Shown: positions 1-64,000 of the stretch, piece after piece
How the letters are laid out: every line of letters starts with the position of its first letter
How positions within the stretch are numbered: the stretch's first letter is position 1
Virus record (IMG/VR): IMGVR_UViG_3300028024_000105
Location: 1-64,000 of that record
Length of the DNA stretch: 64,000 nt
Direction: 5' to 3' (one strand)
Origin: a virus
Program-made: the position numbers and the translations under genes
The notes under the pieces: generated by a model
Databases searched by the model: none
What the model was told of the DNA's origin: nothing
Seen by the model: only the letters and a program-made list of their open reading frames with translations

Positions 1-8
1 CCGACGAG

Positions 9-350
9 ATGTTGGCCCGCCACTCCTTCGAGCACCTGTCGATCACAGAGGCGCGCTCGGCGCTCGTCAACCTGAACACGGTCATGAAGCTGGGCGGCGA
101 GCTGGTGCTCGACGTTCCGGATCACGAGGAGACGCTGCGGCTCTACCGTGAGACCGGCGACGAGTTTTACGTCCGCCACCTGCTCGGCCCGCGCCGCAAC
201 GACTACGGCTACCACTGCATGTCGTTCACCCCGGAACGGCTCACGACCCTGGTTCAGGAGTACGGCTTCGAGTTCAAGCAGTCGGAGCCCAACATCCACA
301 TCTACCCGGCCATCTGCCTGCGCTTCGTGAAGCTCGGAAATTCGAAATAG
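9..350 (+). CDS. SAM-dependent methyltransferase, C-terminal part (probably runs off the window start)
   Basis: HSFEHL...LKLGGELVLDVPD pattern typical of Methyltransf_11-like proteins in glycan loci. Confidence 0.6.
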   Translation: MLARHSFEHLSITEARSALVNLNTVMKLGGELVLDVPDHEETLRLYRETGDEFYVRHLLGPRRNDYGYHCMSFTPERLTTLVQEYGFEFKQSEPNIHIYPAICLRFVKLGNSK

Positions 351-375
351 TTTCGGCCGGGCGTCCTACGAATCA

Positions 376-1074
376 ATGAGTGCGCCACTTCTAAGCATTG
401 TGGTCGGAACGCTGGACCGCCCCGATCAGATCAAAGCGTGCATCCAGTCGGTGATCGCCCACACCGACATCCCCTACGAGCTGATCATCACGGACGCAGG
501 GCGGCGACCCATCGCTCTCGAGCCCCACCCTGACGAGATCAAGCTGATTCGGGAGTGGCCGCGCGAGGGGCACGCGAAGGGCTACAACAAGGCGTTCCGG
601 TCGGCCAAGGGCAAGTACGTCTGCTGGCTGAACGACGACGCCCGCTGCACCCCGGGCTGGGCGCGCACGGCCGCCGCGTTCATGGAAGACAACGCCTGGT
701 GCGGGCTCGGCGCTTTCTATTACTCCGAGCACGGCTGCTGCTACCACGTGAACTTCTACAAGGACCTGATCTACGCGAACTTCGGGATGATCTCGCGTGC
801 GTTCGGGGACGAGATCGAGTGGTTCGACGAGTGCGTGCGCATGTACGGCGCCGACAACTCGCTGACCTTCAAGACGATCCTAGCCGGACGCGGCGTCTGC
901 GGCATACCCGGCGCCAAGCTCCAGCACCTGCCGGTCATGGATCAGCAGCGCATGGAGAACGTCGCGGGCCAGAAGGCCGACGAGCGGAACCTGCTCGTCA
1001 AGTACGGCCCCTACATCCAGAAGATGCAGGACATGATGGCCCGGTACCCCACGACACCACTTCGAACCCACTAA
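376..1074 (+). CDS. Glycosyltransferase family 2
   Basis: LSIVVGT..R, ELIITDAG, YNKAFRSAKGKYVCWLNDD (DXD-like motif). Confidence 0.85.
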   Translation: MSAPLLSIVVGTLDRPDQIKACIQSVIAHTDIPYELIITDAGRRPIALEPHPDEIKLIREWPREGHAKGYNKAFRSAKGKYVCWLNDDARCTPGWARTAAAFMEDNAWCGLGAFYYSEHGCCYHVNFYKDLIYANFGMISRAFGDEIEWFDECVRMYGADNSLTFKTILAGRGVCGIPGAKLQHLPVMDQQRMENVAGQKADERNLLVKYGPYIQKMQDMMARYPTTPLRTH

Positions 1075-1085
1075 CCCGAGGAAGT

Positions 1086-1490
1086 ATGAACATTTCCAAG
1101 CTGCCCGTCACGACCCACGCCACCCCCGCACGCGGAGACCTGTCGGTGGTGAACGCCAACGAGATCCCGTTCGATGTCAAGCGGGTCTTCTGGATCTCTC
1201 GGATGCCCGTGCTCGCGCGCCGGGGTGGCCACGCGCATCGAGAGGGGCACCAGTTCCTGATCGTACCGCACGGCTCCATCCAGATCGTCGCCTGCGGGCC
1301 GGGCATGGTGAAGACCAAGTTCAACCTGGCGCGGCCGGAAGAGGCTCTCTACGTGCCCCCGCTCCACTGGCTGGAGATCACGAACACGAACGCCAAGACC
1401 GCGCTGGTGGTCCTGGCTTCCAACGAGTACAGCGAGAAGGACTACATCCGTGACTTCGCCCAGTTCCAAGAAATGGCTCGTTCCGTATAA
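1086..1490 (+). CDS. FdtA/WxcM-like dTDP-4-keto-6-deoxyhexose 3,4-ketoisomerase (cupin)
   Basis: RGDLSV..IPFDVKRVF..RGGHAH..LYVPPLHW..LVVLAS..Y...DYIRD; ATG at 1086 within the 555..1490 frame. Confidence 0.85.
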   Translation: MNISKLPVTTHATPARGDLSVVNANEIPFDVKRVFWISRMPVLARRGGHAHREGHQFLIVPHGSIQIVACGPGMVKTKFNLARPEEALYVPPLHWLEITNTNAKTALVVLASNEYSEKDYIRDFAQFQEMARSV

Positions 1491-2562
1491 CGATCTCCGG
1501 CCGCAGCTCCTTCACGAGCGCCGCGAGATCCTGAGCGCGGTCGAACGCGTCCTGCTCTCTGGGTCCCTGGTCATGGGGCAGGAGTGCGAGGCGTTCGAGC
1601 AGGAGTTGGCAAAGAAGTACGGCTACAAGCGCGCCGTCGGCGTCGCCAGCGGGACGGACGCTCTCGAGCTGGCGCTGCGATGCTTCGCTCGCGGCGGGGA
1701 CGTCCTGACCGTCGCCAACAGCGCCCCGGCCACGGTCGCAGCCATCATCCGGGCCGGATGCAAGCCGGTCTTCTGCGAAGTGGACGTGCGCGGCCTGATG
1801 AATCCGAAGCTGCTGGGCCACTTCCTCACCAAGGACACGAAGGCCATCGTTCCGGTCGATCTGTACGGACAGTGGTGCGACCGCCGGGCAATCGTCGAAT
1901 TCGCGAAGCAGCACAAGCTCAGGGTGATCGAGGACGCTGCGCAGGCGTACGGATCGGGGCACTTTCCGGCTGATCTGCCGGATGCCATGTGCTTCAGCTT
2001 CTATCCCACCAAGGCACTGGGCGCCCTGGGCGACGGTGGCGCCGTGCTCACGAACGACCCGGACGCCGAGACCAACATGCGCGAGCTGCGGTTCTACGGG
2101 ATCGCCGACCGCAAGTCCCTCTTCCAGATCCAGATGGGATTCAATTCCCGCCTGGACGAAGTGCAGGCCGCCATCCTTCGTGGCCGAGCGATGCACGTGC
2201 TCGAGGCTCGTGCACAGCGCTGCGGCATCGCGCAGAGATACGACGAGGACCTGCCCCAAGCGTTCCTGTCGCACGGCTACGACTGCAACCTGAACTACCA
2301 CATCTTCGACATCCACGTGCCAAACCGGGACTGGTTCCAGATGAAGCTGCGCGAGCTGGGGGTCGACACCACCGTCCACTATCCGGTCCCGGCGCATCGG
2401 CAGGTCCCGACGGAGGTCAAGGAACGCGTGTTGCCGATGACCGAACGGTTCTGCGCCACCACGCTGTCTCTGCCGTGCTGGTCCGGCATGACCGACGAAC
2501 AAGTCCAGCTCGTGATCGACAGCGTCTGCGAAGTGGCCGAAGTCAAGGAGCCCAAGTCGTGA
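1450..2562 (+). CDS. DegT/DnrJ/EryC1/StrS PLP sugar aminotransferase (FdtB-like)
   Basis: ASGTDALELAL, IVPVDLYG, IEDAAQA, FSFYPTKALGALGDGG, NSRLDEVQAA. Confidence 0.93.
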   Translation: MTSPSSKKWLVPYNDLRPQLLHERREILSAVERVLLSGSLVMGQECEAFEQELAKKYGYKRAVGVASGTDALELALRCFARGGDVLTVANSAPATVAAIIRAGCKPVFCEVDVRGLMNPKLLGHFLTKDTKAIVPVDLYGQWCDRRAIVEFAKQHKLRVIEDAAQAYGSGHFPADLPDAMCFSFYPTKALGALGDGGAVLTNDPDAETNMRELRFYGIADRKSLFQIQMGFNSRLDEVQAAILRGRAMHVLEARAQRCGIAQRYDEDLPQAFLSHGYDCNLNYHIFDIHVPNRDWFQMKLRELGVDTTVHYPVPAHRQVPTEVKERVLPMTERFCATTLSLPCWSGMTDEQVQLVIDSVCEVAEVKEPKS

Positions 2563-3611
2563 AGATCGCCTTCATCGACACCTACTACCCGCCGGTTCTG
2601 GCCAAGGCCGTGAACGACAGCTATCGCGCGCGGCTCTGGGATCTGCTCGGCAGGTACTTCGGGACGTCCTTCTTCTACTCCGAGGCGTTTCGCGTCTTCG
2701 GCTGGGATGTCCTGGACATCATCGCCAACGACGACGTCGGCCGCCAGTTGTGGTGCAAGGAGATGGGGATCGACTACAACACCAACGAAGTGTCGGTCGT
2801 CGACCAGCTCGTGATCTTCGAGCCCGACATCGTCTACTGCCAAGACCTGAACTTCTTCCCGGCCGCCATGATCCGAGAGCTGAAGCGGAAGTACGGGTGG
2901 AGGTTCGTGGCACAGCATTCCTGTCCGTGGGCCGGGGACGCTCAGGTGAGGGCGTTCGACCTAGTCTTCACGTCGTTCCCGCATTATGTCGGTCGGATCG
3001 CCGCGCTCGGCGTGCACGCTGGCTTCCTGCCCATCGCGTTCGGCCATCAGGTGCTGGATCACGTCGAGCCGATCCGCCGGGACATTAAGGTCTCATTCGT
3101 GGGCGGCCTGAACGGCGACCGTGGGCACTGGAGCGCGGGCACCGAGATGATGGAGCGCATCGCCGAAGAAGTCCCGGGCTTCAAGTGGTGGGGCTACTTC
3201 ATCGGTGACAGCTCGAAGCATCCCGCGCTCGTCAAGACGTATCAGGGCGAGGCGTGGGGGCTCGACATGTACAAGGTGTACGCCCGCAGCGAGATGGTCG
3301 TGAACCGTCACGGTGAAGTGGCCGAAGGCTACTCGAACAACATGCGGATGTTCGAGACGACCGGCTGCGGTGCGCTGCTCCTGACCGAGGCATCCAAGAA
3401 CCTGGACACCTACTTCCGACCCGGGGTCGAGTGCCTGGCCTACCGCGAGCCCGGCGAACTGATCGACGTCATCAACAAGGCTCTCCTCTGGAGTCCCGAC
3501 CTGGTCGCCCAGATCGCGGAGGCGGGGCAGGCCCGCACCATGTCCGAGCACACCTACGAGCGCCGTCTGCACGCCATCGAGCCGATTCTCCGCTCGATGC
3601 GCGGAGATTAG
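2559..3611 (+). CDS. Glycosyltransferase (Glyco_trans_1_2/CgeB-like)
   Basis: VSFVG, NMRMFETTGCGALLLTE, AEAGQARTMSEHTY..R; GTG overlaps the upstream stop. Confidence 0.8.
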   Translation: MKIAFIDTYYPPVLAKAVNDSYRARLWDLLGRYFGTSFFYSEAFRVFGWDVLDIIANDDVGRQLWCKEMGIDYNTNEVSVVDQLVIFEPDIVYCQDLNFFPAAMIRELKRKYGWRFVAQHSCPWAGDAQVRAFDLVFTSFPHYVGRIAALGVHAGFLPIAFGHQVLDHVEPIRRDIKVSFVGGLNGDRGHWSAGTEMMERIAEEVPGFKWWGYFIGDSSKHPALVKTYQGEAWGLDMYKVYARSEMVVNRHGEVAEGYSNNMRMFETTGCGALLLTEASKNLDTYFRPGVECLAYREPGELIDVINKALLWSPDLVAQIAEAGQARTMSEHTYERRLHAIEPILRSMRGD

Positions 3612-3665
3612 GTCCACTATTCTCCGCAGCGTCGATCATTCCTTTGTACCCGCGTCCTACAGAAC

Positions 3666-4571
3666 GTGAGGCATTACTGCACGCTCTTCAACATGGCGTA
3701 TGCGGCCAAGGGGCTCGCGCTCTACCAGAGCCTCGACCGCCACTCCGTCGATCCCTGGACGCTCCATGTCCTGCCGATGGATCGGAAGACCTACGACTTC
3801 CTCTGCTTCATGAAGCTGTCCGGGTACGGGAACATGGTTCTGCTGGACCCGGACGAGGTCATGAACGGCCAGTTCTCGAACTCGGTGCGCGGGCGAGACA
3901 TCGCCTACACCTGCTTCTCGGCGACCCCGTGGTTGATGCGGGTCGTGGCAGGCTGGAATCTATTGGAAGAGATCACGTATCTGGACTCCGATCTCTACTT
4001 CTTCTCGGACCCGATGAAAATCCATCGGCAGATCAACTTCGACAAGGACGTCGCCATCGTCCCGCATCGGTTCCTGAAGCACGACGTCGAACGTCTCCGA
4101 CCGAGCGGACAATTCAACGTCTCGTGGGTCACGATCAGAACTGACGGCGGCACGGGCAGGCGCATCCTGAACCAGTGGACGGAGCAGGTTCTCGCCAAGT
4201 GCGACCGCGAATCTTGCGGCGACCAGAAGTACCTCGACACCTGGCCCGACCAGCTCCACAAGAGGCTGCACATCCTCGAGGACCACGGCATCGGTGTGGC
4301 GCCGTGGAACGCGGACCGCTACAAGTTCGTGCCGGGTCCCGGGATCTTCAACACGGACCTGCCCTCGCAAGACCGCCCCGAGCCCGTCGTGTTCTACCAC
4401 TTCCACGAGCTGAAGCGGCGCGGACCCAACGACTACTACCTGACCGGCTACAAGCTGCCGGACGCCTGTGTCGACCTGATCTACAAACCCTACCTCGAGC
4501 AGCTCGAAGGCTTCGAGAAGATCATCGAGGAGTATCAGAGGAGCAGACCATGCTTAAAGTTTACTACCTGA
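3666..4571 (+). CDS. Putative GT-A glycosyltransferase
   Basis: YCTLF..Y..KGLALY.SL, ITYLDSDLYFF, DQKYLD.WP, VAPWN, FYHFH. Confidence 0.75.
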   Translation: MRHYCTLFNMAYAAKGLALYQSLDRHSVDPWTLHVLPMDRKTYDFLCFMKLSGYGNMVLLDPDEVMNGQFSNSVRGRDIAYTCFSATPWLMRVVAGWNLLEEITYLDSDLYFFSDPMKIHRQINFDKDVAIVPHRFLKHDVERLRPSGQFNVSWVTIRTDGGTGRRILNQWTEQVLAKCDRESCGDQKYLDTWPDQLHKRLHILEDHGIGVAPWNADRYKFVPGPGIFNTDLPSQDRPEPVVFYHFHELKRRGPNDYYLTGYKLPDACVDLIYKPYLEQLEGFEKIIEEYQRSRPCLKFTT

Positions 4572-5494
4572 CCGCCGAGCAGCTCGCGACCGTGGGCTAT
4601 CACAAGATCGACCCGATGCGCTTCAACAACGTGCAGGAAGTCGCGAGCGCCGAAGAGGCCGACCTGGTCGTCATCCCTCTGCCGCTCCGCGACATCATCG
4701 ACGGCAACGGAACCGGCGTGTTCCTCGACAACGAGGGGCTGGCCCGGATCATCAAGGCGTTCAACCTGGACGAGCGGCGCGTCACTGCCTACGACTGCAG
4801 CGACTGGTACGAGGACTACGAGCTGCACCCGAACTGCCTCTTCATCCGCTGCAACACCAAGAAGTGGTACCTACAGAAGATGCCGCGCACGATCTCGTGG
4901 CCGTGGCCGGTCGAGAACTGGGCCGAGGTTGTGCCGTTGCCGCCGGGCGGCTTCAAGTACGACGTCAGCGGCCACATGTGGATGTCCAGCCACGTCCGGC
5001 AGTCCGCCTGCGACAGCGTCAAGGCGACGTTCGGCGACCGCGCCGACATCGTCACCCGGAAGGAGTTCTGGGGCTACCTCGAGTACCAGAAGCCCGAGGA
5101 AGCCATGGCGATGAAGGCGGCCATGAAGCGGTCGATGCAGGAGAGCCGGATCGCGCTCTGCCCGTCGTCGATCCACGGCGTGTTCCCGTATCGCTTCTTC
5201 GAGGCACTGTCGTCGGGCCGGGTCCCGGCCCTGTTCTGCACGGACCACGTGTTCCCCTGGGAGAACAAGATCGACTACAGCTCCTGCTGCGCGCTCTTCC
5301 GCGAAGAGGACGCCCCAAACGCCGGTCGACTGATCAAGGAGTGGCTGTCGAAGCACTCCGACGAGGAGATCATCGAGATGGGCAAGCGGGGCCGGGCCTA
5401 CTGGGAGCAGTGGCTCGACCGGTCGAAGTTCGAGGATCTGAAGACCGTCGCCGTCGAGGAAGCTCTCGGGCGCGACGGCCTGTTGAGGTCGTAG
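4550..5494 (+). CDS. Exostosin/GT47-like glycosyltransferase
   Basis: C-terminal SRIALCP...YRFFEALSSGRVP...PWENKIDY pattern. Confidence 0.7.
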   Translation: MLKVYYLTAEQLATVGYHKIDPMRFNNVQEVASAEEADLVVIPLPLRDIIDGNGTGVFLDNEGLARIIKAFNLDERRVTAYDCSDWYEDYELHPNCLFIRCNTKKWYLQKMPRTISWPWPVENWAEVVPLPPGGFKYDVSGHMWMSSHVRQSACDSVKATFGDRADIVTRKEFWGYLEYQKPEEAMAMKAAMKRSMQESRIALCPSSIHGVFPYRFFEALSSGRVPALFCTDHVFPWENKIDYSSCCALFREEDAPNAGRLIKEWLSKHSDEEIIEMGKRGRAYWEQWLDRSKFEDLKTVAVEEALGRDGLLRS

Positions 5495-5495
5495 C

Positions 5496-5684
5496 ATGCC
5501 CGCGCTTCCGCACACCGGCAGGCGCGACTGCTGGTGCGAGCCGAAGGTCGCCCAGAACTGTCCCATCTGCAAGGGCAGCACGGCGAACCCGGCATGCTCG
5601 CGGTGTGATGGCAAGGGCATCGTCCCGCCCTACGACGACGGCTCCGTTCTCGTGATTCACCGGAAGAATCGAATCCGGAGATAG
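5496..5684 (+). CDS. Small Cys-rich (Zn-finger-like) protein
   Basis: CWCEP and two CxxCxG motifs; tightly packed in the operon. Confidence 0.55.
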   Translation: MPALPHTGRRDCWCEPKVAQNCPICKGSTANPACSRCDGKGIVPPYDDGSVLVIHRKNRIRR

Positions 5685-5698
5685 GGGTCCAAGTGAAC

Positions 5699-6421
5699 GT
5701 GCACATCATCGTTCCCTCGTGCGCGGCCTACTCCGACGCATGGATTCCCTTCTTCACATTCCTCTACCGGTTCTGGCCTGGATGTCCGTATCCCGTCACG
5801 CTCGTGACGGACACCGTGCCACCCGAGCTGCGCGATTACGAACCGGCCAAGCCGACCGGCCTGCACGTCGTGGGCGCCGACAAGGGCTGGTGCAAGAACT
5901 TCCTATACGCCATCCAAGCCATCAAGCAGCAGCCCGAGTTCGTCCTCATGCTTCAAGAGGACTTCTGGTTGTCGGCGCCGCCGGACACGACCTACATCGA
6001 GCGCGCGCTGATGATCATGCGCGGAGATCCAACAGTCGCGTGCTTCCGGATCTACCCGTGCCCCGGCGCGGACAAGTACATCGGCTGGGCCGATCACGGC
6101 GAGATCAGCCTGGACGCGGCGTACCGCGTGAGCTGTCAAGCCGGGATCTGGAGGACCAGCGAGCTGGTGAAGATCCTGGAGCGCCTCGACACTCCGGCCG
6201 ACTTCGAGATCAAGGGTACGGAGTTCTTCAGGACCGAGCGCCCGGCTGCGCGATTCCTCTCGGTCAACCGCACGGAAGACCCCAACGCGTGGCCCTTCCA
6301 GTACATCTGCACGGCCATCGTACGAGGCCAATGGCTACCCGGTGCCCTCGAGTTCGCGCACTCCCAAGGGGTGCCCGTGGACATGTCGAGACGTTCCGTC
6401 ATGCGCGGTCCAAGTGTGTAG
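5699..6421 (+). CDS. Putative glycosyltransferase-related protein
   Basis: SC..YSDAW.PFF...FWP, VLMLQEDFW, AIVRGQW; GTG lies 5 nt after GTCCAAG (alternative start 5693). Confidence 0.65.
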   Translation: MHIIVPSCAAYSDAWIPFFTFLYRFWPGCPYPVTLVTDTVPPELRDYEPAKPTGLHVVGADKGWCKNFLYAIQAIKQQPEFVLMLQEDFWLSAPPDTTYIERALMIMRGDPTVACFRIYPCPGADKYIGWADHGEISLDAAYRVSCQAGIWRTSELVKILERLDTPADFEIKGTEFFRTERPAARFLSVNRTEDPNAWPFQYICTAIVRGQWLPGALEFAHSQGVPVDMSRRSVMRGPSV

Positions 6422-6439
6422 TTGGAAGGCAGTTACCCG

Positions 6440-6691
6440 ATGACCGACAGCGAAAAACTCGACAAGCTGAGAGCCGAGGTCGCAGAGATCAAGGGCAGTA
6501 TCAACACCCTCGCGGCCATGCACGGCAACACAGCCGCGCAGGTCTCCAAGCTCGAAGGCCGGGTATGGGGTCTGCTTGTGGCAGTTCTGGGCGCCTTCGG
6601 CACCGCCATCCTCTCCCTAGTCATGGCCAAGTCCAACCTCTCACACGTAGCATCCGCCGCGCGCGAAGTGCTCGCGGCCTTGATTCAGTAA
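6440..6691 (+). CDS. Coiled-coil plus single-TM membrane protein (holin/XhlA-like)
   Basis: Heptad pattern followed by hydrophobic VWGLLVAVLGAFGTAILSLV; GGAAGG SD. Confidence 0.55.
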   Translation: MTDSEKLDKLRAEVAEIKGSINTLAAMHGNTAAQVSKLEGRVWGLLVAVLGAFGTAILSLVMAKSNLSHVASAAREVLAALIQ

Positions 6692-6703
6692 CCGGAGTAT
6701 CCC

Positions 6704-7189
6704 ATGAAGAAGTTCAATTGGCTCGTCGCGCTCGTCCTGTGTCTCGGCCTTTCCGTCCTGGGCGGCTGCGCCTTCGCACGACAGGTCGGGGATTTCCTGA
6801 CCGGGCATACGCCCGCCGTCGTCGACGACCCGAACACTCCCGAGGACGAGTCGCATCCGTCGGAAGACGTCCCTCCCGGGACGGCGCCGCTGGATCTGGT
6901 CTTCAAGGTGCTGGGCACCATCTTTCCCTTCCTCGCGGGCGGCGGCGGCCTGAGCGCCACGATTCGCTGGGTCTGGGTTGAGGCCCGGAAGCGCAACCTC
7001 GAAGGTATGTTCAAGTCCGTGGTCGTCGGCATCAAGGACGCCGTCGACGAGGCCAAGAACGGCAAGCTGGACAAGGCCGCCCTCTACGAATCCATTCAGG
7101 GCGCCCGAGACCTGTTCGCCAACCGCGACCTGTTCGACAAGATGGTCGACGAGATCAAGACGCTGCGGGACAAAGAGAATGGCGTCTAA
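6704..7189 (+). CDS. Predicted lipoprotein/membrane protein
   Basis: MKK, hydrophobic stretch, LGGC lipobox; second hydrophobic segment; GGAG SD. Confidence 0.6.
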   Translation: MKKFNWLVALVLCLGLSVLGGCAFARQVGDFLTGHTPAVVDDPNTPEDESHPSEDVPPGTAPLDLVFKVLGTIFPFLAGGGGLSATIRWVWVEARKRNLEGMFKSVVVGIKDAVDEAKNGKLDKAALYESIQGARDLFANRDLFDKMVDEIKTLRDKENGV

Positions 7190-7628
7190 GGTCAACGGGA
7201 CCTGGCGCGACTCTCTCGGCGAGAACGCCGAGTTCTGGCGCTGCTCTCGCGGAACCATCTTCTGCGGAGGCCAGTACCGGCCGAAGCTCGGGCTGTGCAC
7301 GAATTGCCGCACAGCCCGATACCACCAGCGGAAGGGAAAAGCGCTTCGCCGCCACGTGTTCAGCATCGTTCATCATCGAAGCGGCCGGACGAGACGATTC
7401 AATGGCGGTGGAGTGGTGAAGATCATCTACCTGCCTTCGCTCTTTCAAAGCAGGAGACGTATAGAAATGTCGTACGCGCGCGTCCTACATGAAAGAGTGA
7501 CGCGTACGACATTGCCTGCTTCCCAATCCGTAGTGGTTCTGAGCAACAAGCCACTGCCCGAGTTCTACGATCTCCTGGTAGTCCCCACCGGCTGCGCATC
7601 CGAGCGCAGCCCGAGCAACATCCTGTAG
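7179..7628 (+). CDS. Hypothetical Cys-rich basic protein
   Basis: ATG overlaps upstream gene end; 3' third doubtful because it overlaps a promoter motif at 7481. Confidence 0.35.
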   Translation: MASKVNGTWRDSLGENAEFWRCSRGTIFCGGQYRPKLGLCTNCRTARYHQRKGKALRRHVFSIVHHRSGRTRRFNGGGVVKIIYLPSLFQSRRRIEMSYARVLHERVTRTTLPASQSVVVLSNKPLPEFYDLLVVPTGCASERSPSNIL

Positions 7629-7657
7629 TTCGCCCACCTACCCGAAGGGAGCCCACC

Positions 7658-8560
7658 TTGAAGTGTCTTGAGCTTTTCATCGAGCCCAGCAAGAAGGATT
7701 CCGAGATCACCATCGACATCGGGTCCTGCCTGCATTTCGGCCACACCTGTCACGAGCGCGAGATGACGCTGGCGCTCTTCGACGAAGTCCAGAACACGGC
7801 CGACAGGTACTTCTGGTCGCTCGGCGACAATCAGGACAACGGGACGAAGAACTCGCCCGGCGCGTCGGTGTACGAGCAGACGCACAACCCCAAGGAACAA
7901 CTGATCCTGTCGACCGCCATGTACCGGCCGCTGGTCAAGGCGAACAAGGTCCTGATGTTCCAGAACTCGAACCACTCCGGCCGCATCTTCAAGGACACGG
8001 GCTTCATCTCCTCCGAGGAAGCCATGTACCGGTTGCTGACCGGCGAATCAGTCACCAAGAAGGACTGGAAGATCATCGAGCGCTACGCGGTAGGCGGCTT
8101 CCAAGGAGCCGAAGCCATGACGGCGGCGAAGTACATCGCCGACCTGGCCGGGGAGATCCCCGAGCCCCGCTCCACGCGTCCCCTCTGGGGCGGTTGGCAG
8201 GCGATGACCAAGGTCCATGTCGGCAAGCAGGTCTACGTGATCCACTCGATGCACGGCGAGGGCGCGGGCGTGGCCCACTCCAGCGCGCTCCAGTCCGTCA
8301 TCAAGCAGCAGGAGATCGCGGGCGCCGACATCTACATCCGGGGCCATCACCACAAGCGCGTCCTGGCGGATGCCAACGTCGGCGAGTTCACGTCGCACGG
8401 CAAGGACGCCAACTTCAAGCGGGTCGGCTACCTGACCACGGGCTGTATGCTCGGCTACCACAACTCGTACGGCGAGGCCAAGGGCTATCGGCCGACCTGT
8501 CCCGGCATGTCCCGCCTGCACCTGTCCTCCACGGAGAAGAAGTTCCGCCTGTCGATGTAA
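7658..8560 (+). CDS. Calcineurin-like metallophosphoesterase
   Basis: LHFG, LGD..D, SNH, HG, GHHH motifs; TTG start after AAGGGAG. Confidence 0.75.
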   Translation: MKCLELFIEPSKKDSEITIDIGSCLHFGHTCHEREMTLALFDEVQNTADRYFWSLGDNQDNGTKNSPGASVYEQTHNPKEQLILSTAMYRPLVKANKVLMFQNSNHSGRIFKDTGFISSEEAMYRLLTGESVTKKDWKIIERYAVGGFQGAEAMTAAKYIADLAGEIPEPRSTRPLWGGWQAMTKVHVGKQVYVIHSMHGEGAGVAHSSALQSVIKQQEIAGADIYIRGHHHKRVLADANVGEFTSHGKDANFKRVGYLTTGCMLGYHNSYGEAKGYRPTCPGMSRLHLSSTEKKFRLSM

Positions 8561-8671
8561 TCCTGCGCCGGGCGGGGATCTGATTCGCCGACCAGAGCGT
8601 TCAGCGTGGCGCGCGTGCGATGACGGTCACCAAGCCAAGATCCCAACCCGGCGCCTTTGAGAAGTGAGACC

Positions 8672-9211
8672 ATGGGAAGCAAAACCATCCGCCAGTGCAA
8701 CGTCTGCAACATGGCCTGCGACGGCGCGGTCAGCGAGTTCTGCAGCGAAACCTGCCGCATGAGCGCCATGGCCGCCGATTCCTTCGGCGACGCCATCAAG
8801 AAGCAGAAGCCGACGTCCGACAACCGGATCTACTTCTACGACTTCGCCTTCGGGGACCTGTGCGACCTGTTCTCCACGTACCTGATCCGGCGCATCCGGA
8901 CCAAGGACATCGTGAAGCAGCGCATCGTCGACCGAGCGTTGGAGAAGCTGGAGCGGGCGGTCCTGACCAAGCTGAACCGATACTCTCCAATCCCGCCGAT
9001 CCGCGTGAACATCTCGAACTCCCTGAAGCGCCTGGTCTCGCTCAACACCCGGATCTGGCTCTGGCGCGACGAGTTCTACTCGGCCGAGAGCGTCCCGGCC
9101 GAGGCGTGGAAGTCGTACAAGGCGCTCTATCGCGCGCGCGATGCCGCGCGGCAGGAGCTGGACATGCTGGTCGAAGGCCACACCATGACCGAGAAGGGCT
9201 ATGACAAGTAA
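8672..9211 (+). CDS. Hypothetical protein, N-terminal CxxC/CSxxC finger plus helical domain
   Basis: CNVC...FCSETC; coding-like codon usage; overlaps the fcl start. Confidence 0.55.
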   Translation: MGSKTIRQCNVCNMACDGAVSEFCSETCRMSAMAADSFGDAIKKQKPTSDNRIYFYDFAFGDLCDLFSTYLIRRIRTKDIVKQRIVDRALEKLERAVLTKLNRYSPIPPIRVNISNSLKRLVSLNTRIWLWRDEFYSAESVPAEAWKSYKALYRARDAARQELDMLVEGHTMTEKGYDK

Positions 9212-10154
9212 GATCCCCACCGTTCTCATTACCGGCGGGCACGGCTTCGTCGGCAACAACCTCCGGACCTACCTGACCCAGCACTTCAAGGATCAGTTGA
9301 AGGCCGTCCGGTTCAGCCACGACAAGTTCGACCTGACCCGGGAAGCCGACACGAAGATCCTGTTCAAGGCGGCCGAGCCCGACATCGTGGTCCACCTGGC
9401 GGCGCTCTGCGGCGGGATCTTCGCCAACCAGATGAACCCGGCGTCGTTCTGGGAACAGAACCTGCGCATGGGCATGAACGTGCTGGCCGCCTGCGTCGAC
9501 TACAACGTCAAGAAGCTGGTCACGCTGGGCACGGTCTGCAGCTACCCCAAGATCGCGCCCATCCCCTTCACCGAAGCCTCGCTCTGCACCGGCTGGCCCG
9601 AGATCACCAACCGGCCGTACGGCATCGCCAAGCTGGCGCTCTATGAGGGCTGCCGGGCCTTCGGCCTGCAGCACGGCCTGAACTTCTCCTACCTAGTCCC
9701 GACGAACATGTACGGGCCGCACGACAACTTCGACCTGGACTCGGGCCACGTGATCCCGGCTATCCTCCGGAAGTTCCACACCGCCGTTCACAAGGACCAG
9801 AGCGTCGTGGAGCTGTGGGGCGACGGCACCCCGACCCGGGACTTCCTGTACGCCGAGGACTGCGCGCGGGCCATCGCCATGGCCATCAACACGGACACCG
9901 GCTCGGAGCCCATCAACTTGGGGTCCGGCGAGGAAGTCAGCATGTCCGCCCTGGCCGAGATGGTCCGGGCGGTCACCGGCTACGAAGGCGAGATCATCTG
10001 GGACACGACCAAGCCCAACGGCCAGCCCCGGCGGGCGGTCGACGCCACACGGGCCCGGAACGTCCTAGGCTGGCATTCCACGGTCCCGGTCTTCGAGGGC
10101 CTGAAGCGGACCTACGGCTGGTTCCTGAACAGCCCGTTCGCCGAGGTCAAATAG
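9201..10154 (+). CDS. fcl: GDP-L-fucose synthase
   Basis: TGGHGFVG, HLAALCGGIFAN, LGTVCSYPK, YGIAK, PTNMYGPHDNF, HVIPA, WGDGTPTRDFLY, KPNGQPRR. Confidence 0.93.
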   Translation: MTSKIPTVLITGGHGFVGNNLRTYLTQHFKDQLKAVRFSHDKFDLTREADTKILFKAAEPDIVVHLAALCGGIFANQMNPASFWEQNLRMGMNVLAACVDYNVKKLVTLGTVCSYPKIAPIPFTEASLCTGWPEITNRPYGIAKLALYEGCRAFGLQHGLNFSYLVPTNMYGPHDNFDLDSGHVIPAILRKFHTAVHKDQSVVELWGDGTPTRDFLYAEDCARAIAMAINTDTGSEPINLGSGEEVSMSALAEMVRAVTGYEGEIIWDTTKPNGQPRRAVDATRARNVLGWHSTVPVFEGLKRTYGWFLNSPFAEVK

Positions 10155-10249
10155 CCAGAAACGCCGTTAAACGCATCGCAGATAGCAAATAGGTACCGGG
10201 AGACGTCCAAGCCCGGGAAAATCGCTCCTACCCCCCTTTCCGGACTCCT

Positions 10250-11761
10250 ATGAAGGCATTAGTCAGCACGGTCTGGACGGTTTTGGAGGGTGTTCCGATC
10301 CTGGAACGCCAGAAGCTGGACAAGGCGTTCGCCGTCCCCGTGAAGGACGCCATGCGTGTCCCCCACCTGCGGCGCCTGATCAAGATGAAGCGCTGGGACG
10401 GCTGCGAGCACTTCCTGAAGCTGGACGACAAGACGGACCAGATCCGGCTGCCCACGGGCCTGCTGCGCAAGCTGACGGCCATGTACCCCGGCCTGCAGGT
10501 CGAGGACCGGAGCCTTAACGGCTTCTCGGATACCTGGGCCACCGCCAAACTGGCAGCCCAGACTGTCGAGTTGAACGGGATCGAGTTCTCGGCCCACCAG
10601 CGCGCAGCCATCATCTCGGCGGTCACCAACCGGCGCGGCATCATGAAGCTGGCGACGAACGCGGGCAAGACCGAGGTCGGGGGCGGCGTCGTGAAGGCGC
10701 TCGGCATGCGGGCGCTCTGGGTCATCCACCTGAAAGGTCTTCTGCATCAAACGGCCGAGCGCCTGGAGCTGCGTCTAGGGATGCCGGTCGGCCGGATCGG
10801 CGACGGACTCGATAAACCATGCGGCATGGTCGACGTCGCCACGATGCAGTCGATCAAGCCCACCAAGAAGGGCATGAGGAAGCGGCTCGCCGACTACAAC
10901 GTCCTGATCTTCGACGAGGCGCACCACCTGTCCTCGACCACCCAGCAGAGCATCGCGAAGGCATGCGTCAACGCTCCCTTCCGCTACGCGTTCGGCGGCT
11001 CGTTCCCCGACGACGAGATCAAGCGGCTGAAGATCGCGTCCGCCACCGACGCGACGCTGCTCTACGACCTGACGAACCGGGAGCTGATCGAGACGGGCTG
11101 GTCCGCGAGCCCGACCGTCCACATCAACCGGATCGACCACCCCGGCTTCGACGACTCGAAGTACGTCGTGGAGCACACGGAGATTCCGGAGGACTTCGAC
11201 GAGGATGAAGACGAGAAGCCCGACACGGTCCGCCGGGTGCTCTTCCACAAGATCGACGAGGACCTGATCTCGAACAACCCCAAGGTGGACGAGATCGTGC
11301 TGGGCGAGATCGAGAAGTTCTTCATGAAGGGCATGACGGTCCTGGTCCTCGTCGACCGGATCGCGCACGGCGCCGCGCTCGGCCGGAAGCTGGGCGGCAA
11401 GGGCATCAGATACGAGTTCCTGAACGGCTCGCACAATAGCGCCTTTCGAGAGGAGCGCCTGCGAGAGTTCAAATCCGGAACACTGCCGGTGATCATCGCC
11501 ACCAGCATCCTGGACGAGGGCATCGACGTGCCCCGCGTGCAGGCCGTCGTGCTGGCGGGCGGCGGGAAGTCAACGGTCAAGCTGTTGCAACGAGTGGGCC
11601 GCGCTCTGCGTCGAAAGCAGGGGATCGGCGAGAACGTGGCCCACATCGTTGACTTCCTGCACACCGGCTCCCGGTACACCGCAAAGCATGGGCGCGCGCG
11701 TCTTACGGTCTACAACTCCGAGCAGTTCGAAGTCATCGAAGAAGGCAAATTCACCGTATGA
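10250..11761 (+). CDS. SF2 DEAH-box helicase (UvsW/ResIII-like)
   Basis: LATNAGKT, DEAHH, ILDEGIDVP, QRVGRALR. Confidence 0.9.
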   Translation: MKALVSTVWTVLEGVPILERQKLDKAFAVPVKDAMRVPHLRRLIKMKRWDGCEHFLKLDDKTDQIRLPTGLLRKLTAMYPGLQVEDRSLNGFSDTWATAKLAAQTVELNGIEFSAHQRAAIISAVTNRRGIMKLATNAGKTEVGGGVVKALGMRALWVIHLKGLLHQTAERLELRLGMPVGRIGDGLDKPCGMVDVATMQSIKPTKKGMRKRLADYNVLIFDEAHHLSSTTQQSIAKACVNAPFRYAFGGSFPDDEIKRLKIASATDATLLYDLTNRELIETGWSASPTVHINRIDHPGFDDSKYVVEHTEIPEDFDEDEDEKPDTVRRVLFHKIDEDLISNNPKVDEIVLGEIEKFFMKGMTVLVLVDRIAHGAALGRKLGGKGIRYEFLNGSHNSAFREERLREFKSGTLPVIIATSILDEGIDVPRVQAVVLAGGGKSTVKLLQRVGRALRRKQGIGENVAHIVDFLHTGSRYTAKHGRARLTVYNSEQFEVIEEGKFTV

Positions 11762-13086
11762 CGAAGCCCGGGTTCCTCCCTGAGTTTGAGCAGGCGGTCC
11801 TCGCGTGTCTGGTGCAAGACCAGAAGTTCATGCGCGAGGCGCTCTCCGTTCTTCGGCCGGACTACTTCATCGACGCCCAGTGCGCCAGCGCCTGCAAGGT
11901 CATCACCGCGAACTACATCAAGACGAAGCAGCCGCCCAGCAAGCCCGGCCTGCTGTCGGGTCTCGTCGAAGAAGAGCGTCGCCGGGCCAAGGGGATCAAG
12001 GCGAAGGACGAAGGCGCCCTGCTGCTCGACCCCTGCCGCGCTCTGGTCGAGAAGTGCTTCGAGCAGATGGGCGAGATGGCCGACGTCAAGGAGCGGTTCC
12101 TCGACTTCTGCCGCCAGCGTGAGATGGAGAACACGCTGCTGGAGCAGTACAACAAGATCGAGAAGGGCGAGATCAACGTCGCGCAGGCGGCCGAAGTCAT
12201 CCGCCGGGTCCATCAGCGGCTCTCGTCCCAGTCGCAGGGCGGCAGCAGCTTCTTCGGCGACCTGATGAACTTCCCGTCCGAGATCCTGGAGATGCAGGGG
12301 AAGGTCTTCACGACCGGATTCCCGAAGCTCGACATCAAGATGGGCGGCGGCGTTTCTCCGGGCACGCTCACCACCTGGATCGCGGGGCCCAAGGGCGGCA
12401 AGTCCACGGTCATGCTGAACACCGGCTTCTACAACCTGTGCAGGGGCAAGACCGTCGTCCACTTCACCTGCGAGATCAGCGAGCGCAAGACCAAGAAGCG
12501 CTACGCCGCGCGCATGACCGGCATCGACTACAACAAGATCCACCTGCAACCCAACGTGATGCTGGAGAAGTGCGCCGAGTTCTGGAACACCCACGGCGAC
12601 CCGAAGCTGATCGTCAAGGGCTACCCGGCCAGCACCGCGAGCTGCGACAACTTCCGGAGCTACCTCTACTGGCTCGAGATGGAACAGAACGTCAAGCCGG
12701 ACATCGTCATCGTCGACTACGGCGACGAGGTCGTGCCCATCGAGCGCAAGGGCGAGGTCCGCCACGACCTGGGGCAGGTCTACAAGGAGATGCGCGTGCT
12801 GGCCGAGGAGTTCGGCGTCCCGGTCATCACGGCTTCGCAGGGCAACCGCGAGTCCCTCTCCAAGCTCGTGATCCGGATGCAGGACATCGCCGAGTCGATC
12901 CAGAAGTGCGCCGTCAGCGACCACATCCTCTCGGTGTGCATGTCCGACGAAGAGAAGCTGAAGGGCGAGGCCCGGATCTTCTTCGCCGGATCGCGCGAGG
13001 CCGAGACCGGCGACCAGATCAACATCCGGCACGACTTCAAGACGTTCATGATGGCCGAGACCACCGCGTTCGTGGGCGTGAGGTAG
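11758..13086 (+). CDS. Replicative DnaB/T4 gp41-like helicase
   Basis: TTGFPKLD..GG, GPKGGKS Walker A, IVDYGD, TASQGNR, IAES. Confidence 0.9.
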   Translation: MTKPGFLPEFEQAVLACLVQDQKFMREALSVLRPDYFIDAQCASACKVITANYIKTKQPPSKPGLLSGLVEEERRRAKGIKAKDEGALLLDPCRALVEKCFEQMGEMADVKERFLDFCRQREMENTLLEQYNKIEKGEINVAQAAEVIRRVHQRLSSQSQGGSSFFGDLMNFPSEILEMQGKVFTTGFPKLDIKMGGGVSPGTLTTWIAGPKGGKSTVMLNTGFYNLCRGKTVVHFTCEISERKTKKRYAARMTGIDYNKIHLQPNVMLEKCAEFWNTHGDPKLIVKGYPASTASCDNFRSYLYWLEMEQNVKPDIVIVDYGDEVVPIERKGEVRHDLGQVYKEMRVLAEEFGVPVITASQGNRESLSKLVIRMQDIAESIQKCAVSDHILSVCMSDEEKLKGEARIFFAGSREAETGDQINIRHDFKTFMMAETTAFVGVR

Positions 13087-13087
13087 C

Positions 13088-14038
13088 ATGTCGACGGTCC
13101 TCGACGTCCTGAAGGAGCACGGCGTCGATCTCCACCCGACCGGCAATCCGGACGAGTGGATTCTGACGTGCCCCGAGACGCACTGCGGCAAGCGCAAGCT
13201 CTACCTGAACATCGAGAAGCGGCTCTTCACCTGCTTCGTGTGCTCGCAGTCCGGCGGCGTCAGGAAGCTCTTCAAGCTGCTCGGGATCAACAGCAAGTCC
13301 GAGCTGTCGCCGTCGTTCGAGACGCTGCGGCAGAAGGCCGCCGAGCAGATTGCAAAGCGCTCGCGGGTCGACCTAGTGCCCGAGTCGGACGGCACGTGTC
13401 CGCTCCCTCCCGAGTTCAAGGTCATCGACCCCTTTGCATCGCCCACGGCGACGTCTGAGGCAACCCGCGCGTACCTGAACGGGCGCGGGGTGACGGACGA
13501 CCAGATCCGCTACTGGTCCATCGGATGCTGCGAGACCGGGAAGTACGCCGGGTTCTGCGTGATCCCGATCACGGACCATCTGGGCTCGGTCGTGTCGTTT
13601 CAGGCGCGCCGCGTCGCGGGCATGGGGCAGAAGAGCCTGAACCCGCCCGGTGGCGACAAGTTCCTGTTCAACATCGACCATGCGAAGGCGTCCCCCGGGC
13701 TGGTCCTGGTCGAAGGCCCCTTCGACGCGATGGCGGTGCATTTCCGCATGCTGGAAGGCGGACTGCCTATCTCGTCCGTGGCGCTGCTCGGTCACTCCTG
13801 CTCGTCCGAGCAGGCGATGATGATCTCGCGAATCCTGCGGCCCGAGCTGGTGTGGATCGCACTGGACCCCGATATCACGAACATCGACATGCACAAGGTG
13901 GGCGCCGTTCTCCGGATGAATGGCTGCCGAGACGTCCGCGTGGCACTGTTGCCGCGCGACCCCGACGAAATGGAGTTCGTAGAGCTGGCCGACTGCCTGG
14001 ACACGGCAGAGCCCGCCCTGATTCTGAGGAAGTCATGA
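13088..14038 (+). CDS. DNA primase (Zn finger plus TOPRIM)
   Basis: CPETHC...CFVC finger; VEGPFDA, LDPD, DPDE TOPRIM motifs. Confidence 0.85.
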   Translation: MSTVLDVLKEHGVDLHPTGNPDEWILTCPETHCGKRKLYLNIEKRLFTCFVCSQSGGVRKLFKLLGINSKSELSPSFETLRQKAAEQIAKRSRVDLVPESDGTCPLPPEFKVIDPFASPTATSEATRAYLNGRGVTDDQIRYWSIGCCETGKYAGFCVIPITDHLGSVVSFQARRVAGMGQKSLNPPGGDKFLFNIDHAKASPGLVLVEGPFDAMAVHFRMLEGGLPISSVALLGHSCSSEQAMMISRILRPELVWIALDPDITNIDMHKVGAVLRMNGCRDVRVALLPRDPDEMEFVELADCLDTAEPALILRKS

Positions 14039-14826
14039 AGAAGAAAATCTGCGTCATCGGCCTGGGCGAAATCGGTTCGTCCGTCTTCTCGGAGCTGATG
14101 AACCACCTGGACAAGTTCGACCTAGTCGGGGTCGACATCGACTCCAACAAGTTCGACTACAACGTCGCGGTCGTCGAGTACAGCCTCGAGCCGGTCCCTG
14201 CGGACGTCTACATCATCACCGTCTGGACGATGGACCAGATCAAGAAGGTGTTGCGCACCATCTCCCCGTACGTGATCAGCCGGAACGCGCTGGTCAGCAT
14301 CGAAAGCACCATCGACACGGCGCACATCAAGGACCTGATGCAGTTCATTCAGAGCATGGACTTGGCGCACGACACCATCCACGTCCCGCACCGCTGGAAC
14401 CCCTGCGACCCCGAGCACGGCGTGTTCAACCAGCCGCGCGTGATCGGCGCCATGTCGACTTTCGGGATGATTCGGGGAGAGGAGTTCTACGAGCAGTTCA
14501 TGGGCAAGGGCATGCTCTACCGGACCACGTTCGAGACGGCCGCCGTGGCGAAGGTGTCCGAGAACGCCTACCGAGCCATGGAGATCATCCTGGCACAGGA
14601 GCTGAAGCGCTCGTGCGAGGCCCACGGCTACAACTTCGAGGATCTGCGCGAGGCGATGAACAGCAAGTGGAACATCGACGTGCGCGAGGCCCGGGACGGC
14701 GTGAAGGGAAAGTGTCTGCCCAAGGACCTGGGCATCTTCACCCGGACGTTCCCCGAGAACGTCCCGGCCCGCATTCTCTGCCTTCTCAACGAGGAATTCA
14801 AGAAGTCGTGTAACACTTCCTCGTGA
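14035..14826 (+). CDS. Nucleotide-sugar dehydrogenase family protein (UDP-Glc/GDP-Man DH; lacks C-terminal domain)
   Basis: VIGLGEIG, IEST, AKVSENAYR, GKCLPKD with catalytic Cys. Confidence 0.8.
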   Translation: MKKKICVIGLGEIGSSVFSELMNHLDKFDLVGVDIDSNKFDYNVAVVEYSLEPVPADVYIITVWTMDQIKKVLRTISPYVISRNALVSIESTIDTAHIKDLMQFIQSMDLAHDTIHVPHRWNPCDPEHGVFNQPRVIGAMSTFGMIRGEEFYEQFMGKGMLYRTTFETAAVAKVSENAYRAMEIILAQELKRSCEAHGYNFEDLREAMNSKWNIDVREARDGVKGKCLPKDLGIFTRTFPENVPARILCLLNEEFKKSCNTSS

Positions 14827-14844
14827 TCGCGCGTCTTACTGGGC

Positions 14845-15027
14845 ATGACGCTAACAGCATTGCTGATAACGCGAGAGGACGAGTCCTCAGACGCGTTTGA
14901 CCTTCAGGGCATGATCGAGCTGGAGAAGAACCACCGCACCAATGTTCTCCTGCTGGATATGATGCTCGACGGCAAGCCCCGGCGATGGCTCGACGACGAT
15001 CTCACAAGGAACTGGGAATCTCTGTAA
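14845..15027 (+). CDS. Small hypothetical protein (leaderless)
   Basis: ATG 5 nt after CGTCTTAC. Confidence 0.5.
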   Translation: MTLTALLITREDESSDAFDLQGMIELEKNHRTNVLLLDMMLDGKPRRWLDDDLTRNWESL

Positions 15028-15097
15028 CGGGAGTGCAGATAGCACGTCTCACCTACAGAGTTTACTGGAACGGATCGAGAACGGAAAGGAGCGAAAC

Positions 15098-16273
15098 ATG
15101 CGGTGCAAGGAAAACATCGTGGACCTGCCGGAGCTGACCCAGCGCCTGAAGACGGAGTCGGCGCGGACCCGGGACCTGCTCGCGCGCGCGGACGTGTGCG
15201 ACGTGCTCACCGACGGCAAGGAGACCCTCTTCAAGGTGAACGGCCGGGCCTACCGGATCGAGGAGCAGACCCACGGCCAGCTCGCGGGCAAGACGGGCGT
15301 GCCCAAGGCGTACTACGACAAGATGAAGCTCGATGCGCCCGAGCTGCTCGCCGAGAACCTGAACCACTGGCTGCACCAGAGCAAGAAGACCCATCTCGTC
15401 CGGCTGATGGACGACGCCGTCCGTGCCTTCCTGTCCGACCGCTACCGCCCGATCAACCACCTGGATCTGGTCACCGTCGCGATGCAGGTCCTCTGCGGGA
15501 TGGACGGGCAGGCCGGGGAAGCCAAGCCCCACGCGCGCGGCGCCCGCTGCATGTCGTGGGACCTGACGCCCACGATGCTCGACGTCCGCTTCGTCAACCC
15601 GGCCATCTGGGTCGACCTGGAGAAGCTCGACGAGGGCCTGCACATCGACACCGACCTGACCGACGACGAGATCGAGAAGCGCATCATGCGGCGCGGGCTC
15701 GCGGTCGACCGCACGGACTGGAGCGACACGACGGTCTACCCGTCGGCGCTGCTCTACAACAGCGAGACCGGCCACGGCGGACTCGGCATCGAACCCGGCC
15801 TGATGGAGGGGCTCTGCATCAACTTCAACTGGTACGGCAAGTCCCTCGAGCAGCGGCATCTCGGCAAGACGCTCGAGATGGACGACATGTTCTCGAGCGA
15901 GACCTACAAGAAGATGAACGCCGTCGTCTTCTCGAAGGCCGCCGACACCTTCCGGTCGGTGTTCGAGCCCGAGCAGTTCCTCGTGTCCTGCAGGCGCTTC
16001 GCGGGCCTGAAGGAAGTCGAGATCGACGTCAAGGACGCGGTCGACAACATCGTCGAGCTGCCCGGCATGACCGAGGGCCTGCGTGACGACATCATGCAGA
16101 CCTACCTGCTCTACAAGTCCCACGGCAAGCGCAAGCACGACAACCTGTTCGACCTGAACCGCGCGGTCACGGAAGTGGCCCAGAAGGTCGAGAACCCCGA
16201 GCAGGCGCTGGCCCTGGAACAGCTCGGCGGCGAGCTGATCCTGACGGGCGGGGATTCGAAACTGATTTCCTGA
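15098..16273 (+). CDS. DUF932-like phage protein
   Basis: QLA..TGVP..YY.KM...PEL...NLN.WL, RAFLSDRY, NSETG.G, C.N; strong SD. Confidence 0.7.
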   Translation: MRCKENIVDLPELTQRLKTESARTRDLLARADVCDVLTDGKETLFKVNGRAYRIEEQTHGQLAGKTGVPKAYYDKMKLDAPELLAENLNHWLHQSKKTHLVRLMDDAVRAFLSDRYRPINHLDLVTVAMQVLCGMDGQAGEAKPHARGARCMSWDLTPTMLDVRFVNPAIWVDLEKLDEGLHIDTDLTDDEIEKRIMRRGLAVDRTDWSDTTVYPSALLYNSETGHGGLGIEPGLMEGLCINFNWYGKSLEQRHLGKTLEMDDMFSSETYKKMNAVVFSKAADTFRSVFEPEQFLVSCRRFAGLKEVEIDVKDAVDNIVELPGMTEGLRDDIMQTYLLYKSHGKRKHDNLFDLNRAVTEVAQKVENPEQALALEQLGGELILTGGDSKLIS

Positions 16274-16336
16274 AGCGTCTTACGAGACGAGGGACGACGG
16301 TAGTACAGTCGTCCGTGCGACCGGTAGTTGCAGTAC

Positions 16337-16368
16337 GGGGCCGAGGGGTTCGAAACCTCTCGGCCCCA
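16337..16368 (+). ncRNA. tRNA minihelix (acceptor stem plus T arm only)
   Basis: GGGGCCG-AGGGG-TTCGAAA-CCTCT-CGGCCCC-A: 7+5 bp with a T-loop. Confidence 0.55.
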
Positions 16369-16389
16369 CGATCATCGGTCCAAGAGATT

Positions 16390-16480
16390 GAAGATTTCCG
16401 GAAGTGCCTGTTCGAATCGGGCGGCGAGGATTAGTCCTCGCTTGGTGTAATTGGCAGCACACCGGAGCAAAAGATTTTTC
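16390..16480 (+). ncRNA. Circularly permuted tRNA-like RNA (YrlA Y-RNA-like topology)
   Basis: Order: TCCGG, T arm, acceptor stem closed by TTAG loop, D arm, CCGGA; the two ends pair. Confidence 0.75.
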
Positions 16481-16520
16481 AAATTCCGCTGGTGGGGATC
16501 TCGATACAGCCAGCGGACAT

Positions 16521-16594
16521 GGGGTCCTCGTTCAACAGAAGGACCGCTGCTTTGCAAGCAGCAGATGCGAGTGCGATTCTCGCGGACTCCACCA
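16521..16594 (+). tRNA. tRNA-Ala(TGC)
   Basis: GGGGTCC/GGACTCC with G3:U70, anticodon arm GCTGC-TTTGCAA-GCAGC, encoded ACCA; atypical T loop TGCGATT. Confidence 0.9.
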
Positions 16595-16700
16595 AATTTC
16601 GGCGAGCGGTGCACGAACAAGAGCCACAATAAGGTCTCCGCACCTGTGGCCAGTAAAGGATGCACTCACGGACTCGCCGCAATATTTTGTCCAAGTAGTT

Positions 16701-17050
16701 ACCAACGAAGACGACGAACGACACACGACAGACGAAACCACCACACATCTAGCGCTGGCTTAGGAAGCTCCGGCGCATCTTCAGGAGCTACCTACCTGGG
16801 CCGCGTACGTCGCGGCTCGGTCGTGCTCTTTCCAAAAGCAAGACAACGGATACAGACCCCTTCCAGACGAACGGATGAAACCGCCGTCGTAGTGGTCCGC
16901 GAGGATCAGTGGGGGTTGTGCTGGCGCTGTACGCGGCGGTAAAGCTACACCTGGACGCTTCCTTCGGGACGGCACGACAAAATCTATACCCGACACACTT
17001 GGGACATCCCCTCAAGTCTGTGGCGTTGTCTGAACAAATTCACGCCTTCC
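16701..17050 (+). ncRNA. Putative structured ncRNA
   Basis: No credible ORF; starts 5 nt after GTCCAAG; A/C-rich 5' tract followed by many hairpins. Confidence 0.5.
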
Positions 17051-17148
17051 GAGAAGCGTAGGTGGCGCTCTGCCCCGACACGCCTTGGGACTTGCGGATT
17101 TCATCCGCGCTCCGCTCAAGTCTCCTGAACGCAAGCGTCCTACGGAAC

Positions 17149-17472
17149 ATGATGAACGAGAACGCATGCAGGCTGGACAGCCCCGGCTGGTGCTACGAGC
17201 ACGATCAGGCAGTAGAGAACTGCCTTCACTTCTTCCGCCTGTCCCGCAAGCTCCAGCACGACATCGTTTCGCTGCAGAAGGAGCGGATCGAGACCCTTGA
17301 GGGACAGCTCGGACACGCCGCCGATCTGTGCGGGCAGGCCAAGGACGTCCTCGTGAAGTCCGAAGAAGCGCTCGACCTGGAGCGCGCCAAGGTGACCTAC
17401 GAACAGGCCGAGAACGACGCGCTGCACGTCGAGAACTATCTGCTGCGCGAGCTGCTGAAGGCAGTGCTCTGA
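17149..17472 (+). CDS. Coiled-coil hypothetical protein (leaderless)
   Basis: ATG 5 nt after CGTCCTAC. Confidence 0.6.
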   Translation: MMNENACRLDSPGWCYEHDQAVENCLHFFRLSRKLQHDIVSLQKERIETLEGQLGHAADLCGQAKDVLVKSEEALDLERAKVTYEQAENDALHVENYLLRELLKAVL

Positions 17473-17474
17473 TC

Positions 17475-17606
17475 GTGCGGAAGGTGTTCGAAGGCTGCGT
17501 GTGCGCCGCTGCCGTGATCCTGTGCCTCGCCATCTTCGTGCTGACGGTCGTGAACCAGATGGTCGGTTTTTACCGGTTGCTCTGCTGGATCTTCGGAAGG
17601 AGCTGA
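17475..17606 (+). CDS. Small membrane protein
   Basis: Hydrophobic 43-aa ORF filling the gap between genes. Confidence 0.4.
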   Translation: MRKVFEGCVCAAAVILCLAIFVLTVVNQMVGFYRLLCWIFGRS

Positions 17607-17610
17607 TCTC

Positions 17611-17835
17611 GTGAAGCATCTCCACATCCTGCTGTTCACTCCTGCTTCGGAGCCCGCCGTGAAGCCGGGCACGAAGACCTATGTCTTCAACGGCCACCTG
17701 TACCTGGTCGCGACGCGGATCGTCGTGCACGGCGAGTTCACCCTCGAGCAGCAGGCCGAGACCGCCGAGAAGATCGCGCGGGCGCTCGGCCACGCCTGCT
17801 ACACGTTCGGCCTGATCGTGGATTCGGAGCGCTAG
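17611..17835 (+). CDS. Hypothetical protein
   Basis: AAGGAG SD, GTG start. Confidence 0.55.
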   Translation: MKHLHILLFTPASEPAVKPGTKTYVFNGHLYLVATRIVVHGEFTLEQQAETAEKIARALGHACYTFGLIVDSER

Positions 17836-17837
17836 CC

Positions 17838-18500
17838 ATGAATCTCGGCGACCGCATGAAGGCGTACGAGACGGCGACGCACTTCGTCCTGCCCGTCCGC
17901 ATGCCGGTGATCATCCGTCTGGACGGCAAGGCGTTCCACACACTGACCCGGGACTGCCTGAAGCCGTTCGACAGCACGCTCCGGCGGGCCATGGTTGAGG
18001 CGACGCTGGCTCTCCTGGACGAGATCCCGGCCCGGGTCGCCTACCACCAGTCCGACGAGGTCTCGCTGCTCCTGATCGACTACAACCTGTTCAACAGCCA
18101 GCAGTGGTTTCGCGGGCAGATCCAGAAGATGGCCAGCGTCGCGGCGTCGATCATGGGCGCCGAGTTCAGCATGAACTGGGGCAGCCCCGGCTACTTCGAC
18201 GCCCGGGTGTTCGCCGTTCCCGAGCGAGACGTCGAGAATTACTTCCTGTGGCGCCAGCGCGACGCCATGCGGAACGCCATCAGCGGCGCGGCGCAGGCGT
18301 ACTTCCCACCCGCCGCCCTGCACGGCCTGGACACCACGGCGATGATCGTCCTGCTCGACCAGATCGGCGTCACCTTCGAGGAGTACCCGGCCTGGTACCG
18401 GCGCGGCACGCTCGCGATGCGCGGACTCGCCGTCTCGGCGCCGGATTTCTCCGGGCCGGAGCACGTGATCCAACAGTTCCTCGAAATCGAAGAGCAGTAG
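17838..18500 (+). CDS. tRNA(His) guanylyltransferase Thg1-like protein (3'-5' polymerase)
   Basis: RMKAYE, IIRLDGKAFH, QSDEVSL, FDARVF, YFLWRQRDA.RN. Confidence 0.93.
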   Translation: MNLGDRMKAYETATHFVLPVRMPVIIRLDGKAFHTLTRDCLKPFDSTLRRAMVEATLALLDEIPARVAYHQSDEVSLLLIDYNLFNSQQWFRGQIQKMASVAASIMGAEFSMNWGSPGYFDARVFAVPERDVENYFLWRQRDAMRNAISGAAQAYFPPAALHGLDTTAMIVLLDQIGVTFEEYPAWYRRGTLAMRGLAVSAPDFSGPEHVIQQFLEIEEQ

Positions 18501-18665
18501 TTCCAAGATTCCTGTGGTGCCGCGTCCTACGGACCATGGGAACCGCGACGAGGGCTGACGGGCCGCCATCGCGTGTAAGACTCTTCACGGTCGTGTCCGG
18601 GTCGCCGGACCGGCGAGGATCTGCTCCATTAAAATCCTGATCTCTTTCTCTATACGGAGGGCGCC

Positions 18666-19094
18666 ATGAAGCGATTCGCGATGTTCCTGGGTCTCCTGCT
18701 CGTCCTGACGATGTTCAGCGGCTGCACCGCCGTCCCGCCCGATCCGGGCCCGAACGCCCACGTGAAGTTCGAGGAATTCAAGACGACCGGCACGCACACG
18801 ATCAACAAGGAGACGTCGGCGGAACACGACCTGGTCGTGACCTTCTTCGACACGTCGGGCGTGATGCTCGCGTCGATCAAGTGCGAGCACGGCATGACGC
18901 TGCTGAACGGATCGCAGGCGGCCGACCTGTACAAGCGCCTGACCGCCGGTCGCGACAAGCCGCGAACCCCGCTCACGAATCCCGAACAGGCCAGCTACGC
19001 GCCGAAGACTGGAGCAGCTCGAATGTGTGAGCTGTGCGAGATCGCGGCGATGCGCCACGCGGGCTGGCGGCTGTCGAACCGAACCGACATCTGA
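18666..19094 (+). CDS. Predicted lipoprotein
   Basis: MKR, hydrophobic stretch, FSGC lipobox; GGAGG SD. Confidence 0.65.
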   Translation: MKRFAMFLGLLLVLTMFSGCTAVPPDPGPNAHVKFEEFKTTGTHTINKETSAEHDLVVTFFDTSGVMLASIKCEHGMTLLNGSQAADLYKRLTAGRDKPRTPLTNPEQASYAPKTGAARMCELCEIAAMRHAGWRLSNRTDI

Positions 19095-19200
19095 CGAACC
19101 GACCATCGGGCTGTAACAGGGGAGCAAGCAGTAAAGACCAGCCCGCCCCCGAAGCGCGCAGTACGGCGCACGGGCTGGCAAAAATTGTGAGGATGAAGAC

Positions 19201-19539
19201 ATGAAAGACGTGACCGAGACGCTGGCCCTGGGGATGGCCGACCTGAGCACCAAGGAGCTGCGGAACCTGAAGTTCCACCTGGAGAAGAAGTCCCCGATCA
19301 TCTGCGGGAAGGATGCCAATCTGTTCGCGAAGCCCGGATGCGGCTGTCCCGCGACGCTCGCGGCGGCCCGCCGCCTGCCCAAGGACACGACGCGCTGGGG
19401 GTCCGGCTCCGTGAGCGACGCGTGGGAAAAGATCACGAACGCCACGGGCGGCAACAAGTTCTACAACGCGCTGCGCAAGGCCCAGCCGCGCCACGTCCGC
19501 GCCGCCATCGAGAAGGCCCTGGAGCTGCGCGGCATCTGA
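19201..19539 (+). CDS. Hypothetical protein
   Basis: Coding-like codon usage, SD. Confidence 0.55.
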   Translation: MKDVTETLALGMADLSTKELRNLKFHLEKKSPIICGKDANLFAKPGCGCPATLAAARRLPKDTTRWGSGSVSDAWEKITNATGGNKFYNALRKAQPRHVRAAIEKALELRGI

Positions 19540-19549
19540 CGAGGACAGC

Positions 19550-19858
19550 ATGAACGAGAACAAGCCCGCTCCCGAGCTGATGCGGATCGTCGACAAGGAC
19601 CGCATCGTGCCCATCAAGCACGGACCGCCGAACAAGGTGAAAGGTCCGGGTCTCCTGGCGCGCATCCACGCCGCCAAGAGCGTCGACGAGGTCGACAGCT
19701 TGGTGCGCGAGGGAAGCCTCTACCGTGGGGCGTCGATCCGGACCCGTCAGCGCTGGGTCCGCGCGGCAGCCAACCGGAAGGTGGCCATCACCGCCCCGGC
19801 GCCGCAGCCCAAGGCCGAGCAGCCGAAGAAGGACAAGAAGCCACCCAAGCCGAAATAG
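19550..19858 (+). CDS. Basic hypothetical protein
   Basis: GAGGA SD; Lys/Pro-rich tail. Confidence 0.55.
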   Translation: MNENKPAPELMRIVDKDRIVPIKHGPPNKVKGPGLLARIHAAKSVDEVDSLVREGSLYRGASIRTRQRWVRAAANRKVAITAPAPQPKAEQPKKDKKPPKPK

Positions 19859-19882
19859 ACGCATCTCGCGTCACCTTCGGCC

Positions 19883-20015
19883 GACCGCAGGGCGAGCGCC
19901 GTATCAGCGGCCCGCGCCCGGAAGAGTGCAATAGAGCCGCAACGTCTACTGATAATAGCGCGCGGTTCACTGGTCTTGAAAGCCAGACTCGCGGGATCGT
20001 AACCCGCTGCGGTCA
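19883..20015 (+). tRNA. Atypical tRNA-like gene, Ser(TGA) anticodon, greatly expanded D arm
   Basis: GACCGCA/TGCGGTC acceptor; CTGGT-CTTGAAA-GCCAG; T arm GCGGG-ATCGTAA-CCCGC; about 80 nt between acceptor and anticodon arms. Confidence 0.6.
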
Positions 20016-20022
20016 AATTTCT

Positions 20023-20123
20023 GGGGTCGTGGCGAAAGAGGGCAAACGCGGGGTGCGCCCTGGACCCTGTCTGAGCAGGTCGACCTGAACTCGGACTTGA
20101 TGGTTCGACTCCATCCGGCCCCA
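20023..20123 (+). tRNA. Atypical class II (Leu-like body) tRNA-like gene with degenerate anticodon arm
   Basis: GGGGTCG/CGGCCCC-A; D arm GCG-AAAGAGGGCAAA-CGC; T arm GATGG-TTCGACT-CCATC; very long variable arm. Confidence 0.65.
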
Positions 20124-20356
20124 ACAAAATTAAGCGTGTCGGTCTCGCGGAGTGAGTGCGGCAAGGAGTGGCCCAAGCCGTGCAATGCCCTGAAAAGGAC
20201 TCCCGACCACCCGAGACCGGCAATCTTGGCCTGCGTTGCAGCGTGGGCCGGTGACCGTGATGCTGGAGCAAAGGGCGCCGCACAGGCTCGTGTCGATCAT
20301 CACCCGGTTCAAGCGCGCGAGATCCTGACGCCGGGGGCGGCCACGGTCACCAGAAT

Positions 20357-21049
20357 TTAGTCGCCGAGGAACTCGAGGAGCGCGACCGGTCCGACCGAGA
20401 AGGTGATGTGCGGAAGAGGATGGACTCGCTGCCCGTCCAAGAGCCACACCTGGACGAGGACGCCGACGAGCCGCCACTTGCCGTCGATCTGCACGAAGAC
20501 ACCGCCGCCGCTGTTGCCGTAGATCGCGTTCGCCGACTGCCGCATCAGGCCGCCCTCGTTGAAATCGCAGAGCATGCCCGACGTGATGTGCGTGGTGTGA
20601 ACTTCGACGGGGTAGCCCGAGATCAGGCACTGCTGGTAGATCGTCAGCTCCCGCTGGTACTGCTTCTTCGTGATCACAGAGGCGGCCGAGCCCCAGACCG
20701 GCATGGTCTCGACCAGCGCAAGATCGGCCTTCGGGTCGACCTTGACGACCTTGCCGAGCGCAGTGATCACTTCTCCGGACATGCCGTCGATGTAGGACAC
20801 CTTCACCGACTTGTAGGTCCCGACCACGTGCTTGGCGGTTACGATCTGTGCGACCGTATCCGTCATCCGGACTACGATGCCCGAGCCGCCCCCGCCGTTG
20901 GAGGTGTCGATCTTCACCGTGCAGGCCGCCACTTCCTTGTTGATCTTGTAGGCCGCGCAGACCGCCGTGGGCGCCTGGAAGCACCTGTCGACGGCGGCCA
21001 CAGAGAGAAACGCCATCAGAATGAGAGTCCAAATGTGCATTTTCTTCAT
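20357..21049 (-). CDS. Secreted trypsin-like serine protease
   Basis: Signal peptide; TAKHV, DLAL, GNSGG catalytic triad. Confidence 0.88.
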   Translation of the reverse strand: MKKMHIWTLILMAFLSVAAVDRCFQAPTAVCAAYKINKEVAACTVKIDTSNGGGGSGIVVRMTDTVAQIVTAKHVVGTYKSVKVSYIDGMSGEVITALGKVVKVDPKADLALVETMPVWGSAASVITKKQYQRELTIYQQCLISGYPVEVHTTHITSGMLCDFNEGGLMRQSANAIYGNSGGGVFVQIDGKWRLVGVLVQVWLLDGQRVHPLPHITFSVGPVALLEFLGD

Positions 21050-21226
21050 ACGAATCTCCTATAAACCCTTGGACGGCACGTCCTACGGGATGTGGGCATC
21101 AATGTGATGGGTGAGTCGTTCAAATTGATGCACATTCGCATAAAATGTGGTAACAGGATTGCAGATAGCGCAGTCTTGATTGCCGGGTAAGGGGCGTTCA
21201 AAAGCCAGTAGAACGGGTGGTGGGAC

Positions 21227-21799
21227 ATGGCAGAGATCGGCAGCATTGTTTCCGCGCGTCCGACGTTCGAAGATCGGCTGAAGAGGTACAACGGGTGGCT
21301 GCACAAGGTGGCGGCCCACCACTCGGGCACGCATCCCTACGGGGGTGAGGACGACATCTTTCAGGACCTATGCCTGGTCCTCTTCAAGTGCCACGAGAAG
21401 TACGTCACCGAAACTGGTGGCTGCCTCTCATTCCCCGGCGGCGAATTCCACAACCTGTTCGCCACGGCGGTCGCCAACCAGATCGCATCGCACTTCCGTC
21501 TCAAGATGCTGGAGCACGACAAGAAGATGTTCCGCATCGACGCCGCCAAGGCGCGCGGAACGGTCGGCAACGGCGGTCGCGAGCAAGGCTCTGAACCCGA
21601 CGTCGTCGCTCTCGCGTCGGCCGTCCGGACCGAGGAGTCCGAAGACTTCTACCGCGCCGGGATCTTCGATCTGATCGGCGAGCTGGACCCCGAGACGGCC
21701 AAGGTCGTCATGGAGGCGCTGGAGCCGCAGAACCGGGGGCCGAAGGCCGGGCGCGCGGCGGCCTACCACAAGGTCCGCAACAAGCTGAACGATCTGTGA
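21227..21799 (+). CDS. Sigma-factor-like protein (region 2-like)
   Basis: Y.GWLHKVA...EDDIFQDLCL.LF.C..KY...F..LF..AV.N resembles sigma region 2. Confidence 0.6.
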   Translation: MAEIGSIVSARPTFEDRLKRYNGWLHKVAAHHSGTHPYGGEDDIFQDLCLVLFKCHEKYVTETGGCLSFPGGEFHNLFATAVANQIASHFRLKMLEHDKKMFRIDAAKARGTVGNGGREQGSEPDVVALASAVRTEESEDFYRAGIFDLIGELDPETAKVVMEALEPQNRGPKAGRAAAYHKVRNKLNDL

Positions 21800-22182
21800 T
21801 CAAGCCGGACTGTTACGGCAGGCTGCACGATCCGAAGAACACATGGTGCAAGGGCTGCGCGCTCTTCCTACCCTGCGCCATCGCTTCCGCCAAGGCGCCG
21901 CCGGGCGACATTGCCGAAATAGGCCACATCACGAGGAGTCCAAGCGAACGCCCCAACCTATTCAAGGAGGGCTCGCGCGCCTGGGCTGCCTGCCGGGCCG
22001 CGAACCTGAAAGGCGGGACGTTCCGAGAATCCGAGATCCTGCCGCTGTACATGGCGACCTGCCGTGCCTGGGGCATCGAGCCCGGCAGCGCGGAGCGAAA
22101 CGTCCACCACGCCGTCGTGCAAATGGTGAAGCGGGGCGTCCTACGGAGAGTACGGAAATCCTACATGTCTCATGCTGACTGA
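21796..22182 (+). CDS. Hypothetical protein, N-terminal Cys cluster, possible winged helix
   Basis: CYG..D....CKGC....C. Confidence 0.55.
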   Translation: MIKPDCYGRLHDPKNTWCKGCALFLPCAIASAKAPPGDIAEIGHITRSPSERPNLFKEGSRAWAACRAANLKGGTFRESEILPLYMATCRAWGIEPGSAERNVHHAVVQMVKRGVLRRVRKSYMSHAD

Positions 22183-25100
22183 CGCCGACTTCACCGACCT
22201 GCACGTCCATTCCAGTTTCTCTCTCCTAGACGGCGCCGCGAATCCCGAACAGTTGCTCGAGGCCAGCCAGCGTCTGGGCCGAAAGCACATGGCCGTGACG
22301 GATCACGGGAACGTCGACGGCTGGCTCCGATTCCAGAAGGCCGCCAAGAAGATGGACGTCAAGCCCATCTTCGGCATCGAGCTGTTCATGCTCGAGAACT
22401 TCGAGGAGCGCCACACCGGCAAGCCAAAGAACCTCCACCTGACGGCCATCGCCAAGACCGAGCAGGGCCTGGGCAAGCTCGTGCAGGCGTGCGGCTTCGC
22501 GAACATGGAGGGGATGGGAAAGAGCGGCTACGCCGCCCGGCCGTTCCTTCCGATGGACTACCCCATCGTGAACAAGTGGCCCGGCGACGTGATCATCATG
22601 ACCGGCTGCGCCAGCTCGCCTTTCTGGAACGCCGCCGACGGGATCGAGCTGCTCGGCTACTACGCCGACGCGTTCAAGGGCGACCTGTACGCGGAGATCA
22701 TGCCGAACGAGGAGTTCGAGCTGCAGAAGACGATCAACGCGTCGGCGATGCAGGCCGCGAGCTACTTCGGGATCAAGCCGGTGGTCACCACCGACATCCA
22801 CTACATCTCGCCCGAAGACAGCGAGTTCCACGAGGTCGTCATCGGCCTGTCCCAGAAGTACATGACCTGGAGCAACCCGAAGCGCTGGAAGTTCGAGTCG
22901 CACAACAACTACGTCCACAACATCACGCAACTAGTCGAATCCCTCATGCGCATGGGCCTGACCGAAGAGCAGGTCCGGCAGATGGTGTTCAGCACCAGCG
23001 AGATCGCCGAGAAGACCATCCACAAGATCCACCAGCCGACCATCAAGTTGCCGCCAGTGATCGGAGACATCAGTGAAGAAGAAGAGCGAGAGCGGTTCCT
23101 ACAGCTCGTCCTCGACGGGCTCCGCACCCGAGGCGTTGCGAACACGCCCGGGTATCTCGAGCGCGTCGCGGCCGAATACGACATCATCGCTCCCAAGGGC
23201 TTCGTCCGGTACATGCTCATGGTTTGGGACGTGGTGCGCTGGGCCAAGTCGCACGGCATTCTTATCGGTCCGGCGCGCGGTTCTGTGGGTGGGAGCCTGG
23301 TTGCGTTTGCTCTTGGAATAACCGACATCGACCCGATCAAGTACCGGCTCTGGTTCGAGCGCTTCATCGACCCCGAGCGCATCGACATGCCGGACATCGA
23401 CATCGACATCGAGGACCGCAACCGACACCTGGTCGAGCAGTACCTCAAGGAGAAGTACGGCCAGTGGAACGTCGCGCACGTCTCGACCTTCGCGTCGATG
23501 CTGGGCAAGATGGCGCTGAAGGACGTCGGCCGCCTGTTCGAGGTCCCGCTCGCCGAAGTGCAGAAGATGTGCAACTGCATCATCCACGCACACGAGTCGG
23601 ACGTCCGAGCGCACCTGACGATTCAGGACACCATCGCGAGCGGCGACGCGACGGCCGTCGAGTTCCAGAAGAAATACCCTCATGTCGTCCACTTCGCCCA
23701 GAAGCTCGAGGGGCAGGTCCGTGGGTGCGGCATCCACGCGGCCGGGTTCGTGATCTCCGACGAGGACCTGCGCACGTCGGCGCGCGCCTACCTAGTCACC
23801 CGGCGCGACAAGGTCACGATCAACTGGGACAAGAACGACGCCGAATCCATGGGCTTCGTCAAGCTCGACCTGCTCGGGCTGCAGACTCTGTCGGCCGTCG
23901 CCGAGGCATCGCGTCTGATCGAGGCGCGCCACGGACGCAAGATCGACTTCACTCAGCTCCCCCTGGATGACCCCAAGACGTACGAGATGATCCAGCGCGG
24001 CGACACGGTGACCTGCTTCCAGATCAACACGCCCAGCATGCAGAGGTACTGCGCGAAGCTGAAGCCCGAGAACTTCGAGCACCTGGCCGCCATCACCGCG
24101 CTGTGGCGCCCCGGCCCAATCCAGTCCGGCGCCGCAGACATGTACGCCAAGTGCAAGAACGGCCTGGAGCCTGTCCACTACGCCAGCGACGCCTTCAAGA
24201 GCATCACCGAGATCAGCTACGGGCAGATGATCTATCAGGAGCAGGTTGCCCAGATGCTGATGAAGCTGGCGGGCTACACCTACGCGCAGGCCGACAAGGT
24301 CCGCAAGATCGTGTCGAAGAAGGGCGGCGTTCAGGCGTGGGACGACGAGGAGCCCAAGTTCGTGGCGGGCTGCGAGAAGATCGGCCTGCTGAACCCCGAT
24401 CAGGCACACGAGCTGTGGCAGTCCTCCAAGATGTTCGCGCTCTACGCGTTCAACCGTGCGCACTCGGTCGGCTACGGCATGCTGGCCTACTGGACCGCGT
24501 ACCTGAAGGCGAACTACCCGGCCGAGTGGCTCTGCTCGTTCCTGAACTACGGCAACGCGGACCGCGAGGATCTGAAGACCGGGGAGATCAACCGAGATGT
24601 TGCTCTGCGCGAGGCCCTGCGCTCGGGCATCGAGATCCTGGTCCCCGACATCAACGAGTCCGACGTGATCTGGACCGTGGCAACGACCAAGCACAACAAG
24701 CCCGCCCTTCGGGTCGGCCTGCAGGACATCAAGTTTGTCGGCGAGACGGCTGTCGAGGAGATCCAGAAGCTGAAGTCCCGTACCCGCCAGATCGAGACGC
24801 TCGAGAAGTTCGTGCTCGAAGGGGTCGACCGGCGCTGCTGCAACAAGAAGGTGATCAAGGCTCTATTCTACTGCGGCGCTTTCGATCAGATCATCTCGCC
24901 CGACATCTACGACCGCTGGGTGAAGCAGTACGACCAGATGTACGACACCATGGAGAAGCCCAAGAAGCGGGCCGAGCTGCTTGCGACCGCCGTTCCTGAA
25001 GGTGAGAAGCAGGAGATCATCGCGCGCGAGCGCAACATCTTCCTGCGGTTCGATCCTCTCGCCATCGACGGTGCGAACGCGGCCGAGCGCATGGCCAAGA

Positions 25101-25798
25101 TCCTGGGAGGCACGCTCGACCTGGACGCCGAGGAGCCCTTCATCCAGCGTGGCGAACTGAAATGGCCGGTCTCCGATGCTACTCTTGGATTGCTGCCCGG
25201 CGCCAACGGCGTGCTCGGCGAACGTCCGGCGGACGTCCGGCAGATCCGCAAGGACACCAAGGACTGCCAGCTCTGCGACCTGCGTGGCTCCTGCAAGGCA
25301 CCCGTGCCCGTCGACCCGGGCCAGCTCGACATCATGGTGGTGGCCGAGGCGCCCGGGAAGAACGAGGACAAGGTCGGCAAGCCGCTGATCGGAGACTCCG
25401 GAAACGTGCTCTGGCCTGAGCTGGAGCGTCTCGGTGTCTCTCGCGAGATGGTCTACGTCTCGAACTCCGTCAAATGCCTGCCCCCGGCGAAGACCAAGCC
25501 CACGCCCGAGCAGATCGACGGTTGCCCGTGGCTCGAGAAGGAGATCAAGGCCATCAAGCCGAAGACCATCCTGGCGCTGGGCAACTCCGCGCTCTACTAC
25601 TTCACGGGGAAGGAGAAGGGCATCATGGAGATGAACGGCAAGACGGAGTGGAACACCAAGGCGAACGCGTGGGTGACCTTCTGCATCCACCCGGCCAATC
25701 TGCTGTACGCGCGCGAGGCCGAGGAACTGGCGTCCCGGGAGCTGATGTTCCGCGAGGCGTTGACCGAATTCGCGCGGGTCATTTTTCAATTTGCATGA
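22172..25798 (+). CDS. dnaE: DNA polymerase III alpha subunit with C-terminal family-4 UDG domain
   Basis: PHP DLHVHS/TDHG; GPARGS, FERFIDPER..MPDIDID, KLDLLGL, YAFNRAHS; C-terminal CxxC..C, AEAPG, NSVKC.PP, HPA. Confidence 0.95.
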   Translation: MLTDADFTDLHVHSSFSLLDGAANPEQLLEASQRLGRKHMAVTDHGNVDGWLRFQKAAKKMDVKPIFGIELFMLENFEERHTGKPKNLHLTAIAKTEQGLGKLVQACGFANMEGMGKSGYAARPFLPMDYPIVNKWPGDVIIMTGCASSPFWNAADGIELLGYYADAFKGDLYAEIMPNEEFELQKTINASAMQAASYFGIKPVVTTDIHYISPEDSEFHEVVIGLSQKYMTWSNPKRWKFESHNNYVHNITQLVESLMRMGLTEEQVRQMVFSTSEIAEKTIHKIHQPTIKLPPVIGDISEEEERERFLQLVLDGLRTRGVANTPGYLERVAAEYDIIAPKGFVRYMLMVWDVVRWAKSHGILIGPARGSVGGSLVAFALGITDIDPIKYRLWFERFIDPERIDMPDIDIDIEDRNRHLVEQYLKEKYGQWNVAHVSTFASMLGKMALKDVGRLFEVPLAEVQKMCNCIIHAHESDVRAHLTIQDTIASGDATAVEFQKKYPHVVHFAQKLEGQVRGCGIHAAGFVISDEDLRTSARAYLVTRRDKVTINWDKNDAESMGFVKLDLLGLQTLSAVAEASRLIEARHGRKIDFTQLPLDDPKTYEMIQRGDTVTCFQINTPSMQRYCAKLKPENFEHLAAITALWRPGPIQSGAADMYAKCKNGLEPVHYASDAFKSITEISYGQMIYQEQVAQMLMKLAGYTYAQADKVRKIVSKKGGVQAWDDEEPKFVAGCEKIGLLNPDQAHELWQSSKMFALYAFNRAHSVGYGMLAYWTAYLKANYPAEWLCSFLNYGNADREDLKTGEINRDVALREALRSGIEILVPDINESDVIWTVATTKHNKPALRVGLQDIKFVGETAVEEIQKLKSRTRQIETLEKFVLEGVDRRCCNKKVIKALFYCGAFDQIISPDIYDRWVKQYDQMYDTMEKPKKRAELLATAVPEGEKQEIIARERNIFLRFDPLAIDGANAAERMAKILGGTLDLDAEEPFIQRGELKWPVSDATLGLLPGANGVLGERPADVRQIRKDTKDCQLCDLRGSCKAPVPVDPGQLDIMVVAEAPGKNEDKVGKPLIGDSGNVLWPELERLGVSREMVYVSNSVKCLPPAKTKPTPEQIDGCPWLEKEIKAIKPKTILALGNSALYYFTGKEKGIMEMNGKTEWNTKANAWVTFCIHPANLLYAREAEELASRELMFREALTEFARVIFQFA

Positions 25799-25818
25799 GT
25801 CCGAGCGTCCTACAGAAC

Positions 25819-26265
25819 ATGACCGCGAAGCTGAAAGTCGTCCTGAAACTCGACGGAGTCGAGCACAAGCTGACGATCCCTGATGACCTTCAGGTGTCCG
25901 TCCAGAGTCTGAACAAGGACCTGGGCGAGCAGCCCGGCTGGTATGCCCACTACGGGCTGATCGCAGCGCGACTCTCGGGAATCCGAGAGCAGAAGGCACA
26001 GGCCCTGAAGGACATTTCAGCCGCCGTCGAGATCGACATCCGCGCCGAGGTCCTGAAGTCCGGAGAGAAGTCGACCGAGGACAAGATCCGGGCCAAGGTC
26101 CAGCTTCACGAGACCGTCATCGGCGCCCGGCAGGATCTGATGGACGCCGAGCGCTCCGCATCCGAAGCATCCGTGATCAAGGAGTCCTTCTACCATCGCA
26201 AGGACGCCCTGATCGCGCTCGCAGCAAACTACCGCGCAGAACTGACACAGCCCAATTCCCACTAG
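25819..26265 (+). CDS. UvsY-like recombination mediator (helical)
   Basis: Helical about 148 aa, upstream of SSB, ending F.HRKDALI.LA...RAE; leaderless ATG. Confidence 0.55.
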   Translation: MTAKLKVVLKLDGVEHKLTIPDDLQVSVQSLNKDLGEQPGWYAHYGLIAARLSGIREQKAQALKDISAAVEIDIRAEVLKSGEKSTEDKIRAKVQLHETVIGARQDLMDAERSASEASVIKESFYHRKDALIALAANYRAELTQPNSH

Positions 26266-26280
26266 TTGTTCGGAGATCGT

Positions 26281-27276
26281 ATGCCCATCCACAAGACCAA
26301 CATGGCCGGAGTCCGCGAACGCCGCAACGTGCTGCTTCGCATGAAGGAAGAGCGCGAGGCCAATTCCGTCATCGCGGACATCGAGTCCGGCGAGAACTAC
26401 TACCGCTTCCTGCCGCCGTGGTCGGCGGCCGGAGAGTGGCGCAAGGAAGCCTGGTTCCACAACCTCTTCAAGGCCGAGATGAAAGTCTCGGGCAAGAAGG
26501 TCGTCGTGTGCCTGAAGCGCACCTACGATCAGGCGTGCGCGCTCTGTGAGCAGGTCGATCAGATGTTCAAGATGAAGGACCCCGAGGCCGAAGAGCTGGC
26601 CAAGGAGATCCGCGCGAAGCAGCGATTCTTCTCGAACGTCCTGGACCTGACGAAGAAGGACGGCAAGGTGTACGTCCTCCCCTTCGGCCAGAAGCTCGAG
26701 GAGCGGATCGTCGGCATCATGGAGGGCGGCAAGGGCCCCGACGGCATGGAGTCCTTCGGCGTCGGCGACATCACGGACGTCCAGACCGGACGCAACATGA
26801 TGATCACCAAGAAGGTCAACCCGAAGAACACCAAGGAGACCGACTACGCGGCGCAGGCGTCGCCCCAGCCGTCCGTCCTGCCGAACGCCGAGGCGTTCTG
26901 CAGCGCGCTCAACAACCTGGACGAGTTCGTGATGCGCGACTGCGTCACCTACGACCAGATGAAGGCCGCGCTCAACGGGACGGAACAGGCCCCGTCTCCG
27001 GCACCCGCGCCCAGTTCCGCACCTGCAGCAGCCGGTTTCCCCCTCCCGGCGTCCCCGGCGCCTTCGCCCCTGACCGCCGAGTTCATGCCGGTCCCCGGCG
27101 CAGGAGCGCCCCCGGCCGCAGCCCCCGCGCCCAGTCCCGCACCGGCCCCGGCGCCGGTCGCATCGGAGTTCGGACCGCCGCCCGGCACCGCCCCCGCATC
27201 GCAGCCCCCCGGCGGCAAGCCCGCAGGAGCCCTCGCGCGCCTTCAGGCCATGAACGCCCAGAAGGCGGCCAAGTAG
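26281..27276 (+). CDS. T4 gp32-like ssDNA-binding protein with Pro/Ala tail
   Basis: RFLPP, H...C...CALCE, RFFSNVLD, DITD..TGR. Confidence 0.75.
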   Translation: MPIHKTNMAGVRERRNVLLRMKEEREANSVIADIESGENYYRFLPPWSAAGEWRKEAWFHNLFKAEMKVSGKKVVVCLKRTYDQACALCEQVDQMFKMKDPEAEELAKEIRAKQRFFSNVLDLTKKDGKVYVLPFGQKLEERIVGIMEGGKGPDGMESFGVGDITDVQTGRNMMITKKVNPKNTKETDYAAQASPQPSVLPNAEAFCSALNNLDEFVMRDCVTYDQMKAALNGTEQAPSPAPAPSSAPAAAGFPLPASPAPSPLTAEFMPVPGAGAPPAAAPAPSPAPAPAPVASEFGPPPGTAPASQPPGGKPAGALARLQAMNAQKAAK

Positions 27277-27295
27277 ACCCCCTTTCCTGCCATAG

Positions 27296-27329
27296 CCCCA
27301 GTCTCGGGACCTACCACCGAGACTGGGGT
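27296..27329 (+). terminator. Hairpin after SSB
   Basis: GCCCCAGTCTCGG/CCGAGACTGGGGT; weak U tract. Confidence 0.5.
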
Positions 27330-27346
27330 CAATATTCGAGGTCGCC

Positions 27347-27784
27347 ATGCACGAGTCGAACAAGGAATCCACCGTCGACATCCGGCCCATGATCAAGATT
27401 GAGGCAATTCATGCGCGTCGTGACGAGCTGCTGAAAGCCGAGAAGATCGCCGAATCCGTCTGCGCCGAGGCGGATCGCATCGTCTCGAGCGACCGTGGTA
27501 ACGACTACGGTCGTCCCATCGACGATTTCTCCAAGACCGCCGTCTTGTGGGGCGTGATTCTCGGGATCGAGATCACCCCCGAGCAGGTCGCGATGTGCAT
27601 GGCGCAGGTCAAGGTCTCGCGAGAGCTGAACAAGCACAAGCGCGACAACCTGGTCGACCTGATCGGCTACACGAAGTGCCTGGACATGGTGGTCGAGGAT
27701 CGTGTCAAGCGCACCGCCGAGGGCTGGGAGTACAACCGGATCGTCGGTGTGTGGATCAAGCCCGGACAGGAAGAACCGTCGTAA
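27347..27784 (+). CDS. DUF6378-like phage nucleotide-metabolism protein
   Basis: DRGNDYG.P..DF...A.LW...VA.CM..VKVSR.....DNLVDLIGY. Confidence 0.75.
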   Translation: MHESNKESTVDIRPMIKIEAIHARRDELLKAEKIAESVCAEADRIVSSDRGNDYGRPIDDFSKTAVLWGVILGIEITPEQVAMCMAQVKVSRELNKHKRDNLVDLIGYTKCLDMVVEDRVKRTAEGWEYNRIVGVWIKPGQEEPS

Positions 27785-27794
27785 GGCATCAGTC

Positions 27795-28754
27795 ATGCCC
27801 AAGAAGATCAAGGCGCTCCCGGGCGCCGCAAAGCTCAAGTCCCTCTCGTCGTCCTTCAACCGGGTCGAGCCCACAGTGTGGTTGCCGACCGGCATCCATG
27901 CGCTGGACCTGTCCATCGGGCACGGCATTCCGCGAGGCCGAATCATCGAAATCTTCGGCGGCGAGTCGGCGGGCAAGAGCCTGCTCGGGTGGGAGATCCT
28001 GAAGCAGTTCCAGAATGTGGGCGGCGAGACCATGCTGCTCGGCAACGAGGCGACCGAGTCCGAGCGCTTCATGCGCCTAGTGGGCATCGACGTCGACAAG
28101 CTGGCGTACGAGCGGCCGGAGACCGTAGAGGAACACCGCGACCTGATCGTCACGTTCGTGACCGGCGTTCGGAAAATCAGCAAGGCACCCATCGGCATCA
28201 TGTGGGACTCCATCGCCAACACGAGCGCCGAGAAGGAGTGGGAGAAGGACGAAGAGGTCGGAGAGAAGCCGCGCGACAACGACATGGCCAGCCGCGCCGC
28301 GTCGCTTTCCAACTTCTTCAAGCAACACAGCACCTGGATGGTCAAGAACGACGTGACGCTGCTGCTGATCAATCAGATCCGCGAGAAGATCGGGGTCATG
28401 TTCGGCAAGAAGACCGACAGCCCCGGCGGCCGGGCGCTCAAGTTCGCCGCTTCGGTCCGGATCGAGCTGACGCGCGGCAAGCGCTTCGAGAAGGAAGGAA
28501 TCATCGCCGGGACCGACTGCTACATGACCGTGGAGAAGAACAAGTGCGCCCGTCCGTTTCGCAAGGCGTGCCTGCGCATCAACTGGAATCAGGGATACGA
28601 CCGCTACGCCGGATTGGGCGACACGCTCGTCGCGGCGGGTCGCGTGAAGGACCTGAAAGGCAACACGTTCGCCATCGGTGACGAGAAGTTCACCACGAAC
28701 GATTGGCCCGCCGTTCTCGAAAAGCATCCCGAGTTGATGGCGCCCTGGATCTGA
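27795..28754 (+). CDS. recA: RecA/UvsX recombinase
   Basis: TG..ALD..G.PRGRIIEIFGGESAGKS, WDSIA, INQIREKIGVMFG...PGGRALKF.ASVR, KNK. Confidence 0.92.
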   Translation: MPKKIKALPGAAKLKSLSSSFNRVEPTVWLPTGIHALDLSIGHGIPRGRIIEIFGGESAGKSLLGWEILKQFQNVGGETMLLGNEATESERFMRLVGIDVDKLAYERPETVEEHRDLIVTFVTGVRKISKAPIGIMWDSIANTSAEKEWEKDEEVGEKPRDNDMASRAASLSNFFKQHSTWMVKNDVTLLLINQIREKIGVMFGKKTDSPGGRALKFAASVRIELTRGKRFEKEGIIAGTDCYMTVEKNKCARPFRKACLRINWNQGYDRYAGLGDTLVAAGRVKDLKGNTFAIGDEKFTTNDWPAVLEKHPELMAPWI

Positions 28755-28761
28755 GGGACCG

Positions 28762-28953
28762 ATGAACATCTACGCGCTGAGTCTTTGCGTCCTGGCGTTC
28801 ATGTTCGTGTCGATCCGGGCGGGCCTGCCGGACTTTCTGGCGGGTGAGTTCTATCGCTGGTCCTTGATTTGGGACTGGCCCTACGGCCTGTTCCGCCGCG
28901 CCGAGAAGTCGCTGCGCGAACGGGGTCGAAAGCCCAAAAGGTGCTGCCGGTGA
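28762..28953 (+). CDS. Small membrane protein
   Basis: Hydrophobic N-terminus, GAGG SD. Confidence 0.45.
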   Translation: MNIYALSLCVLAFMFVSIRAGLPDFLAGEFYRWSLIWDWPYGLFRRAEKSLRERGRKPKRCCR

Positions 28954-30047
28954 AGATCGCAGTTTTCAGCGACATCCACTTCCATCCGTTCCCGGCCTTC
29001 GCCAAGGTCGAATCAGACGGTCTGAATTCGCGTCTGAAGATGACCGCAGCGCGAGCCAAGGACATCGTCCGCATCGCCAAGGCCGAGGGTTGCGCAGCCA
29101 TTCTCTTCGCGGGCGACCTGTTTCATACCAAGTCTATTGGGGCCGAGACCATCGACGAGGCCGTGCGCGCCTTCTCCGGTGCCGACATCCCCATCATCGG
29201 GGTCCCCGGCAACCACGACATGGCCACCGACGGAGGGAACACGCGGCACTCGGCCCGAGCCCTGGGCGGGAAGATCCGCTGGCTGGACAACTTCGAGGGC
29301 CGCACGGCCGAGATCACGCAGGGGAACGAGGACCTGATCGTGTACGGCATCCCCTACGTGGCCAAGCAGGAAGAGCTGCGCAAGGAGATGCAGGCCGCGC
29401 CCAAGTGCGACATCCTGTTGATGCACGCAGGCTTCTCCGGGTCCTTCATGGGAAGCGACTACATCGCCGATATGGGCGACTGCATCGACTACGCGTCGAT
29501 CCTGGAGACGAAGGCCAAGCTGGTGGTCTCGGGACACTTCCACCAGCCGCAACTGATCACCATCGACGAGAACCTGGACATCGACAATAAGCGCCCCAGC
29601 GGAGATGCACAGCGCGGGCCCTACGTCCCCGGCCGGTCGATCCTGGTGCCCGGCTCCCCAGAGCAGCACAACTGGGGCGATGCCGGAAGCCACCATGGCT
29701 TCTGGATCGTGGACACGCTCCAGAAGATGGCCGAGTTCCACAAGCTCGGATCGCCCGAGTTCGTGAAGATCGTAGACGGGCCGAACACGGTTGTGCCGAA
29801 ATCCGGAGACTACGTTCAGGTTTCCGGCAAGCCGGATGCTGAGTTCATTGAATCGCTGAAGCAGACGACTCCGCACGTGATCGTCGAGCACACTCTCGCA
29901 CCTGCCGCACGGCCCGTGCGCGCATTCGACGCCGGAATCGCCGATGCACCCAAGACCCTCGTCCAGAAGTTCGTCGAGACGTCCGAGACGCCGCTCGACA
30001 AGAAACGGCTGGTCGAGGCGGGCCTGAAGTATCTGGGCTGCGACTGA
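28950..30047 (+). CDS. SbcD/Mre11/gp47-like nuclease
   Basis: SDIH, AGDLF, GNHD, H, SGHFH, PGSP. Confidence 0.9.
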   Translation: MKIAVFSDIHFHPFPAFAKVESDGLNSRLKMTAARAKDIVRIAKAEGCAAILFAGDLFHTKSIGAETIDEAVRAFSGADIPIIGVPGNHDMATDGGNTRHSARALGGKIRWLDNFEGRTAEITQGNEDLIVYGIPYVAKQEELRKEMQAAPKCDILLMHAGFSGSFMGSDYIADMGDCIDYASILETKAKLVVSGHFHQPQLITIDENLDIDNKRPSGDAQRGPYVPGRSILVPGSPEQHNWGDAGSHHGFWIVDTLQKMAEFHKLGSPEFVKIVDGPNTVVPKSGDYVQVSGKPDAEFIESLKQTTPHVIVEHTLAPAARPVRAFDAGIADAPKTLVQKFVETSETPLDKKRLVEAGLKYLGCD

Positions 30048-30048
30048 C

Positions 30049-32064
30049 ATGAAACTGAAGACCATCGTCCTGTCGGACTTCCTGTCGTTCCAAGACGAGG
30101 AGATCCAGTTCCCCGAGGGCCTGGTCGCCATCTCCGGCCGGAACGCCGACAGCCCCGGCGCCGGGTCCAACGGCAGCGGCAAGTCTGCACTCTTCGACGC
30201 CGTGTCCTGGGCGCTCTATGGCCGGACGCTGCGCGAGATCGGGTCCGACGATGTCATCCGCATGGCGTGCAAGTCGTGCGAAGTCGCGCTGTCCTTCACG
30301 GCCGACGGCAAGGACTACTTCATCAATCGCCAGCGCGGCGGCAAGAACCTGCTGCACTTCTTCTGCGGCCAGAATGACCTGACGCAGTCCACCATGGCGC
30401 TGACGCAGGAGAAGATCGACCAGACGCTCGGGATGGACTACAAGATTTTCCGGGCAGTGGCGACCTTCTCCGGCGACGCGCTACGCTTCGCGCATGCGAC
30501 GGACAAGGAGCAGAAGGAGATCCTCGAGAAGCTGCTCGGCCTGGACGCCTACGGCTTGGCCCTGGAGAGAGTTCGGAAGGACCTGAACGCGTTGGTCCCC
30601 GGCATCAAGTACAAGGAGCAGCAGGTCGAGCGGGAGAAGGGTCTGCTGCAGACGCGCCGCGACGAGATCGTACGCCTAGGCGGCGAGAAGGACAAAGCCT
30701 CGAGCGACATGGCGCTCGCGGTCGAGAGCGCGAAGGTCCAGTGCGAGGCGCGGCAGAAGCAGATCGCGACCAACGAGTCGGGCATCACCGGCTACAAGGA
30801 GCATCGGACCAAGTTCGAATCACAGCTCGCCGACGTCTCGACCGGGACCAGCGCCGCTTACGGCCACCTGGCCACCGCTCGTGCAGAATACGCCGCAGCC
30901 ATGACCAAGATGCGGGCGGCGAAGGAGTCCATCGACAAGGGCAACGGCGAGCTGGCCAACATCCAGAAGCGGATCGGGACCCCGTGTCCCTCGTGCGCCC
31001 GGCCGCTCGGGCAGGAGCACATCGACCCCCTGTGCGAATCCATCGCCCAGCGCATCCTGGATGCGAACGACGAGTGGGAGAAAGCCGACGGCGCCCTCAA
31101 GGCGGCCGAGCAGCGGGTCAACGGGCTCGCGGCTGAAGTCGAAGCCCTGCAGCGCGCGGACTCCGAACGTGCCGCCGCTCGCGGTGCCTTGCTTCAGAAC
31201 ATCAAGACCTGCAACGCAAAGATCGAGGAGCTGAATCGCTCTACCACCAGCCTGCGCGCGGAGATCGAGCAATTCCGTCGCTCGGGTGACCAGTTCAAGG
31301 CGACCATCTCGACCTACGAAGCGCGCATCAAGGATGCGCAGGCCCGGCTCGACGAGGCCGAATCGCAGATCCAGAAGTCGACCGAGGACTTGGTCTCCGA
31401 CAGGGATCGAGTCAAGTACCTCGAGTTCTGGGAGAAGGGCTTCGGCTACTCGGGCATTCGATCCATGTTGCTCGACGGCGTCGCGCAGAAGCTGACGGAG
31501 CAGACCAACAAGTACCTGAAGATCCTCTCCGGCGGCACGCAGTGGGCAGAGTTCGCGACGCAGTCGACGACCGGCGCGGGAGAACTGCGGGAAAAGTTCA
31601 TCGTCCACGTCTTCAACGCCTACGGCGCCGGAGCTTACGAGGGCAATTCGGCCGGGGAGAAGAAGCGGGTCGATATCGCAATCTGTCTCGCCCTCCACAG
31701 CCTGGCCAGCCAGCGGGCATCGCGCCCTCTGGGCTTCGCCATCCTCGACGAGATTTTCGAGAACCTCGACGAGATCGGCTGCGACAACGTCATCAACCTG
31801 ATCCGGCAGGAGAAGGACCAGCTCGGCACCATCTTCGTGGTGTCCCACAACCCCGCGCTGTCCGCCCGGTTCCCGAGCACCATGGAGATCATCAAGAAGG
31901 ACGGAGTCTCCCGACTCGTCCGACACGAGAAAGCAGCACCCGAATGCGCAACAACAAAGCCGACGTCTACTACGACGCCAAAGGCAAAATCATCCTCGCG
32001 TACCCGAAAGGCCAAGTCGCCGAAGTCGACGGAGCCGAGCGAAAGGGCTTCGGCTACATCGTAA
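30049..32064 (+). CDS. SbcC/Rad50/gp46-like ATPase
   Basis: NGSGKS, coiled coil with CPSC hook, SAGE signature, LDEIFENLD, VSH. Confidence 0.92.
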   Translation: MKLKTIVLSDFLSFQDEEIQFPEGLVAISGRNADSPGAGSNGSGKSALFDAVSWALYGRTLREIGSDDVIRMACKSCEVALSFTADGKDYFINRQRGGKNLLHFFCGQNDLTQSTMALTQEKIDQTLGMDYKIFRAVATFSGDALRFAHATDKEQKEILEKLLGLDAYGLALERVRKDLNALVPGIKYKEQQVEREKGLLQTRRDEIVRLGGEKDKASSDMALAVESAKVQCEARQKQIATNESGITGYKEHRTKFESQLADVSTGTSAAYGHLATARAEYAAAMTKMRAAKESIDKGNGELANIQKRIGTPCPSCARPLGQEHIDPLCESIAQRILDANDEWEKADGALKAAEQRVNGLAAEVEALQRADSERAAARGALLQNIKTCNAKIEELNRSTTSLRAEIEQFRRSGDQFKATISTYEARIKDAQARLDEAESQIQKSTEDLVSDRDRVKYLEFWEKGFGYSGIRSMLLDGVAQKLTEQTNKYLKILSGGTQWAEFATQSTTGAGELREKFIVHVFNAYGAGAYEGNSAGEKKRVDIAICLALHSLASQRASRPLGFAILDEIFENLDEIGCDNVINLIRQEKDQLGTIFVVSHNPALSARFPSTMEIIKKDGVSRLVRHEKAAPECATTKPTSTTTPKAKSSSRTRKAKSPKSTEPSERASATS

Positions 32065-32567
32065 CCCCGCTCAAGAAGGGGACCGCGCGGGCCAAGGGCA
32101 ACAACTTCGAGATCCAAGTCGCGAAGACGTTCTCCACCTGGCTCTACGGCGACGACCGGGTCATGCGCCGTACGCCGCTGTCCGGCGGCTGGGGCTCCGG
32201 CAAGCTGGGTGACATCACGATGGACCCGGCTCTGGCGCAGGACCTGAAATTGGTCCCGCCCAAGGTGTACGTAGAGTGCAAGAACTACGCGGACCTGCTC
32301 GGGCACTCGTTCTTCCGCTGGCAGTGCTCCGGCGACGCTGGGCTGATCGGCGGCTGGTTGTCGGACACCGCAATGAAGGCCAAGGGCATGCCTTGGTTCC
32401 TAGTCCTGAAGGGCAACGGCACCGACCCCTGGCTGATGACGCCGCTTTGTCCGACGAGTCCGTTTGAGCCCATCGAGGTCGCTCACAAAGGGGTCAACTA
32501 CTTCATGGCTCCTTTGGTTTCGCTGAAGGCCGCCTTCGATTTTCATCGGAAGTCCATTCTCGGTTAA
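31944..32567 (+). CDS. PD-(D/E)xK Holliday-junction resolvase-like nuclease
   Basis: KG..FE..VA...RTPLSGG...GDI...VECKN. Confidence 0.75.
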   Translation: MRNNKADVYYDAKGKIILAYPKGQVAEVDGAERKGFGYIVTPLKKGTARAKGNNFEIQVAKTFSTWLYGDDRVMRRTPLSGGWGSGKLGDITMDPALAQDLKLVPPKVYVECKNYADLLGHSFFRWQCSGDAGLIGGWLSDTAMKAKGMPWFLVLKGNGTDPWLMTPLCPTSPFEPIEVAHKGVNYFMAPLVSLKAAFDFHRKSILG

Positions 32568-32571
32568 CCCC

Positions 32572-33195
32572 ATGTCGCACAGCATCGACGCCAAACGTCT
32601 CGAGCAAGTCCTGTCCGCCGTCCGGGCCGACTCCGCGAGCAACGAGAGCCTGGTCGCCTTCCTCGACCTGATGAAGCCGATCATCGCACTCACGCTCGAC
32701 CGTTTCCCCGATCACATGTCCGACGATCTGGCACAGGAGATCCGGATGTCTCTGATGCGCAAGGCCAAGAGCATCGCGGATTCCTACTTCGCCGGGCGGA
32801 TCAAGAACCCGACGAACTACTTCTTCACCGCCTGCAAGAACTGGGGCATCAACTACCTGAACAAGGAGCTGAAGACCATCGACCGGATGATGCCCATCGA
32901 CGACCTGAAGCTGGAGCCGGTCTACGAGGCGCGGTCGCACAAGGAGCAGCTCATTCAGGAGATCCGCGAGGAGTGCCTGGAGTTCATCCGCAGGCGCTTC
33001 ACGAAGAAGCACGCCCAGCACGTGGCCGAGCGGTTCATGGAGGCCATTCTGCGCGGCGAGCGCCCCAGTTTCAACACGGGCAAGGTCGAGCGGTTCGCGC
33101 GCAGCCAGCGACAGCCAGCGAAAGACACTTACAGCATCGTCTTAATCAAGCTCCGCGAGCTGGTCTCCGAGCACATAGAAGAATTGACCGACTAG
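32572..33195 (+). CDS. Phage RNA polymerase sigma factor-like protein
   Basis: DDLAQEI...L.......NPTNYFFTACKN..INYL region-2 pattern. Confidence 0.7.
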   Translation: MSHSIDAKRLEQVLSAVRADSASNESLVAFLDLMKPIIALTLDRFPDHMSDDLAQEIRMSLMRKAKSIADSYFAGRIKNPTNYFFTACKNWGINYLNKELKTIDRMMPIDDLKLEPVYEARSHKEQLIQEIREECLEFIRRRFTKKHAQHVAERFMEAILRGERPSFNTGKVERFARSQRQPAKDTYSIVLIKLRELVSEHIEELTD

Positions 33196-33696
33196 ATGTC
33201 TCGTACGACACACGGCCTGACCAAAGATCCGCTTGTACAGCAGCTTTATAGAGTGATTTACCGGGAAGCCAAACGCGACCTGATCAATGCCGCTGCACGC
33301 AAAAACTACCATCGTCGCCGACCTAAGTTTCTGCGCAAGAACAAACTGTACCGACAAAAGCACCCCGTCGAAGTGTTCAATAGACACCGCACACCACGTA
33401 ATAGATACGTCCGATTTCTGCGAAACGCCGGTCTCAGAGGTCACGTTGTCTCGATATCCTTCGAACACTTCAGAATTCTGATTCAAGAGCCTTGCTTCTA
33501 TTGTGGTGGCGACCTTCCTCCAACTGGCTGTGGCCTTGATCGCACAAACAGTAATTTGGGCTATACAAAATCCAACGTCGTGCCATGTTGCACAACCTGC
33601 AATATCGCGAAACATACCATGAGCCCCGCCCAATACGTTGTGCACTGTCGTCGCGTCGTTTCCAAGAATGTTTCGCTTCAGCGTCTTACGAAGTAA
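33196..33696 (+). CDS. HNH (homing) endonuclease
   Basis: PCFYCG...GLDR.NS..GY...NVVPCC..CN..K; visibly more AT-rich than neighbours. Confidence 0.88.
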   Translation: MSRTTHGLTKDPLVQQLYRVIYREAKRDLINAAARKNYHRRRPKFLRKNKLYRQKHPVEVFNRHRTPRNRYVRFLRNAGLRGHVVSISFEHFRILIQEPCFYCGGDLPPTGCGLDRTNSNLGYTKSNVVPCCTTCNIAKHTMSPAQYVVHCRRVVSKNVSLQRLTK

Positions 33697-34124
33697 TGGA
33701 TAGCATCTTCAGTCAGTATGCACGCCAGCACATCGAGCCCGCCGACTTCCTCGACCTGGTGTCGTATCGGAATCAACAACACAATATTACGAACCTTCGC
33801 GCCGTCGTCGGCGACGAGAAGTACATCCTGCTGCTGGACAAATTCAGTGGTTCATATACCCGCTTTCCTACCCCTCGCAATTCAATGCAGGCCGTGGACG
33901 ACATCATGCTTGCCCAGCTCTGGGCAGACCTGAAGGACAAGGCCGGTCAGAAGGGCCTGGTCGAGTGGAACGAAGCGGAGACACGCTTCATCCGGCAGGC
34001 CGCCAAGATGGGCATGGAGTACCAGCAGGCCCATCGCCGCGCCGCGACCGTTCTGAAGGAGCTGATCAAGGCCCGCCAGTGGGCCAACATGCATGACGTC
34101 AACCGGGGCGGCACGCGCCCGTGA
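33696..34124 (+). CDS. Hypothetical protein (leaderless)
   Basis: ATG 6 nt after CGTCTTAC. Confidence 0.6.
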   Translation: MDSIFSQYARQHIEPADFLDLVSYRNQQHNITNLRAVVGDEKYILLLDKFSGSYTRFPTPRNSMQAVDDIMLAQLWADLKDKAGQKGLVEWNEAETRFIRQAAKMGMEYQQAHRRAATVLKELIKARQWANMHDVNRGGTRP

Positions 34125-34678
34125 AGACCCCGCTCCGATCCTTTCTCCGTCCGGACGCCTACGCGCCGTTCTTCAGCTTCGGACGCCGGATAGCATCGCC
34201 CGAAGCCTTCTTCCATGGTCTCAAGTTCCGGCACGGATCGCCATTGCAGAGCGCGGTCATGATGGAGCGCGAGTTGGCGCAGTACCGTGGCCGCCCGTTC
34301 GCTCGCCGGACCTATATCTTCGCGGGCTTCCACTTCGGCGTCGACACCCTAGAGCACTATCTCCTGCTCAAGACCGTGATGCGCAGCAAGTTGACCCAGC
34401 ACAAGCAAGAGCTGCTGTGGTTGATGGACGACACGGTCCTGGAGGACTACGGCCGCCTAGGCGGCTGGCACGGAGACGGCTTCGGAGGTCCCGAGTACGC
34501 TCGGATCATCCGCGAGCTGCGACAGGAGTTCCAGTGCCGTCTCGAGGAGACCGGCTCCATCAACTTCACATCCGCCAGCGAATTCAGCGCCATGACGAAC
34601 AGGCAGTTCTTGTTCGGCGACACCCACGGCGTGCGTCCGCACCACAAGAGGCGAGCCCATGAGTCAGTTCAAGGTTGA
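34121..34678 (+). CDS. Hypothetical protein
   Basis: GTGA start/stop overlap; coding-like codon usage. Confidence 0.55.
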   Translation: MKTPLRSFLRPDAYAPFFSFGRRIASPEAFFHGLKFRHGSPLQSAVMMERELAQYRGRPFARRTYIFAGFHFGVDTLEHYLLLKTVMRSKLTQHKQELLWLMDDTVLEDYGRLGGWHGDGFGGPEYARIIRELRQEFQCRLEETGSINFTSASEFSAMTNRQFLFGDTHGVRPHHKRRAHESVQG

Positions 34679-35672
34679 GATCGTCCGCGTCGGCAAGATC
34701 GGCAAGCACCCCAACGCCGACACTCTGTCGGTCACGCACGTGTTCGATTTCCCCGTGGTGTTCCGGACCGGAGACTTCATCGAAGGCCAGAAGGCTGTCT
34801 ACGTGCCCGTGGACTCGCTCGTGCCCACTGATCGGCCGGAGTTCGAATTCCTGAAGGAAGAAGGCAAGACGCACGCGCGGATCAAGGCCAAGAAGCTGCG
34901 CGGCATCTTCTCGATGGGCATGATCGTCCCGATCTGCGTTGCGACGTTCGGCGAGCGTTGCGCGGAGCTGGGTGACAACGTCGCCGAGCTGCTGGGCGTC
35001 ACCAAGTACGAACCCGAAGTCCCGATGCACTGGGGCGGCCAGAACGAGCGCGACCCCGGCTTCATCCCGGTCTACACCGACATCGACCATTACCGCCGGT
35101 ATCCCGACATCCTGCAACCCGGAGAAAACGTCATCGTGACGGAGAAGCTGCACGGCGCCAACGCCCGCTTCACCTTCCACGAGGGACGGCTGTGGGTCGG
35201 CTCGCACAACTGCATCAAGCGAGACGCGCCCGAAAGCATGTGGTGGAACATGGCCCGGAAGTACCAGCTCGCCGAGCGACTGGCCAAGTTCCCCGGCCAT
35301 GTCTTCTACGGCGAGGTCTACGGCCACGTGCAGGACCTGAAGTACGGCTCGAAGGGGCCTGTCGACACCTGGTTGCGGTTCTTCGACGTCTTCAAGTGGA
35401 GCACCGGCAGCTACGCCGACCAAGACGAGACGGCCAACATCATCCTGGGGCTGGGCCTGAACATGGTGCCGCTGCTCTACGTCGGCGGCTGGCAGCCCGA
35501 GTTCATCCTCCCTCTGGCCGACGGATCGACGACGCTCGGAGGCCAGTGCATTCGTGAAGGCATCGTGATCAAGCCCGCCAAAGAGCGGCGAGACGACCGG
35601 CTCGGCCGCGTCATCCTGAAGCACGTCAGCGAAGGATACCTCACGCGGAAATCCGGAACCGAATACCACTAG
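34659..35672 (+). CDS. RNA ligase, DRB0094/Rnl5 family
   Basis: N-terminal OB (HPNAD.L, LRG..S.G), TEKLHGAN, YGEVYG, FDV, VPLLY, REGIVIK, LK. Confidence 0.9.
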   Translation: MSQFKVEIVRVGKIGKHPNADTLSVTHVFDFPVVFRTGDFIEGQKAVYVPVDSLVPTDRPEFEFLKEEGKTHARIKAKKLRGIFSMGMIVPICVATFGERCAELGDNVAELLGVTKYEPEVPMHWGGQNERDPGFIPVYTDIDHYRRYPDILQPGENVIVTEKLHGANARFTFHEGRLWVGSHNCIKRDAPESMWWNMARKYQLAERLAKFPGHVFYGEVYGHVQDLKYGSKGPVDTWLRFFDVFKWSTGSYADQDETANIILGLGLNMVPLLYVGGWQPEFILPLADGSTTLGGQCIREGIVIKPAKERRDDRLGRVILKHVSEGYLTRKSGTEYH

Positions 35673-35696
35673 ACGCGAGCGTCCTACGGAGAAGAG

Positions 35697-35924
35697 ATGA
35701 AGTTGCTGGCCGTTCTTCTTGCTGTTTTGTTCTGCTTCACGTGCTGGGCCGTCCTCTCGTTCGTGATGGCTGTGCCTTTCATGCTGATCTGGAACTACGC
35801 CATCACGCACGCGTTTCATGCGCCGGAGCTGGGGTACTGGCACGCCTACTGGCTCTTGATCTTCGGCTCTCTGTTCGTCATCAGGCCCAACACGGAACTC
35901 AATCGAGATGTACGCAAGACTTAA
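35697..35924 (+). CDS. Small membrane protein
   Basis: Two hydrophobic segments, WN motif. Confidence 0.6.
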   Translation: MKLLAVLLAVLFCFTCWAVLSFVMAVPFMLIWNYAITHAFHAPELGYWHAYWLLIFGSLFVIRPNTELNRDVRKT

Positions 35925-36171
35925 GACCTGGGACGGCTTCGAGAAGATCGAGCCGCTCAGTGGAGCACCGCCCCTCACCATTCGGATCAGCAGAAGTCAT
36001 CGGGAATGCGGACGTCACCCGAAGTGGACGGTCAAGACCTACACCGAGGAGATCGCGGAGCAGAAGGCGTGCTGCTTCAACGACACGTTCGGTCGCCTGC
36101 CCGACCGGGTCTTCAAGCTGAAGAAGGTCGAGGGCCTGCTCGCCGAATACGAGGAAGAGACCAGAATATGA
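35908..36171 (+). CDS. Hypothetical protein
   Basis: Operonic packing. Confidence 0.5.
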   Translation: MYARLKTWDGFEKIEPLSGAPPLTIRISRSHRECGRHPKWTVKTYTEEIAEQKACCFNDTFGRLPDRVFKLKKVEGLLAEYEEETRI

Positions 36172-36425
36172 GACCCCTGATCGAGCTGCCGTCCACGAGC
36201 ACCATCGCCGGGCCGAAGATTTACATCAACCCCGATCACATCAGCGCGGTCGAGATCAACGAGCCCAACGTGATCATCCGGCTGTTCGGATACAGCTACG
36301 ACTACTACGACCAGAACAAAGCCAAAGCGCTGGCGGCCCTGATCGAGGCGCGAGTGATCCCCGGCAAGCCCGATGATCTGCCGGAGCCCACCGAGAAACC
36401 CATCACCCTGGAGCTGCGGAAATGA
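36168..36425 (+). CDS. Hypothetical protein
   Basis: ATGA overlap; IYINPDHI..VE. Confidence 0.55.
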   Translation: MRPLIELPSTSTIAGPKIYINPDHISAVEINEPNVIIRLFGYSYDYYDQNKAKALAALIEARVIPGKPDDLPEPTEKPITLELRK

Positions 36426-37210
36426 AGAAGCTCGACGACGATGTGGTTGGCGTCCTTTCGCGCCTGAGCTACGACGAGAACGACGGAGCGACCGTCGCCT
36501 TCATCACGGACGGCCAGCTCGACCCCAAGCTCTACAAGAAGCTCAACGAGGTCCTAGTCTCCTTCGGCGGGAAGTGGAACCGGAAGGTCAAGGGCCACAT
36601 CTTCGCCGAGAACCCGCACGACAAGATCGACGGTGTCATCCTGTCGGGCGAGTTCGTCGACTCCCACGCGTTCGACTTCTTCGAGACGCCGTTCTCCCTC
36701 GCCCAGCGCATGGTCGGAGAGGCGGGCATCGCGAACCTGAAGGACGGCGGCCGAGTCCTGGAGCCGTCGGCCGGTCGCGGCTCCATCGCCGACGCCATCA
36801 TGGCGGTCATCCCGGTCCTGAACTCGTGGACGTTCACGATGTGCGAGCTGCGAGAGGACAACCGGAAGGTGCTCGAGGAGAAGGGCTACAAGGTCGGCCC
36901 CTACGACTTCATGGGGGTATCAGGTCCCGACGACCTGGACAGAGGCGGCTACGACGCCATCGTGATGAATCCCCCGTTCTCGAAGCAGCAGGACATCGAG
37001 CACGTGCTGCACGCCTACCAGATGCTCCGGCCCGGCGGCAAGCTCGTCGCCATCATGTCGGCCGGAGTCAAGTGGCGCGAGAACAAGCGGGCGCAGGCGT
37101 TCCGCGACCGGCTCAACGAGTGCGGGTACTTCAGCGACCTGCCCCAAGGCACCTTCAAATCGAGCGGCACCATGGTCAACGCGGTCATGGTGACCATGAA
37201 CAAGGAGTAG
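36422..37210 (+). CDS. Amino (N6-adenine type) DNA methyltransferase
   Basis: FFETP, VLEPSAGRG, MNPPF, L.PGG.LVAI. Confidence 0.85.
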   Translation: MKKLDDDVVGVLSRLSYDENDGATVAFITDGQLDPKLYKKLNEVLVSFGGKWNRKVKGHIFAENPHDKIDGVILSGEFVDSHAFDFFETPFSLAQRMVGEAGIANLKDGGRVLEPSAGRGSIADAIMAVIPVLNSWTFTMCELREDNRKVLEEKGYKVGPYDFMGVSGPDDLDRGGYDAIVMNPPFSKQQDIEHVLHAYQMLRPGGKLVAIMSAGVKWRENKRAQAFRDRLNECGYFSDLPQGTFKSSGTMVNAVMVTMNKE

Positions 37211-37213
37211 ACG

Positions 37214-37498
37214 ATGTCCGCAGTGAATCATCCCTCCCACTACGGCGGCGACACCACCTACGAAGTCATCAAGGTCATCCGGGCCTGGGGCCTGATGAAC
37301 AACGCCTGCCGCTTCAACGCCATCAAGTACATGGCGCGCGCCGGAAAGAAGAACGACGACGTGCTGCAGGAGCTGGAGAAGGCGCGCTTCTACCTGGACT
37401 ACGAGATCAAGATGCTCAAGGAAGCACGCGACGCGCAGGCCAAGAAGATCGAGGTCGCGGTCGAGCAGTCGCTGCCCGCGAGCAACGACAATGCGTAG
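37214..37498 (+). CDS. DUF3310 (T7 gp1.7-like) protein
   Basis: VNHPSHY, NAIKY..RAG.K....ELEKA.FYL. Confidence 0.85.
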   Translation: MSAVNHPSHYGGDTTYEVIKVIRAWGLMNNACRFNAIKYMARAGKKNDDVLQELEKARFYLDYEIKMLKEARDAQAKKIEVAVEQSLPASNDNA

Positions 37499-37940
37499 GC
37501 CCAGCGTCTTCCCGGCCGACATCGGCTGGCGAGTCTGGAAGCCCCATGAGAAGACCCTGCGCTGCTTCCAACTGGAGCACGCACTCTGGTCCCATCGCAA
37601 CTTCCCGGGCAGCCGGAAGAATCCGATGCACGGCTTCATGGGGATGGTCGAGGAGCTGGGCGAACTCTCGCACGCCCTACTTAAGAGCGCGCAGGGAATC
37701 CGAGGCAGCAAGGCCGAGCACGAAGCGGCAGCCAAGGACGCGGTCGGCGACATCCTGATCTACATGATGGACTTCTGCACCAAGAAGGGCTGGAGTCTGC
37801 AGGACATCCTCACGGAGACCTGGGCCGAGGTCGGCCAGCGCGACTGGACCAAGCACAAGAAGACCGGCAAAAAGGTCGGCAGGAAAACACCAGCCAAGCG
37901 CGCAAAGCGCCAGTACCCACGGACAAGCATCTGTAGGTGA
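37491..37940 (+). CDS. MazG-like nucleotide pyrophosphohydrolase
   Basis: EELGEL...DAVGD. Confidence 0.8.
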   Translation: MRRPSVFPADIGWRVWKPHEKTLRCFQLEHALWSHRNFPGSRKNPMHGFMGMVEELGELSHALLKSAQGIRGSKAEHEAAAKDAVGDILIYMMDFCTKKGWSLQDILTETWAEVGQRDWTKHKKTGKKVGRKTPAKRAKRQYPRTSICR

Positions 37941-38091
37941 TCGGCAATCCAACATACCTGCGCCCCAGCGTCCTACTGGGCATGCACTTCTGAGTGGACG
38001 AACTCCGGCAGGCGGCGCCTGTCGTGGTTGCGATGATCGCGGCGGCCCGCGTGTGCTACTGCTGGCTCCGCGACAAGATCAAGGGGAAGCC

Positions 38092-38307
38092 GTGACCGAT
38101 CTGTGCTGGCGCGATGACCTGCAGCTCCTAGAGCTGGCTGCGAAGGCGGTCTGCCTTCCCTGCAGGCAGTTGATGCCACTCAAGAATCAGAACGTCCACG
38201 AGGTCGCGCCCAACGGCATCAGCGTCTTTTGCTCGGCCGCACCGATCAACGAGCTGATGGAGATCCGTATGATCACGGGAGTTCCCGGGGCCTGGTGGTC
38301 GTGCTGA
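38092..38307 (+). CDS. Hypothetical protein
   Basis: GGGG SD plus GTG; Cys/His pattern. Confidence 0.45.
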   Translation: MTDLCWRDDLQLLELAAKAVCLPCRQLMPLKNQNVHEVAPNGISVFCSAAPINELMEIRMITGVPGAWWSC

Positions 38308-38609
38308 ACAGAATTCGCGCCAGCCAATCCATCCGACAGCCTGCCCTGATCGTGCTGGAGGCTCTGTTGATGGGCATGCCCATCAAGATCGGCAAGGACG
38401 AGTACCATCTCAACGACGGCGTCTTCGGAGTCCGTCGAACCCGCCACACCATCGGCAGGCCCGAGCTGGACGAGGAAGTCTTGCTCCGCGTCGATGTCAC
38501 CATCCCCGGATTCATCCACATGTGTGAGAAGCTCTCGCCGCAGGAGCTGCTCGAGATCGCCGCGAACATCGGCCTGAATCGGGTGAAATCGAATAGGCGC
38601 CGAATCTAG
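38301..38609 (+). CDS. Hypothetical protein
   Basis: Coding-like codon usage. Confidence 0.5.
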   Translation: MLNRIRASQSIRQPALIVLEALLMGMPIKIGKDEYHLNDGVFGVRRTRHTIGRPELDEEVLLRVDVTIPGFIHMCEKLSPQELLEIAANIGLNRVKSNRRRI

Positions 38610-38674
38610 GAAACGGATAGGCGGCAGGGACGTCTTATCTGCACAGCAGATACGATCAGAAAGGAAGGCCGCAG

Positions 38675-38851
38675 ATGAATCCGAATCAGAGCGAGAACCT
38701 GAAGCAGCAGCACGAGCGGAACGAGGCCGAGATCGCGCGTGGCGAAGCGGAGTATCGGCGTTCCATCGAGGCCCAGTACGAAGGCGGCGACGGCTTCGCC
38801 CCGGCGCATGATCCTGAGTGTTGCGACTGCGAAGAGTGCCGTTTTTCGTAA
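38675..38851 (+). CDS. 58-aa protein with C-terminal HxxxCCxCxxC (below ORF-track cutoff)
   Basis: AGAAAGGA SD; class-A promoter at 38609. Confidence 0.6.
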   Translation: MNPNQSENLKQQHERNEAEIARGEAEYRRSIEAQYEGGDGFAPAHDPECCDCEECRFS

Positions 38852-38869
38852 GACGGCAAGAACCATGAC

Positions 38870-39080
38870 TCCACTGAGTGGGGAGCCTCTGGTGCTGGGA
38901 TCGCATCCCACCTAGGCCACGGCCGGACTCTGGGTAGCCAATCCTGGGTCCAGATCGCGAGTGGACTGGGCGACAGAGAATAAGCGCCCCCGGGATTGCA
39001 CGAGTTCTAGACTCCCGTGCAAGAGCAAGGGTGACGAAACCCCGCCTGATGGCGGGCGAAAAGGCTCCCCACTCAGTGGA
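38870..39080 (+). ncRNA. Structured element bounded by a perfect 19-bp inverted repeat
   Basis: TCCACTGAGTGGGGAGCCT (38870-88) / AGGCTCCCCACTCAGTGGA (39062-80), with nested stems. Confidence 0.65.
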
Positions 39081-39111
39081 TTCGACAAGGTAAAGAGAAG
39101 GAATACGATCT

Positions 39112-39288
39112 ATGCCGAAACGCGATGGATTGGTCGATGCCGCCAAAGCTGCGATTGACGAGGTCTTCGGCGACACCAGCGTCAGCAAGGAGCAGACCCT
39201 GGATCGGATGAACGAACTCAGCAACCACATCGAGTCGTCGATTAGCTGCCTGGAGGAAGACATCAAGCGCGAGGCCCGGGACGAGTAG
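39112..39288 (+). CDS. 58-aa helical protein (below ORF-track cutoff)
   Basis: AAGGA SD; MPKRDGLVDAAKAAIDEVFGDTSVS... Confidence 0.6.
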   Translation: MPKRDGLVDAAKAAIDEVFGDTSVSKEQTLDRMNELSNHIESSISCLEEDIKREARDE

Positions 39289-39307
39289 ACGTGCGAAGGA
39301 GGAGTCG

Positions 39308-39604
39308 ATGAAGAAGCCCATTATCCGGACCGTCCAAGGCATGCGGATCATCACGTGGCCGCAGACCGACGGCGGCACGCACATCGAGGTCTGCCCGTTC
39401 AAGGACGAGGACCTGCATTCGGTCACGATCTACCAGCACGCGAGCGTCACGCTGTGGGGCCGCAAGAAGGTCGACAAGGCCGAGGTCAACTGGGGCACCT
39501 GGGGCCCGGAAACGCCCCGGCGCGCTCGGCAGTTCGCGCGGGCCGTGCGGCTGGCCAGCACCATGGCAGACGAGATCAACGCCAAGATGGTGGTGACGAC
39601 GTGA
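39308..39604 (+). CDS. Hypothetical protein
   Basis: AGGAGGAG SD. Confidence 0.6.
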   Translation: MKKPIIRTVQGMRIITWPQTDGGTHIEVCPFKDEDLHSVTIYQHASVTLWGRKKVDKAEVNWGTWGPETPRRARQFARAVRLASTMADEINAKMVVTT

Positions 39605-39810
39605 ACCGCGAGCCGGTCCAGTCGTCGAACGTCGTCTCCGTGGGCTACGACGCCCTGGGCGAGATCCTCGAGATCGAGTTCAAAGGCGGCGCCGTCTACC
39701 AGTACAAGCAGGTTCCGCTGCACATGTACGAGCAGCTCAAGGCGTCCGAGTCGGTCGGCTCGTTCATCGCCGGGCAGATCAAGCCGAACTACAACTGCGT
39801 GCGGATGTGA
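39601..39810 (+). CDS. KTSC domain protein
   Basis: VQSSNV.SVGYD....LEIEF..G.VYQY..VP...Y..L..SESVG.F...IK. Confidence 0.9.
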   Translation: MNREPVQSSNVVSVGYDALGEILEIEFKGGAVYQYKQVPLHMYEQLKASESVGSFIAGQIKPNYNCVRM

Positions 39811-40043
39811 GGAAGCGCCACATCACCGTCACTGTCAGCGGCCCGCCGAGATCGGGCAAGAGCACGGTGGCGGTCACCATCGCGGCCTACCTCAACGCCG
39901 TGCCCGGCTGTCGCGTGAAGTTGGAGGACTCCGACTCGACCGCCGCGCTGGCCACGAAGTACGAGCACGCCCGGCAGATCCTGCGCAACAGCAGCGTGAC
40001 GATCAAGACCAAGAACTGGGAGCCCATGCCGGGAGAACGATGA
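39807..40043 (+). CDS. Small P-loop-containing protein
   Basis: VSGPPRSGKST. Confidence 0.55.
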   Translation: MRKRHITVTVSGPPRSGKSTVAVTIAAYLNAVPGCRVKLEDSDSTAALATKYEHARQILRNSSVTIKTKNWEPMPGER

Positions 40044-40396
40044 AGACCTGCGTCGAGATGCTCTGCGAGAACTACGGCACCTACATGCCGTACACGCACG
40101 AGCACGAGCTGCGCCTGGACCGGCCCAAGCGGATGGAATTCACGGGCCTGTTCGACAGCCAAGGCGCGCCGCTCTATGAGGGCGACATCCTGCTGGAGTA
40201 CATCAACGATTACTTCGGGAACGCTCCGGCCGTGGTACACTGGGCCCCGGACAAGGGAGCCTGGATCAGCTTCGGCGCCTACGACGGGGGCGGCGCCCAT
40301 TCCAGCCTGAATGGAGAGCACTTCAGGCGGCACGAGAAGATCGGGAGCATCGAGACCACCCCGCACTGGTACTTCCCGGCCAAGAAGCGCGCCTAG
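40040..40396 (+). CDS. YopX-like protein
   Basis: MEFTGLFD..G..LYEGDIL...IG.I. Confidence 0.75.
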   Translation: MKTCVEMLCENYGTYMPYTHEHELRLDRPKRMEFTGLFDSQGAPLYEGDILLEYINDYFGNAPAVVHWAPDKGAWISFGAYDGGGAHSSLNGEHFRRHEKIGSIETTPHWYFPAKKRA

Positions 40397-40463
40397 GCAT
40401 CGGATTCCTGTAACGGGAGAGCAGATAGGCCGTCTCATGAGTATGAACGGAAAGGGATTGACG

Positions 40464-40601
40464 ATGAAGACGACCTTCAAGACCCTGCGGCAGTGGATCG
40501 AGTCGAAGTACGGCCGGGGCGTGGTGACCGACATCCGGAAGCTGCCGCGCCAGACCCAGCGCTACCTTCGCTCGCAGTGGCAGGAAGAGGGCAACGCATG
40601 A
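40464..40601 (+). CDS. Small hypothetical protein
   Basis: Class-A promoter and GAAAGG SD. Confidence 0.5.
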   Translation: MKTTFKTLRQWIESKYGRGVVTDIRKLPRQTQRYLRSQWQEEGNA

Positions 40602-40945
40602 GCCACACCCCCGGCCCCTGGAAGGTCATCAACACGAACGGCTGCAAGGGCATCGGCTACAAGCCGGGCCGGAACCCCAATCCACAGACGCAGTACCGGG
40701 AACTCTTCACCACGGTGGGGCTCTGCGCGACCGACGAGGCAGAGGCCGAAGACCTGGCCAACGCCCGCCTCTGCGCCGCCGCCCCCGAGCTGCTGCAGTA
40801 CCTCAAGGGCATGATCGAGCGCTTCGAGGAGAAGGCCGGGGAACGCCCGCACAAGTTCTGCGGCTGCACCTACTGCTTCGCCATCGCGGCGGTCGTCAAG
40901 GCCGAGAAAGGCACCCCCATGCCGAAGGTCGAGCGGCCCACATGA
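40598..40945 (+). CDS. Phage protein (HTPGPW...ANARL.AAAPELL family)
   Basis: Widespread phage motif pair. Confidence 0.7.
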   Translation: MSHTPGPWKVINTNGCKGIGYKPGRNPNPQTQYRELFTTVGLCATDEAEAEDLANARLCAAAPELLQYLKGMIERFEEKAGERPHKFCGCTYCFAIAAVVKAEKGTPMPKVERPT

Positions 40946-41289
40946 AGCGCACCGAGACGGACAAGGGACTCTGCAGCCATTACCGGTTCACCGTCGGCGC
41001 CTACAAGAAGTGGTGCACCCGCAAGTCCGTCGTGACCGAGGACGGCCGGGAATGGTGCCGCCAACACGCCCCCAGCAGCTACAAGAAGCGCCGGGACGCC
41101 AGCAGTGCGGAGATCAAGCGGAGGATCATCGGGTACGGACGGGTCGACGAGATCCACCGCGCGCAGGACGCTGTCGTCGAGGCCGCCAAGGCATGGAGGA
41201 AGGCGGGAGAGGAGACCCTAGCCGACGCCGTGGCCAACCTAGTGGAGGCTGTCGAGGTCCTGGAGAAGCTCGAGGACCCGAAGCCGTGA
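40942..41289 (+). CDS. Hypothetical protein, C..C..CxxH finger
   Basis: ATGA overlap. Confidence 0.55.
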   Translation: MKRTETDKGLCSHYRFTVGAYKKWCTRKSVVTEDGREWCRQHAPSSYKKRRDASSAEIKRRIIGYGRVDEIHRAQDAVVEAAKAWRKAGEETLADAVANLVEAVEVLEKLEDPKP

Positions 41290-41654
41290 ACCGCCGCCGC
41301 TTCCTGACCCTCGCCGCCGGGGCAGCAGCTCTCCCGCTAGTGCCCCTGCCCGCCATCCTACCCACCCCCAACATCTGGATCTGGTCTGGCCTGCAGATCC
41401 TCGCACAGCGGGAACGCGCGATGCGGGAGAACAGAGTGATCATCACGGCCAACCAGCAGCCGAGAGGATAACCCCTGCCAGCCGGTAAACCCGCAATCCC
41501 GAAAACGCCGTTAGACGCATTGCAGATAGCGGGTATGACCCGGAAGTCATCCCACTAGAATGCGCGCGTCCTAGACCCCTTTGCGGCCTTCCTGGTGCAG
41601 ATTACGGGGCGGGGTGCTGGTCGTGCCAAGCCGTTCCGCCCTGTCCAAGAGTGC

Positions 41655-42377
41655 ATGGAAGACGAGAAGGCCGACCAGACGCCCACCGATCCACGGAAGC
41701 CCGTCAAGGCGAAAGACCTTGATTTCGAGGCGCTTGCAGACGAATTGACCCGCACGCCGGAGAAGGTGACCAAGCGCAAGCCCCTAGCGCAGCCCCTTGA
41801 AGGTCAGACAGTTGCAAAGGCCGACACTGGAGAAAAGAAGGGGGAAAAGGAGAGCTTGCCCACAGAGGGGACGCCGGGACGCGGGCAGGCGCCACCTAGG
41901 GCGCCCGGCGCGGACGTTCCCGCCCCCGCCGACCCCCCGCGAGCCCCGATCTTTCACAGCCTGGAGCCGATCCCCGACCATCCCGGGCAGATGCTCGCTG
42001 CCTCCGACCGGCTCACCGAGAAGATCGTCTTCCGGCTCAAGCAGCGCATGATGCAGCTCCTCGACCGCCTGGACGAGCTGTCCCCCTACGACCAGATCAA
42101 GCTGGCCCCCGAGATCCTCGAGATGCTGGCGCAGGCGCAGGACATGGCCCTCACGGCCCACTGGACCAAGAAGCTCGAGAAGGCCATCGCCGAGAAGGCT
42201 GCCCTGCTGAACCAAGGCAGGGGCGGCCCCATGCTCAAGAAGCTGGGCGCCGTAGCAGCGCAGGTGCAGAAGGCCCAGCACGTGGATGGGCGTACGGTGC
42301 AGGGGCGCAACAAAGCCCGTGCCCTGGGGCGCCTGGCCCCCGACGACCTACCCGCAGCAGAGGCGTCAGAGGGGTAG
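41655..42377 (+). CDS. Hypothetical protein; possible terminase small subunit
   Basis: ATG 5 nt after GTCCAAG; disordered N-terminus then helical domain; next to a long non-coding region. TerS is a guess. Confidence 0.5.
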   Translation: MEDEKADQTPTDPRKPVKAKDLDFEALADELTRTPEKVTKRKPLAQPLEGQTVAKADTGEKKGEKESLPTEGTPGRGQAPPRAPGADVPAPADPPRAPIFHSLEPIPDHPGQMLAASDRLTEKIVFRLKQRMMQLLDRLDELSPYDQIKLAPEILEMLAQAQDMALTAHWTKKLEKAIAEKAALLNQGRGGPMLKKLGAVAAQVQKAQHVDGRTVQGRNKARALGRLAPDDLPAAEASEG

Positions 42378-42636
42378 GCCCAACTGTCCCTATTCCCCTA
42401 GAATGCGGGACAGTTCAGCTATCTGCAGAGCTGAAAAGCGCAGGGAAGCAGGACAGTTCACTACCTGCATTGTGCGACGTCCTACCTGCTTCGTCGTATA
42501 GCAGGACATGAAGCAGGCCACGTGCCCACGATGCGGCAGCACACACACCACGGAGCAGCAGGGCGGGATCATGCACTGCCTCGATTGCGGGGCGCATTGG
42601 ATTCCGTCCTGGTCACTGTCCTGGTGACCGGCGCCG

Positions 42637-42672
42637 TGGCACGGGAATTGCCCTAAAGCAAACGGCGTGCCA
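42637..42672. promoter_or_regulatory. Two convergent sigma-54 (-24/-12) consensus sites
   Basis: TGGCAC-GGGAA-TTGC (+, 42637-51) and TGGCAC-GCCGT-TTGC (-, 42672-58). Confidence 0.7.
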
Positions 42673-42874
42673 ATCGAATCTCGAATCGCGCGAGGGGACG
42701 TGGGGGTGGCTCCGAAACAGCGCGCGGACCCCGGCCGCCACTAGGTGGCGCCCCCAAAAATCGGCCACAACATTCGAGGGGCCCTCTCCGCCCCCCGCCT
42801 GCCCGCTATCTGCATTTCTGACTGTCTATCTGCATTACCGGTAACGAATGGCTCTATGCCCCCGTCTTACAGGC

Positions 42875-43078
42875 ATGATGAACACCAAGCCGCCGGTCGG
42901 ATCGCCCGAGTGGGACCAGCAGTACACCTTGGGCTGGTCCGCCGGGCTCGATATCCTGCGCCTGGACCGCCGCGCCGCCTTCAACTGGGAGTTCGAGGTC
43001 TACCGCGCCAACCGGGACCCGTCGGCCTTCGACATGGGCAAAGCTGACGTGATCTCGGAACATCGGGTTGGATTCTAG
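42875..43078 (+). CDS. Hypothetical protein (leaderless)
   Basis: ATG just after the class-A promoter at 42840-42870. Confidence 0.55.
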   Translation: MMNTKPPVGSPEWDQQYTLGWSAGLDILRLDRRAAFNWEFEVYRANRDPSAFDMGKADVISEHRVGF

Positions 43079-43096
43079 GACAGAAAGGACACGACG

Positions 43097-43519
43097 ATGA
43101 CGACCGAACAGGAAGTGACCGACATGATCGCGCGGCAGGTGATCGGCCTGCTGGACTCCACGATGGCGAACCTGCAGACCGCCCGGGAGAGGATCGCGGG
43201 CCTGGGCCCAGTGCTCGCGGTGCATGCACCCGGTGGAGGTCCCGGCCGCCCGTGCTTCTGCAACACCTTCGTCCGGCCGGAGCGCCAAGTCACCAAGCTG
43301 GCGGGCATCGTCGCCGCCAATTACGCGCGCACGGCCGTGCCCCTGGAAGGCACCCTGGAAAGCCTGCACCTGCAGCACCCGGTATATGTTCGCGAGGCCA
43401 TCCGCAAGGCGTTCTTCGACGGCGTCCGGGCCGCTTCGGATCTGAGCGCCGCGCGCCAGAAGTGGCCGGACGATCCGCGCCATGGCAAGGGCGGCTATCA
43501 CGACAACCGGAGGAAATGA
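43097..43519 (+). CDS. Hypothetical protein
   Basis: CAGAAAGGA SD. Confidence 0.6.
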   Translation: MTTEQEVTDMIARQVIGLLDSTMANLQTARERIAGLGPVLAVHAPGGGPGRPCFCNTFVRPERQVTKLAGIVAANYARTAVPLEGTLESLHLQHPVYVREAIRKAFFDGVRAASDLSAARQKWPDDPRHGKGGYHDNRRK

Positions 43520-43567
43520 TGTTCGAGAGATCGCGGGTCACGTCACGTACGAAGATGGGAGGATGAA

Positions 43568-43822
43568 GTGAGCGCAGGCTGCATTCCGAACAAGGCCGAC
43601 CGCAAGGCGGTGATCTCGCGGGCCGTCGAGCACCTGGAGAAGGCTCTGAAGATCCTCCGCAAGTGTACGGAACCCGACAAGGCCAAGCGCGACGTCGAGG
43701 AAGCGTCCGGGCATGTCTCGCGCGCCCTGGGCGACTTCTACGACGACGGCACGGTCCATGACGACCCGGAGGCGCCCAAGCAGCCGGGCCTGCGCCGTCT
43801 CACCGAGCACTACTTCAGCTAG
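43568..43822 (+). CDS. Hypothetical protein
   Basis: GGAGG SD. Confidence 0.55.
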   Translation: MSAGCIPNKADRKAVISRAVEHLEKALKILRKCTEPDKAKRDVEEASGHVSRALGDFYDDGTVHDDPEAPKQPGLRRLTEHYFS

Positions 43823-44055
43823 ACGAGCGCGTAGTGCCCGCCCCCGAGCGCCCGCACGTGCGCGCGAGCGACGAGGAAGACCTTGGGGTTCCGGGGCTTC
43901 TCCGGCGTGTACTCGGTCTGGCACGGCACGCGGATCTCGACCGAGCGGGCCGGGATGCACGCCTGGGCGGTGTGGATGGTCCACGGCATGCCCGCCGCAC
44001 CCTTGGAGATTTCCCGCTTGTTCACATGAAGCCTGATCTTGCGTCTACGTTCCAT
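43819..44055 (-). CDS. Small beta-rich phage protein (leaderless)
   Basis: ATG 5 nt after CGTCCTAC on minus strand; resembles 46528..46761. Confidence 0.6.
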   Translation of the reverse strand: MERRRKIRLHVNKREISKGAAGMPWTIHTAQACIPARSVEIRVPCQTEYTPEKPRNPKVFLVARAHVRALGGGHYALV

Positions 44056-44142
44056 GTCCCGTAGGACGCTCGAGAAAATCGCAATTCTGTAACAATCATG
44101 CAGGTAGAGCGTCTTACCTACATGAACAGAATGGAGACCAAG

Positions 44143-44340
44143 ATGACGGAGGCCCAAGCCCTCAAGGAAGCCCAGCGGCAGGTCCACGGAGTGCTTGCGA
44201 TCAAGAAGTATTTCCGCCTGCGCTACGACGGCCGGAGCGCCGACCGCCTGAACCCCACGCACCACGTCCGGGTGTTGTCCACCCGCAGCGGGTTCCGACC
44301 CTTCACCCTGTTCATCACGGACACGAAGGTGGCCCGGTGA
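44143..44340 (+). CDS. Small hypothetical protein
   Basis: Class-A promoter; in-frame leaderless ATG also at 44122. Confidence 0.5.
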   Translation: MTEAQALKEAQRQVHGVLAIKKYFRLRYDGRSADRLNPTHHVRVLSTRSGFRPFTLFITDTKVAR

Positions 44341-44519
44341 TGGCCCGCGAGGACCGCCGGAAGCTGGCGTTCGCCATCCTGTACACGCTGGTTCCCGTCA
44401 TGCGCCGAGACCCGGCCAACTGGGTGAACGCGGCCTACCGCGCACTGCACGAGATCAACTACACGATGGCCGAGACGGAGATCATGGTCCGCGAGTGGAA
44501 GAAGTCCTGGAGGTAGCCA

Positions 44520-44714
44520 ATGACCGACGCCGCCTACACGCGCACTGCCATCGAGGCGATGGCCAACAGCCTGGGCGTGACGCTGACTCCTCCGCAGCAC
44601 CGCTCGGCCGCCAAGAAGCTGGGCATCTGGCTGCGGATGCGGCAGGAGCACACGACGGCCGACGTGTTGATCAAGTCCGAGGAGCTGGTCCGTGATCTGC
44701 AGGTGAAGTTGTGA
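44520..44714 (+). CDS. Small hypothetical protein
   Basis: GGAGG SD. Confidence 0.5.
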   Translation: MTDAAYTRTAIEAMANSLGVTLTPPQHRSAAKKLGIWLRMRQEHTTADVLIKSEELVRDLQVKL

Positions 44715-45035
44715 GCGATTGCAAGCACGAGTACGAGCGCTCGGTCTCGCTGGCGTGGGCCGGTGGGATGATCTGCGTCGTCTACCGATGCATCCACCGC
44801 TGCGGCTGGTGGATTTACGCGCGCTAGAGCGCGGATCGGCGATGCTTCGGCACGTACTCCCAGCCACGAAAGAAGCCGTGGGTGCAGGGTCCACCGAACA
44901 TGGCCTGGAAAATCTCGCACATCACCGCCTGGGCGACGCGCTTGCGGGCCTCGTCGGTGATCAGCTCGTCGGCCAGCCCGCCCTCGAGAATCGGCACGCC
45001 GTGCAGCTTGGTGAGGCCGTGTCGCCTAGGTAGCT

Positions 45036-45947
45036 TCACGCCGGAGTCCTCATTCGCCGAGCAAGGCTGACAAACGCGTACGCTGACTGGAGAGGTACGA
45101 CTCCGTTTCCGGCGCATCGAATCCGGTCCAGCCAATCGGCCATCCCATCATCCACTCCCAGAACAACGGGTTCTGTCCCAACTGGGAATAGAGAGAGGTC
45201 GGAATCGGGTCGAGGGGGGAATAGGGGTCCGTAGTCTCCCACTCCTCTATCGGAGGGCACGGACAGTCCGCCACATGATCCCCCCGATGGAGCGTGCACA
45301 GGAAATCCTCGCACATCTCGCAGCGCGTCCAAGGCGCGAAGCGCTTGCGGAACGCCCACGCGGCCCTGTCGAGCTGATCGAATTGCGGAACCCCCTCGCG
45401 CATGATCGTCGCCGGGGAGCCCTTCCAGTCGCGTGCGGCCGGAGTCGGCCAGAATGAACAGCCTTTCTCTTCGGTGCGGCGCGCCGACTTCGCGCGCGCT
45501 GAAGATTCCCGCTTCAACTCGGTAACCCAGCTCTCGAAGGTCTCGCCAGACGACGTCGAGCCCGAGGTTGACGTGTCCTGGGACGTTCTCGAAGAAGCAC
45601 CGGGGGGGGCGAATCTCCGCGATGATGCGCTTGATGAAGGGCCAGAGATGTCGCTCGTCGTCGGTTCCTTTTCGGTCGCCGATGAGGCTGAACGGCTGGC
45701 AGGGGTAGCCGCCAGAGAGGAGATCCACTCGGTCGCGGTACGGGCGGCCGTCGAAGGTTGAGACATCGTCCCAAACAGGAGCATGATCCAAGACCTGGTC
45801 TGCCATCCGGGCCACGAGAGTGGCTGCAGCGTAGGCTTCCCGCTCAACGTAACCCACGCACCGGTATCGCTCTCCAAGAGCGACTTTGAGTCCGAGTTCG
45901 AGGCCACCAACCCCGGCACATAGAGCCAGCCCATTCAACATCTCCAC
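45036..45947 (-). CDS. C5-cytosine DNA methyltransferase, alpha chain (motifs I-VIII and X)
   Basis: LCAGVGG, GGYPCQPFS, FENVPG, HRRERLF, RIRCAGNGVVP. Confidence 0.92.
   Translation of the reverse strand: MEMLNGLALCAGVGGLELGLKVALGERYRCVGYVEREAYAAATLVARMADQVLDHAPVWDDVSTFDGRPYRDRVDLLSGGYPCQPFSLIGDRKGTDDERHLWPFIKRIIAEIRPPRCFFENVPGHVNLGLDVVWRDLRELGYRVEAGIFSAREVGAPHRRERLFILADSGRTRLEGLPGDDHARGGSAIRSARQGRVGVPQALRALDALRDVRGFPVHAPSGGSCGGLSVPSDRGVGDYGPLFPPRPDSDLSLFPVGTEPVVLGVDDGMADWLDRIRCAGNGVVPLQSAYAFVSLARRMRTPA
45050..45934 (-). CDS. Overlapping alternative-frame MTase beta chain (TRD plus motif IX)
   Basis: WPTPAARDWKG and QNPLFWEWMMGWPIGWT; stop-free across the alpha gene; true start uncertain. 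Confidence 0.75.
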   Translation of the reverse strand: MGWLYVPGLVASNSDSKSLLESDTGAWVTLSGKPTLQPLSWPGWQTRSWIMLLFGTMSQPSTAARTATEWISSLAATPASRSASSATEKEPTTSDISGPSSSASSRRFAPPGASSRTSQDTSTSGSTSSGETFESWVTELKRESSARAKSARRTEEKGCSFWPTPAARDWKGSPATIMREGVPQFDQLDRAAWAFRKRFAPWTRCEMCEDFLCTLHRGDHVADCPCPPIEEWETTDPYSPLDPIPTSLYSQLGQNPLFWEWMMGWPIGWTGFDAPETESYLSSQRTRLSALLGE

Positions 45948-45959
45948 GGCAGCGCCGCT

Positions 45960-46478
45960 CTAGGTCTCGAGGTCGAAGGCGTTGCCGGAGAAGAAGCCCT
46001 GGATCTTGCCGATCAGCGGGCCTTCGTAGGTTCGCAGGTCGACGCCGGACTCCATGAACATCACACGGACTCGCTTCGCCTGCTCGGCCCACTTCGTGTC
46101 GGCGCCGACGTAGCGCTCGTCCCAGCGCTTGTCGACGACCACTTCGTAGATTCCGGCTTGGATGATGGCGCGAGCGCAGTCGGCGCACGGCGTGCCGATG
46201 GTGTACATCGTGCGTCCGCGCGTCTTGATGCCGTTCCGCGCGGCCTGATAGATCGCGTTCCGCTCGGCGTGCTCGTACCAGAGGTACTTCTCCGGCCGCT
46301 CGTTCCGCTCGGGGACGTCGTCGTTGACGTGGACCGGCATGCCGTTGTAGCCGGTCGAGATGATCTCGTGCTCGTAACCGATCAGCACTGCGCCGATGTG
46401 CGTGCTCGGGTCCTTGCTCTTCTGAGCAACGAAGTACGCCAGCGACATCAGGTAGGAGTCCCAGTCGATCTTGTTCAT
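45960..46478 (-). CDS. dCMP deaminase (ComEB family), leaderless
   Basis: SKDPST.IGA, TGYNG, HAERNAI, PCADC. Confidence 0.93.
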   Translation of the reverse strand: MNKIDWDSYLMSLAYFVAQKSKDPSTHIGAVLIGYEHEIISTGYNGMPVHVNDDVPERNERPEKYLWYEHAERNAIYQAARNGIKTRGRTMYTIGTPCADCARAIIQAGIYEVVVDKRWDERYVGADTKWAEQAKRVRVMFMESGVDLRTYEGPLIGKIQGFFSGNAFDLET

Positions 46479-46527
46479 GTTCCGTAGGACGCCTGGTCGC
46501 GGGAATGTCGAATCGGTCCAAGCCGGT

Positions 46528-46761
46528 GTGAAGAAGTTCATCGACGTCGATCAGCAGGCCATCGCGCGGCGGGACCCGTGCCCGATCAACGTGCGCGTGG
46601 GCGCGCTACACCTGCGCGCGTCGTTCGTGGACGTCCTGGGCGCAGTGCAGGCCCGGTGCGACTACGAGCGGCCCTGCTCGTTCGGCGCTCGCGTGTGGGT
46701 GGAGACCGAAGGGCCGGTTGTGTTCTGGGATTCGTCAGGAGAGCCGACGCTTCTTTCCTGA
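46528..46761 (+). CDS. Small phage protein (..GARVWVET family), leaderless
   Basis: GTG 5 nt after GTCCAAG. Confidence 0.6.
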   Translation: MKKFIDVDQQAIARRDPCPINVRVGALHLRASFVDVLGAVQARCDYERPCSFGARVWVETEGPVVFWDSSGEPTLLS

Positions 46762-46790
46762 AATGCTCGGGACGGCGCGTCCTACGAAAC

Positions 46791-47030
46791 GAGCGAGAAG
46801 CCGACGTAACCCGGGGCTGCACCTGTACGTAGCTGCGCACCGTACAGCAGGGCCTGCCAATACCGGGGTACATCGCTCAAAGACAGCTCGTCGGGCGCGA
46901 ACGCGGGCGAAAACGGCCGTAGCGTGACAGCCGGAGAGACGGCAAAAATTCGCCCTGGTGGTGGCTTTCTGCTGCTTCACCACCTTCGCCGCGTTGGAAG
47001 CCGAGCAGCGTCACGACGCGGACAGGGTTG
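46791..47030 (+). ncRNA. Putative structured ncRNA(s)
   Basis: Predicted TSS G46791 equals the first base of closing stem GAGCGA/TCGCTC(46873-78); further hairpins to about 47030. Confidence 0.55.
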
Positions 47031-47055
47031 GAATCGTGGAAACGGAGTAGTGGTC

Positions 47056-47250
47056 ATGGGCGTCCCATCAACCGATGCCAAACCACCGTGCAGCGAATGC
47101 GGGAAGCCCTCCATTTCGATGTGTCCGTACTGCAAGCTCTACGTCCATCAGGGTTTCGGCCTACACAACGGCAACTGCAGCGGAAAGCACGAGGCCAAGT
47201 GCTCCGGGGCTCGATGGTCCCGCGATTCCGACCAGTCCAAGCAGGTGTGA
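47056..47250 (+). CDS. Small Zn-finger protein
   Basis: CSEC..CPYC..H..C..H..C; GGAG SD. Confidence 0.55.
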   Translation: MGVPSTDAKPPCSECGKPSISMCPYCKLYVHQGFGLHNGNCSGKHEAKCSGARWSRDSDQSKQV

Positions 47251-48173
47251 TCCATCTCCAGCGTCCGGACGACTTTCTGAAGGACTACGACGAGTCCAAG
47301 CACCCGCGCGACGAGCGCGGACGTTGGGCATCGGGCGGCAGCGGAGGGGCATCGAGTCCGGACATCTCGCCTGGCTCGCGCACCCTCCCTTCCGTCATGC
47401 GGGAGGCGAGCGGACACCCCAACAAGGTGGACATCGAGCGCCTGGGCGACGAGACCACGAGCGTCGGCACGGTCTACAAGGCCACCTTCAAGGACGGCAG
47501 CAAGGCCGTCTACAAACCCGAGAAGGGGAACGGCTACACGACCACGGGCTTGGACGAGCAGGACAACGAAGTTCAGGTCAAGCTCCGGCGCGACATGGAC
47601 ACCAGCGTGCCCCAGTACAAGAAGGAGCTGGCCACGATGGAGATTGACCGGGAACTCGGATTCAACCGAGTGCCGCACGTTGAGGTCGTGGATTACGGCC
47701 ACGGGCTCGGGCATGCGCAGGCGTTCATCGAGGGCGAGGTCGCGGCCAATGTCGACTACAACACGGTGTCCAACGACGTGTTGACGGGCGCGAGCATGCA
47801 GCAGGTCGCAGCCCTAGACATGATCACCGGGAACACGGACCGGCACTTCGGAAACTTCATGCTGGGCCGGGACGACGATCAGTGGTACGCCATCGACAAC
47901 GGTCTGACGTTCCCCGACAAGAACGGCCAGTTCAACAGCGTGCCGGTCCGGACGTTGGGCAAGGGCGGTGTCTCGATCCACGAGAGCGTGAAGGCGTCGC
48001 TCGCGAAGTTCACGCCGGAGAAGCTCGACGTCATCATGTCGCGCAACGGTATCGGCAAAGCCGCGCGCGAGCAGGCGAAGGCTCGCCTGAACATATTGAA
48101 GACCAAGAGTACCTGGACGGGCGTGGCGCATGAGATGATCGCCTACAACCCCTCAAATGGAATTGAGTTCTGA
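47247..48173 (+). CDS. HPR-tagged PI3/4K- or HipA-like kinase effector
   Basis: YDESKHPRDERGRW; AVYKP, E, GNTDRHFGNF, AIDNGLTF. Confidence 0.8.
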   Translation: MIHLQRPDDFLKDYDESKHPRDERGRWASGGSGGASSPDISPGSRTLPSVMREASGHPNKVDIERLGDETTSVGTVYKATFKDGSKAVYKPEKGNGYTTTGLDEQDNEVQVKLRRDMDTSVPQYKKELATMEIDRELGFNRVPHVEVVDYGHGLGHAQAFIEGEVAANVDYNTVSNDVLTGASMQQVAALDMITGNTDRHFGNFMLGRDDDQWYAIDNGLTFPDKNGQFNSVPVRTLGKGGVSIHESVKASLAKFTPEKLDVIMSRNGIGKAAREQAKARLNILKTKSTWTGVAHEMIAYNPSNGIEF

Positions 48174-48180
48174 GGGCACA

Positions 48181-48435
48181 ATGCTTCGAGGCGTTCGAGT
48201 CAAGGTCCTGGAGTCACGGGGGCAGCGCACCCTCTCCGAGTACATGCTCGCGGGAGACCGCGCAGTCCTGACGTCCGGCAAGCCCATCCCGACCCTTTCG
48301 ATCTCCGCTGCCGATGCCGCCCTAGCCCCCGGCCTGGTCGCCCGCGTCTACACGCCCGACGACGGCAAGTGGTTCCTCCGTGCGCTGCTCGTCACCTTCA
48401 AATCCGGCTCTCGGATGCTGGCCGAGCGCTTCTAG
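48181..48435 (+). CDS. Small protein downstream of kinase (possible immunity/partner)
   Basis: GAGG SD; TP.DG..FL.AL...F..S motif. Confidence 0.55.
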   Translation: MLRGVRVKVLESRGQRTLSEYMLAGDRAVLTSGKPIPTLSISAADAALAPGLVARVYTPDDGKWFLRALLVTFKSGSRMLAERF

Positions 48436-48455
48436 CCCGACCGGTCCAAGGGTAC

Positions 48456-49271
48456 GTGATCCATTTCACGTATCCGGACGGCTACTTCGAGAAGCGGCGC
48501 GACCTGACCATCGGAAAGGTCGGTTACTGGGACGAACAGCAGCATCCGCGCGCCGAGGACGGCAAGTTCACGGACGGATCTGGCGGCGCCACGTCGAGCG
48601 ACGGTCCGGGTATCCCGAGTTCGGCCGCAGGTGCGGCGCTCGTGAGTCGGGCCGGACAGATGCCCAACTACGAGAGCGTCGCCGACTTTGCGGCGGCTCG
48701 AGAGTACATGGGCAAGCTGGGCACGAACCTGCTGGTGCTGAACGGTGCGAATCCCTCAGACGTTCGTGTCGCGATGCAGTCGACACGTGACTTCATTGAG
48801 AAGACCGGCCTGTCGCCCGAGCGTCTGTACGTGACAACCGACCAATTTATGGTCGACCGCTTCGGCGCACCCACGGCAGACTTGGCTCAGGCTCTGTACG
48901 ATCCGCAGACCCGTGCTGTCATGTCGTCGAAGCTGACCGCACTTTCGGCGAAGCCTACTCAGCCCGGCGGATTCACCATCGGCGAGGACGGATTCAACGA
49001 GGCGCAGACGGCTCTGTGGCACGAGTTCGGTCACTCCGTGCACTTCACGGCCCACGTGGGTTCGCCTGGTCGAGTCCCGCCCAATTTCCGAGGGGCGGTA
49101 GAATCGCATTTGGTTGGAACGTTCAAGGCTCAGGGCATGTCAGACTACGGAGTGACCATGCGAGCCGAGTTCGTGGCCGAGTACGTGTCCGGCCGCATGA
49201 TGGGCCGCAAGTTCGGACCGGCGGTCCACGAGGCGTATATCCGATACGGTGGCCCGAAGTTGGGAGACTAA
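48456..49271 (+). CDS. HPR-tagged zincin-like metallopeptidase effector
   Basis: WDEQQHPRAEDGKF; HEFGH...S.YG....EFVAE. Confidence 0.75.
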   Translation: MIHFTYPDGYFEKRRDLTIGKVGYWDEQQHPRAEDGKFTDGSGGATSSDGPGIPSSAAGAALVSRAGQMPNYESVADFAAAREYMGKLGTNLLVLNGANPSDVRVAMQSTRDFIEKTGLSPERLYVTTDQFMVDRFGAPTADLAQALYDPQTRAVMSSKLTALSAKPTQPGGFTIGEDGFNEAQTALWHEFGHSVHFTAHVGSPGRVPPNFRGAVESHLVGTFKAQGMSDYGVTMRAEFVAEYVSGRMMGRKFGPAVHEAYIRYGGPKLGD

Positions 49272-49272
49272 G

Positions 49273-49392
49273 ATGACGCCGAACAAGCCGTTGACCCCCG
49301 AGCAGGTCCAGCAGGTCTGGGACAAGATCGAGCAGGCCAAGCCCGATCTGCCCGAGAACTCCAAGGACAAGCCGGACCAGCCCAAGCCATAG
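49273..49392 (+). CDS. 39-aa peptide downstream of peptidase
   Basis: GGGAG SD; MTPNKPLTPEQVQQVWDKIEQ... Confidence 0.45.
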   Translation: MTPNKPLTPEQVQQVWDKIEQAKPDLPENSKDKPDQPKP

Positions 49393-49400
49393 TCAGCAGA

Positions 49401-49457
49401 CCTTTCTGTTCTAACCCCGCCGGGAACTTATCGAGACCCGGCGGGGTTTTTTATTTT
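49401..49457 (+). terminator. Intrinsic terminator with anti-leader prefix and conserved loop
   Basis: CCTTTCTGTTC, 12-bp stem, loop AACTTATCGAGA, U tract. Confidence 0.85.
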
Positions 49458-49529
49458 CTATATTCCGAATCATTCAAGATCCCTTCGACCGCGCGTCCTA
49501 CGGGACATGACGGTAGAAAGGAAAGAGGA

Positions 49530-50381
49530 ATGACCATCGAAGTTCGAACCAAGGCACAATTCGAGGCCGCGCTCAAGATTCCCAACTCCATCATCGACAT
49601 CCTGGAGGGCATCTACGAGCTGGTGACGTACGGAAGCGAGGCTCCGTTCATCCGGCTGTTCGGCAAGGCCGAACTGACCGTCGAGGCGCGGGGATCGTCC
49701 CAGCCGCGCGTCGAGGCGTGGGGATCGTCCCAGCCGCGCGTCGAGGCGTGGGGATCGTCCCAGCCGCGCGTCGTGGCGTGGGAATCGTCCCAGCCGCGCG
49801 TCGAGGCGTGGGGATCGTCCCAGCCGCGCGTCGAGGCGTGGGAATCGTCCCAGCCGCGCGTCGTGGCGTGGGAATCGTCCCAGCCGCGCGTCGAGGCGTC
49901 CGGTTTCGTGCAGCTTTCGCTTCTCGGCAAGATCGTCGCGAAAGCTGCAGCGAAGGTCGCCGTGCTGATCGAGGGTGACGGCCCGAAGGTCACGGGCGGG
50001 AAGCAGATCCGCCGCCAGCTCTTCAAGAACGGGAAGGGATGGTGCGAGTATTACGGAGTCCCGGTCAAGGCAGGGAAGGCCATCGTGTTCAAGGCCCTCG
50101 ACAAGGACCTTCGGAGCAGTCACGGTCTCGTCTATCCGGTCGGCGCGACCGTCAAGAGCGACGGCTGGAACAAGAACGAGTGCGATCAGGGACTCCACTT
50201 CATCCCTACGCCCAAGATGGGATACGAGTTCGCGCCGGAGGCCGAGCGGTTCGTCGCGTGTGAAGTCGCCGTGAAGGACATGCTCGTCTTCTCCACCGGC
50301 TCGTACCCGAACAAGGCGAAGGCTCCGGAGTGCAAGGTCCTCTACGAGTGCAACGACGACGGCGAGGAGATCAAGAAGTAG
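49530..50381 (+). CDS. Phage protein with 10-aa beta-repeat region
   Basis: (E/V)AW(G/E)SSQPRV repeats; C-terminal FKA...Y.VG...C..GLHF...K.KA domain. Confidence 0.8.
   Translation: MTIEVRTKAQFEAALKIPNSIIDILEGIYELVTYGSEAPFIRLFGKAELTVEARGSSQPRVEAWGSSQPRVEAWGSSQPRVVAWESSQPRVEAWGSSQPRVEAWESSQPRVVAWESSQPRVEASGFVQLSLLGKIVAKAAAKVAVLIEGDGPKVTGGKQIRRQLFKNGKGWCEYYGVPVKAGKAIVFKALDKDLRSSHGLVYPVGATVKSDGWNKNECDQGLHFIPTPKMGYEFAPEAERFVACEVAVKDMLVFSTGSYPNKAKAPECKVLYECNDDGEEIKK
49681..49899 (+). repeat. 30-bp tandem repeat, about 7.3 copies
   Basis: tcg(a/t)ggcgtggg(g/a)atcgtcccagccgcgcg. Confidence 0.97.
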
Positions 50382-50388
50382 ATCAACG

Positions 50389-50442
50389 CCCTTTTCTTTC
50401 AACCCCGGCGATGCATCCAAGTGTCGCCGGGGTTTTTCTTTT
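50389..50442 (+). terminator. Intrinsic terminator
   Basis: AACCCCGGCGA/TCGCCGGGGTT plus U tract. Confidence 0.85.
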
Positions 50443-50484
50443 CCCACCGTTCGAATTGTGTTTCGTCACCGCGTCTGACGGAGC

Positions 50485-50970
50485 ATGCAAGCGACCCTGG
50501 ACGCGCGGCGCATCCGGCTGACGGCGCCGCCGAGCCATTCGTCCGAGGGTACACCGCCGGTTCTCCTAGACGGCGTCGTGATTGGTCGAGCCCGGCGAAG
50601 CACCAGCCGACTGGTGTTCGGGTACGGCCGGTACATCGTGAAGGTCGGCCACCAGAGCAGGAACGAAGTCGAAGTCTGGGATGGGCTTCCCGATGTAGAC
50701 CGGCCGTACTTCGCGGCCCCAGTGGCGTGGGGGACCGTTGAAGGCGACGTCGAGCGCCGTTGGTGGGTCGCCCAGCGCGTGCTCCCGATCAAGCGTGCCC
50801 TTCAGTGCTACAGCCTGGCCGAGTGGCAGACCGCCTGGGAGGAACTCTATCCCGTGCTTCTGCGCAACGACATCCGCGACGTGCTGTTCGACGAGGTCAT
50901 CGGCATGCCGCGTCCGCACAACTGGACCATCGTCGATGACGCTCCTGTCGTGTTCGATTACGCTTCGTAG
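50485..50970 (+). CDS. Small protein-kinase-like fold protein
   Basis: R.VF...IVK...NEVEVW...D.....N.....PVVFDY. Confidence 0.55.
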   Translation: MQATLDARRIRLTAPPSHSSEGTPPVLLDGVVIGRARRSTSRLVFGYGRYIVKVGHQSRNEVEVWDGLPDVDRPYFAAPVAWGTVEGDVERRWWVAQRVLPIKRALQCYSLAEWQTAWEELYPVLLRNDIRDVLFDEVIGMPRPHNWTIVDDAPVVFDYAS

Positions 50971-50982
50971 CCGGAGACCGAA

Positions 50983-51195
50983 ATGATCCACAGCGTGCAG
51001 ATGCGTCCGTTGCTGAAAGGCGAAGCCTATCCGCCGGAAACCCGGGACATGAACCGGACGCCGCCGAAGCCCGCGCGATGCGAGGGATGCAAGGCGGTCC
51101 ACACGCCGCGCGACCCGCTCTTCAAGGCGACGCCGATGATGGCGCCAGAGTTCATCACGTGCTGGTACTGCTTCCAGATGGGGAAGTCGGGCTAG
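50983..51195 (+). CDS. Small Zn-finger protein
   Basis: CEGC...CWYC; GGAG SD. Confidence 0.5.
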   Translation: MIHSVQMRPLLKGEAYPPETRDMNRTPPKPARCEGCKAVHTPRDPLFKATPMMAPEFITCWYCFQMGKSG

Positions 51196-51416
51196 CTGTA
51201 CTGCTCCGCGTAGGGCTGCAGAGCCTGGATCACGGTAGGTGGGATGTCGATCTCTTCGGTACCGCTGGTCGTGCCCACTTCGAGGGCGAAGGCGAGGGAC
51301 GCCGACTCTCGTCCGCCCGGTGCGAAGACGAACCCCTGGTACTCGCCGGGCTCGCGAGTCGATCCGTCCAGTTCCATCCACCACCCCAAGGGCAGCCTGA
51401 TCTTCTTGTTGGCCAT
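51192..51416 (-). CDS. Hypothetical protein
   Basis: Class-A promoter and CAGAAAGGA SD on minus strand. Confidence 0.6.
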   Translation of the reverse strand: MANKKIRLPLGWWMELDGSTREPGEYQGFVFAPGGRESASLAFALEVGTTSGTEEIDIPPTVIQALQPYAEQYS

Positions 51417-51549
51417 CGTCGTGTCCTTTCTGTTCATGTAGGTAAGACGCCGAGGGCTCTCGTTCGTTACCGGGAATGCAGATAATCGCATTCCGTGTAA
51501 CAGTCATGCAGGTTTGGCGTCTCACTCATGTGAACAGAAAGGAGATCGG

Positions 51550-52998
51550 ATGAACTGGTTCGAGGTCGACAAGAAGGGCCTAGCCAATCTGCTGGGACGC
51601 CGGGGCAAGGCGTTCCTCGTGCACGAGCTGGTCCAGAACGCCTGGGACACGAACGCGACGCGCGTCGACGTGAACCTCGTGTCGCTGCCCGGCCGCAAGC
51701 TGGCCCGGCTGACCGTGGAAGACGACGACCCGGAGGGCTTCAAGGACATCTCGCACGCCTTCACGCTCTTCGCGGAGTCCGCCAAGAAAGGCGACGCCGA
51801 GAAGCGTGGGCGCTTCAACCTTGGCGAGAAGCTCGTCCTCGCGCTCTGCAAAGAGGCGAAGATCACGACGACGACCGGAGGGGTCAAGTTCAGCGACAAG
51901 GGGCGCCAAGTGATCGGCGCCACGACCATGTCCGGTTCCATCTTCGAAGCCCTGATCCCGCTGACCGACGCCGAGTTGGGCGAGATGACCAAGTCGGTCG
52001 CGTGTCTGATCCCGCCCGCCGGGATCGCCACGTTCTACAACGGCGACGCGCTCCTGGAGCGCATGCCGCTCCACGAGTTCGAGATCACGCTCCCGACGGA
52101 GATCGCCAACGCCGAGGGCCAGCTCCGGCGGACCGAGCGCAAGACCAAGGTGCAGGTCTTCGATCCGCAGGATGGAGAGCAGGCCAGCATCTACGAGATG
52201 GGCATCCCCATCGTCGAGACCGAGGACAAGTGGCACTACAACGTGCTGCAGAAGGTCCCGCTCAACATGGATCGGGACAACGTGACGCCGCACTACCTCA
52301 AGACGGTGCGCGCGGCCGTGCTGAACGCCATGCACGAGAAGCTCACGCCCGAGGACGCCAGCACCCCGTGGGTGCGCGAGGGCGCGGCCGACGAGAACGC
52401 CACCAAGGAAGCCACCGAGAAGGTGATGGACCTTCGCTTCGGGAAGAAGCGCGTCATCTTCGACCCCTCCGACCTGGAGGGCAACAAGCTCGCCGTGTCC
52501 GAAGGCTACACCGTGATTCCGCCCCGGTCCCTGAACAAGGACGAGTGGGACAACGTCCGCAAGCACGACCTAGCAAAGCCCGCCGGGCAGGTCACGCCGT
52601 CGCCCAAGCCCTACTCGCCCGAGGGCGACCCGCTCAAGATCCTGCCCGAGCTGGAGTGGACCGACCCCATGAAGCGGGTGGCCGAGTACGCGCGCTGGCT
52701 CGCGCAGGAGCTGCTGGGGAACAACCGCCTGCACGTGATCATCGCGCGCGAGGCAACGTGGCCTTACGGCGCGACCTACGGCATGGATCAGTTGACCCTC
52801 AACCTGGGCCGACTGGGGCACGACTGGTTCAAGTCGGTCGGCCAGCACACGGATCGCTTGCTGATCCATGAGTTCGGGCACCACTACGCGGCGGACCACC
52901 TGTCGAAGGAATACTACGATGCCCTGTGCAAGCTCGGCGCGAAGATGACGGCCTTGGCCCTGCAGTACCCGGAGGTCTTCAAGGGTTTCCGGATCTGA
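51550..52998 (+). CDS. GHKL ATPase with C-terminal HExxH metallopeptidase-like domain
   Basis: ELVQNAWD, EDDDPEG, RGRFNLGEK; LLIHEFGH. Confidence 0.8.
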   Translation: MNWFEVDKKGLANLLGRRGKAFLVHELVQNAWDTNATRVDVNLVSLPGRKLARLTVEDDDPEGFKDISHAFTLFAESAKKGDAEKRGRFNLGEKLVLALCKEAKITTTTGGVKFSDKGRQVIGATTMSGSIFEALIPLTDAELGEMTKSVACLIPPAGIATFYNGDALLERMPLHEFEITLPTEIANAEGQLRRTERKTKVQVFDPQDGEQASIYEMGIPIVETEDKWHYNVLQKVPLNMDRDNVTPHYLKTVRAAVLNAMHEKLTPEDASTPWVREGAADENATKEATEKVMDLRFGKKRVIFDPSDLEGNKLAVSEGYTVIPPRSLNKDEWDNVRKHDLAKPAGQVTPSPKPYSPEGDPLKILPELEWTDPMKRVAEYARWLAQELLGNNRLHVIIAREATWPYGATYGMDQLTLNLGRLGHDWFKSVGQHTDRLLIHEFGHHYAADHLSKEYYDALCKLGAKMTALALQYPEVFKGFRI

Positions 52999-53003
52999 AC
53001 TAG

Positions 53004-53060
53004 CCTTTCTGTTCTGACCCCCGGCAGGAATTTATCGAGACCTGCCGGGGGTTCTTTTTT
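53004..53060 (+). terminator. Intrinsic terminator, paralog of the 49401 element
   Basis: CCTTTCTGTTC, 13-bp stem, loop AATTTATCGAGA, U tract. Confidence 0.85.
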
Positions 53061-53092
53061 CGACATTCCTGCATCGGCGCGTCCTACGGAGC

Positions 53093-53761
53093 ATGAGGTA
53101 TCTGCTCGCGCTGCTGCCCCTGCTGATGCAGGACTGGGGCCATCAGGAACGCAGCGGCCTGGACACGGGGGACCTGGCGGCGGCTCTCGAGGAAGCCGAC
53201 AAGGAAGTGGTCGAGGTTCAAAAAGAGGCTCGAGAGCTTCGCATCGAGAACAGAGCGACGTTCGAGCAGCTCGAGATCCTCGTCGCCGAGAACGGCACCC
53301 TGAAATGGGAGCTGGAGCGCGCTGGTAGGCATCGGGTGATCAACGCCCTCGAGCGAGTGCTGCTTCAGAGGCTGATGGAGCCCGTGGATCGGTGGCTCGC
53401 GGCCCCCATGATCTCGAATGAGCCGCTACCCCTAGTCAAAGAGGGCCAGCGCTGGTACGTGCTGGTCATCCAACCACGGAACGCCCTTCGTTCCGGTCCT
53501 CTGTGGGTGAAGTTCTATCTCGACGCGGCGGAAACCGACGCCCGGTGGTACGCCGAACGTGAATCCCAGTTCATGGCGATGTCCATCCACGCGAAGAGCA
53601 AGCGTCGCGGGCTGATCGACGTCCTCGAGCGCCACCTGGTCCTGTCTCTCGGCGACCCAGAGGCCGTCGAGACCATGATCGACGGCACGCCGCATCTGTA
53701 TCGACTCGTGACCAAGGACAGCGACGTCGACAAGCTGCGGAAAGAAGACCTGATCTACTGA
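53093..53761 (+). CDS. Hypothetical exported/coiled-coil protein (leaderless)
   Basis: ATG 5 nt after CGTCCTAC; short hydrophobic N-terminus. Confidence 0.6.
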   Translation: MRYLLALLPLLMQDWGHQERSGLDTGDLAAALEEADKEVVEVQKEARELRIENRATFEQLEILVAENGTLKWELERAGRHRVINALERVLLQRLMEPVDRWLAAPMISNEPLPLVKEGQRWYVLVIQPRNALRSGPLWVKFYLDAAETDARWYAERESQFMAMSIHAKSKRRGLIDVLERHLVLSLGDPEAVETMIDGTPHLYRLVTKDSDVDKLRKEDLIY

Positions 53762-53891
53762 TGCCTCCACGCCGCCGCAAGACACCGCGCCGGAAGCGGC
53801 AGCACTGGGTGACCGGGTCCGCAATGAACATCGACCGACGGCAGCGCGCTCCGCGCCGCCTGAATGAAATCGACGGAAGACAGAGGTAGTT

Positions 53892-54512
53892 ATGAGTCAC
53901 GCCTGGTTCGTCGGCGCCCACGGTGTCGAAGGTGTCTTCGAGGCCATGGACATCATGAAGTGCGATCCCGCCGAGTGCGACGACGAGGGCAAGGATCGCT
54001 GGGTTGAGTTCCTCAAGAAGAATGGCCGCTGGGATGATGCCAAGTGCTCGGCGGAAAAGACGGACTCGGTGTTTCTCGACGGTGGCGGCATGGTCATGAT
54101 CAAAGAGGCCAAGGTCGCGTGGGAGGCCAACGGCTGCAAGTTCGAGACATACGCCCGGCAGATCCCGATCCTACTGGGCACGTTCAAGCGGATTCTCGGG
54201 CGCCCGGTGCCCGAGTTCCCGAGCTGCACAGGCTTCGGAGGGTTCTGCCGGAAATATTTCTTCTCCCTGAAGACCGTCACAGACTCCATCCCGATCCTGG
54301 AACGGCTCGCCGTCGAGACGGACGAAGATCGTCTGAAGACCGAGGGCGAGCTGCAGGACGCGCTGAACCGCACGCCGAACGCGACGAGCGTCCGGACATG
54401 CAGTTGCGATTCCGGACGCCAGTACGCCGACTGCTGCGGCAAGGGCACGGAGTCGCCGGAGCAGAACTCGCTTCGGCGCGGCATCACGATGAATCAGGTG
54501 GAGAAGAACTAG
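53892..54512 (+). CDS. SEC-C motif protein
   Basis: CSCDSGRQYADCCG. Confidence 0.65.
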   Translation: MSHAWFVGAHGVEGVFEAMDIMKCDPAECDDEGKDRWVEFLKKNGRWDDAKCSAEKTDSVFLDGGGMVMIKEAKVAWEANGCKFETYARQIPILLGTFKRILGRPVPEFPSCTGFGGFCRKYFFSLKTVTDSIPILERLAVETDEDRLKTEGELQDALNRTPNATSVRTCSCDSGRQYADCCGKGTESPEQNSLRRGITMNQVEKN

Positions 54513-54883
54513 TGAACGACGCGCAGCAGCTCCTCTCCGATCTCGCAGCCAGTCCGTGCGTGTGCTCGGGTCACGCGGCTCTATGCTTCCCGTGTCGAGC
54601 GCGCGCCGCAGGCATGCCGCTGCGGCCGAGCGTGACCGACATGTACCACAAGGTCGCCCAGCTTCGCGTCCAGCAGAAGCTGAAGGAGCGCCTGGAGAAG
54701 CGGGGCAAGCACGCGTTCATCTCCACGCATGAAATCTACGGCATCGTCGCCGAGGAGTTCAAGGAGCTGGGCGACGCGCTGCAGGCCAACGACCGGGAGG
54801 CGTTCGTGTCGGAACTGGTCGACATCTGTGTCGGCGCCCTGCACGGGATCGCCAGTCACTACTCGGGGGCCCTGGAGTGGTGA
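54512..54883 (+). CDS. MazG-like helical protein
   Basis: S.HE.YG..AEEF.EL...EL.DI. Confidence 0.55.
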   Translation: MNDAQQLLSDLAASPCVCSGHAALCFPCRARAAGMPLRPSVTDMYHKVAQLRVQQKLKERLEKRGKHAFISTHEIYGIVAEEFKELGDALQANDREAFVSELVDICVGALHGIASHYSGALEW

Positions 54884-55098
54884 GACGGATACCTCCGGCC
54901 GCCTTCGACATCATCCGGTGCCCGTCTTGCGGCTGCATGGTCGACTTCACGTTCGCCCTGCGCCCGTGCGCGGACTGCGACAAGAAGCTCTGCCACAACT
55001 GTGCGTATCGGACCAACGACATCGCGGATAAGTCCCGCTGCAAGAAATGCTTCCGTAAACGAATTGCGGTAACGAATCCCGTTAAGCGTCGTCCTTGA
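54877..55098 (+). CDS. Small Cys-rich Zn-finger protein
   Basis: Four CxxC motifs. Confidence 0.55.
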   Translation: MVRRIPPAAFDIIRCPSCGCMVDFTFALRPCADCDKKLCHNCAYRTNDIADKSRCKKCFRKRIAVTNPVKRRP

Positions 55099-55123
55099 CA
55101 CCATCTAAGGGAGGGGGCATTCT
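55095..55123 (+). promoter_or_regulatory. Sigma-70-type promoter upstream of the lipoprotein-integrase operon
   Basis: TTGACA-N17-CATTCT. Confidence 0.6.
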
Positions 55124-55150
55124 TAGGTAGTGTCAAAGAGGGTCACAGCC

Positions 55151-55510
55151 ATGAAGCGTGCTCTGTTGATTCTGTGCCTGGCCGGATGCGTGCCCCAGCC
55201 CGCCGAGCTGCCGCAGGAAGCTCCCACGATCCGCGCGTCTCACCCCGAGTGGAGCGCGAAGGTCTGCGAGGCTGTCGAGCGCGGCCTGATGTGGGAGGGG
55301 ATGAACATCGACCAGTTCCAGTGCTCGGCCCTGTACGGACAGGGCAACGCTCTGGTCTATCCCGACGGCCCCCATCACCATCGGGCCGCCGACACCGCGA
55401 GCGAATCCAAGAACGGCTACATGCTTAGGTACGAGAAGTCGTACGTCTGGATCACCGGCTTCTTCGACAAGGGCGGCATGATGGTCGACTACCGGAAGAC
55501 GGCTCGCTGA
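55151..55510 (+). CDS. Predicted lipoprotein (possible superinfection exclusion)
   Basis: MKR..LAGC lipobox; directly upstream of integrase. Confidence 0.65.
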   Translation: MKRALLILCLAGCVPQPAELPQEAPTIRASHPEWSAKVCEAVERGLMWEGMNIDQFQCSALYGQGNALVYPDGPHHHRAADTASESKNGYMLRYEKSYVWITGFFDKGGMMVDYRKTAR

Positions 55511-56601
55511 TGGGCTACGTCTACCGGCGCGTCTGGCCGAGTGGCAAGGTCCGTTTCATCATCGCCTACACCGACGTCGACGGCCGCACCAAGCGCCGAG
55601 TGACGAAGGCCGAGTCGAAGCTGGTGGCCAAGCGTCTGCTGTCGGCCGCCGAGAACGACGTCGAGCGCGCGAAGCTGCAGGGCATGCAGTCCCGAGACAC
55701 CATCGTGACCCGGCCCGAGGTCGTGACGTTCCGCGCCGCAACGGCCGAGTACGTGAAGCACCACGCGTCTAAGCTGAAGGCGAGCACCAAGGACTCGTAC
55801 GAGCTGATCCTGGAGAAGCACCTTCTGCCCTCGTTCGGCTCCAGCGCGCTCCGCGACATCACCATCCGCGACGTCGAGAGGTACATGACGGCGCGCCTGG
55901 GCGCCGACAACGGGGACGGTGGGAAGATCCAGCCCGCCACCGTCCGCAACGAAGTCCACTGCCTGTCGAGCGTGTTCCGGTACGCCGTCCGCTCGGCCAT
56001 GGTCCAGCACAATCCCGTCCGAGATTCCCAGAAGCCGAGGACCGAGCAGAAGATCCTGCGCTTCCTGGACCCGGCCGAGGAGAAGGAGATCCTCTCGCGC
56101 GCGTACTCGCCCCTGCGCGAGGCCATCGTGACCGCCATCCACTCCGGCATGCGCGAGGGGGAACAGGCCGCGCTGCTCTGGTCTGACGTCCGCATGGACG
56201 AACGCAAGATCATCGTCCGGCACACCAAGAACGGCCGGGACCGGGCCATCGACATGAGCGACACGCTGTACGAGACGCTCAAGAGCCTGATCCGGTACAC
56301 CGACTGCCCGTACGTCTTCGTGAACCCGCGCGCGCACGAGCGGTACGAGCGGTTCAACAACACGGCCTGGAGGAAGGTCTTGCGGGACGCCGACGTGAAG
56401 AGCCTGCGCTGGCACGATCTTCGGCACACGTTCTGCTCGCGGCTCGCGCAGCGCGGCGTCCACCCCAAGACGATCATGGAGCTGTCCGGCCACAGCAGCC
56501 TGAGCCAAGTGGAGCGGTATGCCCACATGACGCCGGACCATCGGGCGGCGGCCGTCAAGGTCCTGGACCAGAAGCCCAAGAGGAAGGCCAAGGCGCAGTG
56601 A
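55510..56601 (+). CDS. int: Tyrosine integrase with N-terminal arm-binding domain
   Basis: SGMREGE, TKNG, HDLRHT, SGHSS, RY catalytic Tyr. Confidence 0.93.
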   Translation: MGYVYRRVWPSGKVRFIIAYTDVDGRTKRRVTKAESKLVAKRLLSAAENDVERAKLQGMQSRDTIVTRPEVVTFRAATAEYVKHHASKLKASTKDSYELILEKHLLPSFGSSALRDITIRDVERYMTARLGADNGDGGKIQPATVRNEVHCLSSVFRYAVRSAMVQHNPVRDSQKPRTEQKILRFLDPAEEKEILSRAYSPLREAIVTAIHSGMREGEQAALLWSDVRMDERKIIVRHTKNGRDRAIDMSDTLYETLKSLIRYTDCPYVFVNPRAHERYERFNNTAWRKVLRDADVKSLRWHDLRHTFCSRLAQRGVHPKTIMELSGHSSLSQVERYAHMTPDHRAAAVKVLDQKPKRKAKAQ

Positions 56602-56792
56602 TGGACCGAGTCGACACCTGGCTTGTGCTTCTCGTGGGCCTGCTGCTCTTCGAGATCCTAGCGGTCCCACCCAACGATCAATCATGGAACTCGGATCGCG
56701 TCATCATCGGGATTGTCATCCTGGGGATGACCATGCTCTGCGCGCTGATGCGGTGGTGGGCGTGGCGCGAAAGAAAGCGCAGGGTACCATGA
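56598..56792 (+). CDS. Small 2-TM membrane protein
   Basis: Two hydrophobic helices. Confidence 0.5.
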   Translation: MMDRVDTWLVLLVGLLLFEILAVPPNDQSWNSDRVIIGIVILGMTMLCALMRWWAWRERKRRVP

Positions 56793-56959
56793 AGAGGCTG
56801 AAGAATCGGACCTGTCCCTACCACTGCAGGTTCTGCGGTGCCCGGCTACGCCGGGACACGAACGGCCACTATTGCCCATCCCGCAACTGCCAGTGGTCTC
56901 TGAACGGCTCCGGCTGTCCGTGCACGTGCACCTAAGATCCCGTCTCGGTCCAAGAGGAC

Positions 56960-57376
56960 ATGAGCGGTCACATCCTTGGCGACATCTCTTCCCAGAAACT
57001 CCCCGAGCGATTCAGCGCGAGCTACTTCTTCGAGCGCGACTGTTGGATCGACTGCCGGGTTCCTGAGATGATCACCATCGACCCCACGGCCGAGATCGGC
57101 TGGGAGGTCAAGATGGTCTGCATGTCGCACGACATCAACCCCGGTATGTTCGGCCGCCTGGTCGGACGCCCCATCAAGATCGGCGCAAAAGCCTTCATCG
57201 CGGGGTTCGCGCTGTTGTACAATTGCGAGATCGGCGAAGGTGCCGTCGTCGCCGTGGGCTCGGTGGTGAGAAGCCAGAAGGTCGAGCCCTGGACGGTTGT
57301 GGCCGGGAATCCGGCCGTGCCCGTGAAGCGCTACGACTGGGGCCTGAAGAAGTGGGTCCCGATCCCGCCCCCGTAG
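56960..57376 (+). CDS. Hexapeptide-repeat O-acetyltransferase (leaderless)
   Basis: PIKIG..AFI, IGEGAVVAVGSVV, VAGNPA. Confidence 0.85.
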   Translation: MSGHILGDISSQKLPERFSASYFFERDCWIDCRVPEMITIDPTAEIGWEVKMVCMSHDINPGMFGRLVGRPIKIGAKAFIAGFALLYNCEIGEGAVVAVGSVVRSQKVEPWTVVAGNPAVPVKRYDWGLKKWVPIPPP

Positions 57377-57443
57377 GTCAATTGGATAGACCATCCGGTT
57401 TCTACCCGGATAGTTGCAGGTTCGAGTCCTGCCGGGGGTACCA
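57367..57443 (+). tRNA. tRNA-Arg(TCT)
   Basis: GCCCCCG/CGGGGGT, D arm GGTC/GACC, TCCGG-TTTCTAC-CCGGA, GCAGG-TTCGAGT-CCTGC, ACCA. Confidence 0.95.
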
Positions 57444-57992
57444 TCAGCTCCTGGGCAGGACCTTCCAATGTGAGAACGGCGGCAGCTCCGCGTCGTCCGG
57501 CACGATCACACCGTAGGCCGCGACCGGCCGGGGCATCGAGTAGTCCGGCACGATCACTCGGCCGTAATGCTGCAGCTCGGCGGGCTTCGTGAGGTTCTGC
57601 CCCAGCGACCCGGGCATGTCGAGGTTGTTCACGAACACGATGGCTTCGGGCCAGCGCTGCTTGACGATCTCCATCTGCTGGTGGAGCAGACGATCCGCCA
57701 CCCACACGGTATCCATGTAGAACATCGAGGGGCGCGGAGGGTCGATCCTGCGCAGCCACTCCACGGCGTTGGCGGTCTCGAGATGGATGCGCGGGTACCT
57801 CTGCTGTCCGATCTTCACCGCCTGGTCGTTCAGATCGCAGCCCAAGCCGAAGCTGTCTGGCACGAACTGTGAGAAGTAGCCGACCGTCTCGCCTTCGAGG
57901 ACGCCGCACTCGACCCAGCTCTTGATGCCGAACCGGCCGATCAGCCAACCGGCGAGGCACATGCGATGGAAATTTTCTTGATGCGTGGCCAT
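57444..57992 (-). CDS. Class I SAM-dependent methyltransferase-like protein
   Basis: VECGV..GET, GCD, ANAVEWL, FYMD. Confidence 0.6.
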   Translation of the reverse strand: MATHQENFHRMCLAGWLIGRFGIKSWVECGVLEGETVGYFSQFVPDSFGLGCDLNDQAVKIGQQRYPRIHLETANAVEWLRRIDPPRPSMFYMDTVWVADRLLHQQMEIVKQRWPEAIVFVNNLDMPGSLGQNLTKPAELQHYGRVIVPDYSMPRPVAAYGVIVPDDAELPPFSHWKVLPRS

Positions 57993-58000
57993 TTTTGCCT

Positions 58001-58891
58001 TCAACTGTAGGATGGGAGCTTGCACAGATCCTTGCACATCTGGTTCAGGTCACCGGCAAGGTGGCGCCGCCGAGCGGCCCGGTACTTCTCTCCGTTCCAG
58101 ACTTCGGCCAGCGTGTTCTCGTGGATGTTGCCCATGACCATCGCCGCGTTGTAGTCGTAGCAGCACGTGACGACGTCTCCGTTGGGGTTGACGTACACGG
58201 TCTCCCAGAACTCGCGACATCCCAGCTTGTCGGCCTTCAGGACCGGCGTGCCTTCCGCATCGAAAGAGTAGCGGTGGTAGCTCTTGTTCTTCGGCAGCAT
58301 CTCTCGCTGGGCCCGCTCGTCGACCAAGTACGGAGGCTTGAAGCCGATGCGGATGCCGAGGGAGTCGGCCATCGCCTGGGCAGCAGGCATCTGGTGTTCG
58401 TTGTGGGCGAAGACGATGAAGGTCCAGATCGTCTTCTTGGGCGCGAGCTTGGCCAGCAACCGCAGGCCGTTCATCGCCTTCTCGATGTCGCCGCGCACCC
58501 GGTACTTCTCGTAGGTGGCCTGATCCATGCCGTCGATGGAGACCGCGATGTCGTCGCAGAGCGCGATGTCCTGGGCCAGCTCTTCGGTCACGAACATGCC
58601 GTGCGTAGTGAACTGCACGGCCGAGAACTCCTTCACCTTCCGGATGATCTGCCCGATCTCCTTGTGGAGCGTCGGCTCGCCCCAGTTGTGGACGTAGGTG
58701 TAGCGCACCGAGTCCTTGGCTTCGCGGCAGACCTTGTCGACCAGATCCATCGGCATGAAGGGGACCTTGGTGGTCTTGGCGCGCGTGACCTGGCCCGCGC
58801 CCGTGCGGCACGAGGGGCAGCGCAGGTTGCAGACGGACACGGTCTCCAGCACGAGCTGGCGCGGGGCCGGGGCGACTTCCGAGTATTCCAT
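58001..58891 (-). CDS. Radical SAM protein with SPASM/twitch domain (leaderless)
   Basis: CNLRCPSC, WGEPTL, SIDG, C...W...NPNGDV..CC.D, CKDLC; ATG 5 nt after GTCCAAG. Confidence 0.9.
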   Translation of the reverse strand: MEYSEVAPAPRQLVLETVSVCNLRCPSCRTGAGQVTRAKTTKVPFMPMDLVDKVCREAKDSVRYTYVHNWGEPTLHKEIGQIIRKVKEFSAVQFTTHGMFVTEELAQDIALCDDIAVSIDGMDQATYEKYRVRGDIEKAMNGLRLLAKLAPKKTIWTFIVFAHNEHQMPAAQAMADSLGIRIGFKPPYLVDERAQREMLPKNKSYHRYSFDAEGTPVLKADKLGCREFWETVYVNPNGDVVTCCYDYNAAMVMGNIHENTLAEVWNGEKYRAARRRHLAGDLNQMCKDLCKLPSYS

Positions 58892-58927
58892 ACCACCTTG
58901 GACCCTGCGCCGCTCGGCGGCGCGAAT

Positions 58928-59166
58928 CACTACACCCAGCACTACACCTGGAATCGCGGTTGATGGAGCCGCGCGAAACACTTAGGGAATCAGTGCATTG
59001 TGGGCGACAACGTCGTCAAGCACTCAATTTCTAATCTTGGCCGACGCCCAGTGTATCGCGTTTTGATCTGTCTTTTCCCAGTGGACGGATGGTACATGGT
59101 GGGTCGCTGTGGGTCCTGAAAGGACGCATTCACTACACCCAGCACTACACCCAGCACTACACCTGG
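58928..59166. repeat. Probable attP: 2 + 3 direct 12-bp arm-type repeats CACTACACCYRG
   Basis: Copies at 58928, 58940, 59131, 59143, 59155 flank about 180 bp of non-coding DNA. Confidence 0.7.
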
Positions 59167-59179
59167 GCGTCTTTGTAGG

Positions 59180-59386
59180 TCACGGCCTTGCTCCGTATTC
59201 GATCTCCGCGCCGTCCTTCTTCAGCCGAGCCACGAGCGCGTCGGCATCTTTCTTCGACAGGTGCGAGTGGATCTCGTAGACCACGACGGTGATCTTCTTC
59301 GAGGACGCCTGATTCTCTTCTTCTGGAATGCTGATGCCGAGATTGTAGGTGCCGCGCCCGTCGTACAGGTAGGCAACGCTCTTCAT
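59180..59386 (-). CDS. Hypothetical protein
   Basis: ATGA overlap with upstream gene. Confidence 0.5.
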   Translation of the reverse strand: MKSVAYLYDGRGTYNLGISIPEEENQASSKKITVVVYEIHSHLSKKDADALVARLKKDGAEIEYGARP

Positions 59387-59797
59387 TTGTGCACCTGCAT
59401 CATGAGGTTGTACCGCTCGATGTCCTTGGCTTTCTTGATACTCCAGTTCCGGCCGTACGCCAGAGCAAGGACCCGTTCGCGCTCCTTCAACGACATCCAG
59501 AACCAGACCGCGTTCGTGTTGACTTCGCGCTGCGCCGTCACAAGGATCTCGTCGAACTTCTTCCCGAAGTCGGTACGACGTTTGGAACCGTAAGTGCTCA
59601 CGCTCCCACCGCCTTCTTCGTCTTCTTCCACCACACCTTCAGCCTGGTCTCGTGGCGCCTGCCGTCGCCGTGCTCCCAGCCCGGGATCTCGTCGCTGCAG
59701 AGCCCGGTGTGGCCCGTCTTGCGGCTGCACTGGAGCGAGTTGCCCGCTTCGCCTGGTAGGCCGCCGACCCTGATCTCGGCGTAGCTGCCGCAGCGGG

Positions 59798-60235
59798 TCA
59801 TTTCTCGTTCTCCTCGAGCGGCAGCAAGCCCGAAGACATCTGCTCGGGCGTGACTCCGTAGGCTGCGTCGGCGTTGAAGCCGCAGCCCTTCATGATCCCC
59901 GGGTTGGTTGGACGCTCGATCTCCGGCGTGGCGTAGAAGGGGTAGCCGCTGCACATCTTCGGCTTGTCGGCCTGGATCGTGCAGCCCTGCTTGCCGTCGG
60001 CCATCACTCCGAGCATCTTGCACGGGCCGTAGTAGAACCTCATGCCGTAGCCGACGTCGCGTTTGCCGAGGCATCGACCCTCGAGCATCGGGAACAGCAT
60101 CCAGATATCTTGCATGATCGTGATTCCCGGCGCTTGGTCGCGCCAAGCGCGGAAGTTGTCTCTCAGCTCGCGCGGACTCGGCGGGATGTGAAGGACCTTG
60201 CAGCACATTCCGCTGCGCTGGCATCCGATGCTCAC
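59798..60235 (-). CDS. YkgJ-like Cys-cluster (Fe-S/Zn) protein
   Basis: CQRSGMCC...C...C.I...KP..C..YPF. Confidence 0.75.
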   Translation of the reverse strand: MSIGCQRSGMCCKVLHIPPSPRELRDNFRAWRDQAPGITIMQDIWMLFPMLEGRCLGKRDVGYGMRFYYGPCKMLGVMADGKQGCTIQADKPKMCSGYPFYATPEIERPTNPGIMKGCGFNADAAYGVTPEQMSSGLLPLEENEK

Positions 60236-60444
60236 GACCTACTCCTTCTTTGCCGGACTCTGCGCCCATCCGCAGCGCGGGCAATACTGGCGGCCGTTGT
60301 CCCAGTCCGCCCCTTCGACCTTGATGTCGGACTGGCGGATCGCGGACTTGTCGAGGCTGCGGCAGGTGTCGGACGCGTCGATGAAGACGTTGATCTTCAT
60401 CCGCAGCTTGCGCTCGCCGCACCTGGGACACCTGGGCTGCACGA

Positions 60445-61038
60445 TCATGGATTGTCCAGCTTGTCGTACTTGTTCCACGCGACCCATCCGGTCTTCGCGT
60501 AGAAGCCCCAGATCCTCCGCACCGGCCCGCAGATGACGAGCGTCCAGACCGGGCTGCGGCTCACCCACTTGATGGTGTGGCTGTCCTCCGCGCGCTTCCA
60601 GTTGAACCAGCGCCTGCGCTCGGGCTCGGGATCGCCGATGAACGGGCAGGACTGGTGCCCGCAGTGATGCGGCACGTCCTCGACATAGTGGCCGCGCAGG
60701 ATGATCGACAGGAAGCTCCACGGGTGATCGTGGAGATCCCGCTGCTGGTCCGGCCGGAAGATCCGGTGGAACTTGACGGAGAACCACGGCGTCGTGATCA
60801 GCGACACCCGGTCGATGTAGACCGTCTTGCCGTCGCTGATCTTCGTCCGGTTCATGAGGCCCCAGCGGCGGCCCTGCCGCTCGGTCTCCAGAGTGAGTTC
60901 GTCGCCTTCGAGCGGACTGCGCGTCACGCTCGCTTTCTGGTATTGGGACAACAGTGTGATCAGAAACGCGATGAGGGTGCCGACGACGACGAATCCTACG
61001 CCGAACGCGCGGGGGTCAATGTCGTAGATACTGAACAT
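60445..61038 (-). CDS. Membrane-anchored cupin-like phage protein
   Basis: TM helix then LHDHPW.F.S.IL.G.Y.E...WTL...G...WGF. Confidence 0.7.
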   Translation of the reverse strand: MFSIYDIDPRAFGVGFVVVGTLIAFLITLLSQYQKASVTRSPLEGDELTLETERQGRRWGLMNRTKISDGKTVYIDRVSLITTPWFSVKFHRIFRPDQQRDLHDHPWSFLSIILRGHYVEDVPHHCGHQSCPFIGDPEPERRRWFNWKRAEDSHTIKWVSRSPVWTLVICGPVRRIWGFYAKTGWVAWNKYDKLDNP

Positions 61039-61041
61039 GCT

Positions 61042-61272
61042 CTACTCCTGTGTCCTCAACCACTCCAGCAGGTCGGGCTTGCGGAACATCACGCGGCGCC
61101 GACCGATGCGGACCTTGATCTCGAGAAGTGCGGCACCCAGCGGATCAGTGATTCCGCTCTTGGCGCGCTTCATGGTCTGGCGGACTGCGGCGGGAGAGCG
61201 GCCGACGTACCTGGCGACTTCGTCGACGGTGATCAGGGGTGCGTCAGCCGGGCTCGTACGCTCTTGTCCCAT
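61042..61272 (-). CDS. Excisionase-like HTH protein
   Basis: LITVDEVARYVG.S...VR...IGRRRVMFR..DL.EWL. Confidence 0.7.
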   Translation of the reverse strand: MGQERTSPADAPLITVDEVARYVGRSPAAVRQTMKRAKSGITDPLGAALLEIKVRIGRRRVMFRKPDLLEWLRTQE

Positions 61273-61672
61273 GCTCCGTCAGACGCGCGGTCGCAGGAAT
61301 TATCGACGCCTGGTGCGGATCAACGTCTTGGTTCGACCCTGCTTCTTGCAGTCGACGCAGGCGAAGCCCACGAGGACGTAGTCGAACGGCTTGGGCTGAT
61401 GTGTGGTGACGAGGAAGTGACAGCAGGAGAAAGGGTGATCGGGATTGCAGCGGTGACGTTCTGGGATCAGCACGAGTAGCGCCACGCTCGCGCGGCACCC
61501 GTCCACTCGAAGCCCATCTTCTCCATCGTCATGCGGTCCGGCAGCGAGAGCCGGTCCGGCCGGATGTCCGTGCCGATGTAGACGCTGTCGTCGGCGACGA
61601 AGAGACCGAGATCCTGGGAGACGGGGATGTACTTCTGCAGGAGCTGCAGGGCCTGGAGGAAATGGCGGCCTT

Positions 61673-61837
61673 TCATTCGTCGCTCGCTTTCTCTTTGCGC
61701 TTCTCGGTGTTGTGGGTCCGGTCGTCGCGACACCATCCGCAGGAGCCGCCGGTCCGACAGGCCCGGCAGAACCGCCCGGCCCGCCGGTACGGTTTCCGCT
61801 TGTCCTTCCGCTTGGGGTAATTCTTGTCGAAGCTCAC
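61673..61837 (-). CDS. Small basic Cys-rich protein
   Basis: GTG 5 nt after GTCCAAG; CR.GGSC.WC..R.H. Confidence 0.55.
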   Translation of the reverse strand: MSFDKNYPKRKDKRKPYRRAGRFCRACRTGGSCGWCRDDRTHNTEKRKEKASDE

Positions 61838-62241
61838 GTCGTCTTGGACTCGGTGTCGATGCGCCAGATGGTCTGGATGCCGCCCGAGCCCGGCTTGGTG
61901 ATGTCCACCTGGCTGGACCGCACGTGCATGTGGGTCTGGACCGGGAAGTACATGCTCCCGATCTTGCCCTTGCGCGCGGCTGCGTAGAGCAGGCCCTGGG
62001 GGCTGTACTCCACGTGCAGCGCGACTTCCGGCGTGACGGCGGGCTCGGCTGCCCGCATGATGGTCTCGAGGCTGCTCGTCAGCTCGGCCGCGAAGGCGTC
62101 GAGCTGCCCCTCGGTCAGAAGCGGCTTGATCGCGCAGAACGATGCGCGGTAGTAGCTCCCCGCCGAATCCGAGATGTCCTGCTTCGCATTCTTGAGGACG
62201 TCTCGCCACCACGCAACGGCCGCGCTGATCGCATCGTTCAT
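61834..62241 (-). CDS. Hypothetical protein
   Basis: GGAGAGG SD; AV.WW...L.VEY.P...L..AA...FP..T.M. Confidence 0.6.
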   Translation of the reverse strand: MNDAISAAVAWWRDVLKNAKQDISDSAGSYYRASFCAIKPLLTEGQLDAFAAELTSSLETIMRAAEPAVTPEVALHVEYSPQGLLYAAARKGKIGSMYFPVQTHMHVRSSQVDITKPGSGGIQTIWRIDTESKTT

Positions 62242-62363
62242 CGCTCTTTCCTCTCCAAAAGATGAATGATCAGGGCAGCGAGAGCGATGCCCGTTGCGAG
62301 CACTAGCCAGAGTTCAAAGCCCAAACGGGCCAATAGCTCCGGCAGGGGAACTGCCCTGACCAT
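62238..62363 (-). CDS. 41-aa single-TM peptide (leaderless)
   Basis: ATG 5 nt after CGTCCTAC; stop overlaps next ATG. Confidence 0.5.
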   Translation of the reverse strand: MVRAVPLPELLARLGFELWLVLATGIALAALIIHLLERKER

Positions 62364-62549
62364 GTTCCGTAGGACGTGTTCACGAATGATTTCTGAAACG
62401 ATTGCCCATTACCAACCGTCTATGCATTGGGAGCAGTGCGACCGGGAGAGCAGTTAGGAGTACCGAGCGGCTATCGAGCAAAGCCGTTATGAGGTTGCTT
62501 CCCGGGCGCGAGCTGCTATACTCTCGGAGGGGTAATAGGAGACCGTACC

Positions 62550-63218
62550 ATGGAGCAACGCCTGAAGCAGTGCGTCAAGGTCGAGAAGCCGCTGGTCGGA
62601 GGCAAGCTCCGAGCCAAGAAGGGGTACATCTACTTCTGGACCGAAGACGGGATGCGCTGGTTCCGCCACAACGAGCGGGCCTACCGTAGCATGCGCCAGA
62701 TCCGGTCTCTCGAGAACAAGCTGGCCAGACACTTCCCTGAAGTGAAGATCAAGAACCACGTCGACAAGCACGGGGAGCTGCCGGACGGTCTGGACAAGGG
62801 CGGCCTGCCGATCAAGACCTTCCCCCTGGTGTTCGGTGACGGGCGGCGCCGAGATCACCCCCGCCTGGAGCACCTGCAGAAGAAGATCGGCCAGCTAGAG
62901 CGTGAGAAGAAGGAGCTGCAGGCCATCGTCGCGCTGACCGGCGATGCCGATTTCGTGCCCACCGATTTCGTCACCAATCTAGGCTCCAACCTGGTGCAGG
63001 AGTACACTCGGCCGGACGGGACCAAGACGCTCGGCATGCAGATAGCGGGCGAGCCCGAGATCCGCCTGACCCGAGCACAGTGGCAGAACATGGTCGAGTT
63101 TCAAGAGGTCATCGTCGACGCGCTCCGGAAGTACGGAGAGCACGTCAAGCGCCGGACCTTGGGATACGACCGGAGCGCGCAGGACGCGCCGTCGGACGTC
63201 CACATGCCGAAGAACTGA
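62550..63218 (+). CDS. Hypothetical protein with coiled coil
   Basis: AGGAG SD. Confidence 0.6.
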   Translation: MEQRLKQCVKVEKPLVGGKLRAKKGYIYFWTEDGMRWFRHNERAYRSMRQIRSLENKLARHFPEVKIKNHVDKHGELPDGLDKGGLPIKTFPLVFGDGRRRDHPRLEHLQKKIGQLEREKKELQAIVALTGDADFVPTDFVTNLGSNLVQEYTRPDGTKTLGMQIAGEPEIRLTRAQWQNMVEFQEVIVDALRKYGEHVKRRTLGYDRSAQDAPSDVHMPKN

Positions 63219-63303
63219 CCACTATCTGCAGGGCAGTTACAGATTGCCTGTCACACCGATAGGCCACTGCCGTCCTATTCCCGTCACCGAAACGGAGGAT
63301 GGG

Positions 63304-63975
63304 ATGAAGACCTGGGCGCTGCACCGCGAAGACCTGATGACCCGCGAGGAGTGGCTGAAGCTCCGTTCCCACCTGCAGGCCAAGTACGACCTGGCCGTCG
63401 CCCGCGACACCTGGACGGCGGTTCAGGATCTGGTCATCTGCTTCACCGCCATCTACACGGGCCTGCGCCGGATGGAGCTGGCCGGACTTCGGCTCGGTGA
63501 CCTGCACCTGACGAATGAGAATCCCTTCATCGTGGTCCGCCACGGTAAGGGTGACAAATTCCGCGAGGTCGTGATCTCCCCGAGCACGCGCGCGATGCTG
63601 AAGTCCTTCCTGCGCTCGCAGCACGTGACGCCCGAGGACGCGCCGGATCGCTTCCTGTTCGTCCCGCAGCGCGGCGAGCACTACACCCCGGACGGGATCT
63701 ACCGGGTCTGGAAGACGGCCTGCCGCGAAGCGGGCATCCGCGAGGTCTCCATCCACAAGGCCCGGCACCTGTACTGCACCACCCTCTACGCGGTGAAGAA
63801 GGACGCCCGGTTCGTGCAGCGGCAGGCCGGACACACGCGCCTGACCACGACGCAGGTGTACATCGACATCACCGACGTGGACGCCAACGAGAATCTGGTC
63901 CTTCTCGATAAGGCTTTGACGCAGCGTCCTACGGTGCATGAATCTGTCGGAGGCGCTGGCTGCCGCACAGCGTAA
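63304..63975 (+). CDS. Short XerC/D-like tyrosine recombinase (catalytic domain only)
   Basis: TGLRRME, GKGDK.R, HKARH, GH, TTQVY. Confidence 0.88.
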   Translation: MKTWALHREDLMTREEWLKLRSHLQAKYDLAVARDTWTAVQDLVICFTAIYTGLRRMELAGLRLGDLHLTNENPFIVVRHGKGDKFREVVISPSTRAMLKSFLRSQHVTPEDAPDRFLFVPQRGEHYTPDGIYRVWKTACREAGIREVSIHKARHLYCTTLYAVKKDARFVQRQAGHTRLTTTQVYIDITDVDANENLVLLDKALTQRPTVHESVGGAGCRTA

Positions 63976-64000
63976 GTGCTCCTGCGGCAACCGCGTCCAC

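Follow-up and report, generated by a model that had tools for sequence, protein, structure and literature searches.

A candidate 3′ anti-Shine–Dalgarno element beside intrinsic terminators of an uncultured soil phage

Pairing between a 3′ untranslated region (UTR) and a Shine–Dalgarno (SD) sequence is proven for icaR of Staphylococcus aureus; the 3′ UTR of this mRNA contains a pyrimidine-rich anti-SD motif that base-pairs with the message's own SD, prevents initiation and yields a double-stranded region that is an RNase III substrate (PMC3868564). In Bacillus subtilis, the short monocistronic hbs mRNA forms a long-range helix of about 14 bp between its 5′ and 3′ UTRs that alters ribonuclease access (PMC5737220). 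Sequences resembling the anti-SD (aSD) can also act from a distance in this organism: pyrimidine-rich octamers located hundreds of nucleotides downstream pair with ribosome-binding sites (RBSs), which lowers translation and speeds decay, and such sequences are depleted from genes (Gill et al. preprint, PMC12697547). In the literature, very few natural cases of SD-masking 3′ UTRs have been proven, and none was found for phages.

Two further types of RNA are relevant here. In the type I toxin mRNAs of hok/Sok and aapA/IsoA, pairing of the 5′ and 3′ ends keeps the full-length message translationally inert. CpxQ and SroC are small RNAs derived from 3′ UTRs and have the same seed layout as NarS. 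In NarS, a single-stranded seed lies directly 5′ of the parental intrinsic terminator and addresses the RBSs of several mRNAs (PMC7038943).

The locus described here belongs to an uncultured soil phage with a record of 96.8 kb (IMG/VR IMGVR_UViG_3300028024_000105); the window comprises positions 1 to 64,000 of this record. Five strong terminators, each with a hairpin and a T-run, are found in the whole record, and a CU-rich 5′ flank is confined to three of these, T1, T2 and T3. All three have a GC-rich hairpin followed by a U-run at a gene end and are intrinsic (factor-independent) terminators. They have a common layout of CU tract, AACCCC/GACCCC stem and T-run on the plus strand, with 5–10 nt plus the tract separating the stop codon from the hairpin. 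T1 (49413–49461) has a perfect 12-bp stem (49413–49424/49437–49448) with the 12-nt loop AACTTATCGAGA (49425–49436), and a folding energy of −30.7 kcal/mol (z −5.4). Its trailer CCTTTCTGTTCT (49401–49412), a candidate anti-leader or anti-SD tract, begins 8 nt 3′ of the stop codon of a 39-aa gene (49273–49392). The same CCTTTCTGTTCT (53004–53015) begins 5 nt 3′ of the stop codon of a GHKL-ATPase/HExxH gene and leads into T3 (53016–53062), which has a perfect 13-bp stem (53016–53028/53041–53053) and the loop AATTTATCGAGA (53029–53040; −28.2 kcal/mol, z −5.1). T2 (50401–50447; −26.7 kcal/mol, z −7.0) has a 14-bp stem and a 6-nt loop, and is preceded by the CU-rich trailer CCCTTTTCTTTC (50389–50400).

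As the initial annotation had described, T1 and T3 have a common trailer and 12-nt loop on stems that differ by compensatory changes, and the coordinates and sequences hold. The stem changes are G-C to A-U, C-G to G-C, an extra C-G pair, and a closing A-U to G-U. Conservation is uneven; in this one paralogue pair, tract and loop are identical at 23/24 positions and the remainder at 25/44 (p = 0.0004), with 19/26 for the stems (p = 0.03). Rfam contains no family matching the terminators. A T7-type class II termination signal was considered and rejected; no single-subunit RNA polymerase was found in the record, which is 73% complete.

The 11-mer GAACAGAAAGG has four exact occurrences, at 51532 (+) and 51435 (−) and, as its reverse complement, within the trailers at 49401 and 53004. 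Allowing up to one mismatch gives ten matches where 0.82 are expected, and 0/100 shuffles reached ten; the complementarity is non-random. The earlier claim that the tract is the exact complement of the leaders at 51532 and 51435 (−), with variants at 15079, 40445, 43078 and 44124, was thereby borne out. The leader at 51532–51542 (+) lies at, or adjoins, the predicted mRNA 5′ end of gene 51550–52998, holds the SD of this gene, and is predicted to pair in cis with the T3 trailer. It is driven by a class A promoter (51497–51525, +), an ECF-like element of the form GTAAC-N16-CGTCTYAC, with GTAAC at 51497–51501 and, after 16 nt, CGTCTCAC at 51518–51525; SD-bearing leaders are made from this promoter class. 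A mirror-image copy of the promoter (51470–51442, −; GTAAC at 51470–51466, CGTCTTAC at 51449–51442) accompanies the second copy of the 11-mer (51425–51435, −), which stands at the start of a divergent minus-strand unit with a gene from 51192 to 51437 or 51419. On plus-strand read-through RNA, this copy would constitute a third copy of CCTTTCTGTTC. Promoter–leader modules are clearly both duplicated and inverted within this genome.

The variant leader GAACGGAAAGG is located 5′ of gene 15098–16273 (15079–15089, +) and 5′ of gene 40464–40601 (40445–40455, +). Its A-to-G change keeps the pairing with the tract as G-U, and tract pairing is retained via G-U in the two common leader variants. The SD tract GGACAGAAAGG (43078–43088, +) lies 5′ of gene 43097–43519; it is an internal SD, distant from any promoter. 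Directly 3′ of a class A promoter at 44110, the variant GAACAGAATGG (44124–44134, +) is a weaker target at −13.8 kcal/mol. The 11-mer match runs 4 nt (GAAC/GUUC) past the part explicable by the 16S 3′ tail CCUUUCU, which we take to be that of actinobacterial 16S. CCTTTCT itself is rare on the plus strand, with 6 sites in 96.8 kb, two of which are at terminators.

Transcription probably restarts after T1 from a class B promoter core (49494–49509, +; CGTCCTAC-N5-ATG), with equivalent cores after T2 (50472) and T3 (53080). Transcription starts were placed using the promoter-to-ATG spacing of leaderless genes. A search for a sigma factor gave no clear candidate. Because of the leaderless mRNAs and the type of SD, the host is guessed to be actinobacterial and, to our knowledge, would then be without Hfq.

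The message of the GHKL-ATPase gene (51550–52998) presents the strongest case for pairing in cis. With transcript limits drawn from promoter and terminator, leader 51532–51542 and tract 53004–53014 are exact complements on one mRNA; judged from its sequence, the message has the icaR-type layout of an anti-SD motif in the 3′ UTR of an SD-carrying mRNA. In the predicted fold of the full-length mRNA (1524 nt), leader and tract pair with a probability of 0.99–1.00. Five shuffled T3 tracts raised the mean unpaired probability of the SD to 0.45–0.72 in the same fold, at a cost of 3–10 kcal/mol; a shuffle test shows the match of the tract to its own leader to be specific (p = 0.001). These values describe equilibrium folding, with ribosomes and co-transcriptional kinetics left out of the model.

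The same does not apply to T2, for which a specific match between the 50389 trailer and the leader of its own gene had been claimed. The purine-rich leader and SD of this gene (49530–50381, DUF7666) lie at 49516–49528 (+) and are covered by an 8-codon upstream ORF (49507–49533). Apart from two imperfect positions, CTTTTCTTTCAACC complements GGTAGAAAGGAAAG, but its AACC belongs to the terminator stem. The free 12-nt tract pairs with its own leader no better than composition-preserving shuffles (p = 0.13), and this leader ranks 8th among 137 start regions. In the full-length fold, the tract–leader pair probability is 0.76, and shuffled tracts pair about equally well. The claimed match is weak and is explained by CU/AG composition; T2 carries a generic CU tract only.

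T1 terminates leaderless messages and could hence act in trans only, not by end-pairing. Duplexes of the T1 and T3 tracts with 137 predicted start regions were most stable for 15098, 43097, 51550 and 40464, all at about −17.5 kcal/mol, with the next-best regions at −15.0 and weaker for the T1 tract and −14.0 for the T3 tract. On folding, the tract is unpaired in T3 and weakly self-paired in T1; the predicted arrangement is that of a small RNA, with a single-stranded seed 5′ of a terminator and several RBS targets. Since the leader family tops this ranking, cis end-pairing and trans shut-off are both physically plausible. If functional, the T1 paralogue would act either as the intact message or as a stable 3′ piece comprising tract and hairpin, on the five or six mRNAs with a class A leader. 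A genome-wide duplex scan with 17–20-nt trailers was dominated by GC-rich chance matches and was uninformative. A role of the loop as an additional seed for the tract's targets was rejected, with every energy within the null range.

The initial annotation had offered two alternatives: silencing of an mRNA by 5′–3′ end pairing once it is fully transcribed, as in hok/aapA mRNAs, or shut-off of early-gene translation by 3′-derived small RNAs. In silico, the cis pairing at T3 stands, as it is specific, dominates the fold (p ~1) and leaves the SD freed when the tract is shuffled, and the ranking is consistent with trans action; end-pairing at T1 and the hok/aapA analogy do not stand. The phage element would share with hok and aapA the principle of fold-back inhibition through end pairing. 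It differs from them in lacking a small toxin ORF and an antisense RNA partner, and in lacking a route for 3′ trimming, because the terminator hairpin protects the tract. Membership of this class was rejected, as the cassette genes encode 283 and 482 aa and an antisense promoter is absent.

Comparison with the other described systems places the element closest to icaR, from which it also departs in several respects. The icaR 3′ UTR exceeds 100 nt and contains its motif UCCCCUG internally (PMC3868564), whereas the phage 3′ UTR has only 5–8 nt before the tract, the tract touches the terminator stem, and it would pair with the outermost 5′ bases of a very short leader. The phage also has a second tract copy on an unrelated message, and its pairing is a prediction from sequence and folding. 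As in hbs, a long-range helix would join the two UTRs; in hbs its effect is to modulate leader cleavage by RNase Y, SD masking not being its primary role (PMC5737220), while in the phage the SD itself would lie within the helix. The tract resembles the distal aSD-like sequences of B. subtilis in composition and predicted partner, but these are generally avoided in genes (PMC12697547), whereas the phage keeps one at a fixed position beside a terminator. The NarS layout fits T1 and a possible trans role of T3. NarS, CpxQ and SroC depend on Hfq and RNase E in enterobacteria, whereas the host of the phage is guessed to be actinobacterial.

Relatives that could show constraint were sought by several routes. 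The class B promoter 17-mer gave 8 single chance matches in IMG/VR and no relative, a loop 16-mer gave 65 matches with none in a hairpin, and a tract-plus-stem pattern gave none at all. In metagenomes, all 45 matches to a tract-N-loop pattern were unrelated coding DNA. Protein searches were likewise empty, both with the flanking peptidase-like protein against viral and metagenome contigs and with the terminase against viral and genome contigs. Among sequencing runs, a single one from soil DNA, probably the source, was listed for this stretch, and no RNA run. In other phages, the homologues of the two cassette genes were without terminators and without tail-to-RBS complementarity. Those of DUF7666 (at most 57% identity) lie within operons with overlapping stop and start codons, and those of the GHKL-ATPase (about 40–53% identity) have tail-to-RBS complementarity not above their own background, the exception being the 40-nt bracket in homologue L003.

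That no such relative was available agrees with a reading in which the tracts have no RNA–RNA function. T1, T2 and T3 would then be one terminator family, whose CU-rich, G/A-poor spacer only prevents other structures from competing with the hairpin in a transcript of 63% GC, and the identity of the 11-mer would be a by-product of short DNA reuse in a genome that recycles promoter–leader modules. The layout common to all three terminators, the compositional pairing of T2, the missing cis partner of T1 and the clear duplication and inversion of the modules agree with this explanation, which is doubtful though by no means remote. It accounts less well for identity that ends sharply on both sides in 4/4 copies, with no sign of a longer duplicated block, or for the G in the tract that is matched by a C in the leader, which makes the tract more than CU-richness. 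Nor does it predict that the stems were turned over while tract and loop were conserved, or that a phage with few other aSD-like 7-mers on its sense strand should carry sequences expected to be costly (PMC12697547). As a separate observation, the exact match of leader and tract may stem from a single evolutionary event, because both the T1–T3 pair and the leaders are paralogous. Further counterpoints to an anti-SD function are that T1 is without a cis partner, that the T2 match is compositional, that the strong terminators at 80667 and 85008 have no such tract, and that the arrangement is missing from the cassette-gene homologues in other phages.

The motif may alternatively function as DNA. 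At class A promoters, GAAC(A/G)GAAAGG covers +1 to +12, with conservation exceeding what an SD requires, and it could be the operator of a phage regulator at the start point. The copies in inverse orientation at T1 and T3, possibly together with the conserved loop sequence, would then be auxiliary binding sites that act as a roadblock or a looping anchor. Orientation is irrelevant to a DNA site, and a search for an RNA target of the 12-nt loop found none, which leaves room for a protein or DNA role of the loop. This is unlikely, given that the motif is asymmetric without paired half-sites at the terminators, that all copies lie within predicted transcripts and are oriented for RNA complementarity, that no regulator was identified, and that the 43078 motif is an internal SD far from promoters. 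Still less credible, and largely refuted, is a minus-strand origin, in which the tracts are SDs of minus-strand genes, as the initial annotation had itself considered, or the start region of an antisense promoter inside the terminator. Under T1, an ATG 10 nt past the minus-strand AGAAAGG does open a 40-codon ORF (49390–49268), but its GC3 is 0.33 with a codon log-odds of −63 bits, against 0.95 and +29 bits for the overlapped plus-strand gene; T3 has no start, and T2 only a 16-codon TTG ORF. Read on the minus strand, the loop gives TCTCGATAAGTTCC, which is similar to the class B −35 element TCGATAATTCC; its TCGATAA and TTCC recur in the −35 region of the 61285 promoter. However, a promoter matrix from 28 training sites (27/28 at 17 bits or more; the lowest, 51449 (−), at 11.5 bits) gives the minus strands of T1, T2 and T3 −13, −8 and −7 bits. 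With a −35-only matrix, the loop reverse complement of T3 (53041) reaches 4.7 bits and that of T1 at most 2.2 bits, the best minus-strand value of the T1 region, which falls on the trailer tract and not on the loop.

The reading tentatively preferred here is an icaR-like 3′ anti-SD element whose cis target is the ATPase mRNA and which may also address the leader family in trans, although the chances are slightly against it. The single-gene GHKL-ATPase/HExxH message would extend from about 51530 to about 53060, with the SD within its first transcribed bases, GAACAGAAAGG. Once the polymerase reached the 3′ end, CCUUUCUGUUC would emerge and form an 11-bp helix with the extreme 5′ end, adjoining the 13-bp terminator stem. 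The finished mRNA would then admit no new ribosomes, and protein would come only from ribosomes that initiated while transcription was under way. Helix and stem together, about 24 bp, may also form an RNase III-type substrate or protect the 5′ end. A wider version, an anti-leader regulon, is improbable; in it, stable 3′ fragments (seed, hairpin and 12-nt loop) from two class B/C-promoter units would shut off translation of all class A-leader mRNAs in trans, with the loop recognized by an RNA-binding protein of the phage or of a host guessed to be actinobacterial and therefore to lack Hfq. If true, the terminators would carry a temporal switch of translation.

The phage element may, with somewhat less than even confidence on present modelling, be a translation brake of a kind already known in bacteria. 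If real, it would be a very compact form of 3′-end control, in which 11 bases beside a terminator fold an mRNA back onto its 5′ end and couple protein yield to transcription itself. The retention of an aSD-like sequence is informative, because selection normally acts against sequences of this type. This short element is easily testable with reporters, and could provide a portable expression-control part for high-GC Gram-positive hosts.

A hairpin-plus-T scan of the whole virus record (96.8 kb, 63% GC, from a soil metagenome; CheckV completeness estimate 73%), whose first 64 kb form the window, finds just five strong intrinsic terminators, at 49413, 50401, 53016, 80667 and 85008. The first three lie within the flagged stretch; together with a CU-rich 12-nt tract 5' of each stem they start at 49401 (T1), 50389 (T2) and 53004 (T3) on the plus strand. 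T1 and T3 have in common the tract CCTTTCTGTTCT, the loop AAYTTATCGAGA and the T-run, while their stems are distinguished by two double compensatory changes and one additional pair. The initial annotation had described this combination of common tract and loop with compensated stems; sequence and folds bear it out, and all its coordinates are correct. Tract and loop are identical at 23 of 24 positions, compared with 25 of 44 in the rest of the alignment (p = 0.0004) and 19 of 26 in the stems (p = 0.03). In this small sample of paralogues, such conservation speaks for a sequence-level constraint on both copies. The two terminators outside the window lack a CU tract; that at 80667 ends gene 79296-80639 and that at 85008 ends a likely major capsid gene (84020-85000).

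Three promoter forms are found genome-wide. The core CGTC(C/T)(T/G)AC sits 5 nt ahead of many start codons without an SD, so that these messages are leaderless; its long form occurs 16 times in the window (0.4 expected). In class B, a TTCGAnA-like element is followed after about 14 nt by CGTCCTAC, five nucleotides and the ATG of a leaderless message. The class A subclass (GTAAC-N16-CGTCTYAC) precedes a short leader, GAAC(A/G)GAAAGG, that contains an SD; it resembles ECF-sigma promoters. The third form is GTCCAAG-N5-start. The record, an estimated 73% complete, yielded no recognisable sigma factor or single-subunit RNA polymerase. A class B promoter lies 40-60 nt past each of T1, T2 and T3, and the region is thus a row of insulated transcription units.

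As originally noticed, the T1/T3 tract is exactly complementary, in reverse, to GAACAGAAAGG, the SD-bearing 11-mer at 51532 (+) and 51435 (-). With one-mismatch variants included, the 11-mer has 10 matches where 0.82 are expected. The two most frequent variants are A-to-G changes, which keep the pairing as G-U. Among the start regions of the 137 genes called by a codon-bias model, the best duplexes of the tract are at 15098, 43097, 51550 and 40464, each about -17.5 kcal/mol; the runners-up reach -15.0 and weaker for the T1 tract and -14.0 for the T3 tract. The leaders at 51437 (-) and 44122 are predicted to pair with it as well. Within the leader, AGAAAGG would base-pair with the 3' tail of 16S rRNA. 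The match to the tract extends four bases (GAAC/GUUC) past it, so mimicry of the ribosomal anti-SD leaves part of the match unexplained. The conserved loop has no complementarity to target mRNAs above background. In two class A units, at 44122-44146 (+) and 51437-51413 (-), an ATG coincides with the predicted transcription start; AACAGAA(A/T)GG comes next, and another ATG in the same frame lies 21 nt downstream, an arrangement that would allow dual initiation, leaderless and SD-led.

Pairing in cis is predicted for the gene ending at T3 (51550-52998), whose product is a GHKL ATPase with a C-terminal HExxH motif. Its class A promoter predicts a transcription start at 51530-51532, which makes the 11-mer the extreme 5' end of the message. 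In the minimum-energy structure of the 1524-nt transcript (51529 to 53052), 51532-51542 is paired with 53004-53014 with a probability of 0.99-1.00, and this helix and the 13-bp terminator stem are one base apart. With the tract shuffled (n = 5), the SD region opens up to a mean unpaired probability of 0.45-0.72, at a cost of 3-10 kcal/mol; the native duplex energy is matched by 0.1% of composition-preserving shuffles. Upstream, two class A promoter-leader modules diverge from each other (51424-51543) and make up an inverted repeat of 28 nt with 82% complementarity; around its centre lies a palindrome, GTTACCGGGAATGC / GCATTCCGTGTAAC (51466-51501), that could be their shared operator. In plus-strand RNA reading through from the 50472 promoter, the proximal copy (51425-51435) could cover the SD at 51532 by local pairing.

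T1 ends the unit starting at 46778 (class B) and probably also those with leaderless starts at 47247 and 48456. All of these are without the leader, which rules out at T1 the pairing of message ends proposed initially; the T1 tract, if functional, therefore acts in trans. In the non-coding stretch of about 400 nt between the 46778 promoter and a kinase-like gene, an Rfam search gives a hit to CyVA-1 RNA (RF02965) at 46952-47028 (+), which covers the full model and scores 49.4 bits where the gathering threshold is 41.4.

The T2 tract had been matched to the leader of its own gene, the DUF7666 gene (49530-50381), which has a long purine leader. The two pair with a probability of 0.76 in the full-length fold. 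This match is weak, since shuffled tracts pair about equally well and the leader ranks 8th of 137 among the tract's targets; the T2 tract is accordingly read as a generic CU tract. A leaderless upstream ORF of eight codons (49507-49533, +) covers the purine leader, and its TGA overlaps the DUF7666 ATG (AATGA). Its translation would melt any helix between tract and leader, and the overlap points to coupling of termination and reinitiation across that leader. Within the gene, a 30-nt unit encoding a 10-residue repeat recurs in tandem 7.4 times (49679-49899, +), and many related phage contigs have assembly breaks inside this gene.

Other roles can be envisaged for these elements. The tracts are not SDs of minus-strand genes: the minus-strand ORF at T1 is non-coding by both GC3 (0.33; genome median 0.88) and codon log-odds (-63 bits), and neither T2 nor T3 has a minus-strand start usable with the tract. 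The reverse complement of the loop slightly resembles the class B -35 element, but on promoter matrices T1, T2 and T3 all score far under real promoters on the minus strand, and an antisense promoter within them is rejected. Less probably, the 11-mer may be a DNA operator. The likeness to hok/aapA mRNAs drawn at the outset fails on the defining features of those systems.

Searches of viral, genome and metagenome sequence by promoter, loop and tract patterns, flanking protein and terminase found no relatives, and among the sequencing runs searched the stretch occurs in one, a DNA run. Homologues of both the DUF7666 and the ATPase gene in other phages are located in ordinary operons. In one unrelated phage contig (48% GC), the ATPase homologue is flanked by a 40-nt inverted repeat (2922-2961 / 4477-4516; 83% complementary, with a 20-nt perfect core) whose 5' arm stops just ahead of the SD ACAGAAAGGA; a processing stalk and a cassette boundary are both conceivable roles for it. 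Such a bracketing repeat is absent from the thirteen other homologue loci among the 14 scanned.

Of the known systems icaR comes closest: there, an anti-SD motif in the 3' UTR pairs with the SD, stops initiation and gives rise to a site for RNase III (PMC3868564). [quoted passage not shown] The association of tract, leader and terminator is real and non-random. As the ends of the transcripts, the pairing in vivo and any influence on expression are inferred, it is with a little less than even confidence that we favour, as its most likely role, that of an icaR-like anti-SD element set against terminators, which would act in cis on the message of the ATPase gene and perhaps also in trans on the leader family.
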